Notes under the pieces: generated by a model | The model's database searches: none | Told to the model about the DNA's origin: nothing | Seen by the model: the letters and a program-made list of their open reading frames with translations, nothing else | Shown: positions 1 through 64,000 of the stretch, one piece after another | How the letters are laid out: the number at the start of each line of letters is the position of its first letter | How positions within the stretch are numbered: position 1 is the first letter of the stretch | Assembly: GCA_965205975.1 (NCBI GenBank) | Contig: OZ242195.1 | Location: forward strand, 1,088,001-1,152,000 | Source: Candidatus Latescibacterota bacterium | GTDB lineage: Bacteria; Latescibacterota; UBA2968 | Length of the DNA: 64,000 nucleotides | Reading direction: 5' to 3' | Position numbers and translations under genes: made by a program

Positions 1-1184
1 AAATCGTATAACTCTTCCGGCACGCGATACCGAAACATCCGCACCCGTTCCGCAATATCTGGATTGCCCGGTGCAGCCTCCTCCATTGCGTTCATTGTCA
101 AGCCTTCATTGTTATTGCGGTACCGATAATCATCTCGCACCCACATATTAAAGATGTATCCAAATTGATGATTCTGCACACACCGCATCGGCGTTGCTGC
201 TCCACCAGCCTTAGAATCGATCTGCGTAAATACATGCTCTCGCCCCTCCTGCTTTTCGCCTCTCAGTAGCGGCACAAAAGATTGCCCATCCACACCATCC
301 AAAGCAGGCAACCCAATCGCATCTAACGCGGTCGGCAAGAAGTCAATGCCCGACATCAGTTCACGACATGTTGCACCTTCTTTTGCAACACCGGGCCATC
401 GCACCAGCCAGGGTGTGCGTGTACTCGCCAGATATGCATTACACTTGGCAAACGGCACAGCCATCCCGTTATCCGACAAAAAAGCGACCAGTGTATTGTC
501 TTTCAATCCCGCCTCTTCCAAAGCATTCATCACCGCCCCAAATGTATCATCCAGGCGTCTCACAGAATTGTAATACCACGAAAGTTCTTTGCGAATCAAT
601 GGAAGATCAGGTAAAAACCCGGGCACTTCAATTTCATCGGGACTATACAACCGCGATGGTACCTCAGCACCACCGCGTGGTCCTTCATCTGGATTGTAAA
701 ACGGTCGATGCGGATCATGAGAGTTCACCATAAAATAAAAGGATTTGTCGGCGCTTTTACAGTTCTCGAAAAATTTCTTACAATACGCCCCATACTTCTG
801 AGGGCTACGGCCAAAACCCAGGTCTTCTTGATCTCGACTAAAATCCCATGTAATCGACTCTTTTGGCGTAGAATGATTCACTTTTCCGAGAAGGCCAGTC
901 ATATACCCCGCATCGCTCAATGTTTCGATGATCGTCGGTGTGTCCTCAAATGTATGAAAAAATCCCATTCCGCCATTGTTATAACTATAGCGCCCGGTGT
1001 TCAACACATTGCGACTTGGCATACAAATGGCAACATTCACATGCCCATGACTGAACCGCATGCCCTCTGCTGCAAACGCATCCAGGTTGGGGGAAATATC
1101 TGGCACGTTTGATCCAAAACAACCGAGTGAATCGCAACCCAAATCATCTGCTGTAAACAGCAGGATATTTAATTTGTCTGCCAT
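1..1184 (-). CDS. Sulfatase (S1, Cys-type); 3' end runs off the window
   Basis: Read by hand on the minus strand from ATG 1184: MADKLNILLFTADDLG...SPNLDAFAAEGMRF...ICMPSR (CxPxR motif). Absent from the ORF track because there is no stop inside the window. Confidence 0.9.
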   Translation of the reverse strand, partial: MADKLNILLFTADDLGCDSLGCFGSNVPDISPNLDAFAAEGMRFSHGHVNVAICMPSRNVLNTGRYSYNNGGMGFFHTFEDTPTIIETLSDAGYMTGLLGKVNHSTPKESITWDFSRDQEDLGFGRSPQKYGAYCKKFFENCKSADKSFYFMVNSHDPHRPFYNPDEGPRGGAEVPSRLYSPDEIEVPGFLPDLPLIRKELSWYYNSVRRLDDTFGAVMNALEEAGLKDNTLVAFLSDNGMAVPFAKCNAYLASTRTPWLVRWPGVAKEGATCRELMSGIDFLPTALDAIGLPALDGVDGQSFVPLLRGEKQEGREHVFTQIDSKAGGAATPMRCVQNHQFGYIFNMWVRDDYRYRNNNEGLTMNAMEEAAPGNPDIAERVRMFRYRVPEELYD

Positions 1185-1203
1185 ACGACCCTCACTTTGA
1201 TGC

Positions 1204-1947
1204 CTATATGCTCCGTCCGCCATCTACAATGAGGTTTTCCCCCGTGACAAAGGGGCTGAGGATGAGTCCGAGGATGGCGTCGGCACAGTCTTCACCGGTT
1301 GCGACGCGGCCCATTGGTGTGGCTTCCAGGTGGAGTTTGCGGAAGGCGTCCCAGCCGATTCCCCAGCGCGTATCGACAAAGCCCGGGGAGATGGCGTTGA
1401 CCTGGATATCGGGTGCTTGACTGGTAGCCAGGGAATTCGTCAGACAGATCAGCGCGGCTTTGGATGCGGAATAGGCAATTGAACTGCCCTTTCCAGAGAT
1501 ACCGGAGATGGAAGCGACGTTGACGATGCTTCCACCGCCATTTTCTTTCATTTTTGGGATTGCTGCCCTGGCTGCGAAGAAGGCGCCCTTTACATTGACG
1601 GCTATCGCGCGATCCCAATCGTCCTCTGTCAGGTTTTCCAGGTCGTCCAGCGGCACGAACCGCGTCATGCCCGCGCTGTTGACGAGAATGTCGAGGCGGC
1701 CGAGTTCATCGACTACGCGATCTACCATCTGCCGAACGGTTGAATCGTCCGATACGTCTGCTTTGACGGCGATGGCTTTGCGCCCCAGTGCTTCGATATC
1801 TGCACAGGTTTTGTTGGCGTCATCTTCAGATCGGCTGTAGTTGACGGCGACGTCTGCGCCTTCTGTGGCGAATAGCAGCGACGTCGCGCGACCGATGCCC
1901 GTTCCTCCTCCAGTGACAAGTGCTACTTTGCCATCGAGTTTTCCCAT
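1204..1947 (-). CDS. SDR family oxidoreductase (FabG-like)
   Basis: TGGGTGIG, NSAG and YSASK motifs. Start taken at ATG 1947, after AAGGGAG. Confidence 0.93.
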   Translation of the reverse strand: MGKLDGKVALVTGGGTGIGRATSLLFATEGADVAVNYSRSEDDANKTCADIEALGRKAIAVKADVSDDSTVRQMVDRVVDELGRLDILVNSAGMTRFVPLDDLENLTEDDWDRAIAVNVKGAFFAARAAIPKMKENGGGSIVNVASISGISGKGSSIAYSASKAALICLTNSLATSQAPDIQVNAISPGFVDTRWGIGWDAFRKLHLEATPMGRVATGEDCADAILGLILSPFVTGENLIVDGGRSI

Positions 1948-2188
1948 GGTGACTCCCTTCAATATTGTGTGTACAAAACCGCTTAAATTAGGCGAAGATA
2001 TGCCCAAATGTCAATTGGGTTTTTACTGATACTTAGATTTGATAGTATATGCGAAAAGGTGAGTATATTAAAGTGGAAATTGACACCGCGTGACTCTGAT
2101 ACGGTGTCTTTTTTTATTTTCTTTTTTGAATTTAATACCATATTGAGCTTACAAGACGATTTCAGGACAGATCACAGAGGATTAGGCT

Positions 2189-2968
2189 ATGACCCCCGAA
2201 GAAAAATTCATGTTTGACCTCGAAGGTTATCTCGTCGTCAGAAACGCGCTCTCCAAAGAGGAAGTTGATCAATGCAATGAAGTTGCAGATCGCATCACGC
2301 GCGACCAGTTTGAAATCTATCGAGACGACGGGCTAAAACTCGCTCGAAATATCACGCTGTGGGATCCCTGCGTTCAGAGTCTCATAGACCATCCCAAAAT
2401 TGTCCCTTATTTGATCGAACTTTTGGGACCGAGTATCCACTTTGATCAGGATTATTGCATTTTTTTGGACAAAGGCGGTTCCAAAGGTCCGCTGCACGCC
2501 GGTACGATGAAATCGAAAACGGAATTACTCCCATTTTTTTATACGTATCGCGATGGCATCATGCGCAATGGTTTGACAACACTGGTCTATGCGCTTACGC
2601 CTGTGCGAAAGGGCGATGGCGGTTTTTGCTGTATTCCTGGCTCGCACAAGTCCAACTTCCAACTCGACATCCCCGAGGATGTTATGTATTTCAAACAGCC
2701 CGCCCATTACGTCGTACAACCCGAACTGGAGCCGGGTGACCTGATCATTTTTACGGAGGCGACAGTACACGGCACTATGCCCTGGACAGCAAATCACGAA
2801 CGCAGATCATTTCTCTTTAAATACAATCCCGGGAATACGATTTCATGGGCGAATTATTACAATATAGATGACTACGATCACTTGACTGAGAACCAAAAAC
2901 GCATGATGACGCCGCCGGGGGGCCATGGGCCAATGAAGCCTCCAAGGCTTGAAGTCATTGCGCCATGA
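2189..2968 (+). CDS. Phytanoyl-CoA dioxygenase (PhyH) family protein, HxG variant
   Basis: FDLEGYLVV, IPGSHK and GDLIIF...VHG motifs. The first His lies in LHAG. Confidence 0.88.
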   Translation: MTPEEKFMFDLEGYLVVRNALSKEEVDQCNEVADRITRDQFEIYRDDGLKLARNITLWDPCVQSLIDHPKIVPYLIELLGPSIHFDQDYCIFLDKGGSKGPLHAGTMKSKTELLPFFYTYRDGIMRNGLTTLVYALTPVRKGDGGFCCIPGSHKSNFQLDIPEDVMYFKQPAHYVVQPELEPGDLIIFTEATVHGTMPWTANHERRSFLFKYNPGNTISWANYYNIDDYDHLTENQKRMMTPPGGHGPMKPPRLEVIAP

Positions 2969-2986
2969 TACACAAAGGAGGTGGCG

Positions 2987-3979
2987 ATGAAAGCAGCTAT
3001 TTATTGCGGTCCGCATGATATCCAGGTGGCAGATGTGCCAAAGCCGGAAATCAAGGCAAATGAGATTCTGGTGAGGGTGAAGGCGTGTGGGATCTGTGGG
3101 TCGGATTTGCACGCTTATCGCATCGGGCTGTTTGAAGATTCTTTGGGACGTCCGATAGAAAAGGGCCTCATCATGGGGCACGAGTTTAGCGGTGAAGTTG
3201 TAGAGACGGGGCGAGATGTGCAGCGGTTTCAAGTGGGCGACCACATTTCTGGTGGGGGATTGGGCGGGTTTGCCGAATATCTTCCCCTGGAAGTCAATCC
3301 CAATCGTCCCTACAGGTTGCCCAAAACCATCAGCTTTGAAGAAGGCGCGATGATGGAGCCTCTCGCTACGTCGATACACGCAGTAGGGCTGGCAAAACCC
3401 ATTGAGGGAGAAACAGTTGTTATTCTGGGCGTTGGGATTATTGGCCTGGGATGCATCCAGGTCATTCGGGCAACTGCGGGCGGGCGCATTATTGCGGTTG
3501 ATACGTCGCCAAAACGGTTGGATATGGCGCGCCAATTGGGTGCAGATGAGATCGTGAACTTGACGGAGGTAGATCCCGTTGAAGCTGTTATTGAACTCAC
3601 GGGTGGTGAGAGACCTGTGGAGAGATTCGGTGCGCGGGGAGGAAATGCCGATGTGGTGATCGATTCTGCTGGCGCGAAAGCCTCGCCGAATCAGGGGTTG
3701 ACGATGCTAAAACAACAAAATGGCCGCCTCGTTCCCGTCGCATTATTTGAAGATCAACCCGAACTCGATTTCAATCAGGTGGTGCGCAAGCAAGTGACGC
3801 TTCAGGGCTCATGGTCCTGGACCCCCGATGACTACAGGTGGGGAATTGAACTCGTCAGGACCGGGAAAATTGATCGGAAACCACTCGTTTCCCACGCCTT
3901 TCCTCTCGATCAAGCCCCCGAAGCGTTTGCGACACAGGCCAAGCCAGGTGCTGCGATTAAAACCTTGATAAAACCTTGA
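2987..3979 (+). CDS. Zn-dependent (MDR) dehydrogenase
   Basis: CGICGSD, GHEFSG and GVGIIG motifs; SD AAGGAGG. Confidence 0.92.
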   Translation: MKAAIYCGPHDIQVADVPKPEIKANEILVRVKACGICGSDLHAYRIGLFEDSLGRPIEKGLIMGHEFSGEVVETGRDVQRFQVGDHISGGGLGGFAEYLPLEVNPNRPYRLPKTISFEEGAMMEPLATSIHAVGLAKPIEGETVVILGVGIIGLGCIQVIRATAGGRIIAVDTSPKRLDMARQLGADEIVNLTEVDPVEAVIELTGGERPVERFGARGGNADVVIDSAGAKASPNQGLTMLKQQNGRLVPVALFEDQPELDFNQVVRKQVTLQGSWSWTPDDYRWGIELVRTGKIDRKPLVSHAFPLDQAPEAFATQAKPGAAIKTLIKP

Positions 3980-4001
3980 GTAATTATGAAGAGGAGATAG
4001 C

Positions 4002-5159
4002 ATGAAAATTACCGATGTTCAAGCCTGTGTGATTGGCAAACCCGAACCCCACAGTGGTGGGTGCGTGTGGACATTTGTCCGGATATATACCGACGAGGGC
4101 ATTGTGGGTACGGGCGAATGCAATTCAGCCTCGTATTACACGGGTTTTGGTTTGAAAGAATCGATTTTAAAAATGAAGGGGATGTTGATTGGTGAAGACC
4201 CGATGAATGTGGGGCCGTTATACGAGAAAATGCGTCGTCGTGGACGGTATGCGGGTACTACCCATGCACCGCTGATTTTTGCACTGACCGGTATCGAAAA
4301 TGCGTTGTACGATATTGTGGGTAAGGCGTTGGGGGTGCCAATTTATCAGTTGTTGGGGGGCAAGTTCCGCGATAAGATCCGGCTCTACGCCGATTGTCAC
4401 GCTGGGGATTCGGCCACGCCAGAGGCGTATGCAGAGAAGGCGCTGAGTGTTGTTGAGGAGGGCTACAGCGCGGTAAAATTTGATGTGGATCATTCTGGTG
4501 TAGGCAAGCTGGATCCGATGAATTGGACGGTGGGGGCACGGGAAATGACGCATGTGATTAATTTGATCTGTGCGATTCGCGAGGGCATTGGTTTCGGTAT
4601 CGATTTGGCGATTGATTGCCACGGCCAGTTTGATTTGCCTTCGGCGATTACGTTGGCAAAAGCTGTGGAAGATGTGCGGTTAATGTGGTTAGAAGAGCCA
4701 GTACCTGCTGAGAATATTGATGCGTTGGCTCAGGTGCGTGAATCTACGAGCACAGTCATTTGCACAGGTGAAAATCATTATACCCGTTTTGAGTTTTTGG
4801 AGATGTTCAGACAAAAAGCAGTGGATATCATTATGCCCGATTTGGCCAAATCGGGTGGCATTATGGAGGCCAAGCGCATTGCCGAAATTGCCGATGCGCA
4901 TTATATCCCCATTGCGCCACATAATGTGTCGTCACCCCTGGGCATGATGGCTGCGTGTCACGTAATGGCGACAGTTCCCAACTTTTTTGTGCTCGAATTT
5001 CACGGGCGCGACATTCCGTGGTGGGCCGATCTGTGTGGAGGCGAAAAATTTATCAAAGGGGGCTGGATGGCTGTCTCTGACAAACCCGGTATTGGTGTCG
5101 AGTTAGATCCTGCTGTTGCCAAAACACTGCTGGCTGACGGGGATACCTATTTTGATTGA
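4002..5159 (+). CDS. Mandelate racemase/muconate lactonizing enzyme family (dehydratase-like)
   Basis: KFD, DCH, WLEEP, TGEN and APHN motifs. Confidence 0.92.
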   Translation: MKITDVQACVIGKPEPHSGGCVWTFVRIYTDEGIVGTGECNSASYYTGFGLKESILKMKGMLIGEDPMNVGPLYEKMRRRGRYAGTTHAPLIFALTGIENALYDIVGKALGVPIYQLLGGKFRDKIRLYADCHAGDSATPEAYAEKALSVVEEGYSAVKFDVDHSGVGKLDPMNWTVGAREMTHVINLICAIREGIGFGIDLAIDCHGQFDLPSAITLAKAVEDVRLMWLEEPVPAENIDALAQVRESTSTVICTGENHYTRFEFLEMFRQKAVDIIMPDLAKSGGIMEAKRIAEIADAHYIPIAPHNVSSPLGMMAACHVMATVPNFFVLEFHGRDIPWWADLCGGEKFIKGGWMAVSDKPGIGVELDPAVAKTLLADGDTYFD

Positions 5160-5183
5160 GGTTACAGCATGCTTTAGCAGTTG

Positions 5184-5891
5184 TTAGATGGGTTCAATAT
5201 CGCGCAAGATCCAGGACAGTAGCGTAAATGTGACAAAGACGGGCCGCTGTTGTGAATCGAATACATAGTGGATGGGTAATGTGCCCTGTCCTGTGTGGCG
5301 AAAAGATAGGAAGGATTGGCCGTTGGCTTCGATTTGTTCAGGCCCGTGCAATAGCTGATCTGTTTTGCAGTATGTCAGTTCGTCGATGGTTGTAAACGCT
5401 TCGTTCAGAAGGGTAACGCGATTGGCGAGCGCAAAGGGGAGGAGCCATTGGCACGATATGGGTGCATCCGCCGAGCGGTGCTTTTTGCCGGCTGTGCCGT
5501 TTATTTCTATGGTCGCGTCCCGAATTGTGCCATTGATAAGCAGGCGCTTATCCGGTGTTTCTGCCTGATACCAGTCGAGTTTCCAGTTTTGGATTGATTC
5601 TCCAATGCGCTCATCCCGCGCTGTTGTGACTGTTGCTTCATAAATTTCTTGTCCACCGCCATTGCGTTTTTCAACGATCTGGTATTCTGCGCCGTTCTCT
5701 TTATTGTAACGCGAGATTTCCACTGTCCCTATTGGTCTGTCATCGGTCAAACCGTCAGAATGTGTGTTTGTCCACTGCAGGATTTCGTAGGTCAATTTGC
5801 AATCGGAATCCAAACGAACGGTTTGATTTGGGGCATCGTAATTTTGCAATTGCCCGGCGATTGCGTTGAGTTCGGCTGGTATGGTGTTCAT
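5184..5891 (-). CDS. Hypothetical protein coupled to a sulfatase; distant paralog of 46001-46795
   Basis: ATGA overlap with the sulfatase stop at 5888-5891; shares motifs with the 46001 ORF. Confidence 0.8.
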   Translation of the reverse strand: MNTIPAELNAIAGQLQNYDAPNQTVRLDSDCKLTYEILQWTNTHSDGLTDDRPIGTVEISRYNKENGAEYQIVEKRNGGGQEIYEATVTTARDERIGESIQNWKLDWYQAETPDKRLLINGTIRDATIEINGTAGKKHRSADAPISCQWLLPFALANRVTLLNEAFTTIDELTYCKTDQLLHGPEQIEANGQSFLSFRHTGQGTLPIHYVFDSQQRPVFVTFTLLSWILRDIEPI

Positions 5892-7198
5892 GATCCCACC
5901 TCCTCTGTCCATCCTTTTCCCTGTTTGAGATTTTCCATTCTCTCTTCTCTTATTCGATCTCTTTCGCCCGTTTTATCAGGTCCGCTGTATGGTGTAACTG
6001 TATTTGCGTATTCGGCGAGGTGTGCCGCGTGCTTGTGCTTGATGTCATCAAACCCGGGTTCTGTAGTGAGATTGTGTTTTTCCAGGGGATCGTTTGACAA
6101 ATCGTACAGGGTACATTGCCCTGAGTCGTAGAGGATGGATTTGTACTGGTTGTCGCGAATGGCGATTGCACTCGCGTTTTCTCCTATGACGCTTTCTCGC
6201 CAGGTAATATCGTCTTTTCCTTCGAGGAGTGGGCGCAGGCTATTTGCATACGTAGCGTCTGGTAGGGGAGGTGCGCTGGCGTAATCGCAGATTGTAGCGG
6301 GGATATCCACGCCTGATATGAAGTGCGAATCGCTTTGTCCGCTGGGGATACTGCCGCGTTGCGAAATGACGAGCGGGACTGCCCAGGCTTCTTCTTCAAA
6401 AAAGCCTTTCAATACTCTTCGATGATGCCCAGAGCCTTCGCCGTGGTCGGCTGTAAAGATGATGAGGGTGTTTTCAATGAGGCCATTGTTTTCCAATGTG
6501 TCGTAGATCAATCCGATCTGAGCATCAACGGTTTCTACCATTCGGTAACACTGGTAGATGTAATATCGCCAATCTGTTTCCGACCAGTGGCCGACCCGGT
6601 GTTTCTGGTTTGGCGGCATGAGACTGATTTCGAAGTTGCCGGGCAAGTCGGGCAGGTCGGGCAACTGAGGCTCCATGCCGTATTTTCCCACGGGTCCGTT
6701 GACGCCGCAGACATAACAGCAGTCGTGTGGGTTTAAGAGGCCAACAGATAGGAAGAAGGGGCGGTTATCATTTGCGTGTTCGGCGATATATTGCGCCGCT
6801 GCTCTGGCAGAGCCAGAGTCTTGCAGTTCTCCATAGGGATGTCTGCCGTAGATCACGTCAAAGCTGTTGGCAACATCTCGTCCCGTGACATGCCATTTGC
6901 CGGAATACACGGAGTTGTAATCGGTATGCTTCGTCAACCACTGGCCGAGGTCGGGCAGGTCGGGATCGATGGGGAACGGATTGCTGATAACGCCGTGTTC
7001 GACGGACATGCGCCCGGTGTACCAACTCGCGCGCGCAGGACAGCAGACGGGGTTGGCACTATAGGACCGCGTGAAGGATATGCCTTCTGCGATCAAGCGA
7101 TCCATGTTGGGTGTTGACACGTCTTGATTCCCATAAGCGGATATCGCGAGGTGATGCTGTTGATCCGTGTGGATGAATACAATATTGGGTTGGTTCAT
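5888..7198 (-). CDS. Sulfatase (S1)
   Basis: PNIVFIHTDQ, CCPARAS, GKWH and ADHG motifs. Confidence 0.94.
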   Translation of the reverse strand: MNQPNIVFIHTDQQHHLAISAYGNQDVSTPNMDRLIAEGISFTRSYSANPVCCPARASWYTGRMSVEHGVISNPFPIDPDLPDLGQWLTKHTDYNSVYSGKWHVTGRDVANSFDVIYGRHPYGELQDSGSARAAAQYIAEHANDNRPFFLSVGLLNPHDCCYVCGVNGPVGKYGMEPQLPDLPDLPGNFEISLMPPNQKHRVGHWSETDWRYYIYQCYRMVETVDAQIGLIYDTLENNGLIENTLIIFTADHGEGSGHHRRVLKGFFEEEAWAVPLVISQRGSIPSGQSDSHFISGVDIPATICDYASAPPLPDATYANSLRPLLEGKDDITWRESVIGENASAIAIRDNQYKSILYDSGQCTLYDLSNDPLEKHNLTTEPGFDDIKHKHAAHLAEYANTVTPYSGPDKTGERDRIREERMENLKQGKGWTEEVGS

Positions 7199-7410
7199 TT
7201 TTTTTCCTATCACTTTTTTGTAGAACTATATTTGTTACGACAGATGTTGAGAATCTGGAGACATGAACGTGATAAGTGGGCTGGTATTCTGGCAAGAATG
7301 GATATGATCCGACGCTGTTTGGTGTGAGTTGTCTTGACGTTCACGGGTGGATAATATGCATTTCAAATGCACATTATCGACTTACATAGTTTCGCTCTCT
7401 CTCTGGGAAC

Positions 7411-7677
7411 TCATCCCTCCATCGCCTGCTGAATTTCATCCAGAGTTGGCTCATTCCCAGGTTGTGTTTTTCCCAGGAAAGTTCCAAATTTAGCGATCAC
7501 AAGGTCGGGATTTTTGCCACTCAGACGGCTTTTCATCCACTCGAGTGTTTCATCTTGTTGGACAGCCGCTTGAAGCCAGTAGTTTACTAAACTATTAAAA
7601 GACATATTTTTCTTTTTTGCCAGCCGCATCGCTTTGTCCTTTAGTTCATCTGGCAATCGTACAGAAATCGCGCTCAT
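7411..7677 (-). CDS. Ribbon-helix-helix antitoxin of a type II TA pair
   Basis: SAISVRLPDELK..A..LA....MSFNSLV RHH pattern, directly downstream of the PIN toxin. Confidence 0.8.
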   Translation of the reverse strand: MSAISVRLPDELKDKAMRLAKKKNMSFNSLVNYWLQAAVQQDETLEWMKSRLSGKNPDLVIAKFGTFLGKTQPGNEPTLDEIQQAMEG

Positions 7678-7693
7678 GGTTTGTCTCCATCGG

Positions 7694-8128
7694 CTATAGA
7701 TACAGGTCGCAAAATTGTTGAGGGGTCAAAACTACGAGGTCTGGAAATCTCAACTCACCCATTCTAAAGTCTGTAATATTTTTTGTCACCACCAAAGCGT
7801 TGGTTGCAATAGCCGCTTCTAATACAAAATTGTCTTCTTCATCGGGCAGATTTGGACGCCACAAATAAAATACTTCAGATCGAGAGGCAAGTGCCAGCAA
7901 TGCGTCCAGGACAAACGCGATTTCTTCTTTACTGGCACCTATTAATTTGCGGATGCTTCTTCTTGTCAAGACCGATTCATATTCGAGATATAGCTTTTGT
8001 GTTAAAACTAGGGGAATAGTTGTCTTTTGAATGTTTTGAAGAATTTTGAAACTGGGAGAGTCTATACGGCGACATAGTCCAGCTACAAGCACATTTGTAT
8101 CCAGAACGATTAACGGCGGCGTAGCCAA
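7694..8128 (-). CDS. PIN-domain putative toxin
   Basis: IVLDTNVLV, LYLEYE, WRPNLPDEEDNFVLE and VTKNITDF motifs. Confidence 0.88.
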   Translation of the reverse strand: MATPPLIVLDTNVLVAGLCRRIDSPSFKILQNIQKTTIPLVLTQKLYLEYESVLTRRSIRKLIGASKEEIAFVLDALLALASRSEVFYLWRPNLPDEEDNFVLEAAIATNALVVTKNITDFRMGELRFPDLVVLTPQQFCDLYL

Positions 8129-8274
8129 GTTGTCATCCCTCAGGCGATGGTGTGATTAAGGTTGTGATACCAAATATAATACCATTTTAGATAAAAATAC
8201 AAATAAATTGATGCTGACAGATCAATTCCAGTTGTGTATTTTGTACTGACTACCCATAACATGAGAAATTCGAG

Positions 8275-8481
8275 ATGAATTATCGAGAACCCCTTGTAAC
8301 TGTTATCACCGCAACAAATCCCGGTTTGCTCGCGGTGATCAAATCCGTGCTCGACGATGCTGAGATCCCCTGTATAACGCGAGGCGAGGGATTTCAAACC
8401 CTGTATGCTGCAGGACATGTTGACGTGCTGGTATTTGAAAGCGATGCCGAGCAGGCGCGGGCACTTTTAAAAGACCTTTGA
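8275..8481 (+). CDS. DUF2007-like small putative signal-transducing protein
   Basis: IKSVLDDAEIPC...V.V...DAEQARALL pattern. Confidence 0.7.
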   Translation: MNYREPLVTVITATNPGLLAVIKSVLDDAEIPCITRGEGFQTLYAAGHVDVLVFESDAEQARALLKDL

Positions 8482-8561
8482 CGTATTTTTCTATAGAAGG
8501 CGATGAGGTTAATTTGGTTCAAGTTGAGGAGAGCAATAGAGGTTGCTATTGTTCAGGTAAT

Positions 8562-9932
8562 TTATGGCAGTGCGTTTGTTAGGAGCGGATTTGTCCTACG
8601 CCAGGGTTTGAGGGCAAATCCGCAGCCCAGGTCTTGCTCAATCTCACGCCATTTTTTCACTTCCCCCGGCGTGATAAACGTTACTGCCTTTCCCGAGCGG
8701 CCCATGCGCCCAGTCCGTCCGACCCGGTGCGTGAAAAGCTTCTCTGAGTCCGGCAAGTCATAGTTGATGACCTGGCCGATGCCCTCAACATCCAGGCCTC
8801 GCGCAGCCACGTTTGTTGCCACCAAAATCGGTGCGGTACCGGAACGGAAGGCCATCATCACACGCTCGCGTGCGCTTTGGCTGAGATCGCCCTGGAGCAC
8901 TCCTACGGGGTAGCCCAACGTGCCGAGCCGTTTCGCCAGTCTCTTGACGCCGTGCCTGGTCCTGCCAAAGACGATTACCGGATCGCCGTTCCGCTGGTCC
9001 AACTGCGTTTGGAGTGCCTTTATCTTATCTTTTTGCCGGATGGTATAGACCAGGTGCTCCACAGTGGGCAGTGCTTTAAGGTCGCTGTCTATCTTCACCG
9101 TTACCGGGTTGCGCAGATATTTCTTCGCTGTGTTCGCCACCCACTCGGGCATGGTTGCAGAGAGGAGAGCGGTCTGCCGCCTGGAGGGCGTCTGGCTAAG
9201 GATCGCTTCAACATCTTGGGCAAAACCTTTGTCCAGCATTTCATCCGCCTCATCAAGGACAAGGAATTGCACTGATCGCAGGTCTAGCGTGCCCTGTCTT
9301 AGATGGTCTAACGTACGGCCCGGGGTCCCAATGATGATCTGGGGCCCGCACTTCAGGGCTTTGTACTCTGGCCTCAATGACCGGCCGCCGTATAGTAATG
9401 TTACGCGCAACCGCTGCGATGAAGCCAGGGCCTCTGTGACTTTAGCCACCTGAATGGCCAACTCCCGCGTAGGCACCAGCACAACTGCCTGGACCCGTCG
9501 CACCGATGGGTTCAAGCTCTCTGCCATGGGTACTGCAAACACCAGCGTCTTTCCAGACCCCGTGCGCGCCTGTCCGATCAGGTCCCGCCCTGCCAGGAGA
9601 TGGGGGATCGATTTCGCCTGAATGGGCGTAGGCTCTGATATGTTCATCCTGGAAATTGCCTCCCTGGTCGCGACTTTCAAAGCCATCTCAGGAAACACGG
9701 CGGCACTGGTGATATTAGCAATGGGTTTAGTCGCAGTAAGTGATCTGCTTACGGGGCTTTTGGCTGGAGAAGAACGGCTGTTGCGACGGTTTTTGAAGCA
9801 AGAGCGACAGTACACCGGCCGGCCCGGTCTTAGCCGGAAAGGGACGGTTGTCAAAGTGTTGCAATCGGCGCACGCGGTGCGCTTTGCACGGCGAGATGGG
9901 CGCGGGTTAGTCGAGCGAGATTTACGAGGCAT
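8562..9932 (-). CDS. DEAD-box RNA helicase with an N-terminal CxxC-x17-CxxC zinc ribbon
   Basis: TPIQ, ARTGSGKT, PTRELA, DEAD, SAT and HRVGRTGR motifs; N-terminal CADC-x17-CRSC. Confidence 0.95.
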   Translation of the reverse strand: MPRKSRSTNPRPSRRAKRTACADCNTLTTVPFRLRPGRPVYCRSCFKNRRNSRSSPAKSPVSRSLTATKPIANITSAAVFPEMALKVATREAISRMNISEPTPIQAKSIPHLLAGRDLIGQARTGSGKTLVFAVPMAESLNPSVRRVQAVVLVPTRELAIQVAKVTEALASSQRLRVTLLYGGRSLRPEYKALKCGPQIIIGTPGRTLDHLRQGTLDLRSVQFLVLDEADEMLDKGFAQDVEAILSQTPSRRQTALLSATMPEWVANTAKKYLRNPVTVKIDSDLKALPTVEHLVYTIRQKDKIKALQTQLDQRNGDPVIVFGRTRHGVKRLAKRLGTLGYPVGVLQGDLSQSARERVMMAFRSGTAPILVATNVAARGLDVEGIGQVINYDLPDSEKLFTHRVGRTGRMGRSGKAVTFITPGEVKKWREIEQDLGCGFALKPWRRTNPLLTNALP

Positions 9933-10220
9933 GCGGGAATAGACTCCTTAGTCTAAAGAGATGACTCAGCGTGGGGTAAAAATACGAGCAGGGAAGACCG
10001 ATGAGCTACTGCTGCGAGAAACCCGGTGCGCTAATCATAAAAAAGTGGGTACAAGCAACAAGCCCCCGATAGGGTCGCACATCGGGAGCTTGCGTTAAAT
10101 GCGGTGCCGTATAAGAGTTAGCAGTTGGAAGTTTAGCGCCAGCGGTAGGGAGCAAATAGACGCCCTTTACAGCTATTTGTTTACTATCTGAGCAACGCTA
10201 AAATATCATAATAGCCTTTA

Positions 10221-10249
10221 AATATGCGGGGAGTGAATGTATCTGTCAA
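10221..10249 (-). promoter_or_regulatory. Candidate sigma70 promoter of the helicase
   Basis: Minus strand reads TTGACA-N17-CATATT. Confidence 0.5.
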
Positions 10250-10412
10250 GTGCAATTTTTGACATCATTTTGTTCTGAGCCTCGTACGAGTTGGGGCTTG
10301 GAAATGTTGAGCCGAATTGCTAATATAGAGATTAAAAAATTAAATTGCCCCACCATTGCGCTTCGCGCACTTCTCAGGAGAGCAGATATCTCAATAAAAT
10401 TAAGGATCTGAT

Positions 10413-12143
10413 ATGCACAATATTCTGAAGTTGATGGGTTATATGCGGCCCTATTGGAAGCAGGCGACTATCGGCCCGTTGATGAAATTGATCGAGGTGA
10501 TGCTGGAATTGATGCAACCCTGGTTGGTGCAGCGGATTGTAGATGAGGGGATTGCCAGGGGAGATCTGGATCTGGTGATTGAGACCGGTCTGTGGATGCT
10601 CGGTCTGGCTATTGGGGGCGTTTTATTTGGTATCGGCAATGCCTGGTTTGGCGTGTGGGTGGCGCAGCGGGTGGAGACCGATGTGCGAAGTGCGCTTTTT
10701 GGCAAAATTCAGTCGCTTTCGTTTGGCAATCTGGATAAGCTGTCAACGGGGCATCTAATTACGCGGCTGACCAACGATGTGCGGCAAGTGGGAGAAGTGG
10801 CACGTTTGTTATTACGCATTCTGTCGCGTATGCCCATGTCGATGGTGGGCGGTCTCGTGATGGCGATTATAACCAGTCCTCGCCTGGGATTGATCTTTAT
10901 TGGACTGGTGCCCGTGGTTTTGGGGACTCTGATTCTGGTGTTTCGAAAAGCCAATGCGATGTTTGCTGAAGTGCAGAATCGCCTGGATCGGGTGAATCAG
11001 GTGACGCAGGAAAATCTGGCAGGCGTGCGCGTGGTGAAGGCTTTTTTGAGGGCAAATCACGAGATCGAACGGTTTGGAACGGCCAATAACAGGTTGATGG
11101 AACAGACGATTCGGGTGACGCAACTGGTGGCATTGGTGATGCCAGTTATGATGCTGATACTGAACCTGGGTGTGGTGGGAGTGATCTGGTTCGGGGGGAT
11201 TGCAGTGACCCAGGGAGGGATGAAGCTGGGCGAGATTATTGCGTTTATCAATTATCTGTTGCTTTTCTTGCAATCCCTGATGATAGGCAGTATGGTGCTT
11301 ATTCGGATGTCCCGAGCAGAGGCTTCTGCCGAGCGCATTATTGAGGTGCTGAATAGCGAGCCAGAGGTGCATGATCGGGCGGATGCAAAGCGCGATGTGG
11401 TGTTGAAGGGGCAGGTCGCGTTTGAAAATGTGACGTTTAGTTATAATGAGACGGCGGATGATCCGGTATTGCGGAATCTGAATTTTGTCGCCGAGCCGGG
11501 GCAAAAGGTGGCGATTTTGGGTTCGACAGGGGCGGGCAAATCGTCGTTGGTGAATCTTATCCCGCGGTTTTACGATGTGGATGCTGGGCGGGTGATGGTG
11601 GATGGGATGGATGTGCGGGATATGGGACAGGAGGCACTGCGACAGCAAATTGGAATGGCGCTCCAGGAGTCGGTCCTTTTTTCCGGTACTATTCGGCACA
11701 ATATTCGGTACGGGCGGCCCGATGCGACCGATGAAGAGGTCGAGGCTGCTGCCAGGGCAGCTATGGCGCACGATTTTATTGTCCAGTTTCCAGATAAGTA
11801 CGAGACGCTATTGGGCCAGCGCGGCGTGAATTTGTCGGGGGGACAGAGGCAGCGGATCGCGATAGCCCGGGCGTTGATCTCCCGCCCGAAGGTGTTGATT
11901 TTAGACGATAGTACCAGTGCGGTAGATCTGGAGACAGAGGCAAGGATTCACGATGCGCTTGAAGAGATGGTCGGGTGTACGAGTTTTCTGGTAGCGCAGC
12001 GCATCAGTACGGTGTTGCAGGCAGACAAGATTCTGGTGTTGGACGATGGGGTGCTGGTTGCCGAGGGTACGCATCAGGAGTTGATGGCGTCCAGTTCAGT
12101 ATATCAGGAGATTTACGATTCACAACTCGGAGAGGGAAACTGA
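10413..12143 (+). CDS. ABC exporter half-transporter (TMD+NBD), degenerate-site subunit
   Basis: GSTGAGKS and LSGGQ; Walker B is LILDD and the switch residue is Q (VAQR). Confidence 0.95.
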   Translation: MHNILKLMGYMRPYWKQATIGPLMKLIEVMLELMQPWLVQRIVDEGIARGDLDLVIETGLWMLGLAIGGVLFGIGNAWFGVWVAQRVETDVRSALFGKIQSLSFGNLDKLSTGHLITRLTNDVRQVGEVARLLLRILSRMPMSMVGGLVMAIITSPRLGLIFIGLVPVVLGTLILVFRKANAMFAEVQNRLDRVNQVTQENLAGVRVVKAFLRANHEIERFGTANNRLMEQTIRVTQLVALVMPVMMLILNLGVVGVIWFGGIAVTQGGMKLGEIIAFINYLLLFLQSLMIGSMVLIRMSRAEASAERIIEVLNSEPEVHDRADAKRDVVLKGQVAFENVTFSYNETADDPVLRNLNFVAEPGQKVAILGSTGAGKSSLVNLIPRFYDVDAGRVMVDGMDVRDMGQEALRQQIGMALQESVLFSGTIRHNIRYGRPDATDEEVEAAARAAMAHDFIVQFPDKYETLLGQRGVNLSGGQRQRIAIARALISRPKVLILDDSTSAVDLETEARIHDALEEMVGCTSFLVAQRISTVLQADKILVLDDGVLVAEGTHQELMASSSVYQEIYDSQLGEGN

Positions 12144-12144
12144 T

Positions 12145-13992
12145 ATGGCGGAAGTTGATCGACAGCGTGACGGTGAACCGCGAGAACCTGGCGGAATGAT
12201 GGGGGGGCGCCGTCGAATGATGATGATGGGAGACGATGAGCGGGCGCGGGATTTTCGGGGGACTGCCCGCCGTTTGATGGGGTATATGAGGCGCTACAGG
12301 GGGACATTGGTCGGGGTGGTGGGGCTGGTGGTGGTCTCAACGGGGTTAGAGGTGGCAGGGCCGTATTTGATGGGGCGTGCGATTGATGAATATATTGTCG
12401 ATAACGACTTGCCTGGTCTTTTTCAAATTGCCCTGTTGATGGCGGGGGTGTATGTGGCCCTGGCACTGACGACCTGGCTTCAGTCTTTTGTGATGGCGCG
12501 AGTATCTCAAAATGCTGTGAGGGATTTGCGTCAGGATATTTTTAACCGCTTGCAGGTGCTTCCGCTGCGGTTTTTTGATCGGCGTGCCAGTGGCGATCTC
12601 ATGAGCCGGGTGACGAATGATGTGGATAATATCAGCAGTGTGTTGTCGGAGAGCGTGACGCAGTTGATTAACAGCGTGTTGACTCTGGTGGGCGTGTCGG
12701 CCATGATGTTGTGGATGGATTGGCCGTTGGCGTTGATTAGCTTGCTTACCTTTCCACTGATGGCGTCTTTGACAGGGCAGGTCGCCAAACGCGCGCGGCG
12801 GGGATTTCGCGAGCAGCAGGCGGCACTGGGTGCGCTCAATGGGATGATTGAAGAGACGATTGCGGCAGAACAGGTGGTGAAAGCTTATGGACGCGAGCAG
12901 GCGTCGATTGAGGCATTTGAAAAGTTCAATAACAGGTTGAAGTATGCCGGTACGCGCGCGCAGTTTTTCGGGACACTGATGCCGCCTTTGACCTTTTTTG
13001 TGAACAATATGGGCCTGGTGATTGTGGCTTTTGCTGGTGGCTATATGGCTGTTCAGGGCGATGTGACAATCGGTGTGATTGCCGCTTTTATCAGCTATGT
13101 GCGGCAGTTTGGACGACCTTTGGGCCAGGTTGCCAATTTGTACAATTCGATACAGTCGGCACTGGCCGGAGCAGAGCGGGTTTTTGAGACTATTGACGAG
13201 TTTCCCGAAGTGCCTGACATGCCAGATTCGGTCGCGTTAGAACGGGTTCGGGGCGATGTGATTTTCGATCGGGTGTGTTTTGGTTATGAAAAAGATGTGC
13301 CAGTGCTCAAAGAGGTGAGTTTGCAGGCCAGACCGGGAGAGAAGATTGCGCTGGTAGGACCGACGGGAGCGGGCAAGACGACCATTGTGAATTTGCTGAC
13401 CCGGTTCTACGATATCGATAGTGGGGCGATCTATATCGACGGCCATGATATTCGGCAGGTGAAACGGAATGCTCTGCGCCAGCAACTGGGCATTGTGTTG
13501 CAGGATACTTTTTTGTTGTCTGATACTGTGCGGGAAAATATCCGTTATGGACGGTTAGATGCTTTGGATGAGGAGGTGGTTGATGCGGCCAAATTGGCCA
13601 ATGCAGATCCCTTTATTCACCGGTTGCCCCAGGGATATGATACGGTGCTTTCGGAACGCGGCGGCAATTTGAGCCAGGGACAGCGGCAGATGCTGGCTAT
13701 TGCGAGAGCCGCGCTGGCCGATCCGTCGATTCTCATTTTAGATGAGGCGACTTCCAGCGTGGATACGCGGACGGAAATGCGGATTCAACAGGCGCTTTTA
13801 AGGCTGATGGAGGGGCGCACGAGCTTTATTATTGCCCACCGATTGAGCACGATTCGCAATGTGGATGAAATTCTGGTCATTGACGACGGGCAGATTATTG
13901 AACGCGGGTCGCATCGGGCGTTGTTGGATGCTGAGGGATTTTATTACAATTTGTATATGAGCCAGTTCAAGGGAGAGGTCACTTTTGTTTAA
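12145..13992 (+). CDS. ABC exporter half-transporter, consensus-site subunit (TM287/288-type heterodimer)
   Basis: GPTGAGKT, LSQGQ, LILDEAT and IAHRLS motifs. Confidence 0.95.
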   Translation: MAEVDRQRDGEPREPGGMMGGRRRMMMMGDDERARDFRGTARRLMGYMRRYRGTLVGVVGLVVVSTGLEVAGPYLMGRAIDEYIVDNDLPGLFQIALLMAGVYVALALTTWLQSFVMARVSQNAVRDLRQDIFNRLQVLPLRFFDRRASGDLMSRVTNDVDNISSVLSESVTQLINSVLTLVGVSAMMLWMDWPLALISLLTFPLMASLTGQVAKRARRGFREQQAALGALNGMIEETIAAEQVVKAYGREQASIEAFEKFNNRLKYAGTRAQFFGTLMPPLTFFVNNMGLVIVAFAGGYMAVQGDVTIGVIAAFISYVRQFGRPLGQVANLYNSIQSALAGAERVFETIDEFPEVPDMPDSVALERVRGDVIFDRVCFGYEKDVPVLKEVSLQARPGEKIALVGPTGAGKTTIVNLLTRFYDIDSGAIYIDGHDIRQVKRNALRQQLGIVLQDTFLLSDTVRENIRYGRLDALDEEVVDAAKLANADPFIHRLPQGYDTVLSERGGNLSQGQRQMLAIARAALADPSILILDEATSSVDTRTEMRIQQALLRLMEGRTSFIIAHRLSTIRNVDEILVIDDGQIIERGSHRALLDAEGFYYNLYMSQFKGEVTFV

Positions 13993-14004
13993 AGGAGAGG
14001 AAAA

Positions 14005-14736
14005 ATGTCCTATCGACTAACACCAGAAGATGTGCGGTTCTTTCACGACGAGGGGTATCTCGGGCCATATACGATGCATTCGCCAGAAGAAATGGATCGT
14101 ATTCGGCCTGTTGTTGAGCGTGAAATTTTTGAAGCCGAAGGCCCGTTTCACGTCAATCGGAAAAAATCGCGGCATCTCGATAGTCGAACGATCTACGATC
14201 TGTGTACACATCCGACCATTATGGATCGGATAGAAGGCATTCTCGGTCCGGATATCGTGCTCTGGCAATCCAACTTTTTTAACAAACCCCCCGGTGCCAA
14301 AGAAATTCCCTGGCATCAGGATATGAATTTCTGGTCCACCGAAATAGAACCGGGGATTAATGTTTCTGCCTGGTTAGCCATTGACGATACAGATGTCACC
14401 AACAGTTGTGTTCAACTCATGCCGGGGTCACACCGAAAAATGATTCCGCACATTAAAGCAACACCTGAACAGGCTTTTCGCGAACAGGGCGACCCCGATC
14501 ACATCGGTGTTGACCCGGATCGCGTTGTGAAGATGAAAATGAAAGCCGGGCAATTTTTCCTATTCACCGAGCGCATGCTCCACTACTCAGCAGCCAATAC
14601 GTCTGATCGCCGACGTCTGGGATTGGCCATACGCATTACCATTCCGATTGTGCGCTGTTACAAAAGGTATCACCTTCATCTGGTGCGCGGTGAGGATCGG
14701 ATGGGATTTAATGTGTATGGAGATGCACCTGAATGA
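14005..14736 (+). CDS. PhyH family dioxygenase
   Basis: PWHQD, SAWLAID, PGSH and LHYS..N motifs. Confidence 0.92.
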   Translation: MSYRLTPEDVRFFHDEGYLGPYTMHSPEEMDRIRPVVEREIFEAEGPFHVNRKKSRHLDSRTIYDLCTHPTIMDRIEGILGPDIVLWQSNFFNKPPGAKEIPWHQDMNFWSTEIEPGINVSAWLAIDDTDVTNSCVQLMPGSHRKMIPHIKATPEQAFREQGDPDHIGVDPDRVVKMKMKAGQFFLFTERMLHYSAANTSDRRRLGLAIRITIPIVRCYKRYHLHLVRGEDRMGFNVYGDAPE

Positions 14737-14777
14737 TCGGGATTACTAAACGACAATATCGAAAACGGTGAAAACTT

Positions 14778-15785
14778 ATGAAAAAAGCCATACTCCACGG
14801 TCCGCGAGACCTTCGCATTGAAGAGCATCCGCTTGATACGAGCGCGCTTGGCGCTGATGAGGTCTGGGTTGAAACGCAGATTAGCGCGTTTAAGATCGGA
14901 ACAGATCGGGGCAATTTTGAAGGTGCTGATCGCGTACCGGGGGCGCCGGATTATCCGCGATTTGTTGGCGATAGCAATCTGGGTATTGTTCGCGGTATTG
15001 GTGCCGAGGTCACGCGTTTTGAGGTCGGTGATCGCGTTGTGGCGACTCAGCCTCACCAATCTGAATACATCATAAACCAGTTTGGTGACATCTTCAAAAT
15101 ACCCCCTGATGCCGATGATGAAGATGGTGTGTATGCACACCTCTATGCACTCAGCGCACATTGTTATCACAAAGCATTATTTAGACCCGGGGAAAATGTC
15201 GCCGTTGTTGGCCTGGGTGTTCTCGGTCTGGGAGCAGTCGCTTTGGGTCCTTTGTTTGGTGCCCGCGTCGTTGGGCTTGGCAATAGTTCCATCAGGTTAG
15301 ATATGGCAAAGCGCATGGGTGCTCACGCGGCTTATTTATCAGATGATCCAGATATTGAAGAGAAACTCGACGCTTTTACAAGCGGAAGAGGCATTGATCT
15401 GGTTATTCTTACGGCGAATCCCTGGCCGGCTTTCAGAACATCTGTTGAAATTGTGCGGCCAAATGGTCGGGTCTCTATTGTCAGCCTTATGGGACGGGGT
15501 GAACCACCGCTCGATTTTAACCCTCTGGCAATGGAATGGTTTTACGCCAAGGGGATATCTCTGATTGCCGTGCATGGAGAAGATGCCCAATTATATCCGC
15601 ATGCCGATGCTTCGGGCCATTTGGGTCATTGCGATCACGTTCTTTCTCTTATGGCAGAAAAAAAACTTCAGCCCAGCCGTCTAATTACGCACCGTTTGCA
15701 TTATACGGAAATGGTTCAGGCTTATGAAATGGCATACACGCGTGAAAAATCTATGCTGGGTGTCATTTTTAATTGGCGGGAATAG
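14778..15785 (+). CDS. MDR/Zn-ADH-like dehydrogenase
   Basis: GroES-like N-terminus, VGLGVLG and LITHR. Confidence 0.85.
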   Translation: MKKAILHGPRDLRIEEHPLDTSALGADEVWVETQISAFKIGTDRGNFEGADRVPGAPDYPRFVGDSNLGIVRGIGAEVTRFEVGDRVVATQPHQSEYIINQFGDIFKIPPDADDEDGVYAHLYALSAHCYHKALFRPGENVAVVGLGVLGLGAVALGPLFGARVVGLGNSSIRLDMAKRMGAHAAYLSDDPDIEEKLDAFTSGRGIDLVILTANPWPAFRTSVEIVRPNGRVSIVSLMGRGEPPLDFNPLAMEWFYAKGISLIAVHGEDAQLYPHADASGHLGHCDHVLSLMAEKKLQPSRLITHRLHYTEMVQAYEMAYTREKSMLGVIFNWRE

Positions 15786-15788
15786 GCT

Positions 15789-17120
15789 ATGTCACACGAT
15801 GTCACAAAATCGTTAGAGTTGTATAAAAAAGCGGGAGAACGCATTCCGGGGTGGACACAGCTCATCAGCCGAAGAGCTGACCGGGTTGCAAATGGCGTTA
15901 GTCCTCTCTATGTCGCGCGATCAAAAGGCGCGCGATTTGTAGATGTTGATGGCAACGAGTATATCGATTGGATCCGCGCTTTGGGCGCTATTATTCTGGG
16001 CTATGCAGATCCCGTTGTCGATGGTGCTGTTAAAAAGCAGATTGATCTGGGTAGCCTGCATTCCATGAATAGCGCGCTCGAAATTGAGCTGGCAGATGAG
16101 TTAATCAATACCATACCGAGTGCTGAAATGGTGCGCTATACAAAGGGAGGAGGGGAAGCCTGTGCTGTGGCTGCTCGCATTACTCGGGGCGCGACAAATC
16201 GGGACATTATTCTTTTTTGCGGTTATCACGGATGGCACGATTGGTATCAATCGGCAAATTATCTCGTTGATCCCGAGAGCGGAGAGTATCCCTTTGCCGG
16301 TATTGAGCCAATTGGTGTGCCGCGTGCGCTGGCGGGAACGGCGATTCCATTTACCTATGGTGATCTCGACATGCTCGGGCGTTTGCTGACCGAATATCAG
16401 GGCGAGGTTGCCGCAGTTATGATGGAGCCGGCTCGATCCGAGTGGCCCGAAGATGGGTACCTCGAAGGAGTCAAAGAACTCGCCCGCAGGCATGGCGCTT
16501 TGCTCATATTCGACGAAGTCTCCTGTGGTTGGCGTGAGTCTCTGGGTGGTATGCAGAAATATTTGGGTGTTACGCCAGATATCACGGTGATTGCCAAAGG
16601 CATGTCCAATGGGTATCCGATGGGGGCTGTTGTTGGATCGTGCGAGGCGATGGAACCCGCCAAGGCGATGTTTATTTCCAGTTCGTATTGGAGCGATAAT
16701 ATCGGGCCTATTGCGTCGCTGACCACCATCCGAGAACTCAAAAGGCGAGATAGCGAGACACATCTGGCCGAAATGGGCCAAAAAGTGGCCGGGGCAATTG
16801 ACGAAGCGGTCTTATCTGCTGGCCTTTCGGGATCGTGTAAGGGATTTCCCGCAACGCCCAATCTGGTGCTCGATTTGCCCGATGAGGCATTGAGCGGCAA
16901 GGTTCAGACGCTTTTTATTCAGGAGATGGCTCGCCGGGGGGTGCATTGTTACATGGGTTTTGGGCCTACGCTTGCACATACCGAAGAGGATGTGCGTATT
17001 ACTGCTGACGCGGTTGAAGCCTCTTTGCGCGTCGTAAAGCAGGGGCTTGAAAATGATTCTATCGACGATCTGCTCATTTGCGATCTGCACTCGGAACCCT
17101 TCCGCCGGATTGTTCGATAA
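15789..17120 (+). CDS. Class III PLP aminotransferase (GSA aminomutase-like)
   Basis: DVDGNEYID, GYHGW, IFDEV and AKGMSNG motifs. Confidence 0.92.
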   Translation: MSHDVTKSLELYKKAGERIPGWTQLISRRADRVANGVSPLYVARSKGARFVDVDGNEYIDWIRALGAIILGYADPVVDGAVKKQIDLGSLHSMNSALEIELADELINTIPSAEMVRYTKGGGEACAVAARITRGATNRDIILFCGYHGWHDWYQSANYLVDPESGEYPFAGIEPIGVPRALAGTAIPFTYGDLDMLGRLLTEYQGEVAAVMMEPARSEWPEDGYLEGVKELARRHGALLIFDEVSCGWRESLGGMQKYLGVTPDITVIAKGMSNGYPMGAVVGSCEAMEPAKAMFISSSYWSDNIGPIASLTTIRELKRRDSETHLAEMGQKVAGAIDEAVLSAGLSGSCKGFPATPNLVLDLPDEALSGKVQTLFIQEMARRGVHCYMGFGPTLAHTEEDVRITADAVEASLRVVKQGLENDSIDDLLICDLHSEPFRRIVR

Positions 17121-17131
17121 AGGAGAAAAAA

Positions 17132-19429
17132 ATGGCATTGACAATTGACGAAAAGCCCGCACAGCCGGGGGAATGGGGATTTAGACCGGAAAATGTGACG
17201 ACAGAGGAGACACCACCGGCATTTGTGTGGCGCCCGCAGGAGAATGCTGAGAGCTATGATATCCAGTGTGCGCGGGGCGCGGATTTTTCAAAGGTCGCGT
17301 ACGAGGCACGGAGATTGAACTATACGGTTCACCGCCCGGCAGAGGTGTTTGAATCGGGACAGTGGTATTGGCGGTTCCGATTTGTCGATGGGTGTGGACA
17401 GGTGTCGGATTGGAGTTCGGGGCGCGCTTTTGTGATTGCCCAGAATGCAAAAGCATTGCCATTGCCCAAACGCAGTGAATTGATTGGGCGCATCCCCAAG
17501 AGCCATCCGCGCCTGTTTGTGCGCCCAGAGGACCTGGATGGCTTGCGCGCACGAGCGCGAGGAGATCTGAAACCGATTTACGACGATCTGGTCGCAACGT
17601 GCGAAGATATCCTGGCCGATATGCCATCTACCGAAGAACCACCCCTGTATCCCGAGGGGACTGTTGTTCTGAGTGAGGAATGGCGGGGGATCTGGTGGGG
17701 AAACCGGATGTACACGATTCGCGTGTTAAACAGCGCGGCCACGCTGGCTTTTACGCGGCTTTTGGGTGGGCAAGATCACTATGGCGAGAAGGCTAAAGAA
17801 CTGCTGCTGGCGTGTGCCAAATGGGATCCCCTGGGGGCGACCGGGTATCGGTATAATGACGAAGCGGGTATGCCGTATAATTACTATTTTTGCCGCACCT
17901 ATACGTTTGTGAACGATTTGTTGAGCGAAGAAGAGCGCGATATATGCCGGGCGGTGATGAAGGTGCAGGGGCAGGAGATGTACGACCATCTGGCGACTGA
18001 GATGCGCTATTTGTGGCACCCTTATGGGAGTCATGCTGGTCGTGCCTGGCATTTTTTGGGTGAGATTGGTGTGGCATTTTTGGATGAGATTCCCGAAGCG
18101 GAGGAGTGGGTGTGGTTCGCGATGAATGTGTTTGGTGCGGTGTATCCCGCGTGGTGCGATGAAGATGGCGGCTGGCACCAGGGATTGCAATACTGGGAGA
18201 GTTATGTTCAGCGCTTTACGTGGTGGGCAGATATCATGCAGGCGGCAATGGGGATTGATGCGTATTGCAAACCGTATTTTGCACGCGCTGGCGATTATCC
18301 GATGTATTTTCAGCCTCCAGGTACGCGCGGGGGTGGCGTGGGCGATTTGACGACGACGAGAACATCGGATCAGAATTGCGATTTGATGCACACTCTGGCG
18401 GCTCAGGCGCGCAATCCATATTGGAAGTGGTATGTGGATATGCACCCGCAGAAAGAGAAAGAGGGTACGAGAGCGCGCAGGTTGGATGCCGTGGGTGCCG
18501 GGCGGTCGCTCTATATTGATTTTGTGCGGGGGGCATTGCCAGAAGTGCGCGGGGAAGCGCCGGTGGATTTGCCTGCTTCAAAATGTTTTCGCGGTACGGG
18601 GTTGGTGGCGATGAATTCGGATTTGACGGATGGGAAAAACAATGTGTCGGTCATTTTTAAGAGCAGTCCATTGGGGTCACAGAGTCACGGTTTTGACGCG
18701 CAAAATTCATTTTCGCTATTTGCTTTTGGCGAGCGGTTGTTGATTCACACGGGCCAGCGCGATATTCACGGCAGCGACCACCACAAGAATTGGATGCACC
18801 ATACAAGATCAACCAATTGCATTGGGGTAAATGGCGAGAGTCAGTTGTGCAATCACGCGGCGGCAACGGGTGAAATTCTGGATTTTCAAACGTCGGATGT
18901 ATGTGATTATGTGGCTGGCGAAGCCGCCCCGGCTTATGGGGGGAAGCTGAAAAAATTTACGCGGCAGATTTTGTTTGCCAAACCCGATGCGGTGGTGATT
19001 TACGATACGGTGGTGGCACCTGAGGCTTCGATATTTCAGTATTATTTGCACGCTGAAACGGAGATGGCTATCGAGGGTCAGACACTAAAAATTACAACGG
19101 GTGATGCGGGCTGTGTGGTGTCTCTGCTGCGTCCTGAAAACTTGAAAATCAGTCAGACAGATCAATTTGATCCACCGCCGAGAGAACGCGTTCAACTCAG
19201 AGAGTATCACGTGACGGCAGAGACACCGATACCGCAGGAAGAGACCACATTTATTGCGGTATTGCGACCGCACAGGACGGGGGCTGTGCCCAAAGGTGAT
19301 CCCGTTTTGATGGATGATGGAACGCTAATGGTACCATTGCCCGATGGCGAGTTGAAGGTTTGGGTGGGCGAGACATTGCGCGCTGAGAAAAGGGATCAAA
19401 AAGGTGTTGTGGTGGCAACTTTGCCTTGA
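17132..19429 (+). CDS. DUF4962/heparinase II/III-like polysaccharide lyase
   Basis: PKSHPRLF, DGGWHQG..YW, SHG...QNSF and HTRSTNCI motifs; SD AAGGAG before ATG 17132. Confidence 0.82.
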   Translation: MALTIDEKPAQPGEWGFRPENVTTEETPPAFVWRPQENAESYDIQCARGADFSKVAYEARRLNYTVHRPAEVFESGQWYWRFRFVDGCGQVSDWSSGRAFVIAQNAKALPLPKRSELIGRIPKSHPRLFVRPEDLDGLRARARGDLKPIYDDLVATCEDILADMPSTEEPPLYPEGTVVLSEEWRGIWWGNRMYTIRVLNSAATLAFTRLLGGQDHYGEKAKELLLACAKWDPLGATGYRYNDEAGMPYNYYFCRTYTFVNDLLSEEERDICRAVMKVQGQEMYDHLATEMRYLWHPYGSHAGRAWHFLGEIGVAFLDEIPEAEEWVWFAMNVFGAVYPAWCDEDGGWHQGLQYWESYVQRFTWWADIMQAAMGIDAYCKPYFARAGDYPMYFQPPGTRGGGVGDLTTTRTSDQNCDLMHTLAAQARNPYWKWYVDMHPQKEKEGTRARRLDAVGAGRSLYIDFVRGALPEVRGEAPVDLPASKCFRGTGLVAMNSDLTDGKNNVSVIFKSSPLGSQSHGFDAQNSFSLFAFGERLLIHTGQRDIHGSDHHKNWMHHTRSTNCIGVNGESQLCNHAAATGEILDFQTSDVCDYVAGEAAPAYGGKLKKFTRQILFAKPDAVVIYDTVVAPEASIFQYYLHAETEMAIEGQTLKITTGDAGCVVSLLRPENLKISQTDQFDPPPRERVQLREYHVTAETPIPQEETTFIAVLRPHRTGAVPKGDPVLMDDGTLMVPLPDGELKVWVGETLRAEKRDQKGVVVATLP

Positions 19430-19464
19430 GGTGAATCCTTGAACACTGTTAATGGAGGTGTGGC

Positions 19465-20745
19465 ATGATGCTCAAAGAGATGACAAATTCCGCTTCGGCG
19501 TTGACGGACGAGACATTTGAGGCGTTGTTCGAAGCCTGCCGGCCCCAAAAGGAAGGGTGGACAGATATTCCCTGGATCGGAGAACTCTGGAAGGGGCGAC
19601 AGAAGGCGGCGCGCGAGGAGAAACCACTGTTCATCTGGGCGATGAATGGTCATCCTCTGGGGTGTACGTGAAATAACGGGGTTACGGGCCGTGCGCTCGT
19701 TTTTTCAGATCCGCGCGTGATTGAGTTTTTGAATGAACGGTTTATCCCTGTGGCTGTGAACAATACCCGATTGCAGCGACAGGCCGATGATGAGGGTCGG
19801 TTTTTGCGCCTGATCTCCTGGCAAGGGCGGTACGGGTATTCTTTTGAGGAAGCACGGGCCAGATTGGAGGATATCGATCACGGGCTGAATCATCAGGGTT
19901 TATATGCAGTGACAACAGAGGGGGAAGTGTTGGGTAGTCGCAACAGGCTATTTCCGGGTGGCAAGCTTCCTGTACATGGTGTTGGTAGCGATCCAGACCA
20001 ATTTTTGTGGATGTTGAGACGGGCGCTGGAGAACTGGGAGAACCGCAAGACCCAGCGCGAGACATTGGAAATCGAAGATTTGGCGTACCGGGATCCCACA
20101 TTTAGCTGGATGGGGTATCCTGAAGAGGGATTGGTTTTACATCTGGGCGTTCGGGACCTGCCCCGGGAGGTGGATACGCGGCCTTCGGGAATGAAGCGAG
20201 AGGCGCACAATCAGGATTACGTCTGGTTTCGACGGGAAGAGGTGCTGTCTATGATTCCACTGGATGCAGTTGCGGGCGATGTTATTCCCGTGCCCGATGG
20301 GCTGGTCAGACGGCTGGTGCGTTATCATCTGGCGGATTATGTCCGAGGGGAAACGTCTTCGTGGCCATCCGAGGCGATCCGAGATGCGTCTATGACGTTG
20401 ACGGTGACTGAGGAGACACCGGAATGGGTTAATTTAAGGCTTTCCGGATCCGCGCAGTTGCTCTCGGAGGGGAGTTGGTACGAGGGCGTGTGCCAGGAGC
20501 GAGGGCTGGATGCATCGCTGTTGGGTTATCTCCGTTTTGATCGACGGACGGAACAGTTCGTGAGATTCGATGTTGTGGCGGTGGGATCGAGATGGGGTGG
20601 CACGGACTACAACGTACGGCAGGATGATCTGGAGCCTGCACCTATCGGGATTGCGATGACGATTGCTGGGAGGGAGGCGAGGGATCGCACAGCTCCGCAT
20701 GCGTGCCAGAGTCGAGGTGGTCTGGAAAGGTATTTTAATGCGTGA
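19465..20745 (+). CDS. Probable selenoprotein with a thioredoxin-like N-domain (C-T-U); TGA 19669-19671 read through
   Basis: ORFs 19465-19671 and 19717-20745 are in the same frame, separated only by TGA in GHPLGCT*NNG. A hairpin follows the TGA. Confidence 0.75.
19675..19701 (+). promoter_or_regulatory. Candidate bacterial SECIS hairpin
   Basis: Outer stem AACGGG/CTCGTT and inner TACG-GGC-CGTG with a G-containing apical loop, just 3' of the UGA. Confidence 0.5.
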
Positions 20746-20771
20746 TTTGATAGTTGGGATGTGTTTTATTT

Positions 20772-20800
20772 AAAAAAACTCGGCTCTTGCCGAGTTTTTT
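20772..20800. terminator. Intrinsic terminator, possibly bidirectional
   Basis: AAAAAACTCGGC-TCTT-GCCGAGTTTTTT. Confidence 0.85.
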
Positions 20801-20828
20801 GTTTTTTCTCCACGATTTTTTATCTGAG

Positions 20829-20860
20829 GGAACGCCCGACCAGAGATACAGGTCTAATAA
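20829..20860 (+). promoter_or_regulatory. ECF (sigmaE-like) promoter of the YHYH/dockerin operon
   Basis: GGAACGC-N16-GTCTAATAA; a second copy lies at 58442-58473 on the minus strand. Confidence 0.7.
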
Positions 20861-20900
20861 TTCAGGGCCGAAGGGAGTAACCAATCCACCGGAGAAAAAA

Positions 20901-22469
20901 ATGACCAGATATACACATAAATCGCCTGCTTCTATTGACCGAAGGGATTTTATCCACCTGGCCGGTCTTGGCGTAATGGGCGCGCTTGTTCTGGGGCTGG
21001 ATGTTCCTGTTGGCGCGCAAAAACAGCCCAATTTTATTTTTATGGTTTCTGACGATCAGGGGTGGGATGGCCTTTCGGTGCAGATGCACGATGCGATTGC
21101 TGGCTCAAAGAGCGACTTCTATCTGACCCCCAATATCGAGAAACTGGCACAGCAGGGCATGCGCTTTTCGGCTGCTTATTCGCCTGCTCCTGTTTGTGCG
21201 CCAACCCGATGTAGCTTTCAAACGGGTAAGAGTCCAGCAAAGAACCACTGGACAACGGTAGCCCCTCGTCAGGGTGCCACAGAGAACCATAAGCTCATCA
21301 CACCGATACATGGCAGAAATCTTGTCAGGAGTGAGACGACGATTGCCGAAGTGTTGCAACAGGCAGGTTATGCCACGGCGCATTACGGCAAATGGCATCT
21401 GGGTGGTGGCGGACCGGGCAATCACGGTTATGATGTCCACGATGGCAATACGGGGAATCAGGATGCGGCGCCTCATGTCGATCCCAATCCGGTGGATATT
21501 TTTGGCATGTCCCGGCGTGCGAATGCGTTTATGGAAGAGAATACCGAAGCTGGCAAGCCATTCTTTATCCAGTTGTCTTATTATGCGCTGCATTATCCCC
21601 GGAATGCGCTGGAAAGCACGCGGCAGGCATACCTCAATCGACCGAGAGGGCGCGTCCATCAAAATGTCAATCGCGCGGCGATTACCGAAGACCTGGATAC
21701 GGGGGTGGGTATGATCATGGACCAGGTTGAGCAACTCGGCATTGGTGACCACACCTATCTGATTTACATGTCTGATAATGGTGCTGTGGGAGGCGGTCTG
21801 GGTGTGTTGCGCGGGTCGAAGGGTTCTCTGTGGGAGGGTGGTATTCGCGTGCCGTTGATCATCCAGGGACCAGGTATAGAGCCAAATGCAGTTTGTCACG
21901 AACGCGTGGTCGGTGTTGATCTGTTTCCCACGCTTTGCGAACTGGGCGGTGTAAGTCAGCCGTTGCCATCGGGTATTGAGGGGGGGAGTATCGCGTCGTT
22001 ATTATCTGGTGGGTCGGGTGCGGTTGTGAGACCTCGTGAGGAATTGGTCTTTCATTTTCCGCATTATCAAAGTGAGGATGATGGACCGCATTCGGCAATT
22101 ATATTGGACGATTACAAGCTGATCAAGTTTTACGAGACCGATGATGTGCGATTGTATGATTTGGTCAATGATATTGGGGAACAAAATGATTTGTCCAAAG
22201 ATATGGGGGAAGAAGCGATGCGCCTGCGCGAACGACTCGAACAGTATCTCGAGTCTGTTGACGCTCAGATGCCAGTGCCCAATCCGAATTATACGACAGG
22301 CAAGTCGAGTGATTTTAATGGCGATGGGGAAATCGATTTTGAGGATTTTCTCGAATTTGCCAGAGCTTATGGGTCGGAGGACGCCCGGTTTGATCTGGAC
22401 AATAGCGGGCAGGTGGATTTTGCCGATTTTTTGAGGTTTATACAAGATTTTAGCAGCGCGGGGAATTAG
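20901..22469 (+). CDS. Tat-exported sulfatase with a C-terminal dockerin-like/EF-hand pair
   Basis: DRRDFI signal, CAPTR, GKWHL; C-terminal DFNGDGEIDFEDF...DLDNSGQVDFADF. Confidence 0.92.
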   Translation: MTRYTHKSPASIDRRDFIHLAGLGVMGALVLGLDVPVGAQKQPNFIFMVSDDQGWDGLSVQMHDAIAGSKSDFYLTPNIEKLAQQGMRFSAAYSPAPVCAPTRCSFQTGKSPAKNHWTTVAPRQGATENHKLITPIHGRNLVRSETTIAEVLQQAGYATAHYGKWHLGGGGPGNHGYDVHDGNTGNQDAAPHVDPNPVDIFGMSRRANAFMEENTEAGKPFFIQLSYYALHYPRNALESTRQAYLNRPRGRVHQNVNRAAITEDLDTGVGMIMDQVEQLGIGDHTYLIYMSDNGAVGGGLGVLRGSKGSLWEGGIRVPLIIQGPGIEPNAVCHERVVGVDLFPTLCELGGVSQPLPSGIEGGSIASLLSGGSGAVVRPREELVFHFPHYQSEDDGPHSAIILDDYKLIKFYETDDVRLYDLVNDIGEQNDLSKDMGEEAMRLRERLEQYLESVDAQMPVPNPNYTTGKSSDFNGDGEIDFEDFLEFARAYGSEDARFDLDNSGQVDFADFLRFIQDFSSAGN

Positions 22470-22499
22470 CAAATAATTGTTTGTATAGGAGATTATATC

Positions 22500-23723
22500 A
22501 TGCGGTTTGTTGGGTTTGCGATGGTTGTGTGTTTGCTATGCGCTTTGAACACGAATGCCTACAGTGCGGATTCCTTATCCGTCGAGGCGGGCTATGGTCG
22601 GATTGTGCTTCCGGGGTCTCAGGTGGACCTCAAGGCCACACTTATCAATGGTCCGGGTGCCCAGGTTGTGTGGCGGCAAGTGCGCGGGACAGCGGCGACG
22701 ATCCGTTCACCAGACGCGCTGCAAACGACTGTGAGCGTTCCTGCCGATGTCAGCAGTGCGGAGACATTGCTATTTGAAGTGCGTGCTGAGATGGAATCGG
22801 GTCAACAAGCATCGGATACCGTTTGGATCGAGGTGTACGTACCTGAACAGAATTCCGCCGATCTGACGCTTATGGCAGATTTTTCGCCGAAAGTTGGCTG
22901 GGAGTGCAACCAGGATCCAGTAGAGGTTCCAGAGGTTCAGACCCGCGTTCTGGAAAATACCATCGAATACACGACCAATGGTATTCCCACCCATGCGACG
23001 GGAATATTTCCCAATCGGGGAAATCCGAACATGATTTGGTCGGTGCCGCAAACATGGCGAATTCCCCGCTATCCCGAAAAGACGGATACGCCCACTGAAA
23101 TGGCTACATTTGGCATTACGCTCGAGGGCATCAAACTCGAACCCGGCACTGCGGAGAGTTATCGCAATCAGCGGCAGTGGAATTACGAGGCACTGACCCC
23201 GGGTATGGCGCACCGATTGAGCGGCAATGCGCGGTTCGAATGGCTGGGTACAGATTGCAATAACGCACACGTTCAGCCAACGGGCATTTACCACTACCAC
23301 GGCGTGCCGCATGGCCTGGTCAATGAACTCGCCAGTGAAGCAGAGGGCCAGGCGATGGTATTGGTCGGGTATGCTGCCGATGGTTTTCCAGTCTATGTCG
23401 CCAGCGGACCCAATGCTCCTGAGGGGAGTTGGGAATTGCGCTCAGGCACGCGAGAAAGCGGGCCCGGGGGGGAATACGACGGCACATTTCGGGAAGATTG
23501 GCAATTTGTTGAGGGATCGGGTGACCTCGATCAATGCAATGGTCGGTTTGGGGTTACACCCGAGTTTTCGAAAGGAATATATCATTACTATCTTACCGAC
23601 GACTATCCGTACATGCCCCGCTGTGTCTGGGGGACGCCCGATCCTTCGTTCCGTCAACGCCGGGCTGGTGGACGACCTCCCGGCGGCCCGGGTTTCAGAA
23701 GGCGTCCACCGCGGCGGCGCTGA
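22500..23723 (+). CDS. Secreted YHYH-domain protein with a PKD/Ig-like N-domain
   Basis: Signal peptide, GIYHYHG, GYAADGFP and GDLDQCNG; Arg/Gly/Pro-rich tail. Confidence 0.88.
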   Translation: MRFVGFAMVVCLLCALNTNAYSADSLSVEAGYGRIVLPGSQVDLKATLINGPGAQVVWRQVRGTAATIRSPDALQTTVSVPADVSSAETLLFEVRAEMESGQQASDTVWIEVYVPEQNSADLTLMADFSPKVGWECNQDPVEVPEVQTRVLENTIEYTTNGIPTHATGIFPNRGNPNMIWSVPQTWRIPRYPEKTDTPTEMATFGITLEGIKLEPGTAESYRNQRQWNYEALTPGMAHRLSGNARFEWLGTDCNNAHVQPTGIYHYHGVPHGLVNELASEAEGQAMVLVGYAADGFPVYVASGPNAPEGSWELRSGTRESGPGGEYDGTFREDWQFVEGSGDLDQCNGRFGVTPEFSKGIYHYYLTDDYPYMPRCVWGTPDPSFRQRRAGGRPPGGPGFRRRPPRRR

Positions 23724-23757
23724 AACGATAGGGTATGAAGATTATAAGAAGAGGCTA

Positions 23758-25164
23758 ATGATGAGGCGAAAATTGAGGATGTTCAGATTGGTTTTTTGCC
23801 TGATGAGTGTGTTGTGTACCAGTTATGCAGAAGGGCACATGCTCTACAGCGATGAGAGTGATGTGACGGATTTCAATGGCGACGGAAAAACGGATTTCGA
23901 TGATTTTATTTTGTTCGTGGCCGCATTTGATTCACAACAGGTGCCGTTCGATCTAAATGGGAATGGTCTGGTAGATTTTCCCGATTTTCTGATATTTGTC
24001 GCCCAATTTGGTCAAACGTCTCCGCACGAAACGCCAGATACCTTATCCGTCGAGGCGGGCTATGGTCGGATTGTTCTTCCGGGTACACAGGTGCAACTCA
24101 ACGCCACGCTTAATGGTTCGGGTGCTCAGATTGCGTGGCGGCAAGTGGGCGGCATCGTGGCGGAGATTCGTTCACCAAACGCGCTCCAGCCGATTGTTAG
24201 CGTTCCCGCTATGGTCGGCCAGCCGGAGACCTTGCTGTTTGAAGTGCGTGCCGAAAAGGGTTCGGGGCAACAAGACTCGGATATCGTTTGGGTCGAGGCG
24301 TACGTGCCGCAACAGGATGTCACAGATTTGACGCTTGTGGCTGATTTTTCGCCGAGAAATGGTTGGGAGTGTAACCGCGATCCCGTCGCGGTTCCCGAGG
24401 TGCATACCCGCGTTCTGGATACGGTGATTGAATATACTACCAATGGCATTCCCGCCCATGCCACGGGACATTTTCCCAATCGGGGAAATCCAAATACGAT
24501 AGCCCCGGTGACGCAAACCTGGCGGATTCCCCGCTATCCCGAAAAGACGGATACACCTACTGATATGGCTACATTTGGCATCACGCTGGACGGTATCAAA
24601 CTCGAGCGCGATACCGCCGAGAGTTATCGCAACCAACGGCAGTGGAGTTACGAGGCACTGACCCCGGGTATGGCGCGCCGATTGAGCGGCAATGCGCGGT
24701 TCGAATGGCTGGGGACAGATTGCAATAACGCGCACGTTCAGCCAACTGGTGTGTACCACTACCACGGCGTGCCGCACGGCCTGGTCAATGAACTCGCCAG
24801 TGAGGCAGAGGGCCAGGCGATGGTATTGGTCGGATATGCTGCCGATGGTTTTCCATTTTATGTCGCCCTCGGACCCGATGCGCCCGAGGGTAGTTGGGAA
24901 TTGCGCCAGGGTACGCGAGAAAGCGCGCCGGGAGGGGCTTATGACGGCACGTTTCGGGAAGATTGGCGATATGTCGGGGGATCGGGCGACCTGGATCAGT
25001 GCAATGGTCGGTTCGGGGTGACGCCCGAGTTTCCGGAAGGGATCTACCATTATTATCTGACCGAGGATTACCCGTACATACCTCGCTGTGTCTGGGGGAC
25101 GCCCGATTCTTCGTTTCGGCGACGTCGGGCTGGTGGCCCACCTCCCGGTGGTCCAGGAGGTTGA
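23758..25164 (+). CDS. Secreted dockerin-like + PKD-like + YHYH protein (tandem paralog of 22500-23723)
   Basis: True start MMRRKLR at 23758; DFNGDGKTDFDDF; GVYHYHG. Confidence 0.88.
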   Translation: MMRRKLRMFRLVFCLMSVLCTSYAEGHMLYSDESDVTDFNGDGKTDFDDFILFVAAFDSQQVPFDLNGNGLVDFPDFLIFVAQFGQTSPHETPDTLSVEAGYGRIVLPGTQVQLNATLNGSGAQIAWRQVGGIVAEIRSPNALQPIVSVPAMVGQPETLLFEVRAEKGSGQQDSDIVWVEAYVPQQDVTDLTLVADFSPRNGWECNRDPVAVPEVHTRVLDTVIEYTTNGIPAHATGHFPNRGNPNTIAPVTQTWRIPRYPEKTDTPTDMATFGITLDGIKLERDTAESYRNQRQWSYEALTPGMARRLSGNARFEWLGTDCNNAHVQPTGVYHYHGVPHGLVNELASEAEGQAMVLVGYAADGFPFYVALGPDAPEGSWELRQGTRESAPGGAYDGTFREDWRYVGGSGDLDQCNGRFGVTPEFPEGIYHYYLTEDYPYIPRCVWGTPDSSFRRRRAGGPPPGGPGG

Positions 25165-25200
25165 CGAAGTCCATCGCTACACATTCGAGGGCGAGCAGTT

Positions 25201-25227
25201 GTAGGGACGATGCCTTTGTGCTCGCCC
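25201..25227 (+). repeat. GTAG-type REP-like palindrome remnant
   Basis: GTAGGGACGATGCCTTTGTGCTCGCCC in the intergenic gap; GGGCGAGCA just upstream can pair with it. Only one copy seen. Confidence 0.4.
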
Positions 25228-25281
25228 ATCGGATGATCACATAACTTGATCGGGTATATCTGCGCGGAGGAGACAGACATC

Positions 25282-26439
25282 ATGTTTTTTAAATTATTGA
25301 AATCAAAATGGGTGCTGGGTGCGGTCTTCGCTTTATTTTGTATTTTTAGCCCAATCACTTTGAAAGCGTCACTGCCCGATTTTGATGGCGATGGCAAGGT
25401 CGATTTTTCCGATTTTCTACTTTTTGTAGCTGTATTTGGGCAATCGGCAGTTGGGCAAAATGCGATTTACGATCTGGACACAAGTGGAACAGTCGATTTT
25501 GGAGATTTTTTAATTTTTGCTACTGCATTTGGACAACCCGTCTCTGATCCTATTCGCGGTGTTAGCACTCAAGGATTTGCAACGCAAACAATTGCCAATT
25601 TGCTCGATTGTCCCGGGGGGCGTATAAGTCGTGTGGGGACAATTACATCTGACGATGGCAATGTGTGGATTATGCCTGCCGAGACGCAATACACAACCGC
25701 GAGACATGCATCGGATATGTATAACCAATGCACAGGTGTTTTCACTTCCAATAGCAGTGCTTTCAATTTGTCGGCTGTGCCAGTTGTAGAGATCGATCAA
25801 GACGGTGAGACGATTACGGGATATATCTTTGCTGACAATTACTTTGAATTGTATGTGAACGGTATCTTGATCGCGGTTGATGCAGTTCCGTTCACCCCGT
25901 TTAATTCGAGCATGGTTCGGTTTAAGGTTAAGCGGCCATTTACGATTGCAATGAAGTTGGTTGATTGGGAAGAGAATTTGGGGCTTGGTACAGAAGCTAA
26001 TCGCAATTTTTTACATCATCCTGGAGATGGTGGTTTGGTAGCGAGTTTTCACGATGCCAATGGAAATACTGTTGCAATTACAAATGATCAATGGAAAGCG
26101 CAGACCTTCTATATTGCACCCATTAGAGATTTGAGCTGTATTGTCGAGAGGGAAACCGAGCATTTGTCCGGCGACTGTGACACGCGTGGTACAAATGATG
26201 GCAGTCAATTTTACGCAATGCACTATTCCGTCCCATCTAACTGGTCTGAAAGCGACTTTGATGATTCGGCCTGGCCACGGGCATATACTTATACAAATGC
26301 GACAGTTGGCGTGAACAATAAACCCGCATATACAAATTTTACGGATCTATTTGATGATCCTGAGCACGATGCACAATTTATCTGGTCGTCGAATCTCATT
26401 TTGGACAATGAAGTGATTGTGCGATATACCGTAAAGTAG
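25282..26439 (+). CDS. Secreted dockerin-like protein with an uncharacterised C-terminal domain
   Basis: Signal peptide, DFDGDGKVDFSDF...DLDTSGTVDFGDF, then an ADNYFELYVNG...IWSSNL domain. Confidence 0.82.
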   Translation: MFFKLLKSKWVLGAVFALFCIFSPITLKASLPDFDGDGKVDFSDFLLFVAVFGQSAVGQNAIYDLDTSGTVDFGDFLIFATAFGQPVSDPIRGVSTQGFATQTIANLLDCPGGRISRVGTITSDDGNVWIMPAETQYTTARHASDMYNQCTGVFTSNSSAFNLSAVPVVEIDQDGETITGYIFADNYFELYVNGILIAVDAVPFTPFNSSMVRFKVKRPFTIAMKLVDWEENLGLGTEANRNFLHHPGDGGLVASFHDANGNTVAITNDQWKAQTFYIAPIRDLSCIVERETEHLSGDCDTRGTNDGSQFYAMHYSVPSNWSESDFDDSAWPRAYTYTNATVGVNNKPAYTNFTDLFDDPEHDAQFIWSSNLILDNEVIVRYTVK

Positions 26440-26469
26440 TGTTATGCTATGGTGAGAGGAATTGGCCCA

Positions 26470-27897
26470 ATGAAGCGTAGAGAGTTTCTCGGTGTCGTCG
26501 GTGCTGGTGTATGTGGGGTGGCGGTGGCTAATGCGTTTGGTCAAGTTACTTCTAAGCGTCCCAAACAACCTAATTTTATTTTTATGGTTTCTGACGATCA
26601 GGGGTGGGATGGCCTTTCGGTGCAGATGCACGATGCAGTTGCTGACTCAAAGAGCGACTTTTATCAGACCCCTAATCTCGAAAAATTGGCACAACAAGGC
26701 ATGCGTTTTTCGGCTGCTTATTCGCCTTCGCCTGTATGTTCGCCCACGCGGTGCAGTCTTCAAACGGGCAAGAGTCCGGCGCAGAACCACTGGACAAAAG
26801 CATCTCCTATCATGACCGCTGCAGATGGCTATAAACTCATCCCTCCTATGCATGGCAAAAATCTCTCCAATGGTGAGACGACGATTGCTGAGATGTTGAA
26901 ACAGGCTGGTTATACCACAGCGCATTATGGCAAATGGCATCTCGGTGGTGGCGGACCGGGACGTCACGGTTATGACGTACACGATGGAAATACGGGCAAC
27001 GGGAATGCGGCTCCTTTTGTCGATCCCAATCCGGTAGATATTTTCGGTATGTCCAGACGTGCCAATGCGTTTATGGAGGAGAATACAAAAGCTGGCAAGC
27101 CGTTTTTTATTCAGTTGTCTTATTATGCCTTGCATTATCCCCAGAATGCGCTGGCGAGTACGCGGCAGGCATACGAAAATCGGTTGACAGGGCACAACTA
27201 TCGGGAGATCAACCGTGCGGCGATTACCGAAGACCTGGATACGGGTGTGGGTATGATTATGGATCAAGTTGAGAAACTCGGTATTGGAGATCACACGTAT
27301 CTGATTTACATGTCAGATAATGGAGCGAGTGGAAGAGGTCGGGGTGTGTTGCGTGGGTCAAAGGGTTCTCTGTGGGAGGGTGGTATTCGCGTGCCATTGA
27401 TTATCCAGGGACCTGGTATAGAGCCAAATACGTTTTGTCACGAGCGGGTGGTCGGCTTTGATTTGTTTCCCACGCTTTGCGAATTGGGCGGTGTGAGCCA
27501 GCCGTTGCCATCAGGTATTGAGGGCGGTAGCATCACGTCGTTATTATCAGGTGGTAAGGGCGTGGTTGAGAGACCGCGTGAGGAACTTGTGTTTCATTTT
27601 CCACATTATCAAAGCGGGGATGGACCGCATTCGGCAATCATGTTGGGCGATTACAAGCTGATTAAACTTTATGAGACCGATGAAGTGCGCCTGTTTGATC
27701 TGAGTAAGGATATAGGTGAGGAGAATGATCTGGCAGGTCGCAAACCTGAGGTTGTTGAGAAATTGCACGATCAACTGAATGAATATTTAGCATCCGTTGA
27801 TGCCCAAATGCCCCAGCCCAATCCGTATTACGATCCGAGTTGGCCGGTCGGTGGGCGAAGGGGGAGAAATAATCGGAGGAGAAGGAATCAGAGATGA
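26470..27897 (+). CDS. Tat-exported sulfatase (paralog of 20901-22469)
   Basis: MKRREFL signal, CSPTR; Arg-rich C-tail. Confidence 0.93.
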   Translation: MKRREFLGVVGAGVCGVAVANAFGQVTSKRPKQPNFIFMVSDDQGWDGLSVQMHDAVADSKSDFYQTPNLEKLAQQGMRFSAAYSPSPVCSPTRCSLQTGKSPAQNHWTKASPIMTAADGYKLIPPMHGKNLSNGETTIAEMLKQAGYTTAHYGKWHLGGGGPGRHGYDVHDGNTGNGNAAPFVDPNPVDIFGMSRRANAFMEENTKAGKPFFIQLSYYALHYPQNALASTRQAYENRLTGHNYREINRAAITEDLDTGVGMIMDQVEKLGIGDHTYLIYMSDNGASGRGRGVLRGSKGSLWEGGIRVPLIIQGPGIEPNTFCHERVVGFDLFPTLCELGGVSQPLPSGIEGGSITSLLSGGKGVVERPREELVFHFPHYQSGDGPHSAIMLGDYKLIKLYETDEVRLFDLSKDIGEENDLAGRKPEVVEKLHDQLNEYLASVDAQMPQPNPYYDPSWPVGGRRGRNNRRRRNQR

Positions 27898-28052
27898 TTT
27901 TGTATTCGTTAGAAGAACCGAAAACAGATTTGAGAATACCCATCTTTTTTATAGTTGTAACGCTTGACAATCCCACCAGCGGTGTTCCAATTGGACAGGT
28001 AAGATATTTCCTTGGGCTTGAGGAATTGGAGACTACAGGAGGTGGCAAATGA
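27894..28052 (+). CDS. 52-aa ORF translationally coupled at both ends
   Basis: ATGA overlaps with both the upstream stop and the downstream start. Confidence 0.5.
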   Translation: MILYSLEEPKTDLRIPIFFIVVTLDNPTSGVPIGQVRYFLGLEELETTGGGK

Positions 28053-30643
28053 TGAGGCGAAAATTGAGGATGCTCGGATTGGTTTTTTGCGTGATGAGTA
28101 TGTTATGTGCCAGTTATGCGGAAGGGCACATGCTCTACAGTGATGAAAGTGATGTGACAGATTTCAATGGCGACGGAGAAACGGATTTTGAGGATTTTAT
28201 CTTGTTCGCGTCTGCATTTGGTTCACAACAGGTGCAGTTCGATCTAAATGGGAATGGTCTGGTGGATCTTCCCGACTTTCTGGTGTTTATATCTTCATTT
28301 GGACAGCCTGGGGCTGGATCCTCTGGTGGTACACAGGGCGATGCCCCTGTGAGCGCACAAGCATTCCAGCATTTTGCCGATCGGCTGAATATCCAGTGGG
28401 ATGATGATTTTTTATATATCGAGTCCGATGCTTTTCCAGATCACCGCATGATGGTGGGGATTACAGCCTGGAATCAGCAGGTGCCTTTGCCGCAGCCTTA
28501 TCAGGGCGATAATGCATGGCAGATTCCATTGAAACCTGCGGTTGCAGATGTGCCAGTTTATGCAAGCCAGACGCTGTTTCGGGGGGCTATTGGTCTGGCT
28601 ATTAACGGCGTGCCCATTTTTAATCCCATCAAACAGAATGGTCGCACAGATACGTATTTGGCTGGGGAATTAGATGAATTTGGGGGGCATGCCGGTCGTG
28701 CGGACGACTATCACTACCATATCGCGCCGTTGTTTCTGAACAAAAAAGTGGGCGATGCCGTACCTATTGCGTATGCCCTGGATGGCTATCCGATGTATGG
28801 TCTCAATGAACCCGATGGGACTCCAGCGAGGAACTTGGACGATTTGAACGGACATTTTGATGCAGATGGAAATTATCACTATCACAGCACGCTGGATTAT
28901 CCCTATGTCAATGGCGGATTTAAGGGTGTTATTGAACTTTTTAGGGGAGAAGAAGTCGCAAATCAACCCCGTACAAGGCCCGTTCGACCTTCGGGCACGG
29001 GTATGAGAGCGAATATCACAGATTTTGTGAAGGGGGCAGATGGCTGGTATCGGCTTACGTATGAGGCAAACGGTGGAACACAGGCGATTGCCTATTTTCT
29101 GAGACCAGATGGGGATTATGATTTTCAATTTACAGATGCCAGTGGCAATATCACGCGACAGGCTTACCGCTCCAATGGGAGTGTTGCAGTAGAAGGTGAT
29201 GCGGGAACGTCCGGTCAGGGCGGTGTGTCTAATGATTCAGGCCCCCAAACTGTAACCGATCCACCCGATACGGATTCCGATTCTTTGTTTGTTGCGTCCG
29301 AGTTGTTGGGACGACCAACCGACAGATCCGTGACTGTCAATGTGGTTCCATCAGCAGACCTGGAAATTTATCTGGAATACGGAACAGAATCAGGTGTTTA
29401 CACAAATCAGACATCCGTAGTGATGGGGGCACGAGATACACCGATTGAAATTGCGATGGAGGGGTTGCTTTCTGACACGCGGTATTATTATCGAACGCGC
29501 TACCGGCGCGCAGGAGAAACAGAGTTCAAAAGGCGAGGCGAATATACGTTTCACACATATCGTCCACCGGGTACAACATTCACTTTTTCAATTCAGGCCT
29601 GCGCACATTTAGATGGTCGATCCAGTCTGGAACTCTATCATCGATCACTGGAAAATGTCGCAGCATATCAGTCCGATTTTCTCATTGATCTCGGTGATAC
29701 CTTTATGTGCAATAAACACTCGGAACCACTTACGGCGACTGTAAGACCCGCACCCGATTACGCAACCGTTGAGCGTCGGTATTTGTATGAGCGCGGGAAT
29801 TTTGGAAAGATTACACATTCTATTCCGCTGTTTCTCGTCAATGGCAACCACGATGGGGAAGAGGGGTGGTCCTTGAATGGGACGCCAAACAATGTGGCTG
29901 TTTGGGCTACATTGGCGCGTAAAAAATATTATACGAATCCCATACCAGATGTGTTCTATTCCGGGGATTCCGATGAAGAGCCGTTTGTTGGTGTGAGAGA
30001 GAGTTATTATTCGTGGTCGTGGGGAGACGCGCTATTTGTTGTGATTGACCCTTATTGGTACACGGCGACAAAACCCAAACGAGGCGGCGTATCGGATAAC
30101 TGGCGCTGGACCCTTGGCGCAAAGCAATATCAGTGGCTGCGACAGGTGCTGGAGGCGAGTGATGCGACCTTTAAGTTTGTATTTTCACATCAACTGGTGG
30201 GGGGTATTCATACAGGAGAAGGACGCGGCGGTATTGAGATGGCTCCGTATTACGAATGGGGCGGAAAGAATAGAGACGACAGTTGGGGGTTTGACACAAA
30301 ACGCGCGGGATGGGACAAGCCGATTCATCAATTGATGGTGGAGAATAATGTGTCGGCTTTTTTTCACGGTCATGACCATGTGTTTGTGAAGCAGGAGTTA
30401 GATGAGGTGGTGTATCAGGTGTTGCCACAACCCAGTAATACCAATTATCGGAATGGTGACAAGATAGCTGTTGAAGGGGGGTATTTGAACGGCACTGTCC
30501 TGGGAAATTCGGGACATCTGCGTGTGACTGTTTCTCCTGATGATGTTGTGGTGGAATACATTAGAGCTTATCTGCCAAGAGATGAAGGTGCTGGACGGAC
30601 AAATGGTGAGGTGAGCTATTCTTATCGGATAGAGAAAAGATGA
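28049..30643 (+). CDS. Secreted dockerin-like + YHYH + metallophosphoesterase fusion
   Basis: DFNGDGETDFEDF; DYHYH and NYHYH; DLGD, GNHD and HGHDH motifs. Confidence 0.88.
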   Translation: MMRRKLRMLGLVFCVMSMLCASYAEGHMLYSDESDVTDFNGDGETDFEDFILFASAFGSQQVQFDLNGNGLVDLPDFLVFISSFGQPGAGSSGGTQGDAPVSAQAFQHFADRLNIQWDDDFLYIESDAFPDHRMMVGITAWNQQVPLPQPYQGDNAWQIPLKPAVADVPVYASQTLFRGAIGLAINGVPIFNPIKQNGRTDTYLAGELDEFGGHAGRADDYHYHIAPLFLNKKVGDAVPIAYALDGYPMYGLNEPDGTPARNLDDLNGHFDADGNYHYHSTLDYPYVNGGFKGVIELFRGEEVANQPRTRPVRPSGTGMRANITDFVKGADGWYRLTYEANGGTQAIAYFLRPDGDYDFQFTDASGNITRQAYRSNGSVAVEGDAGTSGQGGVSNDSGPQTVTDPPDTDSDSLFVASELLGRPTDRSVTVNVVPSADLEIYLEYGTESGVYTNQTSVVMGARDTPIEIAMEGLLSDTRYYYRTRYRRAGETEFKRRGEYTFHTYRPPGTTFTFSIQACAHLDGRSSLELYHRSLENVAAYQSDFLIDLGDTFMCNKHSEPLTATVRPAPDYATVERRYLYERGNFGKITHSIPLFLVNGNHDGEEGWSLNGTPNNVAVWATLARKKYYTNPIPDVFYSGDSDEEPFVGVRESYYSWSWGDALFVVIDPYWYTATKPKRGGVSDNWRWTLGAKQYQWLRQVLEASDATFKFVFSHQLVGGIHTGEGRGGIEMAPYYEWGGKNRDDSWGFDTKRAGWDKPIHQLMVENNVSAFFHGHDHVFVKQELDEVVYQVLPQPSNTNYRNGDKIAVEGGYLNGTVLGNSGHLRVTVSPDDVVVEYIRAYLPRDEGAGRTNGEVSYSYRIEKR

Positions 30644-32001
30644 CCAGATACACACAATGGGCTTTGGGGGCGGTCTTCGCGTTATTTTGTATTTTTAGCC
30701 CAATTACGTTGAAAGCGTCACTGTCTGATTTTGATGGAAATGGCAAGGTCGATTTTGCCGATTTTCTCGCCTTTGCTGGTGCTTTTGGCACCGATCAAGC
30801 CCAATTTGATCTCAATCAAAATGGGCAGGTAGATTTTCCGGACTTTCTGATATTTGTTAGAGCATATGGCGCGAATGGTGACACATCCTTACCCGAGCCG
30901 TCTGCATTTTACAAGCTACCAGATGATTGGCAGGTTGTACCTATAGAACAACAAAATTGTGCAAAAGAGGATCTTGTTGGTGTTGATCATGTTTATGTTG
31001 AAACGGCATCAAAATTGTTGGTGTGGCTTACTGGCACGGTTGAAGATGCACATTATGAACCCATTGGTGAAGTGGCAAATTATTTTGGTTTTGCAGCACT
31101 CAGGAACGAGATTCGGGAACGCGATGGAAACAATGCAGATGCCTCTTTTCGAGGTGCAGTCTATAAGGAAGTCCTGGAGCTTTTGGATGATACTCAACGG
31201 TCGTTGTTATATGAATTATTGGCCGCGCATCGAACGGCAATCAACGGATTTTTAGAAGACCGTGTTTTGTTGGTCGATGAATTGTGGCGTTTAAAAAATA
31301 ACGTTACAATGGACTATGTTCGTGTGATGAACTTGATACAGTCAATAGGGGAATACGAAGGTACCATTACGGTCATAACGGCCCAATACTATGCAAAATT
31401 ACTACCTCTTTTGAGCGCTGAACAGGTGCAATACTTAGAAAATATTCGTCGTGGCGTTGTCACCGTAGATCAGATGCAAAATACCTCATTGCCATATGCT
31501 GCAGAAGCAAAAACTCAATTTAACGCACTTAGCCGTGATGATGCTACATTGATGCAGGAAGTGTCGAGCAAGTTCGTTGCCTGGGCAACGGGTGATTTAG
31601 ATGACGCGCTCTTTTTGCCAAGAGGTAAAATTGGCAACTACTTTGGGTTTTCAAGCTTTCGGTATGTAGATCGAACATCAGTGAGTCGTGGGGGGGCTGC
31701 GGATTTGATCGACCAGGTATTAACCCCAGATCAACAAGCCATTCTTTGTGGTCTCTCGACTAATGTTGTGGGTTATACCCAGGATTATGTTAATGGCCGA
31801 GCGACTTTGATCACGAAATTGGATGCTCTCAAAAAAGATCCCACGCTGTCAGTAGATCATCTTGTAACGGACTATGCTGACCTGGCTGGTCAGGGTGAGG
31901 GCCGCAGAGTCGTGGTAGAAGCATTAACATATCATCTCATAGAGTCTATGATGAGTGCAGAACAAATCCAAAGTCTTAAAGCACTTCGAGTCACAAATTA
32001 A
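30640..32001 (+). CDS. Secreted dockerin-like protein with four LTxxQ-like (Spy/CpxP-type) motifs
   Basis: DFDGNGKVDFADF; LDDTQ, LSAEQ, LTPDQ and MSAEQ in an internally duplicated helical region. Confidence 0.75.
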   Translation: MTRYTQWALGAVFALFCIFSPITLKASLSDFDGNGKVDFADFLAFAGAFGTDQAQFDLNQNGQVDFPDFLIFVRAYGANGDTSLPEPSAFYKLPDDWQVVPIEQQNCAKEDLVGVDHVYVETASKLLVWLTGTVEDAHYEPIGEVANYFGFAALRNEIRERDGNNADASFRGAVYKEVLELLDDTQRSLLYELLAAHRTAINGFLEDRVLLVDELWRLKNNVTMDYVRVMNLIQSIGEYEGTITVITAQYYAKLLPLLSAEQVQYLENIRRGVVTVDQMQNTSLPYAAEAKTQFNALSRDDATLMQEVSSKFVAWATGDLDDALFLPRGKIGNYFGFSSFRYVDRTSVSRGGAADLIDQVLTPDQQAILCGLSTNVVGYTQDYVNGRATLITKLDALKKDPTLSVDHLVTDYADLAGQGEGRRVVVEALTYHLIESMMSAEQIQSLKALRVTN

Positions 32002-32172
32002 ACGATTCAACTCAAATTTTTCTTTGGCTGAAAAAGGGATGGCGTTTATAGAGCGTCAGGTTGGCGCAGGGAGATCTTTCTATGTGCCATTAAAAGAGCA
32101 GTGAACACCTCCATTTCGGCAGGAGGGAAGACCCGACGCAGGGCCAGAAATCCATAAGCCTCGCCTAACACG

Positions 32173-32208
32173 CTACGCCGCGCTAACTTGTGCGGCGTAT
32201 TCTTTTTT
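32173..32208 (+). terminator. Intrinsic terminator
   Basis: TACGCCGCGC-TAACTT-GTGCGGCGTA followed by TTCTTTTTT. Confidence 0.75.
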
Positions 32209-32517
32209 CGCCTGATGTTATGCAATTAACCACAGATAAACAGCGCAGCGGACAGATGGACAAGTGGTACATATCTTTCACATGACCGCCCAATCATCGC
32301 TCAAAATATACAGAGATTGTTCTGCGCCAAACAGGTGATCCTTAAATTCAAGTTGAAAAAAAAGGGCAATACAGCATATTGAAGGACATAATAAGGGTAT
32401 TTGATGCTGTCCATACCTTTTGTCGTGCGATGCTGTGACATTGGCCTGATATTTGCTTGAGTTCTGACTGTTGCGTTTGTCCAAAATACGACCAACTCTT
32501 AGACCAGGGCATCTCAA

Positions 32518-32907
32518 ATGGCCGAATTTGATACGATATCCAAACACCTGATTCAGAAATATCCCGACGGCTTTGCCAACTTGAAGGAGGGCATCATGGA
32601 TCTGATCCGCGAATCATCACTTTTTCAATCCCTTACCCAGGAAAGCAGAGAGGAAGCCAGAGAGGAAGGTTTTGAGCAGGGCAGAGAAGAGGGTGTTGAG
32701 CAAGGCATTGAGCAAGGGGGTAGAGAACGCGCTATTGAGGATATCCTCGACGTGCTGGAGATTCGATTTGATCTCCGCCAGACAGATCCCTTATCTGCTC
32801 GCATTTCAGCTATTGGAGATTTACAACGTCTCAAGCAGTTGCACCGTGCGGCGATAGAGGTGTCCAATCTTGATGAATTTGAACGCATGTTAGATTCAAC
32901 GACGTGA
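32518..32907 (+). pseudogene. Rpn/YhgA-like (PD-(D/E)XK putative transposase) gene with the nuclease core deleted; C-terminal part has its own start at 32596
   Basis: N-terminal FDTISKHLIQKYP is fused directly to ES.LFQ...EEG.EQG repeats and LEIRF...LKQLHRAA. Internal AAGGAGG-N5-ATG. Confidence 0.7.
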
Positions 32908-32908
32908 T

Positions 32909-33155
32909 ATGAAAAAAATATCATCCATCCCAATTTACACCATCGGTTACGGTAGCCGTTCTATTGAGCAATTCATCGAAGTACTACAACAACATGAAAT
33001 TGCCTACCTTATCGATGTGCGCTCAGCTCCTTATTCTCGCTATAAACCCGAATTTTCCAAAGAGGCACTGGAGGCGAAGCTGCAACAGCACCGAATTCGG
33101 TATGTGTTCATGGGCGATACGTTGGGCGGGCACCCCGATGACGAAACTTGTTATC
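32909..33155 (+). pseudogene. DUF488 family gene, 3'-truncated by the IS element
   Basis: IYTIGY, LIDVRS.PYS and LGG.P motifs; similarity ends at ETCY. Confidence 0.8.
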
Positions 33156-33391
33156 TTACAGCCCGTAAGACCCACTCGCAGAGAGCTTTCGCGTTGGGAA
33201 GCGGACGCGAGTTAGCGAGCGTTGTTTTGCAAGGGCTTCCGAATTTATGGTGCGGTGCTTCCGTGTAAAATCATCACGGAACATGCTTAGCATGGTGGCA
33301 CATTGCTCAAGACAATGTGGGCGGTGGAGCGGTGTATAAGTGCGCCAGCACTTCATCGACCAAAATCATCCGTTCACTGACTACATAAAAT

Positions 33392-33420
33392 TTGCATAAA
33401 TCACTGTTTTTGTGTATATT
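33392..33420 (+). promoter_or_regulatory. sigma70 promoter giving a probably leaderless tnpB mRNA
   Basis: TTGCAT-N17-TATATT, 6 nt before ATG 33427, with no SD. Confidence 0.6.
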
Positions 33421-33426
33421 TATACT

Positions 33427-34533
33427 ATGGAATACTTAACATACAAATACAAAATGTATAGTCGCTGTGATCGCAATATGTATATCCATAGGGATATAGA
33501 TTCTTTTGCTGAGGTGTATAATCATTTCATTGCCTTGCACAAGCGATACTATCGGCGTTTTGGTAAATATCCGAGTAAGTTCACAATGATTAACCATTTG
33601 GCAAAGCTAAAAAGAACAACACGCTTTGCACATTGGCGTTTGTTGCCGTCACAGGCATTGCAAAATGTGGTTGAGCGCATAGACTTTGGCTATCAGAAAT
33701 TCTTTGCCAGAGACAACAAGCGTCCGCCCACATTCAGGTCTCGCTTTCGGTATCAGTCTTATACGCTGAAGCAAACAGGATATAAATTCCTTGAGCGTAA
33801 CAAGGTGCGTATTGGCAAGCGTATATTCAGATACCATAAGAGCAGAAAGTTCGATGTCGAGCGTATCAAGATGGTCACAATCAAACGTGACCGCGTAGGC
33901 GATTTGTGGCTATGTGTTGTTGCAAAGGCTGAGGGTATCAAGTCATTCATGATCAAGAACGGTAAAACCGCAGGTTTTGATTTTGGCTTGCAAACATATC
34001 TAACAGCCTCAGACAGCACAAGGACACAATCGCCATTGTTCTTCAATCGTAATTCGAGGAAAGTCAAAAAGGCTAATCGCAATCTTTCTCGTAAAAAGAA
34101 AGGGAGCAACAATCGTCACAGGGCAAGCGTAAATCATGCCAGAGTGCATAGGCGCGTTGCGAATCAGCGTAGAGACTATCACTGGCGACTTGCCTATCAA
34201 CTGTGTAAAGACTATGACGTTATGTTCTTTGAGACTTTGAACATTGACGCCATGAAACAGTTGTGGGGCAGAAAGATTAGCGATTTGGGCTTTTCAAACT
34301 TCTTGTCCATACTCAAGTATGTGGCAAAAAAGACGGGCAAAGTTGTCAAACAAATCGACAAATGGCTACCCACGTCAAAGACATGCTCGGCTTGTGATAC
34401 AGTGAAAGAGGACCTCGAATTGCGAGAGAGAACATTCCATTGTTGCGCGTGTGGTCTTGAGATAGACAGAGACCTCAACGCGGCGACAAACATTCACAGG
34501 TGGGGGCGTCCACCTATGGCGGAGGTAGCGTAA
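33427..34533 (+). CDS. tnpB: RNA-guided endonuclease TnpB
   Basis: RuvC motifs GFDFGL, FETLNI and DRDLNAA; zinc finger CSAC...CCAC. Confidence 0.95.
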   Translation: MEYLTYKYKMYSRCDRNMYIHRDIDSFAEVYNHFIALHKRYYRRFGKYPSKFTMINHLAKLKRTTRFAHWRLLPSQALQNVVERIDFGYQKFFARDNKRPPTFRSRFRYQSYTLKQTGYKFLERNKVRIGKRIFRYHKSRKFDVERIKMVTIKRDRVGDLWLCVVAKAEGIKSFMIKNGKTAGFDFGLQTYLTASDSTRTQSPLFFNRNSRKVKKANRNLSRKKKGSNNRHRASVNHARVHRRVANQRRDYHWRLAYQLCKDYDVMFFETLNIDAMKQLWGRKISDLGFSNFLSILKYVAKKTGKVVKQIDKWLPTSKTCSACDTVKEDLELRERTFHCCACGLEIDRDLNAATNIHRWGRPPMAEVA

Positions 34534-34660
34534 GACTTGCCGAACTTCGGGGAAGCAAGCAACTACTGTTGATCCCACAATCCCTGCTGAAGCAACAAGG
34601 TTCTACAATCCCAATGCTTTAAATTTGGGAGTACGCCAACAATGTCTTACTCGGTTCAAA
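34490..34660 (+). ncRNA. TnpB omegaRNA (reRNA) scaffold plus flank-derived guide; approximate limits
   Basis: Expected position over the tnpB 3' end and right end, with hairpins between 34535 and 34630. Confidence 0.55.
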
Positions 34661-35192
34661 AGCAAAGAAGGTTGTTAAGAACCGGCACCACCAACTCTCC
34701 TCCTATGGCACCGGCAAGGAATATGACAAAACACAGTGGAAACATCTGGTACTACAATTCCTCCAACATGGGCTTCTCAATCGAGATCTACAACACGGCA
34801 GTCTCAAGCTGAGACCTGATGGGCGTGAGGTGATCAGAGGCAAAATGCAGTTTTGGGGATTTCCAGTGGATTCGGCAGACCACATTACTGAAGAACCTGT
34901 TCATGATACGACATCCGAAGAATCAAACGAATATAGTCATGAACTTTTCGAGCTACTTCGCACTAAACGCAGAGAGTTATCGGAGGCTGAACACGTACCA
35001 GCGTTCGTTGTTTTTCACGACAGGACGTTGCGAGCAATGGCTGCCCAATTACCACAATCGGTGGAAGCATTCGGACAGGTTTCCGGTGTCGGTCCTGTGA
35101 AACTTGAGAAATATGCCGATGTCTTTTTGCCTATCATTTGTGATTATTGCCAAAAACACGGGCGAAATTTTCATGCCCAAAGGCAGGGATAA
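34641..35192 (+). pseudogene. recQ: 3' fragment of a RecQ helicase gene (RQC + HRDC)
   Basis: Open frame from 34641: NVLLGSK...HHQLSSYGTGKEY...W, then LFELLR..R....VPAFVVFHDRTL..MA...P...GVG..KLEKY. Confidence 0.85.
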
Positions 35193-35240
35193 TTGGATTC
35201 TGGTTTATCCGCCAGGACCTGATCTCGAAGCGCTTTGAAT

Positions 35241-35906
35241 TTATGGATCACTTCCAGCAGACCATGTATTGCCGCCTGCCCGGACGGTTCCTTCTGCTTT
35301 TAGAAACTCCGCGCAGTGGATCCCGCCGCCCAGACTGTTGACAGATGTGATTTCGTGGCCCATTTCGATCAATCCCTTCACAATATCATCGGGCAAGGCA
35401 CGGGTCACACTTACCGGCTCGTGGGTTTGTACATGCATCCTCGGTCCACTGACAGCCTCGAAGGATGTTGCGCCGTAATCGACGATTTTTTGGGCCGCAC
35501 GCGCGTTCACAGAGATGATACGCCTGCCGCCTGGCATTCCAATCGCCACATCCCGATCTGGAAGCTGAATGATGAGCGGAACTGTGTTGTTCAGCGGTCG
35601 CTTGAGCGAAGCCACGGAATTTTTGCGACCGGGTCTGGGATCTAATCTGCACATTCCATGTCCCAGAATGATGCCTGTATCCGGCACCGTAACAAGGGAA
35701 CCGAAGGCACCGCCTTGAGAAATTGTTACGGACGCCACATTTCCTTCGGCATCTGCGGAGCAGCATGCCATACTGGTCGCCACTGCTGCATCAAAGGCAT
35801 TGCCGCCCTGTTCGAGTATTCTCGCACCGACTCTTGCCGCCTCTGGAGGCCCGGCTGCAACTGCTCCTGTTGTGCTGGTAACTTCTTGTCCCTCAGTCAT
35901 ATTCAA
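35241..35906 (-). pseudogene. Gamma-glutamyltransferase family gene with a large in-frame internal deletion
   Basis: N-terminal GARILEQGGNAFDAAVA joins directly to small-subunit sequence ADAEGNVASVT..GG.FGS. Only 221 aa, and the catalytic Thr region is missing. Confidence 0.8.
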
Positions 35907-35924
35907 TTTTCCTGTGTTATTTCA

Positions 35925-36671
35925 TTAATTTGCGCCAACATTACTTGGCGTCCGTTGATTGGCGCACATAAGGTGGCGTACTAAGTCAGAAGGGTTTTTT
36001 AACTCTGCCAATTGGCCGCGCATGTCTTCTTGTGGGATGAACCAGGGGCGCATATACATGCCGAGGAGGACAGATCGAATTTCATCGGTTTGGTTTGGGC
36101 GAGCTGTGTGCCAGCAGGCACCGTGCATGACAATGGCGCTTCCGCGTTTGCCGGTGAGGATTTTACCGCCGTTGATCCATTGGCTTTTGAGTTCGGGCGG
36201 TGGCGGTTCGCCTTTGAGGTGGCTTTGGGGCAGCATGGCGGTTGCGCCATTTTCTTCGGTGAGATCATTCAGAAGCCAGATGGTTTGACCTGCGAGACGG
36301 CCGGGTGGCCAGGGCGGTTGCACAGACCAATAAGGGTAGTCTGAATGCCAGCCAAAACTGTCTGCGCCCGGATAGACTGTATTGCCAGACCAGGTGGAGC
36401 AGACCATGTCGTCACCGAGGTATTTGCGCCACAGGGTTACGATGGTCGGGTGAGACAGGAGGTCGAGAAAGATAGGGTGCTTGACGGCGATGCGCCCTAC
36501 GCGCTGCGTTTTGGTTGCAAGCGATTGCTCGGTGGCTTCTTCTTTGAGAAGTTGCTCAAGAATACCTCGTGCTTCATCGGCTTTCTTTTCTGGGATGACC
36601 GAAGGAATGATGTGAAAACCCACTTCATCGAGATCGGTCATGATTTTTTTATAGTCGAGATTTGTTGGCAT
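35925..36671 (-). CDS. PhyH family dioxygenase
   Basis: WHSD, ENGAT...P.SH and WHT...N motifs. Confidence 0.9.
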   Translation of the reverse strand: MPTNLDYKKIMTDLDEVGFHIIPSVIPEKKADEARGILEQLLKEEATEQSLATKTQRVGRIAVKHPIFLDLLSHPTIVTLWRKYLGDDMVCSTWSGNTVYPGADSFGWHSDYPYWSVQPPWPPGRLAGQTIWLLNDLTEENGATAMLPQSHLKGEPPPPELKSQWINGGKILTGKRGSAIVMHGACWHTARPNQTDEIRSVLLGMYMRPWFIPQEDMRGQLAELKNPSDLVRHLMCANQRTPSNVGAN

Positions 36672-36684
36672 TTTTGCTCCTGTT

Positions 36685-37851
36685 TTATTTCACTGCATAC
36701 TGCATCAATTTTTCTTCGTCGATTTCAATGCCGAGTCCCGGGCGGTCGGGGAGTTCGAGATAGCTGCCATTTCGGGTGAGGGAGTGCTTCAGGATCTGGT
36801 CGCTTTTTAGCTGGAAGCTCTGGTCGAAGTGTTCCATGATGACAAAGTTGAGGATGCCTGCCGAGAGTTGAAGTTGCGCGGCGGTAGAAAGGACGTTGCC
36901 CGCGCCAACTGCAGGGGCGAGTGGGATGTCGAAGGTTTCGGCGAGGTGGGCGATGCGCTGGCTGCCCGTGATGCCTGTTCGCGCGAGGTCGGGCAGGAGA
37001 ATGTCGGCGGCATGTGCTTCCAGAACAGCGCGAAATTGATAGGCGTTGTAATATTCCTGGCCGATGCAGATGGGCAGGGTGAGGTCGCGCGGCACTTCGG
37101 CATGGCGGCGGAGGTCTTCGCTGGGTACGGGCGATTCGAGCCAGAAGACGTCGAATTTTTCGAGTTCTTTGCCCAGGGCAATTGCGCCGGGTACGTCGTA
37201 ATGCCAGGTGAGATCGACGAGGATATCGACGTCGGGACCAACGGCTTCGCGTGTGGCTTCTACGACGGCAACGGCATTTTTTAGAGGGCGGTTGAGGTGA
37301 TATTTGACTGCGTCGTAACCCATTTCAACGGCTTTGAAGGCTTGCTCAACACCGATTTCGGGCGTGGAACCATGAATGTTGTTGTAGATACGCACTTTGT
37401 CGCGGTAGGGGCCACCGAGGAGGACGTAGCAGGGGACGTCGAGGGCTTTGCCCGATAGATCCCAGAGGGCGTTGTTGATACCCGCAAGGGCGGCCGCGAG
37501 ATAACCCGCGCGGTAACCTCGACCGCGCATCGTGCCGTAGGTCATGTCGTAGAGCTTTTCGCGGGCGAGTGGATTTTCGCCGATGAGAATGGGCGTGAAC
37601 AGGCGATCTACGACTGCTTTGGTGGCTTCAGGAACGAGCAGAGATTGGCCTTCGCCCCATCCGACAAGGCCATTGTCGGCGGTGATTTTGACAAAGAGTG
37701 CTTCGGCATAGCGCGCAGCCGCCATGTCGTCGATGGGAGGCGTTGTGTCATAGGAGAGCGATTTGCGAGACCGCGCATAATCGGGAATATTTTCAGCGAT
37801 ATTGGGACGGGGTAATTTGACGACATAGGCGTCGATTTGTTCTATTCTCAT
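36685..37851 (-). CDS. Mandelate racemase/MLE family enzyme
   Basis: GWGE, ALWDLSGK, WLESP and PGLGIE motifs. Confidence 0.92.
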   Translation of the reverse strand: MRIEQIDAYVVKLPRPNIAENIPDYARSRKSLSYDTTPPIDDMAAARYAEALFVKITADNGLVGWGEGQSLLVPEATKAVVDRLFTPILIGENPLAREKLYDMTYGTMRGRGYRAGYLAAALAGINNALWDLSGKALDVPCYVLLGGPYRDKVRIYNNIHGSTPEIGVEQAFKAVEMGYDAVKYHLNRPLKNAVAVVEATREAVGPDVDILVDLTWHYDVPGAIALGKELEKFDVFWLESPVPSEDLRRHAEVPRDLTLPICIGQEYYNAYQFRAVLEAHAADILLPDLARTGITGSQRIAHLAETFDIPLAPAVGAGNVLSTAAQLQLSAGILNFVIMEHFDQSFQLKSDQILKHSLTRNGSYLELPDRPGLGIEIDEEKLMQYAVK

Positions 37852-37878
37852 TTGTGATTCCTTTCTCCCATTTGTCAA

Positions 37879-39309
37879 TTATGCAACGCCCCAGCCAGGA
37901 TACTTATCCGGATCAGCAAACTCCTGTCCCAATTCCAAAAAGCCACGGGGGCCACGCCTACCGTATTCAAATGGATCTTTTGTACCTTCCATCCAACGAT
38001 GCAATCTTTCTTCCATTTCTTGAAGTGCTGGCCGCGCTTCAGCAGAATTCGCCAGGTTAACCATTTCGAGCGGATCTTCCTGCCGGTCAAACAGATAGGG
38101 GCCTCGCTCATTAGCAAACCAACGCGCATAGGTATAGCGTTCGGTGCGCACACCGCGCCAGCGCCCAACCCAACCGTCGCGATTGGGCCAACCATGTGCC
38201 ATATTCTGCAAATAGACAGACTCCGATCCGCCAGGCGTTAACTCCGTATCTGCAGGTGCTTCACCACCCTGCCACACGCTCGAAATATCTCGCCCTTGCA
38301 AACCTTCTGGCAACGGCACGCCACAAGCACCGAGCAATGTAGGTACAATATCAATCGCACCAAAGAAGGCATCCGTTCGTGTACCAGCTTCAATAGCATC
38401 GGGCCAGCGCACCACAAACGGCACATGGCAAGATTCTTCATAAGGTGTTGCCTTTGAAGCCCGCATCGACTCGTCCAACCATCTACTACTGGGTTTGCCA
38501 TACCCATGGCTTGAAAGGTGGTCTCCATGATCTGATGTATAACAGACAATTGTATTGTCTTTGACCCCTAAGCGATCCAGGGCTTCCAACAATCGCCCCA
38601 TCTCTGCATCAAGTCCTGTACAACACCCGTAATAGTCTGCAAGTTCCTCATGTGCCCATGCTTTCATCTCGTCTGGTACATTGCCCGGCACATCCATGTC
38701 TGCAGGATTATAAATATTATATTCGTCGGGATACTGCTTATATGGCCAGTGAGGAGGTCGCCAGGATACAAAGACGGCAAATGGATCGTCTGTTCGGGCA
38801 TTCAGGTGTTTTTCTATAAATTGAATAGCCAAATCCGTTTCGTTCGTTGGTGCCCAGCCTCCGTAAAAGTTCGGGCCCTCATCGTTTTCGTAATAGGTTC
38901 TGTCGAAGTAGGCGCCTTGCCCTCTCCCGCCTGCCAGCGCCGCAAGATAATCCAGCCCGTATCGATTGTCGTCGCCGTACGGCCCTTTACCCAGATGCCA
39001 TGTACCCACGTGCGCAGTGCCATACCCATGCTCGCGCAAAGTGCCTGGCAAGGTTGGGATATCTCGTCGCGGACTGTACTCATTATCAATTACCAAATTT
39101 TGCCAACCATACCGACCGGTTAACAAAATCGCTCGATAAGGCGAACACAGCGGGTGGTTGGAAAACATATTGTCACACACCATTCCTTCGACTGCCATCG
39201 CATCCAAAACAGGCGTTTGGATTACGTCATTGCCATTCGCACCCAGCGCGCTATAACGCTGCTGATCAGAAAATACGAACAGAATATTTGGGCGTTTCTC
39301 ATTACTCAT
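37879..39309 (-). CDS. Sulfatase (S1)
   Basis: PNILFVFSDQ, CSPYR and TSDHG motifs; GTWH replaces the usual GKWH. Confidence 0.92.
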   Translation of the reverse strand: MSNEKRPNILFVFSDQQRYSALGANGNDVIQTPVLDAMAVEGMVCDNMFSNHPLCSPYRAILLTGRYGWQNLVIDNEYSPRRDIPTLPGTLREHGYGTAHVGTWHLGKGPYGDDNRYGLDYLAALAGGRGQGAYFDRTYYENDEGPNFYGGWAPTNETDLAIQFIEKHLNARTDDPFAVFVSWRPPHWPYKQYPDEYNIYNPADMDVPGNVPDEMKAWAHEELADYYGCCTGLDAEMGRLLEALDRLGVKDNTIVCYTSDHGDHLSSHGYGKPSSRWLDESMRASKATPYEESCHVPFVVRWPDAIEAGTRTDAFFGAIDIVPTLLGACGVPLPEGLQGRDISSVWQGGEAPADTELTPGGSESVYLQNMAHGWPNRDGWVGRWRGVRTERYTYARWFANERGPYLFDRQEDPLEMVNLANSAEARPALQEMEERLHRWMEGTKDPFEYGRRGPRGFLELGQEFADPDKYPGWGVA

Positions 39310-39328
39310 GGGGATTCCTTTCATGTGG

Positions 39329-42166
39329 TTACAGGAGGATCTTGAGCATGTTGCTCAGTAAACGATCCGCTACCGGGTCTGTGCCCAGGTTTTCGACAAT
39401 GCGATGGGTACACAGGACATACTTGCCATTGCCGTGGGCGATTTGTGTCAGATCAGCGCCGTGAAAGGCTTCAGTGACGCCGATGTAGTTTTGTTTGTGT
39501 TTGAGGCCCGCATACCAGTCGTAGGTGATGTTGCCGCCGATCCAGTCGGTTTTGGGTTCTACAATGGACCACTGGGAGGAGATGTTTTGATATTCTTGTC
39601 CCATCAGGCAATTTGAGGGCAAGCCATCGTAGAAGGGGTGGTCTTTGACGACATGACTGCAAGGGGTCCATAATCCTTTGCCGGAGTAGAGTGATAGTGG
39701 GAATGGAAAGAGGATGTCTTTGTCGATGTGGCGAGACATGCGGCTTTTTCCCGGTGCCATTTTGAGAAGGTGCATGGCTGGCAGGTTGAGGAAGAGTGCT
39801 GTACCGCCGTTTTCAACCCATGTGGCGAGATCGGCGAAGCGGGTATCGGGTTTGCCGTTCCAGCCCTGGAGGTTGACGAGTGCGAGCTGGTCTGTGGGTG
39901 TTCGGGTGGAGAAGTCGGTGGTGTTGGAAAGATATCTGCCGAGTGCGCCGTTGAGGTCGATTGTCGCAAGGGGCACATCTGGAATGGCGGATTTGCTTTT
40001 GTCGAGGACGTAGATGCTGGACTGGTTTTTGATGGGGGCTGCGTCGTCAGATGTGAATGTCACTTCGATCTGGCATAGACCTTCAATGCCACGGGTGTTG
40101 ACTTCGTAAGTCGCCAGGTCTGTGATGCCGGTGGGTATTGTTATTTGTTCGTTTATGTCGAGAAGATTCTGTCCGTCGTTTGCGGTAACGCGAAGGGAGA
40201 GTGTGCCCGATAGATCGTTTTTGTCATTGACGGTGGTGAGCAGGATTTGAACGGTTTCGCCTGCATAGACATTTTGTTTGCCGGGGCGAATGGCGATATA
40301 ATGATCGGCGAATACTTCTTTGATGGCGTAATAGGGCTTTTTGGGATTGCGGAAGTTGTCGATTAAGCCAGCGCCGAGGACCCAGTCTCCGTCGTTGAGC
40401 GCGTGGATGCCGATACCCGCGATGTCGGGATTGATGCGGCAGGCTTCGGTCATGAGTTTGTTGCCTGTGGCGTGGATTTCCTGACAAGCTTGTACAAAGG
40501 CGTGGAAGTTGGGGAAAATTTGATCTGCTCCGGTTTCGCGGAAGACCGAGAGATACGAATTGAGGAGGCGTTCGTGCATGCGGTAATCCGGTGTGATGGG
40601 ATTGCCCTCTTTTTTGTACTGTTCAAAATTTGCTTCGAGGTCGGGGATACTGCCATACCCGAGTTCTGAGATATTGGTGAGCAAGTCGGGTTTAATTTTG
40701 CTGTTGGTGAACTGGGCAATTTCTAATCCCAGTTCTTTGAGTTGCGCCTCGGTTTTGCCGAGTGCGAGCAAATTGTCATAACTGCGTTGGGGAAAGGGCG
40801 TGCCGGGATAGTTGTGTACATCGTTGATGACAATGGGTTCGTAGGAGCCGGGAAGATAAATGCTGCATCCATCGGCAAATCCGCCTGCTTCGTCGATGAT
40901 CATGCGGGTGTGATCGCATTCACGCGCTTTTAAGGATACGCTGTGTTTGAGGCGTTTTAGTCCGTCGCGCATGATTTCGTTAAACATTTCCCAGATGACG
41001 ATGGAGGGATGGTTGCGGTCGCGTTTGACCATTTCCGTGGCTTCATTTTCGATGCGTTGTTGGGTGTATGGGGTAATCTGGGGCCAGTTGTCCATGCATT
41101 CGACGGGGAGTGCGCCTACAAATAGGACACCCATTTCGTCTGCGAGGTCATATACGATTGGCGGTTGGGGTTTGCGCCACGGGCGGATCATGTTGATGTT
41201 GCCGTCTTTGATGAGTTGAAATTCTTTTTTTAGAAGATTGAGGTCGCGTGGGTATGCGAGGGAGTGTGGATAGAAGGCTTCGTTGAAGGTGGTCTTGAGG
41301 ATGATTTTTTCGCCGTTTAAGTAGAAGTTTTTGCCTTTGGCTGTAAATTCTCGGAAGCCGAAGCGCGTTTTTTCAATATCTGAGGTTTCGCCCTCAAGGG
41401 CGACTGTGGTGGTGGCGACGTAGAGATTGGGATCGTCGAGTTGCCAGAGTTTGTGGTTTGGGATAGTGAATATTTCTTCGCGGTGGCTTGTGCCGGGATT
41501 CAGGCTGAGCGTTTCTTGTCCAGAGGCGATCTGTGTGTCGCTTTTGTATTCGGTGATTGACCAGGTGATGGTCGCGGATTGTATTCTCAAATCTCGATTT
41601 TGAAATGTGTTGGCGATGTTGACTTCGCCCGTGTGGATGTCGGATGTAACGAATGTGTCGTCAACGTACACTGGCCCCGTAGCGATGAGGGAAACCGATT
41701 GCCAGATGCCACCGGCGATTGCGCCGCGCCAGTGGGGCATGTCATCGCGGCCTATGCCATCAATGACTACGTCTCGGAGGATGAGGGGCGTGATGACGCG
41801 AACAGCGATGAAGTTTTCGCCTTCGGTTAAGAGGTCGTCTATCAAGAGTTCAAAGCCGATGTATCCGCCTTCGTGTGCGCCAGCGGCTTCGCCATTGACC
41901 CAGATTTCTGCGCGGTAGTTGACTGCTTCAAAATGCAGGCGGATGGTTTTGTTTTGCCAGTTATCAGGAAGTGTGAAGGTTTTGCCATACCAGGCGACGC
42001 CTTCGTAATCTTGTTTGAATTCTTCGAGACATGCGGGAACGGTTATTTGCTCTAAGTCTTCGCAGGCGTAAAAATTTTCGCGGTGCAGTAAGTTGAGCGT
42101 GCGGCCCTTGTTGTCGTGATCGTAAATAACTTGCCAGGTTCCGTCGAGTGAGTGGGTTTGTTTCAT
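39329..42166 (-). CDS. Glycoside hydrolase family 2
   Basis: SLDGTW, LHFEAVNY, HEGGY, FGFREF, RDRNHPSIVIWEMFNE and ISELG motifs. Confidence 0.92.
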   Translation of the reverse strand: MKQTHSLDGTWQVIYDHDNKGRTLNLLHRENFYACEDLEQITVPACLEEFKQDYEGVAWYGKTFTLPDNWQNKTIRLHFEAVNYRAEIWVNGEAAGAHEGGYIGFELLIDDLLTEGENFIAVRVITPLILRDVVIDGIGRDDMPHWRGAIAGGIWQSVSLIATGPVYVDDTFVTSDIHTGEVNIANTFQNRDLRIQSATITWSITEYKSDTQIASGQETLSLNPGTSHREEIFTIPNHKLWQLDDPNLYVATTTVALEGETSDIEKTRFGFREFTAKGKNFYLNGEKIILKTTFNEAFYPHSLAYPRDLNLLKKEFQLIKDGNINMIRPWRKPQPPIVYDLADEMGVLFVGALPVECMDNWPQITPYTQQRIENEATEMVKRDRNHPSIVIWEMFNEIMRDGLKRLKHSVSLKARECDHTRMIIDEAGGFADGCSIYLPGSYEPIVINDVHNYPGTPFPQRSYDNLLALGKTEAQLKELGLEIAQFTNSKIKPDLLTNISELGYGSIPDLEANFEQYKKEGNPITPDYRMHERLLNSYLSVFRETGADQIFPNFHAFVQACQEIHATGNKLMTEACRINPDIAGIGIHALNDGDWVLGAGLIDNFRNPKKPYYAIKEVFADHYIAIRPGKQNVYAGETVQILLTTVNDKNDLSGTLSLRVTANDGQNLLDINEQITIPTGITDLATYEVNTRGIEGLCQIEVTFTSDDAAPIKNQSSIYVLDKSKSAIPDVPLATIDLNGALGRYLSNTTDFSTRTPTDQLALVNLQGWNGKPDTRFADLATWVENGGTALFLNLPAMHLLKMAPGKSRMSRHIDKDILFPFPLSLYSGKGLWTPCSHVVKDHPFYDGLPSNCLMGQEYQNISSQWSIVEPKTDWIGGNITYDWYAGLKHKQNYIGVTEAFHGADLTQIAHGNGKYVLCTHRIVENLGTDPVADRLLSNMLKILL

Positions 42167-42373
42167 GGGTTGAAAAGTTCCTTTTCGTTTGGTGAGACCA
42201 AATAACAGATAGAATGATAAAACGCAATTTAGTTTACAAATGTATGTAAATCAAGTTTTCCAGGAGATTACCGATTATTTGTTTTTAGTATTCTCCTTGA
42301 CACTTCTTCTTGAACGTAGTAGATAAGATCGACAGATCGAATGTCGGCAAAAGGCCATACGACAGGAGGAATT

Positions 42374-43759
42374 ATGGCGCCCAATATTGTTTTGTTTCTT
42401 ACGGATCAGTTGAGACGCGATGCGTTGGGGTGTTATGGCAATGAGATTTGTCAGACGCCCAATCTGGATCGACTCGCAGAGGAGGGTGTGCGATTTGATC
42501 AGGCATATACCACAAGCCCTGTTTGTTCACCTGCACGCGCTTCTTTGATGAGCGGTCTTTATCCGCACAATCACGGGGTGATGCTCAATACGCATATTGC
42601 GCCTGCGTGGAATAGGGGATTGTCAACAGATGTGCCGACGTTTAGCCGTTTGCTCAAAGAGGCGGGGTATGTGCTGGATTATGCGGGGAAGTGGCATGTC
42701 CATCAGGATATGGGACCTGAGGAATACGGCTTTGATCGGCATGAGATGGGGAGGGGAGGACGTGGGCAAATAGTCCCTGGTACAGAACTGACGGTTGAGT
42801 TTCCCGGAAGTTCTTTTCCTGTGGCGGGTACAGGTGAGATGCTACCAGAAGAATACAAAACGTGGCAGGTAACGGATTGTGGGATCGAGATGTTGCGCGA
42901 ACGGGCAGGAGGAGACAAGCCGTTTTTTTTGCGCATTGATGCAACAGCACCTCATTTTGCCAATATTGTGCCGGAGCCTTATGCGTCGATGTACGACCCT
43001 GAATCCATTCCACCCTGGCCAAATTTTGACGAATCCTTTGAAGGCAAACCCGCGGCTCATTTGCGAAAACATCGAGAGTGGAATCTCCAAGATAAAGATT
43101 GGGCGTGGTGGCGACAGGTGGTTGCCAAATATTATAGTGATGTGTCTCTGATCGATACATGCGTGGGGCGCGTGTTGGATGTGATACGGGAATGTGGGAT
43201 TGAGGATAATACGATATTTCTTTTCAGTACAGATCACGGTGATGCCACGGGCAGTCACAAGCATTTTGAAAAATCGGGTACAATGTACGATGAAGTGTTT
43301 CGGATTCCGCTGCTGATGAAAGTGCCAGGGGGTGTGAGTCGCAATGTGTCGCAATTTGTTCGGCTGATGGATTTGATGCCTACATTTGTCGAATGGGGTG
43401 GTGGAAAATTGCCCGATGGATTGGATGCGAGGAGTTTGGTACCGCTTGTGAATGGCGATGATCCCGACGATTGGGCAGATAGCGTGTATTGCGAAAGCCA
43501 CGGTGAGGTGTGGGGATATAGCTCGCAGCGAATGGTGCGGACAGAGAAATGGAAATACGTATATACACCTCATGATCTGGATGAATTATACGATCTCGAA
43601 GCCGATCCCGCGGAGATGAATAATCGAATTGATGACCCGATGTGCGCCGATGTGTTAGAGAATATGAAAGGTCGTTTGTTGGGATGGAATGACGCGACCA
43701 ATGATATGTTTCAATGGCATTGGGTGAGATTCAATTTTCCCGAGCCAATTGCGCCGTAA
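42374..43759 (+). CDS. Sulfatase (S1)
   Basis: CSPARAS, GKWH and STDHG motifs. Confidence 0.94.
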   Translation: MAPNIVLFLTDQLRRDALGCYGNEICQTPNLDRLAEEGVRFDQAYTTSPVCSPARASLMSGLYPHNHGVMLNTHIAPAWNRGLSTDVPTFSRLLKEAGYVLDYAGKWHVHQDMGPEEYGFDRHEMGRGGRGQIVPGTELTVEFPGSSFPVAGTGEMLPEEYKTWQVTDCGIEMLRERAGGDKPFFLRIDATAPHFANIVPEPYASMYDPESIPPWPNFDESFEGKPAAHLRKHREWNLQDKDWAWWRQVVAKYYSDVSLIDTCVGRVLDVIRECGIEDNTIFLFSTDHGDATGSHKHFEKSGTMYDEVFRIPLLMKVPGGVSRNVSQFVRLMDLMPTFVEWGGGKLPDGLDARSLVPLVNGDDPDDWADSVYCESHGEVWGYSSQRMVRTEKWKYVYTPHDLDELYDLEADPAEMNNRIDDPMCADVLENMKGRLLGWNDATNDMFQWHWVRFNFPEPIAP

Positions 43760-43781
43760 ATAACGGAAACAAAGGTAAAGC

Positions 43782-44711
43782 ATGGAATATCGCGAGTTGG
43801 GAAAAACGGGTTTGAAAGTCTCGGTGTTGAGTTACGGGGCATCTGGTTTGGGCAGTATTTATGGAACGCCCGATGAAGCTCGGGGAATCAAAGCTGTGCA
43901 TACAGCAATTGACTGTGGAATCAATTTGATTGATACCTCGCCGCTTTACGGTGGCACAAAATCGGAGCGTGCGCTGGGGAAGGCTTTGAAGGAGATCCCG
44001 CGAGACAAATATTATCTGGCAACCAAAGTTGGACGTTACGCAGGTGGGGTGTCCGATTTTTCAGCCGGACGAATTGTGGAAAGTATGGATGAAAGTCTTA
44101 TGCGACTGGGGTTGGATTATGTGGATATTTTCCAGTGTCACGATATCGATTTTGTCTCGCTGGACCAGATCGTAGAAGAAGCACTTCCCACTTTGCGGCG
44201 GTTGCAAGAACAGGGGAAGACCAGGTTTGTTGGTATCACTGGATTTCCGTTAAAAGTCTATCGATATGTGCTCGATAGGACGGATGTGGATACGGTGCTG
44301 TCGTTTTGCCACTATATGCTACATGATACGTCCTTTGAAATGCTGGTGCCTTATTTAAGGAAAAAGGGCGTGGGGATGATCAATGCTTCACCTTTGGGGA
44401 TGGGACTATTCACTGAACGCGGACCAGCGCCAGGTCACCCCGCTACCGAAAAGATCAAGCGGGTTTGTGCAAAAGCGGTGGCGTTTTGCAAGCAGAAAGG
44501 CGAGAACATTTCTAAGCTGGCTATGCAATTTGGATTGGCCAATCCAGATTTTGCAACGACGCTGGTCGGTACAACACGGCCTGAACATTTGAAAGAGAAT
44601 ATCGAGTGGTTAGAATCGCCGATTGATGAAGCATTACTTGCTGAGGTACTTGAGATCCTGAAGCCGATACAGAACACAACCTGGACGCGTGGACTGCCAG
44701 AGAACAATTGA
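43782..44711 (+). CDS. Aldo/keto reductase (L-galactose/L-fucose dehydrogenase-like)
   Basis: YRELGKTGL, DTSPLYG, TKVGRY and CHDI motifs. Confidence 0.9.
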   Translation: MEYRELGKTGLKVSVLSYGASGLGSIYGTPDEARGIKAVHTAIDCGINLIDTSPLYGGTKSERALGKALKEIPRDKYYLATKVGRYAGGVSDFSAGRIVESMDESLMRLGLDYVDIFQCHDIDFVSLDQIVEEALPTLRRLQEQGKTRFVGITGFPLKVYRYVLDRTDVDTVLSFCHYMLHDTSFEMLVPYLRKKGVGMINASPLGMGLFTERGPAPGHPATEKIKRVCAKAVAFCKQKGENISKLAMQFGLANPDFATTLVGTTRPEHLKENIEWLESPIDEALLAEVLEILKPIQNTTWTRGLPENN

Positions 44712-44725
44712 AAATACAAGTTGAT

Positions 44726-45823
44726 CTATACTGCGTATTGCTCCACCGCTTCGGGGTCCAGTTCCAGGCCCAGACCCGGTTTGTCGGGATTGGGTGACCA
44801 GACGCCATTGACCGGCTCGGAAAATTCTGTGTAGGTTATCCGGTCTGATTCTTCCACCGTGCCGAGGTATTCCACTATTCGTAGATTCGGGGTCGCGCAA
44901 GCCAGGTGCAGGTGAATGAGCTGGTAGGCGTGTGGCGCAACGGGCAGGTTGAAGGCGTGGGCAAGGTGTGCCACTTTCATCCATTCGGTGATGCCGCCGA
45001 CCCGGCCCACATCGGGTTGGACGATATCCGCTCCGCCCCGGGCGATGAGGTCTTTAAAGCCGTATTTGGTGTACTCGTGTTCGCCGGTTGCGATGGGAAT
45101 CGCGGTGGCACGGGCAATGGCGGCCAGGCCTTCGATGTCATCGGCCAGCACGGGTTCTTCAAACCAGCCGATGTTGTATTCCTCAAACGTCTGGGCCATG
45201 CGAATGGCTTGCTTGGCGTAGTACCCATTGTTTGCGTCGATGAGAATCTCTATGTCATCGCCCAGTGCTTTCCGCACCGCGGACAGTCGCGCCAAATCTT
45301 CACCCTCACTTCGCCCAAAATCTTTGCCGACCTTCATTTTGACGGACTTCATGCCGCGTTCTACATAGCTGGCCTGTTCGGCAATTAATTCATCTATGCT
45401 GAAGTGGGTCCAACCGCCGCTACCGTAAACCGGGACGGTGTCCGTATAAGGGCCGAGCAGTTTGTAGAGGGGGGTTTGATAATACCTGGCTTTCAGGTCC
45501 CACAGGGCAATATCGACTGCCGAAAGGGCACAAAAGGCCAGGCCTTTGCGGCCCACCCCGCGTATGCGCCAGAACATGTCGTCCCACAACTGTTCTATGT
45601 TGAGTGGGTCCTGACCTATTAGAATGGGTTTGAGCGACCCTTCGATGATCTCACGGGCGGCCTGTGCGCCTCCTCCGGTGCCCAGTCCTTCCAATCCCTC
45701 GTCGGTGATGATGTGGACAAAGCACTGTGTTCTGCCCTGTTCAAGGTGACGAATGGTGGCGTCCTGGATGCCTGTCAGATGAGGCATCGATAGGACGGTT
45801 GTTTTTACATCTGTAATTTGCAC
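44726..45823 (-). CDS. Mandelate racemase/MLE family enzyme
   Basis: KMKVG, DAN, WFEEP, TGEHE and APH motifs. Confidence 0.93.
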   Translation of the reverse strand: MQITDVKTTVLSMPHLTGIQDATIRHLEQGRTQCFVHIITDEGLEGLGTGGGAQAAREIIEGSLKPILIGQDPLNIEQLWDDMFWRIRGVGRKGLAFCALSAVDIALWDLKARYYQTPLYKLLGPYTDTVPVYGSGGWTHFSIDELIAEQASYVERGMKSVKMKVGKDFGRSEGEDLARLSAVRKALGDDIEILIDANNGYYAKQAIRMAQTFEEYNIGWFEEPVLADDIEGLAAIARATAIPIATGEHEYTKYGFKDLIARGGADIVQPDVGRVGGITEWMKVAHLAHAFNLPVAPHAYQLIHLHLACATPNLRIVEYLGTVEESDRITYTEFSEPVNGVWSPNPDKPGLGLELDPEAVEQYAV

Positions 45824-46000
45824 GGTGATGTTCTCCTGAAGGGTGTTATGATATTATGATCTGCTGCATCTATTTAGACCAGAAGACGCCAACCCGTGTT
45901 CCCATTACTCTGGAAAGGCTGCGTAGTGATATGAAGAATGCCCTTGACAGAAGAGTATGCTTTTTAAATCATATCAAAGAAAGGAGGAGGATAAGATAGA

Positions 46001-46795
46001 ATGAGTGAGACAGCTAATCTACATTGGTCTTTTAACCACGACAGAACAGAGCAGTCTCCAGATTTCTCGCAACAGCTTCGCTCTCTGGTAAAGGGGACGC
46101 TGGAAGCGACTGCCTCCGGGGATCGTGGAGGCGCAGTCACCCGCTATACGATTCTCCCCAACTTCAGGCGTGGCTATAAAGGCCGGACAGAGGATAATGA
46201 CCTGTCCGTGGGCGAGGTGGTGATCCGCCGGACGGTTGAGGATGAGAAGCGCCTGAACTATTCTGTTGTGTACAGAAACGCGGCGAGTGGAGAACTTATG
46301 GATATGAAATTTACATCCAATAGGGATGCATTTCGCACGTTGACTGGCGCCTGGTCTGTGCAAGTAGAGAACTGCGCGGGGGACGGCTACAAGGAATTTG
46401 CCTGCGACGGACGTCTCGAGGAGGACAGCTCTGTTTTCCTTACGGCCAATGGACTGGATTTGCAGGCGGGTTTGGCCGATCTATCCGCACCACTGACCTG
46501 CAACTGGACGCTGTTCGATGTGATTCCCGCGCTTTCAGATGGCTTGCGGGATTCTGGTGAGGCACAGAGGCTGACGATCCTGGAGGATCTCGAAAAAGTC
46601 CGAAACAACGGGCAAGTTCGTTTTCTCGAGTCGTATGATTTGCAGTTGGACAGCGGTTCGGTTGCACTTGATGGATACGCCCTTATTGCAGAAGGGATGA
46701 CGCCTTCTTATTGGTGGCTGGATGCGCGTGGAAGGGTGCTTATCGCGGCCACTTTGTATCAAACCACAATCCTGACTGGAGGCGAAAATGCCTGA
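46001..46795 (+). CDS. Hypothetical protein overlapping a sulfatase; distant paralog of 5184-5891
   Basis: Strong SD, 8-bp overlap with 46788, and shared motifs with the 5184 ORF. Confidence 0.82.
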   Translation: MSETANLHWSFNHDRTEQSPDFSQQLRSLVKGTLEATASGDRGGAVTRYTILPNFRRGYKGRTEDNDLSVGEVVIRRTVEDEKRLNYSVVYRNAASGELMDMKFTSNRDAFRTLTGAWSVQVENCAGDGYKEFACDGRLEEDSSVFLTANGLDLQAGLADLSAPLTCNWTLFDVIPALSDGLRDSGEAQRLTILEDLEKVRNNGQVRFLESYDLQLDSGSVALDGYALIAEGMTPSYWWLDARGRVLIAATLYQTTILTGGENA

Positions 46796-48242
46796 TCGGC
46801 CGAATATTCTGTTTATTAATACGGATCAACACACATGGGATGTGGTGTCGGCTTATGGCTACCCTTATGTGAAGACGCCAAATATCGATCGGATCGTACG
46901 CAACGGTGTTTCTTTTATGAGATCGTACTCCACCGATCCCGTCTGCGGACCGACAAGAGCCAGTTGGATGACCGGGCGGTACACTTCAGAATTGGGAACG
47001 CCGTTTAACGGGGGTCATTTGCACGAGGATATCCCGGATCTGGGTCAGGTTCTCAACAGTAATGGCTACCAGGCGTTTCATTCGGGCAAATGGCATGTCG
47101 ATGGACGCGATGTCCGGAATTCGTTTCAACTTCTCTATATCGGGAACCGCCCGATTGGGGCTGGTGGGGGCGAGTACTACGACGGGGCAATTACGCATGC
47201 CGCGATTGATTTCTTGAGTCGATACGATGATTCGGACCCCTTCTTCCTGCAGGTGCCTTATGTAAATCCGCATGACATTTGTCAATGCGAGCACGATCAT
47301 GAAGAGAAGACCATCCCGGACCCCATCGCGCAGGGAATATTGAGCGAAGAGGACCTGCCGCCATTGCCAGCGAATTTCCATTACGATGAACGCGAGACAG
47401 TGGTCCACAAGGTGGCGCGCAGGATGGATGAGTGCCTGATCCACTGGCCGATTTTGCGAAAAGTGCGCCATTGGTCCGAGGTCCAGTGGCGATACCTGAT
47501 GTGGCAGCACCACCGCCTGGTCGAGAAAGTAGATAGCGAAATCGGATTGCTTCTCGAGGCACTGGACAAAAGTCGGTTCCGCGATAACACGTTGATCATG
47601 TTTACCATGGATCACGGGGAGGCGTATGGGCAGCACCAGATGTTTCAGAAATTCTCGCTCTACGAAGCGAGTGTGCGTGTTCCGTTCATTGTCGCTTCTC
47701 TGGGCGACGATCTGGATGTGCCCAAGGATCTTAGGGACGAGGCCCATTTTGTTTCGGGTGTGGATCTGTTTCCCACTGTGTGTGATTATGCAGGTATTGA
47801 TATAGTAGATGGCGTGCAGGGCCTGAGCCTGAAGCCGCTGGTAGAAGGTCAGAACCCTGCGTGGCGGGAGTTTGCGTACATCGAGAGCAATGGCTGGGCG
47901 CGGTCGCTTGTGTTTGATCGCTACAAGTATGTCGGCGAGTATATCCCCTATGGGACGGAGCAAGACCTGGATCCGATTGGACCAGACCCGGACCGAATTG
48001 GGCTGGAACAGGTGTTTGATCTGATCGAAGATCCCGATGAGACGCACAATCTGGCATATCAGCCGGAAATGCGGGACAGGCTCAAAAGATTCAGGCAATT
48101 GATGATGGATTTTGAGGGGCAACTGAATCGGCGAAGGATGACGGCCAAACGGCCTGCTACACAATTGCTCAATTGGGGAACGCAAATTCGGGAATATTGG
48201 GATGCACATCCCGAGTTGGAGGGGATGCGGATACAGTTTTAG
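46788..48242 (+). CDS. Sulfatase (S1), same subfamily as 5888-7198
   Basis: CGPTRAS, PDLGQ and GKWHV.GRDV motifs. Confidence 0.94.
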   Translation: MPDRPNILFINTDQHTWDVVSAYGYPYVKTPNIDRIVRNGVSFMRSYSTDPVCGPTRASWMTGRYTSELGTPFNGGHLHEDIPDLGQVLNSNGYQAFHSGKWHVDGRDVRNSFQLLYIGNRPIGAGGGEYYDGAITHAAIDFLSRYDDSDPFFLQVPYVNPHDICQCEHDHEEKTIPDPIAQGILSEEDLPPLPANFHYDERETVVHKVARRMDECLIHWPILRKVRHWSEVQWRYLMWQHHRLVEKVDSEIGLLLEALDKSRFRDNTLIMFTMDHGEAYGQHQMFQKFSLYEASVRVPFIVASLGDDLDVPKDLRDEAHFVSGVDLFPTVCDYAGIDIVDGVQGLSLKPLVEGQNPAWREFAYIESNGWARSLVFDRYKYVGEYIPYGTEQDLDPIGPDPDRIGLEQVFDLIEDPDETHNLAYQPEMRDRLKRFRQLMMDFEGQLNRRRMTAKRPATQLLNWGTQIREYWDAHPELEGMRIQF

Positions 48243-48281
48243 TTGGCACAACCACAGATACAAAAAAGAAAGGTTTAGCAG

Positions 48282-49574
48282 ATGAGTAAGACGACAGATG
48301 ACGATATCAAAGAACGGCCGAATATTCTGATTATTTTTACCGATGATCAGGGATATTCGGATCTTGGGTGTTTTGGAAACAAAAAGAACAAGACGCCACG
48401 GCTGGATCTACTGGCGAAGGAGGGCACCCGCTTCACCAGCTTTTACGCCCAGCCGGTGTGCGGTCCGTCGCGGTCGGCATTGCTCACCGGTCGCTATCCA
48501 GTCCGCAGTAAAGGCTGGGGGATGCCCGCCAGTGAGATCACCTTTGCCGAGTTGATGAAACCTTCAGGATACCAGACGGCTTGTATAGGTAAGTGGGATG
48601 TCTCGAACCGGAAGGAAATTATCGAGCGCATGCCGAACGCGCAGGGGTTTGATTATTATTACGGTACTCTTGGCGCAAACGACAATGGGTTTATAAAGCT
48701 TCACGAGAATAACACGGCGGTTGGTGAAACGGAAGACATGAGCTGTACGATTCGCCTGTACACCGATAAAGCGATTGATTTTCTGGAGAATCGCCGAGAT
48801 CCGAACAAGCCGTTTGTGCTCTATCTGGCGCATACGATGTTGCACACGATCATCGATGCATCTCCTGAGTTTAAGGGAAAATCGGCTGGTGGGCTATATG
48901 GGGATGTGGTTGAAGAGTTAGACCATGAGACCGGACGTTTGCTCGACAAATTGGACGCGCTGGGGCTGCGCGACAACACACTGGTGATCTATACTACGGA
49001 TAACGGACCGTGGTGCCAATCCAAGTACTATGAAAACAAGAAAGGCCACCCAGAGGGAGCCATCTTTTGGGGCGATCCCGGGCCGTTGCGTGCCGGTAAG
49101 GGATCCGCTTATGAAGCCGGATCTCGTGTGCCCTGTATTGTCCGCTGGCCGGGTAAAGTCCCGGCTGGGCGCACCTCGGATGCGCTCTGGGCCACGATTG
49201 ATTTAATGCCGACTTTTACCGCACTATCAGGTGTCAAACCGCCGATGGATCGCGTGATTGATGGCATTGATCAGACCGCATTGCTTTTGGGGCAGACCGA
49301 AGAAGGTCGAGAAACTTTTATCTATGATCAGGTGGGAGAAGGCGATGCCAATATGGGCGTCGGTATTAGAAAGAAAAATTGGAAGTTGCTGCTCCCTGGG
49401 CGCAAACCGGAACAAGACCATCGATTTCTGATGGATTTTGGAACAAATGGGCTGGAGTTATACGATCTGGATCGCGACATTGGCGAAAAAAACAACATCG
49501 CAGACGATCATCCTGAAGTTGTGAAAGAACTTCGTGAAACCTTAGACAGTTTTAAAAAAGGTGTAGTGGAATGA
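48282..49574 (+). CDS. Arylsulfatase-like sulfatase
   Basis: DDQGY, CGPSRS, GKWD and TDNG motifs. Confidence 0.93.
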   Translation: MSKTTDDDIKERPNILIIFTDDQGYSDLGCFGNKKNKTPRLDLLAKEGTRFTSFYAQPVCGPSRSALLTGRYPVRSKGWGMPASEITFAELMKPSGYQTACIGKWDVSNRKEIIERMPNAQGFDYYYGTLGANDNGFIKLHENNTAVGETEDMSCTIRLYTDKAIDFLENRRDPNKPFVLYLAHTMLHTIIDASPEFKGKSAGGLYGDVVEELDHETGRLLDKLDALGLRDNTLVIYTTDNGPWCQSKYYENKKGHPEGAIFWGDPGPLRAGKGSAYEAGSRVPCIVRWPGKVPAGRTSDALWATIDLMPTFTALSGVKPPMDRVIDGIDQTALLLGQTEEGRETFIYDQVGEGDANMGVGIRKKNWKLLLPGRKPEQDHRFLMDFGTNGLELYDLDRDIGEKNNIADDHPEVVKELRETLDSFKKGVVE

Positions 49575-49590
49575 TGGAAAGGAGTAGAGA

Positions 49591-50382
49591 ATGGGTGCGT
49601 TTTATATCCCCGAAGATGCAGAGGCGCAGTTTGAAGAGCGCGGTTATTTTGTGGTTCGAAATCTGATTTCAGCCCAGGCAGTTGAGGCCGTGCGAAGTGA
49701 ACTTGAACGGGTCATCGCAGAAAAGCCGGAAGGATTCAGATTGACCACTGATCGCGCAGATGACACAGGTGTTGACGGTGATGCGGCGGTATGGGCTGTG
49801 GGTGATCGGGACCTTCATAGCCGGGTGCTTTGGGAGGAGTGGTTGACAGCAGAGAATGTGATTGCAATGAACCAACGCTTTCTGGGTGAGAATGTTCGTG
49901 TGCAAGGCACGCGTTTTTTTACGAAGCAGGCTCGAATCGGCGAATCGGTTCCTTGGCACCAGGACATTTGGTTGTGGGAGCGCGATGCCTCGCGTGGCAT
50001 CAGGCCACACAAGCGCGAACATTTTAATTGTTGGGTGGCTCTGGAGACTGTCGATCTGGAGAATGGGTGTTTGCATGTGATGCCAGGCGCCCACAAAGGC
50101 GACGTGATCGAACACGTGCAGTATGATGGGTTGCACCCAGAGATTCCGCGTGAGTTTTTGAAGGATAAGACGCCTGAACCTGTGCCCTTGGGGCCGGGCG
50201 ATGCTGTGATCTGGCATGCGCATATGTGGCATATGAGTCCACCGAATCCGAGTGATCGCACGCGATGGGGCGGTGTTATGATCACGTTTCGCGAAGAGAT
50301 GGCTGAAAAGGCGAATCAGGCCGATCGGGGAATGCTCATCCGCAATGGGATGGCGTGTTCTTATCCAGGACCGATTCGTTGA
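49591..50382 (+). CDS. PhyH family dioxygenase
   Basis: PWHQD, ENGCL..MPG.H and WH.S.PN motifs. Confidence 0.92.
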   Translation: MGAFYIPEDAEAQFEERGYFVVRNLISAQAVEAVRSELERVIAEKPEGFRLTTDRADDTGVDGDAAVWAVGDRDLHSRVLWEEWLTAENVIAMNQRFLGENVRVQGTRFFTKQARIGESVPWHQDIWLWERDASRGIRPHKREHFNCWVALETVDLENGCLHVMPGAHKGDVIEHVQYDGLHPEIPREFLKDKTPEPVPLGPGDAVIWHAHMWHMSPPNPSDRTRWGGVMITFREEMAEKANQADRGMLIRNGMACSYPGPIR

Positions 50383-50489
50383 GCCACATCTCCAGTTTTT
50401 CATTTTCAACCAGAGAACCAAATATGGCCGAACAAGAAGATTATACATCTGCCACAGCTTTTTTTAATCCTTAAACCAGTGAGTTGATT

Positions 50490-51671
50490 ATGTCAAAACA
50501 CTTAAATTTAGATGAGCGGCTGCGCGTTCCCTACTCCATCGGCACGGGCATTCCCAACGATGCAGAGATTGAGGGGTATGTGCAATCGCTGCGAACCCAG
50601 GGGTTCTGCGTCATCGAGCGGGTGATTCCCAAAGATCAGGTTGACGCGGTGCGCGAGAGTGTGCACCGGGGTCGCGAGCTGTTGCAACAGGACCGCGAGG
50701 CGGAGCGCCGCAAGCGCATAGAGATAGAGCGTCAGAGAGACCCCGATGCCGAGATCGACGACAGCCCTGAGCGCTTCGAAAGATGGCGCGAGGACCCGGT
50801 GCGGCCACCTATGGCACCGCACGCCGAGTTGTGCGATATCGCGCGGTGCGAGACCTTCGCCGAGTATCTCGCGGAGCCTCGCGTACTGCGGGTTGCCAGA
50901 GCCATGCTCGATACACACATCCGTATTTTGCAGACGGAGGTCAACAAGTCGTCGCGACCGGCTAAGAAACCGCTATCCGAGCAGCAGCTTAAGCACCGCG
51001 GTTGGCATTCTGACTGGCCACACGATCTGAGCGCGTATGGGCCAAACAGCGAGCATCCCTGGAAGCACTGCGGCGCAGTCACCCAGCCCTTCCCCGACGT
51101 CTGCATGGCACTATCCACGGTCTGGTACCTCGGTCCGGAAGACGTGACCCCGTTCAACGGCGGTACGTGGATCGTGCCGGGGTCGCACAAAGACCCGCGT
51201 AACCCGCGAGGTCCCGACGACGGCATCGACGCGCGCGCACCAATTCCGGGAGAATTCCAGGTCTCTGCTCCGGCGGGCTCGGTTTTTATGCAGGACACGA
51301 GGATCTGGCACTCGAGCGGGCTTAACCAGAGCGAACACGAGCGCACGGCGGTGGTGTGCCGATATGGGCCGTGGTGGCTGTCTGGGAATGAGTTTGGCAA
51401 CTTGCACTCGGGCGGCCACACACTAAGGACCTACGTGCCGCGGGAGGTTTTCGCCAGGTTCTCTCCGGAGCTGAAGCTGCTGTATCGGCACATCGCTGAG
51501 GGCGAGCAGGATGTGCTACAGCCCGAGAACCAGCACAAGGCGTTGCGCGCCAGGTTTGTGGATCAACCGGAACTGCGCCATCCGGATCGCATCGGCGACA
51601 ACAGCCACATCGTCGCCGGGGACATGAGCGTTGAGGAATGGGAACGCCGCCGCGTCCAAAACGAGCATTGA
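50490..51671 (+). CDS. PhyH family dioxygenase (long form)
   Basis: GWHSDW, NGGT.IVPGSH and IWHS..N motifs. Confidence 0.88.
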   Translation: MSKHLNLDERLRVPYSIGTGIPNDAEIEGYVQSLRTQGFCVIERVIPKDQVDAVRESVHRGRELLQQDREAERRKRIEIERQRDPDAEIDDSPERFERWREDPVRPPMAPHAELCDIARCETFAEYLAEPRVLRVARAMLDTHIRILQTEVNKSSRPAKKPLSEQQLKHRGWHSDWPHDLSAYGPNSEHPWKHCGAVTQPFPDVCMALSTVWYLGPEDVTPFNGGTWIVPGSHKDPRNPRGPDDGIDARAPIPGEFQVSAPAGSVFMQDTRIWHSSGLNQSEHERTAVVCRYGPWWLSGNEFGNLHSGGHTLRTYVPREVFARFSPELKLLYRHIAEGEQDVLQPENQHKALRARFVDQPELRHPDRIGDNSHIVAGDMSVEEWERRRVQNEH

Positions 51672-51872
51672 GCTTTCTAAACGCAGAATAAATTCGTTCT
51701 GCTGATAGCGGGAAATTGGAGCCTGTGAACGGCCCGGATTGGGCAATCGGATAGCAGGGTGAAAGGAGATTGTGTGCAAAGCTATGATGACCTCTTGATG
51801 GAGGTCTATGAGTCTCGGGAAAAGATGGTTGCGACGAATCCCTGGTGATAAAGGAATGAAGGGAGTAGTGCA

Positions 51873-53234
51873 ATGGGAAAACAAAATATTGAGAAGCCGA
51901 ATATTATCTATATCATGCTGGATGAATGGGGATACTTTGAGTGGTCCGCCATGGACCATCCCATTCTTCAGACGCCCAATATCGACAGGATGGCGTCTGA
52001 GGGCATCCAGTTTACTCAGATGCTTGCGGGAGGCAATGTCTGTGCGCCGACGCGTTGTGCACTGATGACAGGTCAGCATACGGGCCACACAACGATCCGC
52101 GCAAATGGCGGCGGTCTGGCACTGCGTCCGGATGATGTGACGATCGCCGAAATGCTCAAAGCCGAGGGCTACGCAACTGGCGGCTTCGGCAAGTGGGGCC
52201 TGGGCGATGCCGGGACAACGGGTGTACCTGAGAAACACGGCTTTGATACCTTCTTCGGTTATTATCATCAGGTGCATGCACACACGTACTATCCGAGATA
52301 TCTTCTCCACAATAGTGAGAAGATGTATCTGGAGGGGAATACAGGTGATTTCCACACTGGCGAGGTGTTCTCCCATGGCCTCATCTATGAAGAAGGGCTG
52401 AAGTTCATACGAGAGAACAAAGATCGCCCATTCTTTGCCTATTTACCGTGGACGCCTCCGCACGGCCAGTGGATGATGCCGGAATCGGATCCAGCCTGGC
52501 AGAAGTACAGGGACGTGAAATGGGATGCCACGAACCAGAGAGGACCGCACGATGCACAGATGTACGCCGCGATGATGGAAATGGCCGATCGCCAGATCGG
52601 TGAGATTATGGATCTGCTGAAGGCGTTGCAGATTGACGAGAAGACCATCATTTTTGCTTGCGGCGACAATGGAGGTGCTCCTTATTTTGCAAATGATAAT
52701 CATCCGCATGGCTTTTTTGCCCCCAATCTGAATCCCGGGACGGGCGAACGCTTCCGCGGGGGCAAGGGCAATTTCTATGAAGGCGGATTACGGGTTCCCT
52801 TTATTGTCCGGTGGCCGGGTCAAATTGAGCCGGGAATGGTTTCTGATCATCTGGGATACTTTCCGGATGTGATGCCCACTCTGGCAGAACTGACGGGGGC
52901 GAAGCCCGGGTCTGAGATTGATGGTATTTCGATCGCGCCCACATTGCGCGGTGAGACCGGGCGCACGCAGGCGCAGCACGAGTACCTGTACTGGGAGGAT
53001 CGGAAAAGTTGCGCTGTTCGTATGGGAAGTTGGAAAGCCGTGAGACCAGACAATGACGGGCCGTTTGAGTTATATGACTTGAGCACAGATGTTGAAGAAC
53101 TGAACGATGTTGCTGCTCAGTATTCTGACGTTCTCGAGAAGATGACGCAGTATGCCGGGGATGCTCATACACCGGTTCGCGAAGGCGAGATTCTCGATCC
53201 ATCTATGGGATTCAAAGGACACGATGAGGATTAG
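51873..53234 (+). CDS. Arylsulfatase
   Basis: CAPTRC, GKWGL and YEGGLRVP motifs. Confidence 0.94.
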   Translation: MGKQNIEKPNIIYIMLDEWGYFEWSAMDHPILQTPNIDRMASEGIQFTQMLAGGNVCAPTRCALMTGQHTGHTTIRANGGGLALRPDDVTIAEMLKAEGYATGGFGKWGLGDAGTTGVPEKHGFDTFFGYYHQVHAHTYYPRYLLHNSEKMYLEGNTGDFHTGEVFSHGLIYEEGLKFIRENKDRPFFAYLPWTPPHGQWMMPESDPAWQKYRDVKWDATNQRGPHDAQMYAAMMEMADRQIGEIMDLLKALQIDEKTIIFACGDNGGAPYFANDNHPHGFFAPNLNPGTGERFRGGKGNFYEGGLRVPFIVRWPGQIEPGMVSDHLGYFPDVMPTLAELTGAKPGSEIDGISIAPTLRGETGRTQAQHEYLYWEDRKSCAVRMGSWKAVRPDNDGPFELYDLSTDVEELNDVAAQYSDVLEKMTQYAGDAHTPVREGEILDPSMGFKGHDED

Positions 53235-53241
53235 GTCGTTC

Positions 53242-54121
53242 ATGGCAGACACTAAAGCAAATAAAAGCAATCAACACAATGTGCTCTTTATCGCCATTGA
53301 CGATCTGTGTGGTTGTCCCGATGCGATGAACGGAGAAACCTCTGTTCATACTCCCAATATGAATGCGCTTGCCCAAAAGGGCGTGTATTTTACCAATGCA
53401 CATTGTGCAGCGCCTGCGTGCAATCCTTCACGTGTAAGTGTGATGACGGGGTTGGCACCATCGACATCGGGCGTGTATCTCAATAGGCAGGATTGGAGAA
53501 AATGTAAGAGCCTGAAAGATAGGATTACACTGCCTCAATATTTCAAGGGCAAGGGGTACAAAACCCTTGGCGGCTGTCAGTTTTACCGACGACATGGTTG
53601 GGCGTCTATTAGCTGCACTTCAAAATGGACCTCACGCCGAAAATACTATTATTGTGTTGTGGTCAGACAATGGGTATCATCTGGGGCAAAAGGAGCATTG
53701 GGAGAAATTCGCATTGTGGGAGCAGACCACGCGGGTACCGATGATCATCGTTGCGCCTGGAGAGATTGCCTCGGGCAAGGTCTGCAAACAGGCTGTCAGC
53801 TTGCTCGATATTTATCCCACGCTAATCGAATTGTCTGGCGGCAAAATATCAGGAGATTTCGATGGGGTGAGTCTGGTCCCTTTGCTACATAACCCAGAAG
53901 AGGAGACCCATCGCGCAGTGGTCTGCACACAGGGATGCAATAACCATGCAATAAGATCGGATAGGTGGCGTTATATCCGGTATGAAGACGGATCGGAAGA
54001 ATTATACGACCATCAAAGCGATGGGAAAGAGTTCCACAATCTGGCAGATCGGGAAGCGTATGTTTCCGTCAAACGAGAACTGGCATCATGGTTGCCAAAA
54101 CACAATGCGGAACCACAATAG
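53242..54121 (+). pseudogene. Sulfatase (iduronate/choline-sulfatase-like) with an internal deletion and frameshift near 53570
   Basis: The N-half (CNPSR...GYKTLGG) and C-half (LAAVSFTD...WSDNG) are in different frames and meet at CTTGGCGGC. Confidence 0.85.
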
Positions 54122-54145
54122 ATGGTAACAAACAGGGAGAAGGCT

Positions 54146-54922
54146 ATGAAACTCACCACTGAACAAATCAGTGAATTTTACCACCGAGGGTATGTCAAAA
54201 TCCCCGGTGTGATCTCGAAATCAATGGTTGACACGGCTCGTCAAGCGATCAACTATTCCATCGGCACACTCAGCCCGAAGGGTCTGAATTTGGCAAAGCA
54301 CCACGGTGGCGGTGAGGTCGTCAGCAATCTCAATAGCAGCCCAATGATCAAGGATCTGTACCACAAAAGCCCTGTCATTTCTCTGACCGAATCTCTACTG
54401 GGCGAAGGAAATCTTAAAGTCCCCATTGGCAGGACAACTCCCGCCTCGCGTTTTCCCAATGTCCTGGGCAAAGCACCGCCCGAACCGACCGGTCACATCG
54501 ATAATATGGGCAATGGGAGAAACGGCAAACCAAAAGGTTCCTATCACCGGGGCTTTACCTGCTTTGGCATCATCTATCTCGCCGATGTACCCGAGCCTTA
54601 TAGTGGAAATTTCACAGTCTGGCCCGGGTCCCATCACGTCTATGAAGACTATCTAAATAAGGAGGGCATTGAAATTCTCTCCAATGGACAGCCACGTATT
54701 GACCAGCCCGAACCACCGGATATGATCACCGGTCAGGCAGGGGATCTCATTCTCGCTCATTTTTTGGTGTATCACTGCGCCAGCCCCAATGCTTCTCCCA
54801 ACATTCGCTATGCCACAATTGCCCGCATGAGCCATGTTGATTGCGCAAAAAATGGCAACGACTGCTTTACCGACATCTGGCGAGAATTTTCCTGCGTCCG
54901 CGAAGTGATGGGTATTGACTGA
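54146..54922 (+). CDS. PhyH family dioxygenase
   Basis: GHID, GNFTVWPGSH and AGD....H...YH motifs. Confidence 0.88.
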   Translation: MKLTTEQISEFYHRGYVKIPGVISKSMVDTARQAINYSIGTLSPKGLNLAKHHGGGEVVSNLNSSPMIKDLYHKSPVISLTESLLGEGNLKVPIGRTTPASRFPNVLGKAPPEPTGHIDNMGNGRNGKPKGSYHRGFTCFGIIYLADVPEPYSGNFTVWPGSHHVYEDYLNKEGIEILSNGQPRIDQPEPPDMITGQAGDLILAHFLVYHCASPNASPNIRYATIARMSHVDCAKNGNDCFTDIWREFSCVREVMGID

Positions 54923-54985
54923 GAACTTCAAGCGACTGACGTGAAGGAGATTGTGGCAGCAGCAGAAAAGGCAACGGGCTAAAAG

Positions 54986-56299
54986 CTATTTCCTCGAAAC
55001 AGGGATGCCCCGATCAGTCTTCCATTTTCTTAGGGCTTGTCCCCATTTGCCCGGTCTGGCGTCTTCAGGAGTCAGGATCTTCTTGTCAGCGTTATACTTG
55101 AATCCCTCAAGGGTCACGTTCTCGATATCGACGCGATATGTACCATTTGTGTAATCCTTTACCGCCCCGATCGATGGCCCGTCAAAGAATTTTATGACCT
55201 TTCTGAGCCTCAGATCATCGTAGTATTCTTCCGGAATATTCATCATTTCGTGTGTTTTTACCTGCGCATCTCGCCCAAAAATCGCGTGAATATTTTTGAT
55301 GGAACACCCATCGGCAAAGCGTCCGGGTTTCGCGGCGGGATTTCTCGCCTGTTCGGCCTTCTTGACGTTTCCTCTGCCTATGGTGACCGCATATGTACTG
55401 CTTTTGGACGTGACGCCATCGACATGGACCAATCCATTGTTCGCGCTGTGAGGTCCAAGCATGACGGCACACCGTCCGTTTTCAGAGGTGATGTTTCTGG
55501 CTGTAATGTCATAAACTGCCGTGTGATCTCCCACAGCACCCGTTTCCAGTCTCAGGGTGACGCCTCCCTTTGCATAAAGATCTTCGAAGTGCAACGATTG
55601 TGCGCCGTGTAACTGAACGAGTCCGTATCCCGGGCTGGCGTTGAAGATGCGGCAATTTCGAATGGTTCCATTGGTTGCGCGAGAGATCCCCCAGTGTTTC
55701 ACATTTTCGTTGCGCGACCGTGTAGGAGTCATCGTCAATCCGCAATAGACCGTGAAGTTATCTTTTATGTCGAGGTCGGAGATGAGGAAATTTCTGACCA
55801 TTCTGCACAGGACGGTGCGGATGCCTTCGTCTTCCCGCCGTTCCCGGTCGGAATAATCGACGATGAACCGTCCGCCGAGTCCCCTAATGCTGACGTTCTC
55901 AATAAACTCATTTCCCCTTTGCTTAGGTCCCCTCCCGGATGTATCCTCATAGTCCAGGATGAAAATAACGGTTTTTGTCCCTTCTGGCCAATAGGGCTTG
56001 ATGACTGTATCCTTTTCGATCAACAGGTGTACATTTGACTTGAGATAGACTTTTGCAAATCGATAGGTGCCTTTCGGAAGAATAAGCCGTCCACCGCCTG
56101 CGGCTGCGACGTCGTTGATCGCCTTCTGCAAAAGCGCACTCTGGTTGGTTTTTGCACCGTCATCAACCAGGCTGTAATCGGATTCGAGGTTTTTCACAAA
56201 ACCGTTTGGGTCCATGGTTTCCTGGTATCTGGCCTCGGCCGTTGTGGCCCATGAGATAAGCGTGAAGGTCATGAGACCAGGTATCAAGGTGAGCTTCAT
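54986..56299 (-). CDS. Secreted beta-helix glycoside hydrolase, iota-carrageenase (GH82)-like
   Basis: Signal peptide; LQKAI...GGG.L.LPKGTY; GYGLVQ...GG.TLRLET resembles the GH82 catalytic region (from recall). Confidence 0.72.
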   Translation of the reverse strand: MKLTLIPGLMTFTLISWATTAEARYQETMDPNGFVKNLESDYSLVDDGAKTNQSALLQKAINDVAAAGGGRLILPKGTYRFAKVYLKSNVHLLIEKDTVIKPYWPEGTKTVIFILDYEDTSGRGPKQRGNEFIENVSIRGLGGRFIVDYSDRERREDEGIRTVLCRMVRNFLISDLDIKDNFTVYCGLTMTPTRSRNENVKHWGISRATNGTIRNCRIFNASPGYGLVQLHGAQSLHFEDLYAKGGVTLRLETGAVGDHTAVYDITARNITSENGRCAVMLGPHSANNGLVHVDGVTSKSSTYAVTIGRGNVKKAEQARNPAAKPGRFADGCSIKNIHAIFGRDAQVKTHEMMNIPEEYYDDLRLRKVIKFFDGPSIGAVKDYTNGTYRVDIENVTLEGFKYNADKKILTPEDARPGKWGQALRKWKTDRGIPVSRK

Positions 56300-56400
56300 A
56301 ATAGATTCTCCTTGTTTTATATCAGTGCTCGATGGTTTTTATTCTTGCACACAACTTACATATCTAAAGGCGCAACTGCAAGCTGAAGATAAAGTTATCA

Positions 56401-58383
56401 TTATCTGCCCGGCAGATTTTTTGCACGGTTCACGAGATGATGGACATCCATGTATGGTTCGGGGGCTGTGGACCTCCAGACGACCTCGCCGGTCGCATCC
56501 AGCAGGACTGTGCCGTGCGCTGGGCCGGTGTGGGCCATTCCAAACCAGCCTGCCCATTTGCCAGAAGTGTCTGAGACCAGGCTCGACGACAGCGCAGCAA
56601 CTCTCTCCTGGTCTGGATCGGATTCTGGCGTGATGATCACCAGATTGATGTCGTTCTCCCGAAGCACCTCGTCGAACAAACGCGCGTGCTCGTAACAATG
56701 CCCGCATTGAACGCCAGTGATGAATGTGACGACGGTCGTCTTGCCAGTGATCAAGCTGAGTTGCTCTGGCTCTTCCACAACCAGGAACTGTCCCATCATC
56801 CCGTTGTCTTCGTGTTCCAGGATGTGGCAGTGGTACATGTATGGTACCTGAGGATCAGCATATCGATCGAAGGCCATGATGATCCGAACGAGATCACCTG
56901 GAGGCACCAGGACTGTGTCTTTCCAGCCGAGGTCGGCACTGGTGGATGGTTGGCCGTTGCGGTCGAGAATTTGAAACTGGACCGGATGGAGGTGGAAAGG
57001 GTGCGGCTGACCGCCGCGATTATGTACTTCCCAAATCTCAATGTCTCCCAATCGCACGACCTCATCAATTCTCTCCATGTCCATTGTCTTGCCGTTGATC
57101 GGTGGTCCCCCTCGACCTCCTCGACCTCTTCGACCTCCCCGTCCCCCTCGTCCTCCTTGTCCTCGTTCGCCTTGTAGAGCCGCCAGATTCCGGGTGATGC
57201 GTTGTTGTATGTTTTGTAGTCGTCCCCCTCGTTCCCCTCGACCACCTTGTCGGAGTCCAGCCAAAACCATCGGACGGGTTTTGGCGGCGAGTGAGGGATC
57301 GATGCGGGAGATGGTGTTGAGGCGCTCTGGCAGTGCGTGAGATGCGCGTTTTGCTGGCTGGGGAACGATTTTCAACAATTGCAGGTTCCCCGTGCCGATT
57401 CCCCATAAAAACGATATAATCGTTCTCCGCAATCCTGCTTCTGGGTAGCTTTTCAACACCACCTCAGCACCGTCGCTGAAGTCAACCAGGATTTCGGCTC
57501 GCTCGCCGGGTGCGAGGATCACGCGGTTGGTTTTGAGGGGCGTCTCGAGGAATCCGCCATCTGTGGCGATCTGATGAAACTCTCGGTTATCGTCAAAGCC
57601 GATGTAGTAGATACGCGCATTCGAGCCGTTTAACAGTCTGAATCGAATGCGACGCGACTCAACCTGGAGAAATGGATTATAGGTTCCATTGATCAGCATG
57701 GTGTTTCCAAAGACAGCACCCTGGTTGCGGGCAAAGCGAAACGCACCATCGTTGTCAAACAGTCGGTCCTGGAGCACGAGTGGAATGTCGTCAACGCCGT
57801 AGGTCTTTGGCAGGTCCAGCGCATCACTGTTATCGTCATCGATCCACATGAGGCCAGCGACCCCCCGATAGACCTGCCGTCCCGTATTGCCATGCGGATG
57901 CGGGTGGTACCATAACGGAGCAGCCTGTTGATCGACCGGAAAGCTGGCAGTCCACGATACTCCAGGCTCAATTTTCTGATGTGGTGTGCCGTCCATGCGA
58001 GCGGGAACGTGCATTCCGTGCCAGTGCATTGTCGTTATTTCATCCAGGTTGTTCTGGACGATCAGATCGACATCTTCGCCCCGACGCAGTCGCAGTGTCG
58101 GTCCCAGAAACGGTCCGTTAACGCCAGCTGTCGGTGTTTGTTTGCCTGGCAAGAACTCTCGGCTTCCTTCAGCAACGGTCAGGTGAAACTGCCGACGTCC
58201 ATCCACAACGGTTCCAAATAACTGTTCGGGAATCAGCAGTTTATTCTCAAAGGTCAACCCACTGTTTGTGGCCCGGATGAACAACAGCCAGTAGCAGGTC
58301 ACGCCCAATAACAGTACGATAATCAACAGTTCGATTGTGATTGGCTTCAGCCGTCGGGACCTGGTCGCTGTATCTGCAGGCAT
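56401..58383 (-). CDS. Multicopper oxidase (CueO-like) with a C-terminal CxxC thioredoxin/AhpC-like domain
   Basis: HWHG, WYHPH, HPFHLH and HCHILEHEDNGMM motifs; tail FITGVQCGHC...HGTVLLD.TG.V.W. Confidence 0.92.
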   Translation of the reverse strand: MPADTATRSRRLKPITIELLIIVLLLGVTCYWLLFIRATNSGLTFENKLLIPEQLFGTVVDGRRQFHLTVAEGSREFLPGKQTPTAGVNGPFLGPTLRLRRGEDVDLIVQNNLDEITTMHWHGMHVPARMDGTPHQKIEPGVSWTASFPVDQQAAPLWYHPHPHGNTGRQVYRGVAGLMWIDDDNSDALDLPKTYGVDDIPLVLQDRLFDNDGAFRFARNQGAVFGNTMLINGTYNPFLQVESRRIRFRLLNGSNARIYYIGFDDNREFHQIATDGGFLETPLKTNRVILAPGERAEILVDFSDGAEVVLKSYPEAGLRRTIISFLWGIGTGNLQLLKIVPQPAKRASHALPERLNTISRIDPSLAAKTRPMVLAGLRQGGRGERGGRLQNIQQRITRNLAALQGERGQGGRGGRGGRRGRGGRGGPPINGKTMDMERIDEVVRLGDIEIWEVHNRGGQPHPFHLHPVQFQILDRNGQPSTSADLGWKDTVLVPPGDLVRIIMAFDRYADPQVPYMYHCHILEHEDNGMMGQFLVVEEPEQLSLITGKTTVVTFITGVQCGHCYEHARLFDEVLRENDINLVIITPESDPDQERVAALSSSLVSDTSGKWAGWFGMAHTGPAHGTVLLDATGEVVWRSTAPEPYMDVHHLVNRAKNLPGR

Positions 58384-58441
58384 GCTTTCTCCTTATATGG
58401 GTGATCCGCGTTGCGCGCTTGTGCGCGAGTGGTGTGACATC

Positions 58442-58473
58442 TTATTTGACAGCAGAAATTCGTGGCGCGTTCC
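58442..58473 (-). promoter_or_regulatory. ECF (sigmaE-like) promoter of the multicopper oxidase
   Basis: Minus strand reads GGAACGC-N16-GTCAAATAA. Confidence 0.7.
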
Positions 58474-58493
58474 ATTCATTGCGCATCCTAATA

Positions 58494-58528
58494 AAAAAAG
58501 GTCGTGAGATTAGTTCCCACGACCTTTT
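58494..58528 (-). terminator. Intrinsic terminator after the FAH gene
   Basis: Minus strand: AAAAGGTCGTGGGA-ACTAA-TCTCACGACCTTTTTTT. Confidence 0.8.
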
Positions 58529-58582
58529 GACTTTGATTACTGAAAAAACTGAGTTACAAAATCAGAATTCGTTCAACCTGTT

Positions 58583-59422
58583 TTACCAACGCCTCTTCAG
58601 CGCATCGCGGACACTGACCTCTAAGTGAGGACCGAATCCCTCGATCTCCAACCGAACTTTGAAGCCATCCTGAATCGGTGACAGAGCTTCGTGATGGGTG
58701 CCGGTTGCAACGACATCCCCTGGTTCAAGGGTGATGACGCTGGTGATTTCCTCCAGCAACTCGGGGATGTGGCGGGCCATATCGCCTGTAGAAAAATCGT
58801 GTTTGAGGGTGTTGTTGACCCATAGCTTCACTGAAAGGTCATTTGGGTCTGATACCTCATCGGCAGTCACCAGAGTCGGTCCGAGGGGAGCAAATGTGTG
58901 CCAGCTTTTTCCCAGGAAGAAGCCACCGGGCAATCCCCGAGCCGAAACATCTATGAACTGTGTATAACCAAAGACGTGGTCCAGCGCATCGGCTTGCGAG
59001 AGGTGGCTGGCTCTCTTGCCGATTACCAGTGCCAACTCTGGCTCAAAATGGAAAACACTCGCTTCGGCGTCCGGGAGTTCAACCGTGCTGCCGGTAGGCA
59101 TCACACTCGTGTTGGCCTTGAGAAATCCATTGAACAGACTTCGCTCCGGCTGCCCCGGCTCGATATAATTACCAGCGGCACACATGAGTTGACTGGGGCG
59201 GGGCAGGGGCGATTGCAAAGTCACCGTATCGAGGGCGACACCGTTTCCACCTTCTATAGCGCTCTCGATTCTGGATTGCATGGCATCCCAATCAGTAATG
59301 ATCATCTGCATCATTTCTTGAGCGTTGTGATACCCTAAGTCAGCGACCGAATTACCAACTGGGACGACTGTATCGCCTTGCAAAACACCCAGTTGAAAAT
59401 CATTGTAGAGTACGAGTTTCAT
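58583..59422 (-). CDS. Fumarylacetoacetate hydrolase family protein
   Basis: GNY, FEPELALVIG, DVSAR, GKS and LEPGDV..TGT motifs. Confidence 0.93.
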   Translation of the reverse strand: MKLVLYNDFQLGVLQGDTVVPVGNSVADLGYHNAQEMMQMIITDWDAMQSRIESAIEGGNGVALDTVTLQSPLPRPSQLMCAAGNYIEPGQPERSLFNGFLKANTSVMPTGSTVELPDAEASVFHFEPELALVIGKRASHLSQADALDHVFGYTQFIDVSARGLPGGFFLGKSWHTFAPLGPTLVTADEVSDPNDLSVKLWVNNTLKHDFSTGDMARHIPELLEEITSVITLEPGDVVATGTHHEALSPIQDGFKVRLEIEGFGPHLEVSVRDALKRRW

Positions 59423-59552
59423 GAGAATTTCCTCCTGAAAAATAATGTTAATGAAGATCCTTTTCTGGGAATCTATCTCGTTTAAGCTCGGCCAATATAA
59501 GACATTTTCCCGGGGATTGAAAATCTGAATGATGGCTTGCGATTTCTTTCAC

Positions 59553-59983
59553 TTTCCTGTAGGAAGCCCCGTCCTTTGGGCGTGGTCAGAGATAGTTGGC
59601 TTTGCCGTTAAGCCGTTTTGTGGGTATATTTCGCAGGTGCTATCGTAGCGCACACAAAGGCACTCTCTTTTGAGAGTAAACGGTTTCGGTGTGGGATAGC
59701 ACACAAAATCCTCTCTGTGATGTTAGTTGAGAGGCAGATTTGGCAACAACAGCGGTATGGATTGCGGTTGTGTTGTCGTCAAATCTGATGGGCACAGTTA
59801 GGGGCCTGACCTCCCAAACCTGCGGTAGCAATCCGCTGCTGTCAACTGCCCTGAAGTCTCGCCACGCAGTGAGCGGTTTAAACCTAAGCCCTTGCTCGGA
59901 TATGCTGCATTGCCTCCAATGGGTGGGTCAAGCACCTGGGGTGTGGCAGGGACAAGCCACCTGCTCAGCAGGTGGTGGTTGAC
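59553..59983 (+). mobile_element. Non-coding IS200/IS605-type element (PATE/MITE-like), 431 bp
   Basis: Left end TCAC|...GAAG-CCCCGTCC-TTT-GGGCGTGG; right end CAAG-CCACCTG-CTCAG-CAGGTGG-TGGT-TGAC|. No transposase or TnpB ORF. Confidence 0.8.
59602..59630 (+). promoter_or_regulatory. sigma70 promoter inside the element
   Basis: TTGCCG-N17-TATATT. Confidence 0.6.
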
Positions 59984-60003
59984 ATCGTTCTGACTATCCG
60001 GAG
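59637..60003 (+). ncRNA. Predicted structured RNA: unknown 5' domain + omegaRNA-like 3' domain + flank-derived guide
   Basis: Consecutive stems with G-U pairs on the + strand; GTCAACTGCC (59841-59850) is complementary to the terminal GGTGGTTGAC. Confidence 0.55.
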
Positions 60004-60948
60004 TTGTATCGGCATGATGAAAATCATCCTGCCAAAGCCTTAAAGCCCTATCAGAGCTACATAGATAATCCCCTTTATATGCCATATGATCGCATCCATA
60101 ACGCGGTCAATAACTATGATTATTATGGCAGTATTACTGCGGTGGATGAGCAATTGGGGCGGGTTTTGGATTGGCTCGATAACCAGCCTGAAAGTGTTCG
60201 GGATAATACCATTGTCATCTATACGTCCGACCATGGTGCGATGGGTGGTGCTCAGAATGTTGCAGGAGGGCAAAAGAGATGGCCGCATGACCCTTCATCG
60301 AGAATACCATTTCTCGTGCGTTGGCATAAGGGTATTGACACTCCCGGGCGGGAAGCGGATGAACTCTTCTCATTCATTGATTTCTTTCCGACCTTTTGTC
60401 ATTTGGCAGGATTAGACGAAATGTTGGCAAAAAAAAATGATAGAGAAAGCCTGGAGTCTTTAGGCTACTTAAAAGCCAGTCCTGGTGTGAATCACAGTAG
60501 AAATATTATGGCAGAATCAGGCGGACCTGATCCAGATTCTGTATTTTTATTTCATTTTAGCAATATGAATTCCATATCGAGTCCTTGTCCTATTCACCGA
60601 ACCGTTGTGACAAAGGACTGGGCATATAGTGTCAAGGGGAAAACACGCCTGGGGGGGAAACCGAATTGGACAGTGTGGGACGAACCCGGCGGTTGGCTGT
60701 ACGACCGAGGCAAAGATCCGTTTCAGTTGGACAATTTGTTTTTCAATGAGAATTTTGAAGCCATTCGCACAGAGCTTCATCCTTTATTACAAAACTGGAT
60801 GAAAGAGGCAGAACTTCCATTTAGAAATAGGTGGTTTGAGAAAACGACCCGGAAAAATATCGAAGCGTGGTCATCTGAATGTGGTATTCTCTCTGAAGAC
60901 GAAGAAGCGATGAGAACACAGGGCCAGTCGTACGTCATGAATGTATGA
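59984..60948 (+). pseudogene. 3' half of a sulfatase, 5'-truncated at the element's right end
   Basis: YYGSITAVDEQLGR and YTSDHG are present, CxPxR is absent, and the frame is open back to the element boundary. Confidence 0.85.
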
Positions 60949-60992
60949 ATGTGTTCATTAAAAAAATGATCTCACACATTGGAGGAAGTGAC

Positions 60993-63032
60993 ATGAAGAA
61001 AGTCGGTCTATGTATGATGAGCCTGTTGTTTGTGCTGTGTGTAGATGTGCTGGCACAGGGCACATATCTATCACAACCAGTGCTTGATACTCGGATTGCA
61101 GAGATTCTGCATCTGGATGGACTCCGTTTTAAGGATCTCAACAAGAATGGCAGGGTGGATTTGTATGAAGACTGGCGTCAGCCTGTTGAGAGACGAGTGG
61201 AGAATCTACTGTCGCACATGACACTGGAAGAGAAGGCAGGAATGCTGCTCATCAATACGCTGAATGCAGAGGCCGGGGGACGACTCTCTGATCGCGCCGT
61301 TCAGTTTGTAGAAACCGAAAAAATGACGCGCTTTATCTTTCGCAATACTGTGACAGCAACTCCACCCCAACAGACGGGAAGCCGTTGGCGTGGAGCTCAA
61401 ATTACCCCTTATGAAGCAGCGCAATTTATGAATGCGATGCAGGAGCTTTCTGAGGCTACACGTCTGGGGGTTCCCGCTCTGTTCAAATCCAACGCCAGAA
61501 ATCACTATGAACACGATGCCAGGGCGGGCATCAGCGTGTCGGCGGGGTCTTTTTCTGAGTGGCCAAAAGAAGCAGGTCTGGCAGCGACCCGGGATATGGA
61601 TCTGATTGCGGAATTTGCTCAGATCATGGCAAGGGAGTGGACGTCAATTGGTTTGCGGGCGATGTATGGGTATATGGCAGATCTGGCTACGGAACCCCGC
61701 TGGTATCGGATTCACGAGACGTTTACAGAAGATGCAGATCTGGCCGCCGAAATTATGACTGTGCTGGTGAAGAACCTGCAGGGTGAGAGTTTGAATTCAA
61801 AAAGTGTTGCGCTGACAATGAAGCACTTTCCCGGCGGCGGTCCTCAGGAAGGCGGGGGTGATCCTCACTACGATTTTGGCAAGAATCAGGTTTATCCTGC
61901 AAAAAAATTCGATTATCACTGGAAACCGTTTAAGGCCGCTATAGATGCAGGGGTGTCGTCGATTATGCCTTATTACGGCGTTCCGATCAGCCAGCCATAT
62001 TTTCCCAATGATGTGGGGATGGCTTTTTCAAAGGGAATTCTAACTGAGTTGCTGCGAAACAAGCTCGGATTTAAAGGATATATCAATTCCGATACAGGCA
62101 TTATTGGTGATCGCGCATGGGGTTTGGAAGACAAGAGCATTGATGAGCAGATTGTCATTGCAATAGAGGCTGGAACCGACGTACTGTCGGGTTTTAACAA
62201 TAACAGACAGATTTTGAATCTGGTGACTGGCGGAAAGCTTTCTGAAGAGCGAGTTGATCTGTCTGTACGCAGGCTCTTAAGAGAACAATTTCAATTGGGT
62301 CTTTTTGAGAATCCCTACGTGAATCCAGATCGTGCAGCCTATCTGGTCGGCAATCGAGCATTTCAGAAGAAGGCGGAGATTGCACAGCGCAAATCCATTG
62401 TTTTATTGCAATACAAAGCAGGTGTGTTGCCCTTAATGGCTCAGAGTGAGACCGATTCGATTCAAATTTATACGATGGGTATGAATCCGGAGGTAGTGGA
62501 GGGCGCTCAATGGTCGGGTTATACTGTTGTGGCAGGAGATTATGATCCCGACAAGAATGAGATGCGTCCTGCTGTACCAGAAGGTACAGACTATGCGATT
62601 TTGCGGGTTGTTGTTTCTAACTCGCGTTCACGGGAAAGGCGTTTTGGCGGGGCCAGTCCAGATGAACTGGATTTGCTGGCGTTCTCTGATATGGCAAAGG
62701 CCAAATCCTGGTCTATTTCGCCTTCTCTCACGGATATTCAGGGTGTTATGAAGGAAGTGGGGGCCGATAAGACCATTCTATCAATTCGTTTTCGACAACC
62801 CTATGTGCTGGATGAGGCCAGTGGATTGAGAACTGCTGGTGCGATTCTGGCGACTTTTGGTGTAAGTGATGCAGCCCTTATGGATATTCTGACCGGCAAG
62901 TTTAGACCCCAGGGGAAATTGCCTTTTGCTCTGGCTGCCAATGCAAAAGCGATTGTGGAGCAGAATCCCGATTCTCATGGATATGGTGAAGCAGACACGC
63001 TGTTTCCGTTTGGGCATGGTTTGAGTTATTAG
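60993..63032 (+). CDS. Secreted glycoside hydrolase family 3 (beta-glucosidase-like)
   Basis: Signal peptide; MTLEEKAG, KHFPGGG, IMPYY, INSD and FPFGHGLSY motifs. Confidence 0.93.
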   Translation: MKKVGLCMMSLLFVLCVDVLAQGTYLSQPVLDTRIAEILHLDGLRFKDLNKNGRVDLYEDWRQPVERRVENLLSHMTLEEKAGMLLINTLNAEAGGRLSDRAVQFVETEKMTRFIFRNTVTATPPQQTGSRWRGAQITPYEAAQFMNAMQELSEATRLGVPALFKSNARNHYEHDARAGISVSAGSFSEWPKEAGLAATRDMDLIAEFAQIMAREWTSIGLRAMYGYMADLATEPRWYRIHETFTEDADLAAEIMTVLVKNLQGESLNSKSVALTMKHFPGGGPQEGGGDPHYDFGKNQVYPAKKFDYHWKPFKAAIDAGVSSIMPYYGVPISQPYFPNDVGMAFSKGILTELLRNKLGFKGYINSDTGIIGDRAWGLEDKSIDEQIVIAIEAGTDVLSGFNNNRQILNLVTGGKLSEERVDLSVRRLLREQFQLGLFENPYVNPDRAAYLVGNRAFQKKAEIAQRKSIVLLQYKAGVLPLMAQSETDSIQIYTMGMNPEVVEGAQWSGYTVVAGDYDPDKNEMRPAVPEGTDYAILRVVVSNSRSRERRFGGASPDELDLLAFSDMAKAKSWSISPSLTDIQGVMKEVGADKTILSIRFRQPYVLDEASGLRTAGAILATFGVSDAALMDILTGKFRPQGKLPFALAANAKAIVEQNPDSHGYGEADTLFPFGHGLSY

Positions 63033-63072
63033 TTCAAGATGGTTTTATGTTAAAAGAAGGCTGTGTAGCGAT

Positions 63073-64000
63073 ATGAATTACGACTACATCATAATTGGCG
63101 CGGGGTCGGCAGGGTGTGCTGTTGCGGGTCGTTTGAGTGAAAGTGGGCAGTATCGCGTTTTATTGTTGGAAGCCGGTGGACCGGATGACCGGGACGCAAT
63201 TCACATTCCTGCGCGATTTCCAGATCTGTTTCATACGGATAAAGATTGGGATTATGAAACCACACCGCAAGCCGGATTTAATGGGCGGCGGGATTATGTG
63301 CCGCGCGGCAAAATGTATGGCGGTTCGAGTTCTATCAATGCGATGGTCTATCAGCGAGGTCATCCGAGCAATTACGATCAGTGGGCTGCGATAGGGAATG
63401 ACGGCTGGGCGTATGTCGATGTGCTGCCCTATTTCAAGAAGATGCAGCACCAGACGCGGGGAGGCTCTGAATATCACGGGACGGGAGGCCCGATTCATGT
63501 ATCAGACTCTCGGGATCCAAATCCATTGAGTGTGGCTTTTGTCGAAGCGGCCCAGCAGGTAGGGTTCCGGCTGAATCGAGACTTCAATGATGGGGATCAG
63601 GAAGGGTTTGGCCTGTATCAGGTCACACAGAAACATCTCAATGAACTGGGTATTCCGGTTGTGAAGGCATTGCCTGGTGTGGGACAAAATTTGATGGAGC
63701 ACGTTCAGGTTGGGATGGCGTATGCCTGTACTGAGGAGATTACGCAGGCTGGCAAAGATAATCCTGAGCAAGCGATCAGATATCAGAATGAAAGAATGGG
63801 ATTGCTCACTTCCAATTTGGGGGAAGCGGGCGGGTTTGTGAAATTGTCTGCCGATGCGTCCGCGCCAGAATTGCAATTTCATTTTGGACCTGATTGGTTT
63901 GTTTTGCACGGGTCTCAAGAGATGGAAGGACATGGATTCACAATTCTGCCGGGGCTGGTGGGGACAAAAAGTGTGGGAGACCTTAAGCTGCGTTCGGCAG
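63073..64000 (+). pseudogene. GMC (choline dehydrogenase-like) oxidoreductase with an apparent in-frame internal deletion near 63633; runs off the window
   Basis: YDYIIIGAGSAG and GGSSSINAM are present. GLYQVTQK joins directly to HLNELGIPVV..LPGVGQNL, without the usual ...SAGA..SPQLL.LSG segment. Confidence 0.75.

What the first reader, a model, noticed from the sequence alone, without database searches (positions are those of the whole stretch)
59553..60003. Protein-free IS200/IS605 element that appears to express a large structured RNA ending in an omegaRNA-like scaffold
Seen: both ends fit the TnpA(Y1) guide/cleavage pairing rule as I recall it from IS608: left guide GAAG with target TCAC (59549-52), right guide CAAG with terminal TGAC (59980-83). 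A promoter TTGCCG-N17-TATATT would start RNA at ~59637, the first base of stem GTGCTATC/GATAGCAC. Where tnpB should be there are ~200 nt of stems: ACTCTC/GAGAGT, CCTCTC/GAGAGG, a long CAGATTTGGC.../...GTCAAATCTG arm and GCGG-TAGCAAT-CCGC. They include a twice-repeated module TAGC(GC)ACACAAA-n-CTCTC-loop-GAGAG-n-TTT(C)GG. GTCAACTGCC then pairs with the terminal GGTGGTTGAC, as in TnpB omegaRNAs. I found no TnpB remnant. Inference: not a simple deletion derivative but a mobile RNA gene. It could be a trans-acting guide with an extra, undescribed 5' RNA domain, using TnpA/TnpB encoded elsewhere and guided by the flank ATCGTTCTGACTATCCGGAG. The flanks are again unmatched (intergenic DNA versus mid-sulfatase).
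Basis: partly seen in the sequence, partly recalled or inferred. Interest (0 to 1): 0.85.

Follow-up and report, generated by a model that had tools for sequence, protein, structure and literature searches.

The report
Protein-free transposon carrying a guide-RNA gene
This is a small mobile DNA element with no protein gene that appears to make a guide RNA for a nuclease encoded elsewhere in the genome; such elements are already known, but this one carries an extra conserved RNA fold of unknown role.

Summary
Window 59553-59983 is a 431-nt IS200/IS605-type element, inserted 3' of TTCAC and ending in GGTTGAC. The genome has 3 copies. There are 13 copies in 8 genomes of one Latescibacterota genus, 65-99% alike.

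It is a derivative of a tnpB-only IS found in the same genus. It keeps:
- the left end, with a promoter-like site where the parent IS has its own;
- a decayed remnant of the last ~60 nt of tnpB;
- the right end, which together with that remnant forms the omegaRNA scaffold.

The roughly 1 kb tnpB body is replaced by about 170 nt with no detectable relative. That segment folds into helices kept by compensatory changes: 12 of 57 pairs, against 1-4 in slid controls. Contigs from four sponge metatranscriptome studies cover the element and run past its right end.

Best reading, about 0.6: a standalone, mobile omegaRNA gene (PATE type) used in trans by TnpB. Intact, TAM-compatible tnpB copies are present in this genome. 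TnpA is absent here but present in 13 of 21 genomes of the genus.

This concept is already in print. The new features are the covarying 5' domain, an inserted hairpin antisense to the tnpB 3' end, and a deletion of about 770 nt between two TTCAC sites, which explains the unmatched flanks.

The parts
59548..59552 (+). Target / transposon-adjacent motif TTCAC, not part of the element
   Evidence: Directly 5' of all 12 full-length copies (11 TTCAC, 1 ATCAC). The same motif flanks the tnpB ISs of the own genome.
59553..59636 (+). Left end. Holds guide GAAG 59563-66, imperfect hairpin 59567-85, and promoter-like TTGCCG (59602-07) N17 TATATT (59625-30).
   Evidence: 84-88% identical to the left end of full-length tnpB ISs in G005, G006 and G014. 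Promoter scan. The parent IS has TTGACA-16-TATAGT (11 of 12) at about the same place.
59637..59807 (+). 5' RNA domain. Closing stem 59637-44/59695-702 around hairpin 59662-67/59672-77; hairpin 59710-15/59729-34; long arm 59735-51/59771-87; conserved junction 59788-807.
   Evidence: The counted structure (element 85-268, which runs 13 nt beyond this part) has 57 pairs, 95.9% of cells paired, 12 pairs changed on both sides, against 1-4 in slid controls. No match to tnpB, own genome, relatives or Rfam. Model R1 finds it only inside the 13 copies.
59808..59983 (+). Decayed tnpB 3' remnant plus right end, forming an omegaRNA-like scaffold. Hairpin 59822-25/59833-36; GTCAAC 59841-46 pairing with GTTGAC 59978-83; central stem 59856-65/59941-53; guide CAAG 59953-56; right-end hairpin 59957-64/59968-75.
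   Evidence: Aligns with the 3' ends of tnpB ISs from the codons for DHADRNAARNI onward. The counted structure (element 269-431) has 53 pairs, 97.2% paired, 7 with double change. Model R2, built on tnpB-linked regions only, hits 13 of 13 copies at 9-18.6 bits.
59866..59908 (+). Extra hairpin inserted in the scaffold's multiloop. 59886-59901 is the exact reverse complement of the last codons of tnpB.
   Evidence: Absent from all tnpB-linked scaffolds. Antisense runs are 16, 21, 16 and 14 nt in 4 of 6 variants, against a shuffle maximum of 12-13. nhmmer minus-strand hit in 7 of 7 tnpB loci.
59984..60003 (+). Flank that would serve as the guide (ATCGTTCTGACTATCCGGAG); also the start of the truncated sulfatase remnant.
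   Evidence: In 7 of 7 relatives' loci that held both flanks, this sequence follows TTTTTCAC inside an intact sulfatase gene. RNA-library contigs run across the right end of other copies into their flanks.
60004..60948 (+). 3' third of a sulfatase gene. Its 5' part is lost in a ~770-nt deletion beside the element.
   Evidence: Pfam Sulfatase profile positions 205-300 of 301 only. Relatives have 762-809 nt between the two flanks.

Best explanation
The element is a non-autonomous IS200/IS605-family transposon of the PATE type: both transposon ends and no protein gene. It descends from a tnpB-only IS of the same Latescibacterota genus and works as a mobile, standalone omegaRNA gene.

SHOWN. It is multi-copy and always sits 3' of TTCAC. 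Relatives have empty sites. It keeps the parent's left end, a remnant of the tnpB 3' end, and the right end.

SUPPORTED BUT NOT PROVEN. A promoter-like site in the left end, at the place where the parent IS has its own promoter-like site, would drive a + strand RNA of about 350 nt. This RNA would run through the right end into the flank.

INFERRED.
- The 3' 176 nt fold into the family's omegaRNA scaffold.
- TnpB made by a related IS in the same genome, with the same TTCAC motif, binds that scaffold.
- The complex cuts the vacated site (TTCAC plus the flank sequence) after excision by TnpA.
- Recombination then restores the element. The element thus uses both TnpA and TnpB in trans.

THE 5' DOMAIN. 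The ~170-nt 5' domain replaces the tnpB mRNA body. Its fold is under selection. I take it to be needed for accumulation, processing or loading of the guide RNA, but its role is not known.
For: COPIES AND ENDS.
- 3 copies at 99% in the own genome.
- 13 copies in 8 of 61 related genomes searched, all in one genus.
- TTCAC and GGTTGAC boundaries in 12 of 12 full-length copies.
- Empty site TTTTTCAC|ATCGTTC in 7 of 7 relatives' loci that held both flanks.

PARENT IS.
- Full-length ISs with the same left end (84-88%), a 363-aa tnpB and a similar right end (78-87%) occur in G005, G006 and G014.
- The own genome has 7 open tnpB frames, including two of this subfamily, whose right ends finish in GGTGGTTGAC. 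TTCAC stands at the left of the one at 3.18 Mb.
- The 3.18 Mb copy is 363 aa with PF07282 and PF01385.
- The scaffold aligns from the tnpB codons DHADRNAARNI to the end.
- Model R2, built on tnpB-linked regions only, hits 13 of 13 copies.

STRUCTURE.
- 17 of 113 consensus pairs show double changes.
- 5' domain: 12 of 57 pairs, 95.9% paired, against 40-46% paired and 1-4 pairs in slid controls. The long arm has 8 of 16.
- 3' domain: 7 of 53 pairs.
- Many G-U pairs make the fold specific to the + strand. Fold z is -3.49 on + and -2.22 on -.

TRANSCRIPTION.
- Promoter-like site found. The parent IS has one at 11 of 12 matches about 9 nt further from its left end.
- Contigs from RNA libraries of 4 studies cover 59593-59984. 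In X1, word depth is 39.7-78.8 inside the element, 4.1-5.6 on the left and 0 on the right.
- Three of these contigs run 42-228 nt past the right end.

OTHER.
- No conserved ORF. No tnpB protein remnant.
[quoted passage not shown] Standalone omegaRNAs 'shown to function in trans' (PMC10691335, passage).
Against: - No Y1 TnpA in this genome (0 matches, genome 98% complete), so the copies cannot move here now.
- The promoter match is weak (9 of 12). The tool finds no + strand promoter in the 70% variant of G012. By eye, only TTGTAG-17-TATTAT is there.
- The RNA evidence comes from assembled contigs of metatranscriptomes. DNA carry-over, strand, and 5' and 3' ends cannot be judged. Depth sums over several copies and strains.
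- The element lacks the 5' strand of the second hairpin of the tnpB-linked scaffold and has an extra ~43-nt hairpin.
- R2 scores are low, at 9-18.6 bits and E from 1.4e-4 to 0.14, so TnpB binding is not assured.
- Covariation rests on about 4 independent lineages among 12 sequences, and the structure was derived from the same alignment.
- The GTCAAC/GTTGAC pairing never varies, so it is untested.
- The G016c copy has a T in the last place of the right-end guide.
- No function can be assigned to the 5' domain.
Confidence: 0.6

Rival explanations
1. It is an inert internal-deletion derivative (a MITE-like relic). It spreads or persists only because its ends are recognised by TnpA. The RNA, if made, has no role, and the folds are incidental.
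For: Most copies (8 of 13, counting the truncated one) are 98% or more alike, so conservation among them could simply reflect recent spread. There is no TnpA in this genome. The promoter match is weak and is not found by the tool in one variant. One copy is 5'-truncated and one has a changed right-end guide base.
Against: Variants only 65-69% alike keep the same length and architecture. They keep the helices through changes on both sides: 12 of 57 and 7 of 53 pairs, against 0-4 in slid controls. The most conserved block is the junction plus scaffold, not the transposon ends. RNA-library contigs cover it in 4 studies.
Confidence: 0.15
2. The conserved helices act in single-stranded DNA rather than RNA. 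They would shape the top strand that TnpA excises and inserts.
For: IS200/IS605 elements move as top-strand single-stranded DNA; this is established knowledge, restated in the passages read. The strand that carries TTCAC 5' of the left end is the same + strand on which the G-T/G-U-containing helices form.
Against: The full-length tnpB ISs that share these ends carry a tnpB gene in place of these helices. The interior sits exactly downstream of a promoter-like site and upstream of a guide-RNA scaffold. It is found in RNA libraries.
Confidence: 0.1
3. The RNA is mainly a regulator or competitor of the resident tnpB IS. Its inserted hairpin is antisense to the tnpB mRNA 3' end, which forms the first two hairpins of the resident omegaRNA. 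Pairing there would block maturation of the resident guide or change tnpB expression.
For: Exact antisense runs of 16, 21, 16 and 14 nt fall on the same tnpB position in 4 of 6 variants, against a shuffle maximum of 12-13. A minus-strand profile hit occurs at the tnpB stop region in 7 of 7 tnpB loci, E 0.002-0.03. The block is among the most conserved parts of the element.
Against: The block may simply be a relic of an inverted duplication of the tnpB end. Part of it is paired inside the element's own hairpin. In G012 and G014 the exact run at that site is no longer than chance. A whole-RNA duplex energy test was uninformative: -116.8 against -111.2 +/- 6.8, with 12 of 60 shuffles as good.
Confidence: 0.1
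4. It is a miniature IStron: a self-splicing intron fused to transposon ends, which removes itself from host transcripts.
For: The architecture of left end, structured RNA, omegaRNA and right end resembles IStrons, and laboratory mini-IStrons without tnpA or tnpB do splice (10.1101/2023.11.20.567912, passages). Copy A lies in a sulfatase gene in sense orientation.
Against: No group I or II intron or ribozyme match in Rfam, even at E up to 10 in the window and E up to 1 in 4 variants. In 13 copies there is no consistent pattern of sense insertions into long open frames. The 5' exon would end in C and the element ends in C; by the group I rule as I recall it, U and G are expected.
Confidence: 0.03

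Closest known systems
PATE-like protein-free IS200/IS605 elements that encode omegaRNAs (Geobacillus stearothermophilus; Meers et al., preprint PMC10055086, passages read)
   Same: Left and right ends of a tnpB IS family with no protein gene. An omegaRNA would have to be used in trans by TnpB of other IS copies. Mobilisation would be by TnpA in trans.
   Different: This element has a ~170-nt covarying RNA domain between the promoter and the scaffold, and an extra hairpin antisense to the tnpB 3' end. It comes from a different phylum, in sponge-associated Latescibacterota. I did not see the PATE sequences or figures of that paper, so I cannot say whether any of them has a comparable 5' extension.
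Standalone, mobilised omegaRNAs of OMEGA systems (described in Altae-Tran et al., PNAS 2023, PMC10691335, passage read, citing their 2021 work, which I did not read)
   Same: A guide-RNA gene without effector or transposase, in a genome that also holds effector-containing loci. Reported to function in trans.
   Different: That passage does not mention an added structured 5' domain or an antisense block. Biochemical use by TnpB is not shown for the present element.
The tnpB-only (IS1341-type) IS of the same genus, for example G006 locus L021:1492-2749 and own-genome copies at 3.18 Mb and 0.02 Mb
   Same: Same TAM (TTCAC or TTCAT). Left end 84-88% alike, with a promoter-like site in a similar place. 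Same last ~60 nt of tnpB, central stem, right-end hairpin and GTTGAC end.
   Different: The 1.09-kb tnpB ORF is replaced by ~170 nt of unrelated structured sequence. The second scaffold hairpin is lost and a new hairpin is inserted.
IStrons (group I intron plus IS605/IS607 tnpB; Zedaveinyte et al. preprint, passages read)
   Same: A structured RNA lies 5' of an omegaRNA within transposon ends, and the RNA functions overlap at the right end.
   Different: No intron model matches. The boundary nucleotides and insertion contexts do not fit.

Membership tests
IS200/IS605-family non-autonomous element (PATE type) | Insertion 3' of a fixed short motif, without target-site duplication | tested here: met
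   12 of 12 full-length copies follow TCAC (11 TTCAC, 1 ATCAC), and the flanks show no duplication. The empty site TTTTTCAC|ATCGTTC is seen in 7 of 7 relatives' loci holding both flanks.
IS200/IS605-family non-autonomous element (PATE type) | Different left and right ends, each with a subterminal imperfect hairpin, homologous to the ends of a coding IS | tested here: met
   Left end matches at E 1e-13 to 1e-9 and right end at E 1e-8 to 2e-6, in 5 of 7 tnpB IS loci each. The right-end hairpin has 9 bp with 2 compensatory pairs. The left-end hairpin is thermodynamically weak in this copy.
IS200/IS605-family non-autonomous element (PATE type) | No protein-coding gene | tested here: met
   Open frames differ in place and frame among 6 variants. 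tblastn with TnpB gave a best E of 0.037 over 16 aa.
IS200/IS605-family non-autonomous element (PATE type) | Mobilised by a Y1 (HUH) TnpA | not testable with these tools
   PF01797 has 0 matches in the own genome and matches in 13 of 21 genomes of the genus. A tnpA next to a left-end-like hairpin (86%) is seen in G006.
TnpB omegaRNA (standalone form) | Scaffold homologous to the 3' end of tnpB plus the right end | tested here: met
   The alignment runs from the DHADRNAARNI codons to GTTGAC, with shared motifs. Model R2 hits 13 of 13 copies, but at only 9-18.6 bits. One scaffold hairpin is missing and one is added.
TnpB omegaRNA (standalone form) | Transcript continues across the right end so that the flank serves as guide | tested here: inconclusive
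   RNA-library contigs run 42, 119 and 228 nt past 59983 into the flanks of other copies. These are contigs only, with no strand or end information, and DNA carry-over cannot be excluded.
TnpB omegaRNA (standalone form) | A compatible TnpB with the same TAM in the same genome | tested here: met
   Intact 363-aa TnpB at 3.18 Mb with PF07282 and PF01385. Its IS is flanked by TTCAC and ends in GGTGGTTGAC. Compatibility itself is inferred.
TnpB omegaRNA (standalone form) | Bound by TnpB and directs TAM-dependent DNA cleavage | not testable with these tools
   No experiment was possible. The tool for predicting complexes does not take RNA.
IStron / group I intron | Match to an intron model (conserved catalytic core) | tested here: not met
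   No Rfam match at gathering score in the window, at E up to 10 in 59400-60100, or at E up to 1 within the element in 4 variant loci. Rfam models may miss atypical introns.
IStron / group I intron | Sense insertions in genes whose frame is restored by exact removal | tested here: not met
   13 copies were examined. Only copy A lies in a recognisable gene in sense orientation, and no consistent long junction-spanning frames appear.
Any described RNA family (Rfam 15), including self-cleaving ribozymes and HEARO | Covariance-model match | tested here: not met
   The only hits were chance-level matches to unrelated families or lay in the flanks.

The most novel reading that the evidence does not exclude
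The element is an RNA-level parasite of the tnpB IS. Its transcript carries its own scaffold and guide, plus two additions that the parent lacks. One is a conserved ~170-nt 5' domain. The other is a hairpin whose 16-21 nt are antisense to the part of the tnpB mRNA that forms the first hairpins of the resident omegaRNA. By pairing there, it would hinder maturation of the resident guide and divert TnpB to the protein-free element. That would be a guide-RNA conflict between an autonomous and a non-autonomous transposon.
Probability: 0.1. Interest if true: 0.8.

Novelty: new variant of a known kind. Interest (0 to 1): 0.5.

Why it matters
Protein-free IS200/IS605 elements and standalone omegaRNAs are mentioned in the literature, but the PNAS 2023 passage read says their biological role is unknown. 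This is a natural case with three useful properties. The parent IS is known. There are diverged copies that allow covariation analysis. There are traces in metatranscriptomes.

It suggests that selection can keep a guide-RNA gene alive after the nuclease gene is lost. It also suggests that such a gene can gain RNA parts, a 5' domain and an antisense hairpin, which the parent lacks. If the 5' domain helps the guide accumulate or load, it could be of practical use for TnpB guide design. If the antisense block acts on the resident tnpB transcript, it would reveal competition between transposons for a shared nuclease.

The precise loss of ~770 nt between two TTCAC sites beside the element also hints that these elements can cause target-motif-bounded deletions.

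Tried and rejected
RFAM. Gathering-score scan of the whole window, E up to 10 on 59400-60100, and E up to 1 on 4 variant loci plus one full-length IS. Nothing lay within the element.

ORIGIN OF THE INTERIOR.
- tblastn with TnpB: best E 0.037.
- blastn with short words against a full-length IS: ends and the antisense block only.
- nhmmer profile of the element against 7 tnpB loci: nothing for profile positions 60-287 except one hit at E 7.4.
- blastn against the own genome and 61 related genomes: only one 27-nt match at E 7e-4.
- An 11-nt sense match (AAACGGTTTCG) to tnpB codons KRFR in 5 of 6 variants lies within the shuffle range measured for antisense runs. I do not count it.

WIDER COPIES. 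Pattern scans of metagenome contigs (2 patterns, 0 hits) and viral contigs (0 hits). The genome-contig scan returned 9 loci in genomes already found. Model R1 over 151 genomes of the phylum found the 13 known copies only.

OTHER TARGETS FOR THE GUIDES. For the three 16-nt guides, there is no other site with 1 mismatch or fewer, and none of the sites with 3 mismatches or fewer follows TTCAC.

DUPLEX ENERGY. The whole-RNA duplex test against the tnpB end timed out and was then uninformative.

PROMOTER IN THE 70% VARIANT. The tool found none on the + strand.

REPEATED MODULE. Not found as a repeat.

EARLIER NOTES OF THIS SCAN. Nothing on this element.

RNA COVER. The right flank 60020-60400 had no cover in the four RNA runs.
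Full report
WHAT IS THERE

The stretch 59553-59983 (431 nt) is a discrete repeat. The own genome is one 5.56-Mb contig, 98% complete. It holds three copies at 99% identity. Two are full length and one begins at element position 30.

A BLAST search of 61 related genomes found matches in 13. Full-length copies occur in G005, G007, G010, G012, G014, G016 (four copies) and G020. That makes 13 copies in 8 genomes, all in one genus. Record titles call these genomes Candidatus Latescibacterota MAGs.

Copies fall into four groups by identity to copy A on the alignment: 98-99%, 90%, 87%, and a group of three at 65-66% (BLAST gave 88% and 69-70% for the last two). The three are 94-96% alike among themselves.

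In the alignment with flanks, similarity begins exactly after TCAC (11 TTCAC, 1 ATCAC) and ends exactly after GGTTGAC in 12 of 12 full-length copies. There is no duplication of flank sequence.

WHERE IT COMES FROM

The genome has 7 open tnpB frames and one fragment, and no Y1 transposase.

Two intact tnpB ISs (3.18 Mb and 0.02 Mb) and a degraded one (0.94 Mb) end in GGTGGTTGAC. The first and the degraded one share AGTCTCGCC, CCAATGGTGG and GGCAGGGACAAGCC with the element's right part. TTCAC or ATCAC stands at the left of those two.

In G005, G006 and G014 there are full-length ISs of about 1.25 kb. Their left end is 84-88% identical to element positions 1-59. They carry a 363-aa tnpB and a right end 78-87% identical to the element's.

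A profile of the element, run against 7 such loci, matched three regions:
- the left end, at E 1e-13 to 1e-9 in 5 of 7;
- the right end, at E 1e-8 to 2e-6 in 5 of 7, and 0.006 in one more;
- a short block on the opposite strand, in 7 of 7.

Nothing matched for profile positions 60-287 apart from one hit at E 7.4.

A direct alignment shows that from 59808 the element follows the last ~60 nt of tnpB (codons DHADRNAARNIRARALCQQA), with deletions, and then the right end. What remains is the part of tnpB that doubles as the 5' part of the guide-RNA scaffold.

The full-length IS has a strong promoter-like site (TTGACA-16-TATAGT, 11 of 12 matches) about 9 nt further from its left end than the element's TTGCCG-17-TATATT is from its own.

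The element is thus left end, decayed tnpB 3' end and right end, with the ~1 kb tnpB body replaced by ~170 nt (59637-59807). These ~170 nt match nothing in tnpB (tblastn best E 0.037), in the own genome, in 61 relatives or in Rfam.

IS THE INTERIOR A STRUCTURED RNA?

The + strand RNA from 59637 to 60003 folds at -143.5 kcal/mol, z -3.49, with 0 of 100 shuffles as good. The opposite strand folds at z -2.22, with 3 of 100 as good.

On 12 sequences the consensus fold has 113 pairs, 17 of them changed on both sides with pairing kept.

I counted the two domains separately, with controls.

| Domain | Pairs | Cells paired | Pairs changed on both sides | Slid controls |
|---|---|---|---|---|
| 5' (element 85-268), | 57 | 95.9% | 12 | 40-46% paired, 1-4 pairs |
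| 3' (element 269-431), | 53 | 97.2% | 7 | 38-49% paired, 0-3 pairs |

Within the 5' domain, the long arm 59735-59787 has 8 of 16 pairs changed on both sides.

Many pairs are G-U, which would be C-A on the other strand, so the fold belongs to the + strand.

Two limits apply. Only about four lineages are independent, and the structure was derived from the same alignment.

A covariance model of the 5' domain (R1) was run over 151 genomes sampled from the phylum. It found only the 13 known copies, in 8 genomes of one genus. The domain occurs only inside this element, as far as searched.

No open frame is conserved across variants.

IS IT TRANSCRIBED?

Eleven runs on record as RNA, from sponge or coded-organism metatranscriptomes, hold part of the stretch. 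I laid four runs from four studies.
- In X1, contigs cover 59593-59835 (word depth 39.7), 59806-59847 (78.8) and 59818-59983/4 (41.2 and 13.6). The left-flank contigs have depth 4.1-5.6 and the right flank has none.
- X6 has a 264-nt contig wholly inside the element (59678-59941, depth 31.4).
- X5 has 59653-59983 plus 42 further letters.
- Two X1 contigs continue 119 and 228 nt into the flanks of other copies: the G016c site and a flank close to that of the G010/G007 site.

This agrees with a transcript that begins in the left end and crosses the right end. However, these are assembled contigs. Strand, ends and DNA carry-over cannot be judged, and depth sums several copies and strains.

The promoter itself is a weak match. 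The tool finds no + strand promoter in the G012 variant. There I see only TTGTAG-17-TATTAT by eye.

HOW IT MOST LIKELY WORKS

Shown: the element is, or recently was, mobile DNA of the IS200/IS605 kind.

Inferred:
- A Y1 TnpA moves it in trans. TnpA is absent from this genome but present in 13 of 21 genomes of the genus. One sits next to a left-end-like hairpin in G006.
- The transcript's last 176 nt form the family's guide-RNA scaffold. This comprises hairpin 59822-36, GTCAAC 59841-46 pairing with the terminal GTTGAC, central stem 59856-65/59941-53, and the right-end hairpin.
- TnpB from the related ISs binds it. Those ISs use the same TTCAC motif.
- The RNP cuts TTCAC plus the flank sequence, which is the vacated site. 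Recombination with a copy that still holds the element then restores it. This is the model of Meers et al. (passages).

The 20 nt after the right end of copy A do follow TTTTTCAC in the intact sulfatase gene of relatives, in 7 of 7 loci that held both flanks. The three guides of this genome have no other plausible target.

A model built only from tnpB-linked scaffolds (R2) recognises all 13 copies, but weakly (9-18.6 bits). The element also lacks one scaffold hairpin and has one extra. Compatibility with TnpB is therefore plausible, not assured.

The role of the 5' domain is unknown. TnpB is reported to cut its guide out of its own mRNA (title and start of abstract of PMC10278001, seen in the listing). 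Since the 5' domain takes the place of that mRNA body, I think it most likely serves stability, processing or loading of the guide.

TWO ODDITIES

First, the extra hairpin (59866-59908) contains 59886-59901. This is the exact reverse complement of the last codons of tnpB, a stretch that forms the first two hairpins of the tnpB-linked scaffold.
- The exact antisense run is 16 nt in A, 21 in G016c, 16 in G016d and 14 in G020, all at the same tnpB position. Shuffles give at most 12-13.
- In G012 and G014 it does not exceed chance.

It may be a relic of an inverted duplication, or it may pair with the resident tnpB transcript. I cannot tell which. A whole-RNA duplex test was uninformative.

Second, the unmatched flanks. 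In relatives, the left flank (ending TTTCAC, TTTTAC or TTTCAT) and the right flank (preceded by TTTTTCAC) lie 762-809 nt apart, with the 5' two-thirds of the sulfatase gene between them.

Here that DNA is missing, and the ORF at 60004-60948 matches only profile positions 205-300 of 301 of the Sulfatase family. DNA between two target motifs was therefore lost beside the element. Whether TnpA made this deletion or short-repeat slippage did is open.

COMPARISON WITH WHAT IS KNOWN

Protein-free IS200/IS605 elements resembling PATEs that 'often encode omegaRNAs' needing TnpB in trans are mentioned by Meers et al. (preprint, passages). 'Standalone omegaRNAs' that are mobilised and work in trans, with unknown biological role, are mentioned by Altae-Tran et al. 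2023 (passage). The kind is therefore known.

I found no mention of a conserved 5' RNA domain or an antisense hairpin in the passages read. My literature searches were made, and I did not read those papers' figures or supplements. This absence is only as good as those searches.

An IStron reading is rejected. There is no intron model match, the boundary bases are unsuitable (rule recalled), and insertions do not consistently lie in genes in sense orientation.

VERDICT

I file it as a new variant of a known kind, with interest 0.5.

Noticed in passing
window 59548-59552 and 59984 onward; relatives' loci L043-L051: About 770 nt (762-809 nt in 7 relatives) lying between two TTCAC-type motifs are missing next to the element. 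The loss removes the 5' two-thirds of a sulfatase gene. A deletion bounded by two target motifs suggests a transposase-made or microhomology deletion.
   Followed up: partly
L035 (G016) and L018 (G020), element at 1501-1929 and 1501-1951: Two species carry element variants only 71% alike at one and the same site. The right flanks are 93.8% identical over 1493 nt; the left flanks are alike for only 36 nt. Either the site was hit twice or one variant replaced the other.
   Followed up: partly
L021:1487-1524, and likewise L028, L029, L030, L040: In 5 of 5 full-length tnpB ISs of this family seen in relatives, the left end abuts the start codon of a gene on the other strand. The TAM TTCAT is the reverse complement of ATGAA. 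The reverse complement of the left end offers an AGG-type ribosome-binding-like motif a few bases upstream (by eye). The IS may supply translation signals to the neighbouring gene.
   Followed up: no
window 34291-34494 (+): A tnpB of another subfamily lies in the same window: a 377-aa open frame whose downstream sequence reads ...GGGAGTACGCCAAC and is unlike this element's right end. It was not studied further.
   Followed up: no
element copies in G005, G007, G010, G016 compared with the flanking genes of window 58700-60900: Copies in other species are 98-99% identical to copy A, although they sit at different sites. Orthologous flanking genes are only 87-95% identical. This suggests recent spread between species of the genus.
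   Followed up: no
L039:956-1008 (-), flank of the G016d copy: A match to the Rfam family DUF3800-VI RNA (RF02915), at 40.2 bits against a gathering score of 35.
   Followed up: no
window 56401-58383 (-): A 660-aa ORF with copper-oxidase-like histidine motifs (by eye, not searched) carries a Gly/Arg-rich low-complexity insert (…GGRGGRGGRRGRGGRGG…).
   Followed up: no
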